In this document: piece by piece, positions 1-8,618 of the stretch
Layout: each line of letters begins with the position of its first letter
Numbering within the stretch: the first letter of the stretch is position 1
From: Candidatus Odinarchaeota archaeon
GTDB taxonomy: Archaea; Asgardarchaeota; Odinarchaeia; Odinarchaeales; Odinarchaeaceae
Length of the DNA: 8,618 nt
Direction of reading: 5' to 3'
Assembly: GCA_038826135.1 (NCBI GenBank)
Contig: JAWBON010000011.1
Span: forward strand, 18,736-27,353
Translations under genes and position numbers: made by a program
Notes under the pieces: generated by a model
What the model was told of the DNA's origin: nothing
Seen by the model: only the letters and a program-made list of their open reading frames with translations
The model's database searches: none

Positions 1-741
1 GGTCTTAAAGATAAGAATATTATAGTCCAGCGGGAAGTAACTTTAACTATTCAAAAAAACATCTGCCCAGACTGCTCTAAGATCAGCAGAGGATCCTATG
101 AAGCGATAATTCAAATAAGGGCTAAGAATAGACAGCTTGAAGAGGAGGAACGGGTGAAAATTCTCAATTACATATACAATTTCATACAGAAAAACAATAT
201 CACCAGCCCTGAACACGCAATAACTAAAATTAAAGAAAGCATCTCCGGCTTCGACTTATATTTTTCCTCTAACAACCTTGCTAGAAAAATATCTAACGAG
301 GTTGCTGAGGAATTCGGTTGCGCACATAAAGAGTCAAGTAAACTTGTAGGCAAAGATAAATCCGGTAAGACACTGTTTAAAGTCGTATATTCGCTCAGAC
401 TCCCCGCATTCAGGTTAGGTGACATTATAGAATGGAGTGGAAAATACTATATTTTAGAAAGCATAGGGGGTGGTAGTGCGCAGATAGTCGATATATCAGT
501 CAACCAGAAGAACTCTATACCTCTCTCTGAAACATGGAAAATAAGTTTAATTCTCCCGAGAGAGTCACTTAGCTGCTTCCTCATCCTAGCTGTTGAAGAT
601 AATGTCATCGACCTGATGGATACTAAAACATACGAGACGTTCTCAGTTAACAAGCCTACATGGTATGTTGAACCAGGGATGGAGTTAGCCGGATTCACTT
701 CAAGAAACGGCGAGATTATTATAATCCCACGAATAAAATAA
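1..741 (+). CDS. nmd3: NMD3-family large-subunit maturation factor, 5'-truncated
   Basis: Frame 1 is open from base 1 and reads ...KNICPDCSKISRGSYEAIIQIR, the NMD3 zinc knuckle plus YEAIxQxR, upstream of the tracked GTG at 154. It later shows KLVGKDKSGK..LRLPAFRLGD and an OB-like C-terminus. Confidence 0.92.
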   Translation, partial: GLKDKNIIVQREVTLTIQKNICPDCSKISRGSYEAIIQIRAKNRQLEEEERVKILNYIYNFIQKNNITSPEHAITKIKESISGFDLYFSSNNLARKISNEVAEEFGCAHKESSKLVGKDKSGKTLFKVVYSLRLPAFRLGDIIEWSGKYYILESIGGGSAQIVDISVNQKNSIPLSETWKISLILPRESLSCFLILAVEDNVIDLMDTKTYETFSVNKPTWYVEPGMELAGFTSRNGEIIIIPRIK

Positions 742-857
742 GTAGACTGCTTCGAAACCGTTAACGTGAATAAAAATAATAATTTAGAGAATGATTTAAA
801 TCTGGGTAAGTTAAAACAGTATAAAGTCTAAACATAGAAATAGGTTATGGTGGTAAA

Positions 858-1184
858 TTGCCTAAAAAAGAGAAGGGTAAGAAGGGTTCAGGGGACTCTT
901 CAATACAGGAGGTTCAACGTGTAAGAGTTCCTGAAGAAGGAGAACTTCTCGGCGAGGTTGTGCAACTGTTAGGTCATGAAACACTCAGGGTAAGATGCGC
1001 TGACGGTAAGATTAGACTGTGCAGGATTCCTGGGCGTATGATAAAGAAAACATGGATTAAAGAGGGGGATATCGTTTTAATTGTACCCTGGGATTTCCAA
1101 TACGAGACTAGAGGGGATATAATCTGGCGTTACACTCAGGGTCAAGTTCAATGGCTGGAGAAAAAAGGGTATATGAATTTTTGA
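858..1184 (+). CDS. eif1a: Translation initiation factor aIF-1A
   Basis: S1/OB-fold motifs LLG..LRVRCADGKIRLCRIPGRM.K.TWI..GD.V and DIIWRY. TTG start preceded by GGTGG at 849-853. Confidence 0.97.
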   Translation: MPKKEKGKKGSGDSSIQEVQRVRVPEEGELLGEVVQLLGHETLRVRCADGKIRLCRIPGRMIKKTWIKEGDIVLIVPWDFQYETRGDIIWRYTQGQVQWLEKKGYMNF

Positions 1185-1193
1185 GGTGTTCCC

Positions 1194-1970
1194 ATGTCCG
1201 GGGACTCAGATAAGATTATTAGATTACTAGACTTTAAGTTAGATCAGTTCCGAGTTAAAAAAAAGGATGAAGAGGATTTTGAAACTCAGGAGGGTGTTTT
1301 AGATAAACCCACTTTAGAAACTCTTTACAATTTGGCTAAAAGGAGATTTCTCACAGAAATGTACGGGGTTATCTCCGCCGGTAAGGAGGCTAATATTTAC
1401 TGGGCTAAAAACATGGGTGTTGACTACGCTGTTAAAATATATCGCACTTCAACAGCTAATTTTAAAGCGATCCGAAACTATATCAGAGGAGATCCGAGAT
1501 TTAAAAAAATCAAGAGAGGGATTAGACCTCTAATATATACGTGGGCTTTAAAAGAGTTTAAAAATCTTCAACGCGCTATGTCTGTGGGTGTTAGAGTACC
1601 TCAACCTGTAATTGTTAAAAATAATGTGTTGATTATGGAATTTATAGGCGCGGATGGTAAACCAGCGCCTCTTCTGAAAGATGTCATTTTAGAATCACCG
1701 GGAAAAATCTATAATTTAATCTGCGATTTTATAAAGCTGCTTTATAGAAAAGCCAAGCTTGTCCACGCGGATCTAAGCGAGTTTAATATTATGTATAACG
1801 GTGAGCCGGTGCTCATAGATATGTCTCAGTCAGTGTTAACATGTCACCCGCTAGCGTTGGATTATTTGAAGCGGGATATAGCTGTGATATCAAAGTTTTT
1901 CAAATCAATAGGGGTACGCGTTATGGATGAAGAAGACTTTTTAGAGGAAGTTACAGGTGGAGTGGGATGA
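1194..1970 (+). CDS. rio1: RIO1-family atypical serine kinase/ATPase
   Basis: P-loop ISAGKEANIY, AVKIY, catalytic loop HADLSEFNIM and IDMSQSV. Shine-Dalgarno (SD) GAGGTG at 1183-1188 overlaps the aIF-1A stop. Confidence 0.96.
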   Translation: MSGDSDKIIRLLDFKLDQFRVKKKDEEDFETQEGVLDKPTLETLYNLAKRRFLTEMYGVISAGKEANIYWAKNMGVDYAVKIYRTSTANFKAIRNYIRGDPRFKKIKRGIRPLIYTWALKEFKNLQRAMSVGVRVPQPVIVKNNVLIMEFIGADGKPAPLLKDVILESPGKIYNLICDFIKLLYRKAKLVHADLSEFNIMYNGEPVLIDMSQSVLTCHPLALDYLKRDIAVISKFFKSIGVRVMDEEDFLEEVTGGVG

Positions 1971-2551
1971 AAAATATTGAGGTTATTAGAATACCGAAGG
2001 ATAGGGTGGGGGTTGTAATAGGGAAAAACGGAGAGACTAAGAGCCTTATAGAACAGCTTACTAACACTAAGCTTACAGTTGACAGTTCAAACAACACGGT
2101 TTCAATAGAATCCTCGGAGCAAACGGATCCGCTTGGAGTTTGGAAAACAAAGCAGATTGTAACAGCTATCGGTAGAGGTTTTAATCCGAAGAATGCTTTA
2201 AAACTGGTTGAAGACGATGTTTTCCTAGAAATAATAGATTTAAAAAATATTTTTCCCTCTGAGAAATCCCAGGTTAGAATTAAAGGTAGAATTATAGGTG
2301 AAAACGGTAAGACTAGACGGACAATAGAGGAGCTTTCAGAGACTAAGATCTCAGTTTACGGTGACACGGTTGGAATTCTCGGAGGACAGGAACAGTTAAA
2401 GATAGCTAGGAAAGCTGTTGAAATGCTTATAAAAGGCTCCTCACACTCTTCAGTATATAAATATTTGAGTAGGAAGAAACAGGAGCTTAAACAGCAAAGA
2501 TATGATTTATGGGAGCGCCCCCCTCTTCAGAGAGAGGAAGGCGGTGAATAA
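1967..2551 (+). CDS. dim2: KH-domain pre-rRNA processing protein Dim2/Pno1
   Basis: Two KH GxxG motifs (VIGKNGETK, IIGENGKTR) and AIGRGF. ATGA overlap with the rio1 stop. Canonical archaeal aIF1A-rio1-dim2 gene order. Confidence 0.94.
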   Translation: MKNIEVIRIPKDRVGVVIGKNGETKSLIEQLTNTKLTVDSSNNTVSIESSEQTDPLGVWKTKQIVTAIGRGFNPKNALKLVEDDVFLEIIDLKNIFPSEKSQVRIKGRIIGENGKTRRTIEELSETKISVYGDTVGILGGQEQLKIARKAVEMLIKGSSHSSVYKYLSRKKQELKQQRYDLWERPPLQREEGGE

Positions 2552-2553
2552 AC

Positions 2554-3234
2554 TTATTTAAAAGCATTATTGAATTCAACGTTTACTCGTCCATCTTTAA
2601 TATCAATAATAGTGTAATATCCTAGTGAAGCGCTGCCAGGGTTAACTAGCATTGTTCGACCTAGAAAAGCTTGCCCCATAGCTTCATGAATGTGACCGCT
2701 TATATGAAGCAAGGGTTCTCTATTGAGAATGAACTCTCTAATTTTCCTACTGCCGACATGGAGCCCCCTCTTATTAAAGTCAACGGCGGTTCCGTAAGGC
2801 GGATCATGCGTAACGGTGATCAGCTTAGACGAATCCGGTGTTTTTAAACTCAAATTTTTAAGTATTAAGTTAATCTCATCTTCAGAGAGTTCGAAAAGTG
2901 TTTTAAACGGGGTTGGGCTGCTGCCGCCTAATCCTAAAAACCAGTAATCTAAATATTTTAAAACTCTCATGTGAATGTTTGAAACAATACCGTCATCTGT
3001 AAAATTTTCAAGTTCACGGCTATCACAGTTACCGGGAATAAAAAAAATTCTATCACTACCTGTTCTCTCAAGTATTTTGAAAATATTAGCGGCCGCCTTC
3101 ACATCGCCGAAGTGTGTGATATCCCCTGCTAATATAATTAGTTGAAATTTAACACCTGCTAGTGTTACTCTCTCCGCTATCTTTTCAACAGAGCCGTGAT
3201 TGCCGTGTACATCTGATAAAATAAGTGCTAGCAC
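2554..3234 (-). CDS. Calcineurin-like metallophosphoesterase, substrate unknown
   Basis: All metal-binding motifs are present: DVHGN, AGD, PGNCD, THDPP, SGHIHE and NPGS. GTG start with a purine-rich SD-like stretch upstream. Confidence 0.9.
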   Translation of the reverse strand: MLALILSDVHGNHGSVEKIAERVTLAGVKFQLIILAGDITHFGDVKAAANIFKILERTGSDRIFFIPGNCDSRELENFTDDGIVSNIHMRVLKYLDYWFLGLGGSSPTPFKTLFELSEDEINLILKNLSLKTPDSSKLITVTHDPPYGTAVDFNKRGLHVGSRKIREFILNREPLLHISGHIHEAMGQAFLGRTMLVNPGSASLGYYTIIDIKDGRVNVEFNNAFK

Positions 3235-3399
3235 TATTCATCCCCACTATGCGTTAGTTAATTATTATTAGCTATTAACCTGTATTTTTAATAAATTTAT
3301 TAGTTTCGAAGCGTTATATATTTAACAACACGGGCTTTAACTAAAAATGTATGGATGCGAACAGATTACTATCACATTTAAATCATGAGGCGGTTTGTT

Positions 3400-3870
3400 T
3401 TGAAAATTATGGTTGTTCTAGGAGGGGGCGGTCACAGCTTCGAGATGATGAAGATTCTGGAAGGTTTGCATTTTAATAATATAATATACGTGTTAAACCA
3501 TGATGACCACTATACTGGTTTAAAGCTTAAGGGAACGCGTTTCTACAGATTGATAAGGCCTAGAAAACCATCAGAATACAGTGTTAAAGCTTTTTTCAGA
3601 TTTATATTTTCAATATTAAATTCACTGGCCCTTTTAATATGGACGAGGCCTAAACTGGTAATCACAAACGGCCCCTCTATAAGCGTGCCTTTAACTTTTA
3701 TCAGCTGGATACTAAGAATCCCGGTTATTTATATTGAGAGCGTGTGTAGAGTTTACAGGCTATCCCTTTCAGGCCGTATCATCTTGCCTTTAACCAGTCT
3801 TTTCATAGTTCAATGGCCGTATCTTAAAAAATATTCTAAGAAAATAATTTACGCTGGTAGAATCTTCTAG
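3400..3870 (+). CDS. alg14: Alg14-like acceptor-binding subunit of UDP-GlcNAc transferase
   Basis: VLGGGGHS.EM, ITNGPSISVP, YIESVCRV..LSLSGRI, FIVQWP and YAGRI match Alg14. TTG at 3400 is preferred because GAGGCGG lies at 3387-3393; ATG at 3385 or 3409 are alternatives. Confidence 0.9.
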   Translation: MKIMVVLGGGGHSFEMMKILEGLHFNNIIYVLNHDDHYTGLKLKGTRFYRLIRPRKPSEYSVKAFFRFIFSILNSLALLIWTRPKLVITNGPSISVPLTFISWILRIPVIYIESVCRVYRLSLSGRIILPLTSLFIVQWPYLKKYSKKIIYAGRIF

Positions 3871-3878
3871 GTGTTTTT

Positions 3879-4340
3879 ATGAAATTGTTTATAACAGTCG
3901 GTACTTCAAGTTTCGACCCTCTTTTCAGAAGGGTGGATGATATTCTAAAGGAGAGAACGGATTTTGAAGCTATAGGTCAGATAGGAACCGGGCTATATAA
4001 GCCGGTCCGGTTTACTAAAATTTTCAGGTTCACCAACAATATAGATAAGTATTACGCTTGGGCTGATCTAATAATATCGCATGGCGGTGCTGGTACAATA
4101 TATGATATACTACGCTTTAATAAGAAAGCGATAGTTATACCTAATAGGATGGTGGTTGAAGAGCACCAGGTTGAACTTGTTACCGTGTTACATAAGCTTG
4201 GCTATATAATGATGGGCGACCTTGATAAATTATCTGAACAGATAGCTGCCGCCTCAACATATGATTTTAAGCCGTATATTAGTAAACCCAACAAAATACA
4301 GTATATCCTGGATAAATATATTCGCGGAATTATAGGTTAA
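3879..4340 (+). CDS. alg13: Alg13-like donor-binding (GT28 C-terminal) subunit of UDP-GlcNAc transferase
   Basis: FITVGTSSFD, QIG, ADLIISHGGAGT and EHQVEL. It starts 8 nt after alg14, and SD AGGTG overlaps the alg14 stop. Confidence 0.9.
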   Translation: MKLFITVGTSSFDPLFRRVDDILKERTDFEAIGQIGTGLYKPVRFTKIFRFTNNIDKYYAWADLIISHGGAGTIYDILRFNKKAIVIPNRMVVEEHQVELVTVLHKLGYIMMGDLDKLSEQIAAASTYDFKPYISKPNKIQYILDKYIRGIIG

Positions 4341-5065
4341 TGCACCTTACATACAGGTGGTAATCGTCTTTTATGCATGTTCCGTTTAACTCTGTAAATT
4401 ATAGAGTTTACTGCATCCGCCGGTATTCCTTTATAGTCTCCTCTGACAACTTTATCTAAAACTTCATATTTGAATCCTATATCCTCTTCATCCGTTTGCC
4501 CCTCATATAACTCCGCTGAAGGCGGTTTCTCAATTATGCTTCTCGGAATCTTAATATGCTCTGCGATCCTTCTTACCTCGCATTTAACCAGATCACCTAA
4601 TGGTAATAGATCCACCCCTCCATCACCGTATTTAGTGAAATACCCGATTCTTAACTCCGTGTAATTTCCCGTTCCCACCACTAAGTAGGATAGACTGTTA
4701 GCTACATAGTAAAGGGTTGTCATTCTCAGCCTTGGTTTAATATTAGCTTCAGCGTTTAGATTAGTTAACTGGAAGGATCCCCTATATGTTTTAATTAATT
4801 GATCGTAAATCTCGGTTAAATCAATTATTTTATACTCTATATTGAATTGCTCAGCTAATTTAACAGCGCTATCTACACTGTCTGTTGGTGAATGGCATGG
4901 TAGAATAAGAGCTAAAGTAGGGTAACCGGTCCTCTTACACAAAACAGCTGTAACAGATGAATCTACCCCGCCTGATAAGCCTAATGTAAACCCCTTCATA
5001 CCAGAAGCGCTTATTCTTCGCTTAAGCCATGTTATAATTTTTATAATAGTTTCACTTATATTCAT
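4337..5065 (-). CDS. nadE: NH3-dependent NAD+ synthetase
   Basis: GLSGGVDS, NIKPRLRM, GTGN.TE..GYFTKYGDG and KPPSAEL..GQTDE; no glutaminase domain. ATG at 5065 has GTGG upstream; GTG at 5074 is an alternative. Confidence 0.96.
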   Translation of the reverse strand: MNISETIIKIITWLKRRISASGMKGFTLGLSGGVDSSVTAVLCKRTGYPTLALILPCHSPTDSVDSAVKLAEQFNIEYKIIDLTEIYDQLIKTYRGSFQLTNLNAEANIKPRLRMTTLYYVANSLSYLVVGTGNYTELRIGYFTKYGDGGVDLLPLGDLVKCEVRRIAEHIKIPRSIIEKPPSAELYEGQTDEEDIGFKYEVLDKVVRGDYKGIPADAVNSIIYRVKRNMHKRRLPPVCKVH

Positions 5066-5186
5066 TTCAACCACGCAGATAAACTGAGTTTAAAATATTT
5101 CATCACATGTTTAATAATTTACTTCATAGAATAATAAATATAGATGCTTCTTGATAAAAATTATAAATGTTTTTCGAGGCTGTTAT

Positions 5187-5693
5187 ATGAGATTATGGCT
5201 TCAAAACATATTAGCATGCCCTATATGTAAGACTCATCCTTTGAAGTTAATAGTTTTCGAATGGGATAAACCGGACAATACTTCGGAAACAGAGGCTCTT
5301 AAAAAGATGCTTATAAATGATGTTGAGAAAAAAATTATCAGCCCGAAGTCGATGATATCGCTTACCGTAATCGCTAGCGACGAGCTGTTAAACCGTAGAA
5401 TTGAAAAATTGAAGCACGCTTTTACAGGTTTAAACTTAGACTACGACCCTAATGTTTTAATGGCGAAAATCGAATCGGAAATGGAATTTTTCGTCGAGAC
5501 AATATACAGGCTTAACATTAAAAACGGCCTTCTCGTATGCGTAAACTGTAAGCGCTGGTTTCCTATAGGCAGTAGTATAGACGGTGTACCTGAGATGCTG
5601 CCGGATGATCTCCGTGATAAAATCAAAGATAAGAAGTTCATTAACTTATGGTTTAGTAAGTTACCGGAGGATTTGAAAAAAATAATAGTTTAG
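5187..5693 (+). CDS. trm112: Trm112-family methyltransferase activator, long form (168 aa)
   Basis: N-terminal M.LWL.NILACPIC and C-terminal I..GLLVCVNCKRWFPI...DGVPEMLP form the split zinc-binding domain. ATG at 5187 has GAGG upstream, so the tracked TTG at 5151 is unlikely. Confidence 0.85.
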   Translation: MRLWLQNILACPICKTHPLKLIVFEWDKPDNTSETEALKKMLINDVEKKIISPKSMISLTVIASDELLNRRIEKLKHAFTGLNLDYDPNVLMAKIESEMEFFVETIYRLNIKNGLLVCVNCKRWFPIGSSIDGVPEMLPDDLRDKIKDKKFINLWFSKLPEDLKKIIV

Positions 5694-5711
5694 CTGAATA
5701 GAGGTGGCGGG

Positions 5712-6377
5712 TTGAATTCGCAAATATGGTTTCTATTATTGAGAATAGCTGAGATGGGAAACGGTGAGCTTATATCAACAACTTCACTCAGCAGTAAAAT
5801 AGGCTTCAGCCAACAGAGTGCCTCCAGATATATTCGAATGCTTGAAAAGCAGGGTTTAATCACTAGGCGTATAACCAGCAGAGGGCAGTTTATAACGTTA
5901 ACAGGTGAAGGGTTAAACCGGCTTAGAGAGGTTTATAACAGGCTGAAAATAATTTTCGGGGAGGCTATACCTCTGTTTACAATTAAGGGTGTGGTTTTCA
6001 CAGGCTTAGGAGAAGGCGCCTATTATATGTCTAAAAAAGGGTATGTTGAACAATTCGAAAAACAGTTAGGGTTTAAACCCTTCCCAGGGACTTTGAATAT
6101 TAAACTATTGGATGAAGATGATATTAAAGCTAAGAGAGAGCTAGCCTCCCTTCAAGGTAAAGTAATCCATTCGTTCATAGATGATGATAGAACATTCGGT
6201 GACGTTAAATGTTTCCCAGCCTCTGTGAACGGCAAAGTCAGCGGTGCGGTTATACTGGTGAAAAGAACCCATTACGGTGATAACATATTAGAAGTAATCT
6301 CAGAGTATAATCTTAGAGAGAAGCTCTCTTTAAAAGACGGGGATATAGTTAGATTAACAGTAAACTTAGCGATCTAA
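5712..6377 (+). CDS. ribK: Winged-HTH fused CTP-dependent riboflavin kinase (RbkR-type)
   Basis: N-terminal HTH SQQSASRYIRMLEKQGLITR, then GLGEGAYY, LGF.PFPGTLN, RTHY and LKDGD. SD GAGGTG at 5701-5706 precedes the TTG start. Confidence 0.95.
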   Translation: MNSQIWFLLLRIAEMGNGELISTTSLSSKIGFSQQSASRYIRMLEKQGLITRRITSRGQFITLTGEGLNRLREVYNRLKIIFGEAIPLFTIKGVVFTGLGEGAYYMSKKGYVEQFEKQLGFKPFPGTLNIKLLDEDDIKAKRELASLQGKVIHSFIDDDRTFGDVKCFPASVNGKVSGAVILVKRTHYGDNILEVISEYNLREKLSLKDGDIVRLTVNLAI

Positions 6378-6835
6378 CATTTCCTATACTCTCTGATTAT
6401 CTTATCTATTATCTTACTTGTTCTGCAGAGATCATATTTGTCAAGATATTCCGGAATCCTGATTATTTTAGTTTTAAGCCCTAGGTTCTGGAGTTTATTT
6501 TTCAACTCCTCTTCTGAGAAATTCTGGTCTGGTCCTAGGATAATATAGTCTGGGTGAATGTCTTCAACGATCTTTAAAAGATCCGTGCCACTGTTGCCGA
6601 GAACCGCTTTTTTAACATATCTTATACCTTCAACCACTGCTAATCTCTGATCCTCTGGTATTATTGGAGGATGCCCTTTAATTCTCTTAACATTTTCATC
6701 TCTCGCCACTACGACTATAAGGTCGCCGAACCTACTAGCTTTCCGCATTAAATGTATGTGACCTCCGTGTATGATGTCGAATGTTCCACCTATTAAAACA
6801 GTTTTTCTCCGAGCTCTTCCTTGGTTGTTAACCAT
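6374..6835 (-). CDS. ribL: Archaeal FAD synthase (cytidylyltransferase fold)
   Basis: GGTFDIIHGGH (HxGH), VVVARD, R...V..IRYV..A.LG, LGPDQ and TSKII. SD GGAGGA on the minus strand at 6841-6846. Adjacency to riboflavin kinase favours RibL over TagD. Confidence 0.82.
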   Translation of the reverse strand: MVNNQGRARRKTVLIGGTFDIIHGGHIHLMRKASRFGDLIVVVARDENVKRIKGHPPIIPEDQRLAVVEGIRYVKKAVLGNSGTDLLKIVEDIHPDYIILGPDQNFSEEELKNKLQNLGLKTKIIRIPEYLDKYDLCRTSKIIDKIIREYRKC

Positions 6836-6883
6836 ATAAGTCCTCCATATTAGGTTCTATTATGCGATAGTTAAATCTAAATA

Positions 6884-6891
6884 TTTTTAAA
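6884..6891 (+). promoter_or_regulatory. Putative TATA box for the tRNA-Lys (and possibly alg7) transcript
   Basis: TTTTTAAA spans about -32 to -25 relative to tRNA G1 at 6916, consistent with archaeal TATA spacing. The AT-rich context lowers specificity. Confidence 0.55.
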
Positions 6892-6946
6892 TCATGAGAT
6901 TAAATCCATATTGATGGGCCCGTAGCTCAGGCAGGTAGAGCGTCAG

Positions 6947-6970
6947 ACTATTCTAATAGAATAGGGTGAA
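6947..6970 (+). other. tRNA intron 1, 24 nt, position 30/31, strict BHB
   Basis: Outer helix AGAG(6937-40)/CTCT(6972-75), central helix CGTC/GGTG, bulges AGA (6945-47) and AAG (6969-71), intron hairpin CTATTCT-AAT-AGAATAG. Cutting after the second nucleotide of each bulge gives these boundaries. Confidence 0.85.
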
Positions 6971-6986
6971 GCTCTTAACTTGATGG

Positions 6987-7017
6987 ACTGGGGTATTGAT
7001 GAATACTCTAGGTCGAA
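6987..7017 (+). other. tRNA intron 2, 31 nt, position 46/47, relaxed BHB
   Basis: Central helix TGAT(6981-84)/GTCG(7012-15), bulge GGA (6985-87), 10-bp hairpin CTGGGGTATT-GATG-AATACTCTAG. The 3' site AA|T lacks a clear outer helix. Excision restores the variable loop TGGTC. Confidence 0.85.
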
Positions 7018-7074
7018 TCAAGGGTTCGATTCCCTTCGGGCCCGCCAATTAATTACGATAGGAGCCGGTCTTAT

Positions 7075-8061
7075 TTGGTTTTATCATCCTCCTGGTGGGT
7101 TTATCTATTAGTTTTTTCAATGTCTGCTTTCATATCTTTTATTGCAATACCCCTAGCAGCCAGCAAATTCAAGAAGGCTGGTTTGAAGGGTGTTAATCTT
7201 CACTCAAAATCTAGGGAGGAGAACGCTGAAAGTTTAGGTTTAGTTATTGGAATGATCACCGTTATTGTTATTATATTAATGTCTTTTTTATTGAAATCGT
7301 ATATTGACTTAATATATACGGCTATTATGTCCGCTGTGCTAGCTCTAATACTAGGGTTTGTCGATGATGTTTTAAATGTTAGATGGCGTTATAAGCTTCT
7401 AATACCGTTATTCGCTTCCATACCGTTAATTCTTAATTACGCAGGCTCCACCTCTGTTGAAGTTCCTTTTATAGGAGTTATCGAACTCGGATTAATATAT
7501 CCTTTACTGTTAATCCCGTTAATCACGATTTATATGGCTAACTCTATTAACATATACGCTGGTATAAACCTGTTAGAGGCTGGTCAGGTTATTGTTTTAA
7601 CTAGTGTTATAATTATTTTAGGTGCGGTAACCGGTAACGAGCTAGCCTTATATATGGCTGTGCCGTTTCTGGGTGGATGCTTAGCCTTAGCTTGGTTTAA
7701 TAAATATCCTGCGAGAGTGTTTGTTGGCAACTCCTTTACATATTTTGCCGGTATGTTTCTTATTTCCGTGGTTGTTTTAGCAAATATGGAGAAAATATTT
7801 ATATTATGCACGTTTCCTCAGCTGATTAATTTTCTTTACTCGCTTAAAGATTTTATTAAAAAAACACCTAGGCATAGAGTTCCAGTCTACAACGTGACCA
7901 CAGGGCTTTTAGAGGATTCAGGGAATCACACTCTTCTCAACCTGGTTCTCAAATTGAAAGGCCCGATGACTGAGAGAAGGCTTTCAGGAATACTGATTTT
8001 ACTGCAACTGTTTAACGCGGTGATTGTTTTAGGAGTCTGGTTGTTTTTAATATTGCTATGA
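7075..8061 (+). CDS. alg7: UDP-GlcNAc:polyprenyl-phosphate GlcNAc-1-P transferase, DPAGT1/Alg7 type (AglH family)
   Basis: Multi-pass membrane protein with LGFVDDVLNVRWRYKL, NSINIYAGIN.LEAGQ, YPARVFVG..F.YFAGM, PQLINFLYSL, PRHRVP and NHTLLNL..GP..ER.L. TTG start with GGAG at 7061-7064. Confidence 0.93.
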   Translation: MVLSSSWWVYLLVFSMSAFISFIAIPLAASKFKKAGLKGVNLHSKSREENAESLGLVIGMITVIVIILMSFLLKSYIDLIYTAIMSAVLALILGFVDDVLNVRWRYKLLIPLFASIPLILNYAGSTSVEVPFIGVIELGLIYPLLLIPLITIYMANSINIYAGINLLEAGQVIVLTSVIIILGAVTGNELALYMAVPFLGGCLALAWFNKYPARVFVGNSFTYFAGMFLISVVVLANMEKIFILCTFPQLINFLYSLKDFIKKTPRHRVPVYNVTTGLLEDSGNHTLLNLVLKLKGPMTERRLSGILILLQLFNAVIVLGVWLFLILL

Positions 8062-8070
8062 GAGTGCCCT

Positions 8071-8590
8071 CTATGATTGGAGTATTCGAATCTCCCCACG
8101 TCCTTCCTCGATTACATCCCCTTTAAACACTTTAAAAGCCGTTTCAACCCCGTCTATTACACTGTGAACCAGCCCGGCGTCTATAAACCCTAACCCTATC
8201 TCTGCCGAGCCGAGAATGTTTATAACTCCCCCCCTCATCCTAGACCCTGTTTCAGCTCCGCAGGAGCCTTTCACTGTTATTTGACCGCCAAGCATGTAAT
8301 ATCCTAGAAAACATCCGCAGCAACCTTTCACAGTTATTTCCCCGCCAGTTAACCGCATACCGGTAAAATTCTTAGCATCCCCGTCAACTTTTATAACCCC
8401 CCCTTTCATGCCTTCAGAGGATCCTATGTAATTTGCACCTAGAAAACTCTCCGCGTTCTCTAACACGTGTATGAGGCCGCCGCTCATTTCAGCTCCACAC
8501 CAGTCATCCACACACCCGTTAACTGTTATTTCCCCCCCGCTCATATAGGCGCCTAAATGCAGCCCCGCATCCCCGCTAACGATCATCCTG
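8071..8590 (-). CDS. fwdC: Formylmethanofuran dehydrogenase subunit C-like GXGXG beta-helix protein, 5'-truncated
   Basis: Repeated G..M.GG.I.V.G units (GAYMSGGEITVNG, GAEMSGGLIHV, GMKGGVIKVDG, GSRMRGGVINI). The frame stays open to the window end, so ATG at 8586 is probably internal. Confidence 0.8.
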
Positions 8591-8618
8591 CCCCCCCCCC
8601 TTTTTTCCCCCCCCCCCC
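8591..8618. repeat. Terminal homopolymer tract C10-T6-C12, probable sequencing or assembly artefact
   Basis: Abrupt switch from coding sequence to pure homopolymer at the very end of an AT-rich window; it reads as poly-G on the minus strand. Confidence 0.75.

Follow-up and report, generated by a model that had tools for sequence, protein, structure and literature searches.

Closest described systems and organisation of the locus

In eukaryotes, Alg7, Alg13 and Alg14 are the enzymes which start the N-glycan chain. Among the closest described archaeal systems are AglH and Agl24 of Sulfolobus acidocaldarius, the latter a characterised beta-1,4-GlcNAc transferase (GT115) making chitobiose-PP-lipid (PMC8993221). 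The predicted reaction is alike, the GGxGGH His loop is kept and there is no transmembrane domain, but Agl24 is a single fused chain belonging to a more distant clade, whereas the enzyme described here is split over two genes. The orthologs of this split enzyme are OdinLCB4_002300 (Alg14) and OdinLCB4_002295 (Alg13) of Ca. Odinarchaeum yellowstonii LCB_4, and the Odinarchaeota Alg14/Alg13 homologs in the study of Meyer et al. (2022; eLife 11:e67448; PMC8993221), in which a strongly supported clade with Odinarchaeial Alg14 as sister to eukaryotic Alg14 was already published, and in which neither the phylogeny of Asgard Alg7 nor the gene neighbourhood was discussed. The bacterial PssD/PssE proteins (also Cps14F/Cps14G or EpsE/EpsF; NCBIfam NF041549/NF041548) have the same adjacent two-gene layout and overall fold, but those of the main clade are found in EPS/CPS clusters, use Gal or GlcA donors and branch separately. 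Finally, tight AglH-Alg14-Alg13 clusters of TACK and other Asgard archaea link the same three families with directly adjacent genes, but there AglH lacks PRHR and Alg14 lacks NGP/ESxCRV.

The window (the whole stretch of 8,618 nucleotides that was analysed) comes from a 1.26-Mb genome (1,264,822 bp, 93% complete) of the Odinarchaeia, confirming the Asgard archaeal source suspected in a first-pass annotation of the sequence, and the organism represents another species in the same genus as LCB_4. The Alg14-like, Alg13-like and Alg7/DPAGT1-like genes reported in that annotation are all present within 4.7 kb (Table 1), in an order identical to that of LCB_4, with 74% (Alg14), 66% (Alg13) and 76% (Alg7) identity to the LCB_4 proteins. 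Each is the single member of its family in this genome, which has one PF00953 (PNPT family), one PF08660 and one STT3/AglB gene, and encodes seven GT1-family glycosyltransferases elsewhere. The alternative TTG start of Alg14 at 3400, as chosen in the first-pass annotation, agrees with the N-termini of homologs. [quoted passage not shown]

Table 1. Features between the Alg14-like and Alg7-like genes, in window positions
Feature	Position	Strand	Details
Alg14-like	3385-3870	+	161 aa; Pfam PF08660, 112.7 bits
Alg13-like	3879-4340	+	153 aa; Pfam PF04101, 78.1 bits
Intervening block, outside the pathway	4337-6835	mixed	Pfam assignments
NadE	4337-5074	-	Pfam
Trm112-like gene	5151-5693	+	Pfam
HTH + CTP-dependent riboflavin kinase	5712-6377	+	Pfam
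RibL-like cytidylyltransferase	6374-6835	-	Pfam
tRNA-Lys(CUU), two non-canonical introns	6916-7047	+	Rfam RF00005, 43.1 bits
Alg7/DPAGT1-type polyprenyl-phosphate GlcNAc-1-P transferase (AglH)	7075-8061	+	328 aa, TTG start; PF00953, 106 bits

The Alg7/DPAGT1-like enzyme

The Alg7-like protein matched human DPAGT1 at an E-value of 1e-49 and MraY at 1e-8, and its AF2 model (pLDDT 93.6) gave TM scores of 0.85-0.88 against DPAGT1 versus 0.56-0.74 against MraY. Odinarchaeial Alg7 is 32-33% identical to human DPAGT1 (GPT, EC 2.7.8.15; PDB 5LEV, 6BW5, 9ZNN) with a matching fold, and has DDxxN, WRxK, NxxNxxAGxNxLExGQ, PRHR and the strand-loop following it (CL9 region) in common with it. However, it is about 80 residues shorter than eukaryotic ALG7/DPAGT1, being without the N-terminal extension and having shorter loops, reads GINLLE where eukaryotes have GINGLE, and belongs, unlike eukaryotic ALG7, to a thermophilic archaeon without an ER. 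The motif residues in the window protein are DD97-98, W104-K107, N156/N159, N219 and P265-R-H-R268 (PRHRVP). Pyrophosphate binding and GlcNAc recognition in human DPAGT1 are due to R301, H302 and R303 (PMC6218659), and the PRHR loop of the archaeal enzyme may similarly act as pyrophosphate pincer and N-acetyl 'gate'. While the Mg-ligand Asp252 of DPAGT1 is replaced by Asn in all Odinarchaeial Alg7 sequences (12/12), the natural N219 is compatible with activity, because the D252N mutant of DPAGT1 is 5-fold more active (PMC6218659). Among the sequences compared, WRxK, N[ST]INIxAGxNxLExGQ, VFVG[DN] and PRHRxP were confined to the Odinarchaeia and eukaryotes, and crenarchaeal AglH is without PRHR.

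In the maximum-likelihood tree (IQ-TREE LG+C20, with a sample containing neither Euryarchaeota nor DPANN), Odinarchaeial and eukaryotic Alg7 formed one clade with 100/100 support on a long stem (1.6 substitutions per site), bearing out the eukaryotic-type identity which the first-pass annotation had based on PRHRxP. Both the Odinarchaeia (100/99) and the eukaryotes (99/96) were monophyletic with the former outside the latter, and the next sister was a Thorarchaeia-type Asgard group (91/83). In a search of 5.8 billion proteins, nearly all of the approximately 100 next-best matches below the Asgard ones, and every named one, were eukaryotic ALG7 (155-211 bits, 35-42% identity); the best match from Asgard archaea other than Odinarchaeia was 130 bits (200 genomes), and the best from Thermoproteota 129 bits (150 genomes). 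In every set sampled, Odinarchaeial Alg7 was nearer to the eukaryotic enzyme than any other prokaryotic protein, and in the tree it is sister to eukaryotic ALG7/DPAGT1 as a whole, a relationship which we did not find in the accessible literature. The analysis largely extends published work.

This tree fits an archaeal origin of the first N-glycan step. The description of the locus as a 'precursor' of the ER pathway implied a direction of descent, however, and goes too far: among the 200 Asgard genomes the eukaryote-type Alg7 was found in the Odinarchaeia alone, i.e. in two of 27 Asgard families (the second Odinarchaeia family also carries this Alg7), with other Asgard families reaching at most 34% identity to it. 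Such a restricted distribution, together with the long shared stem, would also be expected if the function were the same but the history different, with Alg7 (and Alg14) acquired horizontally by an Odinarchaeial ancestor long ago, from the eukaryotic stem lineage or in an exchange between the two lineages. Alg14 is likewise patchy, being present in 47/201 Asgard genomes and not detected in the three genomes (78-91% complete) of the second Odinarchaeia family, and Meyer et al. (PMC8993221) raise the same caveat. We consider transfer rather unlikely, as Odinarchaeial Alg7 lies outside the monophyletic eukaryotes, its next sister is also from Asgard archaea, the proteins are without the eukaryotic additions (the N-terminal anchor of Alg14, the long N-terminus and loops of Alg7), and the genes have a conserved archaeal neighbourhood, including on a closed chromosome.

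The Alg14-Alg13 pair

The Alg14-like protein, which is 73-75% identical to those of other Odinarchaeia, carries E118 and a GGGGH17 loop, whose His has an essential counterpart in both Agl24 and MurG (PMC8993221). It is without an N-terminal transmembrane anchor, unlike eukaryotic Alg14, and has the signatures TNGPS and ESVCRV, whereas bacterial proteins of the main clade read STGAG and ES[LMV][AT]RI at these places. The combination of NGP and ESxCRV was present in 8/8 Odinarchaeial and 3/3 eukaryote-type Alg14 sequences, and absent from the bacterial (0/45), other Asgard (0/27) and all TACK and DPANN sequences sampled; within this sample the ES[IVL]CRV form was limited to Odinarchaeia and eukaryotes. 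These signature residues thus appear to be otherwise eukaryotic only in the sampled set, as the first-pass annotation had proposed and in agreement with Meyer et al. (2022). In the Alg14 tree, containing three eukaryote-type sequences in all (one of them named), the protein fell outside the main bacterial PssD clade (97/84). Neither Alg7 nor Alg14 branched with bacterial PssD-PssE or WecA. An Odinarchaeia plus eukaryote clade was not recovered, the polytomy also containing Thorarchaeia, TACK and a Chloroflexota clade, but neither was it rejected (delta lnL 1.6, p-AU 0.44).

The Alg13 start is 8 nt after the Alg14 end, and the two genes are probably co-transcribed. The Alg13-like protein matches the yeast Alg13 structures 2KS6/2JZC at an E-value of 1e-7, but it cannot be placed phylogenetically, with a backbone bootstrap of 11-28 and no link to eukaryotes, and it scores above the cut-off of the NCBIfam PssE model (136.8 bits, cut-off 120). 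The separation of Alg13 and Alg14, seen earlier as a eukaryotic feature, is not diagnostic: an Alg13-like ORF directly follows Alg14 in nearly all (about 55) of approximately 60 bacterial and archaeal loci, and the split is a general prokaryotic layout.

The Alg13 result would also suit a pair of PssD/PssE (EpsE/EpsF, Cps14F/G) type, adding a non-GlcNAc sugar or making a surface polysaccharide unrelated to AglB, with Alg7 nearby only incidentally. In line with this, Alg14 scores 109.4 on NCBIfam PssD (cut-off 110), unrelated genes separate the pair from Alg7, and in another Asgard genome the cluster adjoins di-N-acetylated sugar acid genes (DegT, UDP-sugar dehydrogenase, GFO oxidoreductase). 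The PssD label is not discriminating, however, because a true eukaryotic ALG14 scores 110.2, and we judge this explanation improbable: the main bacterial clade does not include Alg14, which has two signatures in common with eukaryotes alone, EPS genes such as Wzx/Wzy or a priming Glc/Gal-1-P transferase are absent from the window, the single PNPT and single AglB in 1.26 Mb leave few alternative acceptor pathways, and independently arranged loci again place the pair near Alg7.

Proposed pathway and gene neighbourhood

If the three genes do serve the start of N-glycan assembly, homology, fold and motifs suggest that Alg7/AglH, a 10-helix DPAGT1-type membrane protein, would transfer GlcNAc-1-phosphate from UDP-GlcNAc to dolichyl phosphate, yielding Dol-PP-GlcNAc. 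In the second step, Alg14 would be the N-terminal, acceptor/membrane-side half, with the GGGGH acceptor/phosphate loop and a hydrophobic surface helix, and Alg13 the UDP-sugar-binding, C-terminal half of a split GT-B glycosyltransferase, the two assembling at the membrane into one GT-B enzyme adding the second sugar. This sugar is not readable from family membership, because bacterial Alg13/14-family members use Gal or GlcA donors; it is most likely beta-1,4-GlcNAc, which would make Dol-PP-GlcNAc2 (chitobiose) the likely product. Glycosyltransferases encoded elsewhere may extend the chain, and its attachment to Asn would fall to the single AglB/STT3.

The three genes do not make up a single operon, because NadE (-), the Trm112-like gene (+), riboflavin kinase (+), the RibL-like gene (-) and a tRNA (+) lie between Alg13 and Alg7. 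Alg14-Alg13 would form one transcription unit, and Alg7 follows 2.7 kb further downstream as a unit of its own, after four housekeeping genes of mixed orientation and the tRNA-Lys gene. The same gene order is present in three other Odinarchaeia genomes, including the closed chromosome of LCB_4, and the order of the intervening block is shared with LCB_4 and another Odinarchaeia contig. It is quite possible, albeit not what we favour, that the proximity is functionally meaningless, being no more than the usual conservation of gene order in a genome that is small and compact: close Odinarchaeia genomes are collinear over the entire 14-kb region bounded by NMD3 and FwdB, so conservation is not gene-specific, orientations are mixed with a tRNA ahead of Alg7, and one Odinarchaeia family retains RibK-RibL-Alg7-FwdC without Alg14/13. 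However, in the rearranged Odinarchaeia genome L008, Alg7 is still 2.3 kb from the Alg14 start, three Thermoproteota genomes and one other Asgard family have AglH next to Alg14-Alg13 in divergent orientation, and the chance of one given gene being within 2.7 kb of another is about 0.4% (2 x 2734 / 1,264,822), a post hoc figure. The near-clustering singled out in the first-pass annotation is thus real but loose, with tighter versions in Thermoproteota and another Asgard lineage.

The tRNA-Lys(CUU) gene was detected as an Rfam RF00005 match, with ARAGORN finding nothing, and its anticodon and introns were located from an alignment with the one-intron copy of L008. Some 28 nt separate its 3' end from the Alg7 start downstream, and the tRNA also precedes Alg7 in L004, L005 and L008, making it a conserved neighbour.

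Gene content and gene order of the Alg region

The three Alg genes are sited where the first-pass annotation had placed them, and the motifs it quoted (TNGPS and ESVCRV in Alg14, PRHRVP in Alg7) are all present. The genome (1.26 Mb in 105 contigs, 93% complete) contains one family member each of Alg7, Alg14 and Alg13, likewise a single AglB/STT3, and the proteins encoded in the window (8.6 kb, contig C11:18736-27353) are 66–76% identical to their counterparts in Candidatus Odinarchaeum yellowstonii LCB_4 and further MAGs of the Odinarchaeia, which identifies the organism as a member of this Asgard class. Contamination with eukaryotic DNA was ruled out as a source of eukaryote-type genes, as the gene sits among archaeal genes in a neighbourhood that is repeated in the closed LCB_4 chromosome.

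Features of the window, with strand and the supporting family match
Feature	Position	Strand	Remark
NMD3-like	1-741	+	cut at window edge
aIF1A	858-1184	+	
RIO1 kinase	1194-1970	+	
KH protein (PNO1/KRR1-like)	1967-2551	+	
Metallophosphoesterase, 226 aa	2554-3234	-	
Alg14	3385-3870	+	PF08660, 112.7 bits
Alg13	3879-4340	+	PF04101, 78.1 bits
NadE	4337-5074	-	
Trm112-like	5151-5693	+	
HTH + CTP-dependent riboflavin kinase	5712-6377	+	
RibL-like cytidylyltransferase	6374-6835	-	
tRNA-Lys(CUU), two non-canonical introns	6916-7047	+	Rfam, 43 bits
Alg7	7075-8061	+	PF00953, 106 bits
FwdC-like	8071-8616	-	

Several of the surrounding genes merit a brief description. The run from NMD3-like to the KH protein (1-2551, + strand) groups ribosome-biogenesis factors of eukaryotic style into one block, and is kept in other Odinarchaeial genomes (loci L004 and L005). 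The Trm112-like protein is 180 aa long, and the 40-position Pfam zinc-ribbon model aligns over its residues 19-139, which suggests that some 100 inserted residues interrupt the zinc ribbon. The tRNA-Lys(CUU) gene, which was missed by ARAGORN and detected by Rfam, carries its own CCA and has introns at two sites, the anticodon stem and the variable region; its 3' end lies about 28 nt upstream of Alg7, and it is kept in this position in L004, L005 and a third Odinarchaeial locus, L008, the copy in L008 having the second intron alone.

With regard to the linkage of the three genes, which had been described as lying within 4.7 kb, the spacer between Alg14 and Alg13 is 8 nt and the two are presumably on one transcript. 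From the end of Alg13 to the start of Alg7 there are 2,734 nt, occupied by four unrelated genes, not all in one orientation, and the tRNA gene, and thus Alg14, Alg13 and Alg7 do not form one operon. The gene order is repeated in LCB_4 and two further Odinarchaeial genomes, where the entire 14-kb neighbourhood is collinear, and hence the kept order is not specific to the Alg genes. The arrangement in L008, from a more distant Odinarchaeia MAG (its Alg7 is 60% identical), is more telling than that of the collinear genomes: it reads Alg7 (+), hypothetical (-), cytidylyltransferase (+), metallophosphoesterase (-), followed by the beginning of Alg14, where the contig ends, and in this rearranged order the distance between Alg7 and Alg14 is still 2.3 kb. 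Outside the Odinarchaeia, an AglH-type gene, the archaeal counterpart of Alg7, divergently adjoins Alg14-Alg13 in three Thermoproteota genomes (L142, L144 and L146) and in one other Asgard family (G025), with spacers of approximately 95–130 bp. We read the Odinarchaeial arrangement as a loosened form of an Alg7/Alg14/Alg13 linkage that is widespread in archaea. A strict link is counted against by the second Odinarchaeia family (genomes G035, G044 and G053, 78–91% complete), where PF08660 was found in 0/3 genomes. This family does have an Odinarchaeial-type Alg7 (54–56% identity), situated in a RibK-RibL-Alg7-FwdC context (L184). The metallophosphoesterase gene (12467-13147 in L008) is the divergent neighbour of Alg14 in the rearranged order as well as the standard one, and a role as pyrophosphatase or nucleotide-sugar hydrolase would be speculation only.

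Relationship of the Odinarchaeial Alg7 to eukaryotic ALG7/DPAGT1

Enzymes of the ALG7/DPAGT1 type convert UDP-GlcNAc and Dol-P to Dol-PP-GlcNAc and are sensitive to tunicamycin. The relationship of the window Alg7 to these enzymes is the strongest result of the analysis. Among 5.8 billion proteins searched, the top matches were the Odinarchaeial orthologs (54–78% identity), followed by approximately 100 matches of 155–211 bits and 35–42% identity, of which every named one is a eukaryotic ALG7/DPAGT1, while the unnamed ones that were tested branch within the eukaryote clade. The top homolog from Asgard archaea other than Odinarchaeia reached 130 bits and at most 34% identity (200 Asgard genomes sampled), and the top Thermoproteota homolog 129 bits (150 genomes).

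A maximum-likelihood tree (IQ-TREE, LG+C20+F+G4 PMSF, 82 sequences, 365 columns) was rooted with bacterial MraY/WecA-type proteins, with a sample drawn without Euryarchaeota and DPANN and with one partial Micrarchaeota sequence left out. In this tree the Odinarchaeia and eukaryotes form a clade with a support of 100/100 and a stem length of 1.6 substitutions per site, and are each monophyletic within it (100/99 for Odinarchaeia, 99/96 for eukaryotes). The next sister is a Thorarchaeia-type Asgard group (91/83), followed by the Thermoproteota, and the bacterial outgroup is split off at 99/98. The proposal of a eukaryote-type Alg7 was thus borne out, with the protein joining eukaryotic ALG7 rather than WecA/MraY or the other archaeal AglH proteins sampled. 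This clade is also backed by discrete characters, as the motifs WRxK, N[ST]INIxAGxNxLExGQ, VFVG[D/N] and PRHRxP are confined to Odinarchaeia and eukaryotes in the Alg7 alignment; where these two groups have the PRHR stretch, the other Asgard archaea, Thermoproteota and bacteria have a gap or sequence that is unrelated.

The residues P265-R266-H267-R268 of the window Alg7 are aligned to P300-R303 of human DPAGT1, in which R301 is half of the pyrophosphate pincer, and H302 and R303 function in GlcNAc recognition and gating for the N-acetyl group (Dong et al. 2018, PMC6218659). The Mg2+ ligand Asn185 of DPAGT1 has its equivalent in N159, while the position of the Mg ligand Asp252 is an Asn in 12/12 Odinarchaeial Alg7 proteins (VFVGN vs VFVGD; N219 in the window, codon 7729-7731). 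As the D252N mutant of the human enzyme shows a 5-fold increase in activity (PMC6218659), Asn219 is plausibly compatible with activity. The AlphaFold2 model (pLDDT 93.6) combines the PF00953 domain with a DPAGT1-like fold of 10 helices, and gave TM scores of 0.85–0.88 to human DPAGT1 and 0.56–0.74 to MraY.

Alg14 and Alg13

As with Alg7, the eukaryote-like motifs reported for Alg14 were confirmed: the combination of NGP and ES[IVL]CRV was present in Odinarchaeia and eukaryote-type proteins, and in no other group among 82 sequences, in agreement with Meyer et al. 2022 (PMC8993221).

Alg14 signature motifs by group
Group	First motif	Second motif
Odinarchaeia (8/8) and eukaryote-type (3/3)	xNGPx	ES[IVL]CRV
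Thorarchaeia	SCGTG	ESMSRV
TACK	SAGPG	E[DS]WSRV
Chloroflexota	S[ST]GP[AS]	ETGSRV
Main bacteria	STGAG	ES[LMV][AT]RI

At the level of sequence, these signature residues give a clearer signal than the Alg14 tree (93 sequences, rooted with MurG N-domains, with three eukaryote-type sequences, that of Homarus and two unnamed ones). A placement of Alg14 with the bacterial PssD-PssE proteins is not what this tree shows, as the main bacterial PssD-like clade stands apart (97/84). The Odinarchaeial Alg14 is placed in an 86/80 group with eukaryotes, Thorarchaeia, a TACK/Micrarchaeota set and a Chloroflexota clade; within this group the branching is a polytomy, and a clade of Odinarchaeia and eukaryotes is not rejected by the AU test (delta lnL 1.6, p 0.44). 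In the published analysis Odinarchaeota were the strongly supported sister to eukaryotic Alg14 (Meyer et al. 2022, PMC8993221). Eleven Chloroflexota Alg14-like genes (L014-L028, L058) group on the archaeal/eukaryotic side, outside the main bacterial clade, a placement which suggests interdomain transfer.

The GGGGH loop (G13-G16, H17) and the conserved Glu E118 are invariant or nearly so in the Alg14 alignments, and the counterpart of the loop His is essential in MurG and in Agl24, the fused Alg14-Alg13 enzyme of Sulfolobus (PMC8993221). A search of PDB sequences with Alg14 gave zero matches at E 0.01, and thus no Alg14 structure was found there. In eukaryotes an N-terminal transmembrane anchor ties Alg14 to the ER and touches Alg7. 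This anchor is absent from the aligned Odinarchaeial proteins, which start at the first beta-strand, the eukaryotic sequences having 40–100 additional N-terminal residues.

Alg13 consists of a GT28 C-terminal domain in its own gene beside Alg14, and matched yeast Alg13 with an E-value of 1e-7. Trees were made with FastTree (227 rows) and IQ-TREE (95 rows), and some of the database representatives formed a eukaryotic Alg13 clade, with Orbilia, Cyclidium, an MMETSP transcript and a chrysophyte as named members. The backbone bootstrap values of 11–28 give no weight for or against a eukaryotic link, and the Alg13 alignment contained no motif exclusive to Odinarchaeia and eukaryotes. Meyer et al. 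2022 (PMC8993221) had Thorarchaeota rather than Odinarchaeota as the neighbour of eukaryotic Alg13. One database protein of 5,404 aa (P0160) gave 10 separate matches to the nucleotide-binding segment of Alg13 (query residues 69-109).

The separate Alg14 and Alg13 genes had been taken as eukaryote-like, and this did not hold: an Alg13-like ORF lies immediately 3' of the Alg14-like ORF in nearly all of approximately 60 bacterial and archaeal loci, which makes the split, adjoining layout the ordinary prokaryotic state. A single fused chain of the Agl24 type (GT115) was ruled out, as Alg14 and Alg13 are two ORFs in different frames. The NCBIfam models for PssD and PssE, the bacterial split pair, were also considered as discriminators. 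Alg13 scored 136.8 bits with PssE (cut-off 120) and Alg14 109.4 bits with PssD, just under the cut-off of 110; the ALG14 of Homarus scored 110.2, so the PssD model fails to separate the groups, and both labels were dropped after calibration with eukaryotic and Thorarchaeial proteins. While bacterial PssD/PssE proteins (Cps14F/G, EpsE/F) belong to EPS/CPS clusters, the pair in the window has housekeeping neighbours.

Evolutionary reading and proposed pathway

There is debate on the origin of ER N-glycosylation, for which both an archaeal initiation module and bacterial mannosyltransferases have been proposed, and in which the part played by Asgard archaea is unclear. We give roughly one chance in three to the reading that Odinarchaeia are the sole known prokaryotes with the PRHR/CL9 sugar gate, described as eukaryote-only, in a DPAGT1-type Alg7, and have it close to the sole prokaryotic Alg14 with the eukaryotic NGP/ESxCRV signature. 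On this reading the enzymes of the first two ER steps would go back to one Odinarchaeia-related lineage as a linked module. If this is true, the module was either inherited, with later loss or replacement in the remaining Asgard archaea, or swapped as a unit with the eukaryotic stem, and neither option sits easily with an ancestry of eukaryotic genes in Heimdall/Hodarchaeales alone. The restriction of the eukaryote-type Alg7 to Odinarchaeia provides a concrete test case for vertical descent versus transfer during eukaryogenesis.

The Odinarchaeial Alg14 and Alg13 and their eukaryotic link are already published (Meyer et al. 2022, PMC8993221), and the LCB_4 ortholog of Alg7 is already named by function in database records. 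The useful extension over known work lies in the Alg7 part. A literature search, incomplete in its coverage, gave no paper that pairs the Odinarchaeial and eukaryotic Alg7 as sister groups or describes the PRHR/CL9 region of the Odinarchaeial protein, which is weak evidence of novelty.

Based on fold, motifs and tree, Alg7 would make Dol-PP-GlcNAc, to which a heterodimer of Alg14 and Alg13 would add a second sugar, most likely beta-1,4-GlcNAc, given the signatures of Alg14, published work and a first step specific for GlcNAc; this second step is less certain, since bacterial members of the family use other donors. Chain extension could fall to seven GT1-family transferases encoded elsewhere in the genome, and the single AglB would transfer the glycan. 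In the eukaryotic initiation complex Alg7, Alg13 and Alg14 are physically associated. A complex prediction for the window Alg7, Alg14 and Alg13, in which each chain was supplied with an alignment, gave a score of 0.00, which weighs neither way. The locus represents a compact, thermophile-derived set; no characterised archaeal enzymes are as near to the eukaryotic ones, which makes the set practical to use in structural and assay work on the initiation step.

In the other Asgard family with adjoining genes, the cluster (L185, G025:C56 670-11121) lies next to genes for sugar-nucleotide modification. Its flanking genes encode a DegT aminotransferase, a UDP-sugar dehydrogenase, a GFO/IDH/MocA oxidoreductase and a PAP2 phosphatase, and the aminotransferase, dehydrogenase and oxidoreductase set resembles the Wbp set that serves a di-N-acetyl sugar acid.

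Follow-up and report, generated by a model that had tools for sequence, protein, structure and literature searches.

A tRNA-Lys(CUU) gene with two predicted non-canonical BHB introns in the genome of a hot-spring Asgard archaeon (Odinarchaeia)

The locus described here raises the question whether a 132-nt sequence, interrupted twice at non-canonical places, can yield a working lysine tRNA, and whether the genome that carries it encodes the enzymes for doing so. The locus lies in an 8,618-nt stretch of DNA (contig JAWBON010000011.1 of assembly GCA_038826135.1, positions 18,736–27,353), which was analyzed as a whole and is referred to below as the window; coordinates are those of the window unless another contig or locus is named. 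An initial annotation of the window had described a tRNA-Lys(CUU) gene split by two introns, at tRNA positions 30/31 and 46/47, with none at 37/38. [quoted passage not shown] That the gene is transcribed, cut at these sites, and ligated is inferred from its anatomy, from comparison with related genomes, and from gene content, as any order of splicing would be.

Anatomy of the gene and its two BHB motifs

The gene occupies positions 6916–7047 of the plus strand and consists of three exons and two introns. Infernal matched the Rfam tRNA model to positions 6916–7044 (+) with 43.1 bits and an E-value of 1.1e-6, over the full model and with two large insertions. Exon 1 (6916–6946, +; tRNA positions 1–30, based on the Rfam alignment and the ARAGORN cloverleaf) contains the 5′ strand of the acceptor stem, the D-arm, and the first four nucleotides of the anticodon stem, ends in TCAG, and is invariant or covarying in six species. 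Exon 2 (6971–6986, +; tRNA positions 31–46) runs from GCTCTT to ATGG and carries the anticodon loop, the 3′ strand of the anticodon stem, and the first three nucleotides of the variable loop. The anticodon loop, CTCTTAA (6972–6978), is intact, with the anticodon CTT at 6974–6976 and no intron at 37/38. Exon 3 (7018–7047, +; tRNA positions 47–76, based on Rfam and ARAGORN) runs from TCAAGG to GCCA and comprises U47 and C48, the T-arm, the 3′ strand of the acceptor stem, the discriminator G, and a genome-encoded CCA, the last being kept in all five complete orthologues. An A/T-rich, TATA-like element at 6881–6892 (+), located 24–35 nt upstream of the mature 5′ end, was read from the sequence as a putative archaeal promoter. 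The same element is also found upstream of the three orthologues of the same genus, and a different A/T-rich box lies upstream of the gene in a second family.

The locus was scanned for every pair of cut sites meeting the BHB geometry, which was defined as a 4-bp central helix with a 3-nt bulge on each strand, both strands being read as helix followed by bulge, and a cut after the second bulge nucleotide. The top two candidates of this unbiased scan are exactly the two introns. Intron 1 (6947–6970, +; 24 nt; position 30/31) has the strict hBHBh′ form, with all four central base pairs formed (6941–6944 with 6965–6968), bulges at 6945–6947 and 6969–6971, an inner helix of 7 bp (6948–6954 with 6958–6964), and an exon–exon outer helix of 4 bp (6937–6940 with 6972–6975). 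Intron 2 (6987–7017, +; 31 nt; position 46/47) likewise has a 4/4 central helix (6981–6984 with 7012–7015), with bulges at 6985–6987 and 7016–7018 and an inner helix of 10 bp (6988–6997 with 7002–7011), and is of a relaxed form that lacks the outer helix (0 bp). As an internal control, the identical scanner geometry was applied to further tRNA genes of the genome and recovered their canonical introns at 37/38.

Because the genome is AT-rich, a lone BHB-like motif means little: of random 152-nt windows drawn from it, 14% contain one whose inner helix reaches 7 bp. The frequency in such windows falls to 0.3% when a 4-bp outer helix is added and to 0.9% when the inner helix has 10 bp, and two non-overlapping BHB-like motifs are found in only 1 of 1500.

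Once both introns had been removed in silico, ARAGORN recognized a tRNA-Lys(ctt) of 77 nt and drew it as a cloverleaf whose stems are all paired; when given the precursor, or the gene lacking only one of the introns, the same program returned either no tRNA or nonsense. The spliced sequence carries U8, A14, G18 and G19, A21, U33, A37, the G53–C61 pair, the T-loop UUCGAUU, the discriminator G, and CCA, and its variable loop, UGGUC, has the standard length of 5 nt and places C48 opposite G15. In these respects the initial annotation was accurate: its coordinates and its two junctions (TCAG/GCTCTT and ATGG/TCAAGG) agree exactly with the sequence, the placement of BHB introns at 30/31 and 46/47 and not at 37/38 is borne out by the scan, by in silico splicing, and by the covariation described below, and a clean tRNA is indeed obtained only after both removals. 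The expectation that a standard scanner would fail also proved right for ARAGORN, which misses the gene in the raw window at default settings and, with introns allowed, reports a tRNA-Pro(ggg) with one 40-nt intron, a call that we rejected as mis-typing. Infernal with the Rfam model does detect the gene.

Conservation, splice junctions, and the precursor

The gene is present in six of the seven Odinarchaeia species genomes, which represent two families, and both introns are at the same positions in all six. It was not found in the seventh genome, which is 82% complete. In both relatives whose neighborhood was examined, found via RIO1, the gene is syntenic and contains two insertions. An alignment of the precursor structure, comprising the acceptor and T stems and both BHBs, showed pairing in 99.6% of the cells, compared with 31–52% in controls in which the pairing partners had been slid. 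Double-sided changes affect eight pairs of this alignment, and six of these belong to the inner helix of intron 2; the observed covariation score was reached by none of 500 shuffles; the covariation events are nevertheless few, because the six genomes represent only two families.

Looking at the elements separately, the central helices of both introns form in 100% of the cells in the six species. The helices of intron 1 pair in 97–100%; one pair of its inner helix changed from UA to CG in a compensatory manner, two pairs of its central helix changed on one side only, and for one column (U to C) pairing would also be possible in the shifted 3-bp register of the minimum free energy (MFE) fold. 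In the inner helix of intron 2, six of ten pairs show double-sided compensatory changes, and all cells pair. The spliced cloverleaf, including the anticodon stem, pairs fully in the six species, and pair 29–41, which is formed only once intron 1 is out, changes from A–U to G–C. The exons are nearly invariant across the two families.

These data bear on the exact positions of the cuts. It is conceivable, though improbable, that splicing uses slightly different junctions, for example 29/30 for intron 1, 45/46 or 47/48 for intron 2, or a second intron of altered length that would leave a longer variable loop. A cut at 29/30 is compatible with the window's own sequence, where it gives a valid stem, neighboring tRNA genes of the genome use 45/46, and our pipeline also produced versions of tRNA-Lys(ctt) of 80–81 nt from alternative second introns with weaker central helices (3 of 4 bp). 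On the other hand, a 4/4 central helix together with 3-nt bulges is obtained only with the combination of 30/31 and 46/47, and it is this combination that gives the standard variable loop with C48 opposite G15. Position 30/31 is further favored over 29/30 because the latter would create an A30–C40 mismatch in the second family, and the nucleotides flanking the second junction, G45 and G46 on one side and U47 and C48 on the other, are kept in all six species.

The same comparison makes it very improbable that the locus is a decaying tRNA pseudogene with two insertions from which no working tRNA is made, a view that would fit the failure of ARAGORN to recognize the gene by default. In a pseudogene, one would not expect near-invariant exons in two families, compensatory substitutions in the intron helices, BHB geometry in both insertions, synteny where it was examined, or retention of CCA and of an upstream A/T box. 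Moreover, the locus appears to be the genome's only tRNA-Lys(CUU) gene: a CUU anticodon could be obtained from no other locus, and AAG codons are used often, accounting for 56 of the 2367 codons in the window's ORFs.

Returning to the reading as a functional gene with two introns, we considered how its precursor might fold. The outer helix of intron 1 consists entirely of exon nucleotides, A21–G24 of the D-arm pairing with C32–U35 of the anticodon loop, and the strict BHB takes both A21–G24 and C25–C28 of exon 1. Since this hBHBh′ structure uses D-arm nucleotides, the D-stem is excluded in that conformer. The central helix of intron 2 combines exon positions 41–44, i.e., the 3′ strand of the anticodon stem, with the 3′ end of the intron. 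The nucleotides of the two BHB motifs are disjoint, so that the motifs are compatible in one fold, and the modeling supports a putative precursor that is not a cloverleaf.

The calculated energy of the strict double-BHB conformer is −39.0 kcal/mol at 37 °C and −9.2 kcal/mol at 70 °C, compared with −58.6 and −20.4 kcal/mol, respectively, for the MFE fold, i.e., approximately 20 and 11 kcal/mol above the latter. Enzyme binding or tertiary contacts of the tRNA would thus need to select this conformer. In the MFE fold, the hairpins of both introns are formed and a BHB-like region in a shifted register lies near intron 1, but the strict BHBs are absent. This fold was not used for placing splice sites, because nearest-neighbor energies penalize 3-nt bulges. 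With intron 1 out, the anticodon stem differs little in energy from the second BHB (−40.5 versus −37.6 kcal/mol at 37 °C and −11.2 versus −12.5 kcal/mol at 70 °C), and removal of intron 2 leaves the first BHB intact. A forced order of splicing was considered and rejected on these grounds: no order is imposed by motifs that use disjoint nucleotides, and the alternative conformers are nearly isoenergetic after the removal of intron 1.

A search of sequencing runs found no RNA run containing the stretch. Two hot-spring runs that are labeled metatranscriptomic, and that are probably DNA, contain 9–15% of the sampled words. A 160-nt contig from these data spans positions 6946–7105 unspliced and no spliced joint was seen among the short contigs; this is neutral with respect to splicing. 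The single apparent joint, of 6941 to 7014, with 75 other letters in between, was rejected as coming from the tRNA gene of another organism. Two hot-spring contigs, of 43 kb and 8 kb, match only the region of the 5′ exon (6916–6950), with four differences; beyond it they diverge into an insert of another sequence, after which comes GCTCTTAAC. Another organism of the same springs may thus have a tRNA-Lys(CUU) gene interrupted at about the same place.

Host genome and splicing enzymes

The assembly comprises 1.26 Mb in 105 contigs, with a G+C content of 38% and an estimated completeness of 93%. That the host is an Asgard archaeon, as the initial annotation had supposed, is confirmed by the RIO1 kinase of the window, which is 77–78% identical to its counterparts in two Odinarchaeia MAGs and approximately 50% identical to those of Bathyarchaeia and others. 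In addition to RIO1, the archaeal proteins encoded in the window include NMD3, a Dim2-like KH protein, Alg14, and a CTP-dependent riboflavin kinase. The tRNA gene is flanked by an Alg14-family gene (3385–3870) with an adjacent ORF of 153 aa (3879–4340) and by a glycosyltransferase family 4 gene (7075–8061); Pfam supports the Alg14 and GT4 assignments.

Within its genome, the tRNA-Lys(CUU) gene is typical and not exceptional. In an approximate census, 26 of the 32 detectable tRNA loci had a length of at least 89 nt and were taken as interrupted. A splice-and-test census gave strong two-intron solutions for at least ten tRNA genes; because the procedure returns too many weak solutions with three introns for part of the genes, the numbers given here are approximate and cover only strong solutions whose central helix is 4/4. 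An intron at 46/47 with the same bulge sequences (GG/A ... AA/U) recurs in tRNA-Lys(UUU), tRNA-Thr(CGU), and tRNA-Thr(UGU), introns at 45/46 are found in tRNA-Val(UAC), tRNA-Pro(GGG), and others, and a site in the T-arm recurs in three tRNA-Gly genes and in tRNA-Asp. Position 30/31 is also used by tRNA-Leu(UAA) (C3:3552-3684, minus strand), which has a 23-nt intron with a 4/4 central helix, an inner helix of 6 bp, and an outer helix of 3 bp. As ARAGORN misses or mis-types the tRNA-Lys(CUU) gene, tRNA sets of Odinarchaeia will look incomplete unless BHB-aware tools are used.

Several other tRNA loci of this genome deserve mention. The tRNA-Leu(UAA) gene has a second insertion, in the region of the variable arm, and is typed by ARAGORN as Leu(aag). 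Three interrupted tRNA genes are clustered within 620 nt (C7:2249-2868), namely tRNA-Lys(UUU) with introns at 37/38 and 46/47, tRNA-Asp(GUC) with a T-arm intron, and a 144-nt gene that was not cleanly typed. A further ARAGORN call made when introns were allowed, a tRNA-Ile(gat) at C75:2600-3021 whose intron would measure 328 nt, could be spurious or a gene with a long intron.

The initial annotation had argued that such introns require an endonuclease of broad specificity. Intron 2, which lacks the outer helix of a strict hBHBh′, would need a tolerant enzyme, and the genome does encode an endonuclease of the broad-specificity type. Searches of the genome contigs with the profiles PF01974 and PF02778 revealed two EndA paralogues, each with the N- and C-terminal domains, one on contig C45 and the other across the ends of contigs C48 and C72. 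The latter, EndA alpha, runs off the contig ends (L119:1-420, minus strand, and L116:2-274, plus strand), which share approximately 42 identical residues. The split is an assembly break and not a broken gene, the orthologue in a closed relative (G006) being a single ORF of 188 aa. EndA alpha aligns without gaps to catalytic subunits known from (alpha-beta)2 enzymes of Crenarchaeota, namely those of A. pernix (3P1Z and 3AJV, chain B), S. tokodaii (2CV8), and P. aerophilum (2ZYZ, chain B), and it keeps the catalytic Tyr, His, and Lys when compared with chain B of 3P1Z; chain B of 3AJV, unlike that of 3P1Z, has an Ala at the position of the catalytic His. The Crenarchaea-specific loop (L1) is also present in alpha, where the sequence R-K-P-K is aligned, without gaps, opposite E-K44-P-R46 of A. 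pernix. Hirata et al. have shown that broad substrate specificity depends on this loop, and on K44 especially (PMC3241643).

In the second paralogue (C45; 185 aa), an Ala stands in the place of the catalytic His of the M. jannaschii enzyme (1A79); this protein would most simply be a structural, non-catalytic beta subunit. Gene content, taken together with Kaneta et al. 2018, thus points to a probable (alpha-beta)2 architecture. A gene for the RtcB ligase is present as well. Its profile match (C16:2586-5357) is split, with profile positions 1–50 and 49–426 lying approximately 1.4 kb apart in one frame of 995 aa, a pattern that would be expected from an intein-sized insertion.

In the favored reading, the gene would be transcribed as a precursor of approximately 132 nt, in which intron 1 would adopt the strict hBHBh′ form and intron 2 would form two 3-nt bulges around a 4-bp helix, stabilized by the 10-bp hairpin of the intron. 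The (alpha-beta)2 endonuclease would cut after the second nucleotide of each bulge, the L1 loop of the catalytic subunit broadening its substrate range, and RtcB would join the three exons into the 77-nt tRNA with its encoded CCA. That the insertions are instead kept as expansion segments or trimmed by other nucleases, independently of EndA and RtcB, is the least credible reading, for although a 2026 preprint (10.64898/2026.10.13.758758) warns that not every intervening sequence in Asgard archaea need be an intron, and although intron 2 has no outer helix, retention of intron 1 would split the anticodon stem and destroy the anticodon arm, both insertions fit the cutting geometry of EndA exactly and conserve it, and the genome contains the complete set of EndA/RtcB pathway genes.

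Comparison with known split and multi-intron tRNA genes

Of 301 sampled Asgard genomes, 38 contained a match to a search pattern that extends from the D-arm to the anticodon loop, and most of the matches are uninterrupted at 30/31. Among the sampled genomes, tRNA-Lys(CUU) has a cis-intron at 30/31 in Odinarchaeia and in four further Asgard species genomes, with three family codes. In each of these four, all four pairs of the central helix are formed and the 4-bp exon–exon outer helix is identical, and none of the four has an intron at 46/47. The same break occurs in trans-split form in Nanoarchaeota and Desulfurococcales.

This recurrence of 30/31 is the sole point of the present analysis that goes slightly beyond the literature found. 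The outer helix of A21–G24 with C32–U35 is possible only with a CUN anticodon, and the exons pre-encode this helix and half of the central BHB helix, so that an interruption at 30/31 could arise or persist repeatedly. We tentatively suggest, at somewhat less than even confidence, that position 30/31 of tRNA-Lys(CUU) may be a structurally predisposed hot-spot. Alternatively, one very old intron may have undergone many losses, in which case the cis-form of Odinarchaeia would be an intermediate between intron-containing and split genes. The cis-intron at the same junction offers material for comparison with the split genes.

[quoted passage not shown] According to Chan et al. [quoted passage not shown] The Odinarchaeia gene thus resembles these split genes in the tRNA species, in the 30/31 junction, and in the hBHBh′ at this junction. 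It differs from them in that the split genes are separate transcription units that are joined in trans by means of a long complementary leader, whereas the Odinarchaeia gene has a 24-nt cis-intron with a 7-bp hairpin, and also in its second intron, at 46/47. In a split gene, the halves lie at separate loci with their own promoters; here, the three exons follow one another on the same strand in a single stretch of 132 nt.

Multi-intron tRNA genes with introns at non-canonical positions were reportedly described for Crenarchaeota, and especially Thermoproteales, by Marck and Grosjean in 2003 and by Sugahara in 2007 and 2008. The present gene shares with them two BHB introns located off 37/38 and an (alpha-beta)2 EndA, as predicted here, with the Crenarchaea-specific loop. 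Near-identical copies of introns in different genes, as reported for Thermoproteales, were not apparent when the intron sequences of the census were inspected by eye. The host belongs to a different phylum. Yoshihisa's review names 30/31 and 45/46 as non-canonical positions of tRNA introns, and 46/47 is absent from its list (PMC4090602).

For Asgard archaea, Odinarchaeota LCB_4 among them, Kaneta et al. 2018 reported both disrupted tRNA genes and an (alpha-beta)2 EndA that carries the L1 (CSL) insert; some of the tRNAs escaped prediction (PMC5829648). Our checks of the EndA sequences agree with this survey. In other Asgard classes, tRNA genes with several introns are the rule according to Valentin-Alvarado 2024 (PMC11291895) and the 2026 preprint. 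In view of these publications, the initial annotation overstated the novelty of the gene, since both an (alpha-beta)2 EndA and multi-intron tRNA genes have already been published for Asgard archaea. The literature found contains no description of this particular gene, the supplementary tables of Kaneta et al. aside, and the word "Odin" is absent from the main text of the preprint.

The novelty of this gene from a hot-spring Asgard host is therefore modest. It adds an example, well supported and backed by covariation, to what has been published on Asgard archaea, namely that they combine many non-canonical tRNA introns with an endonuclease of the crenarchaeal, broad-specificity (alpha-beta)2 type. 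In Atabeyarchaeia and Freyarchaeia/Jordiarchaeia, as in the present genome, most tRNA genes have at least one non-canonical BHB intron and there are two EndA paralogues fitting an (alpha-beta)2 enzyme; by our rough census, the Odinarchaeia genome is less extreme than these classes. The tRNA-Lys(CUU) gene is one ordinary, well-conserved example of a pattern published for Asgard and crenarchaeal tRNA genes.
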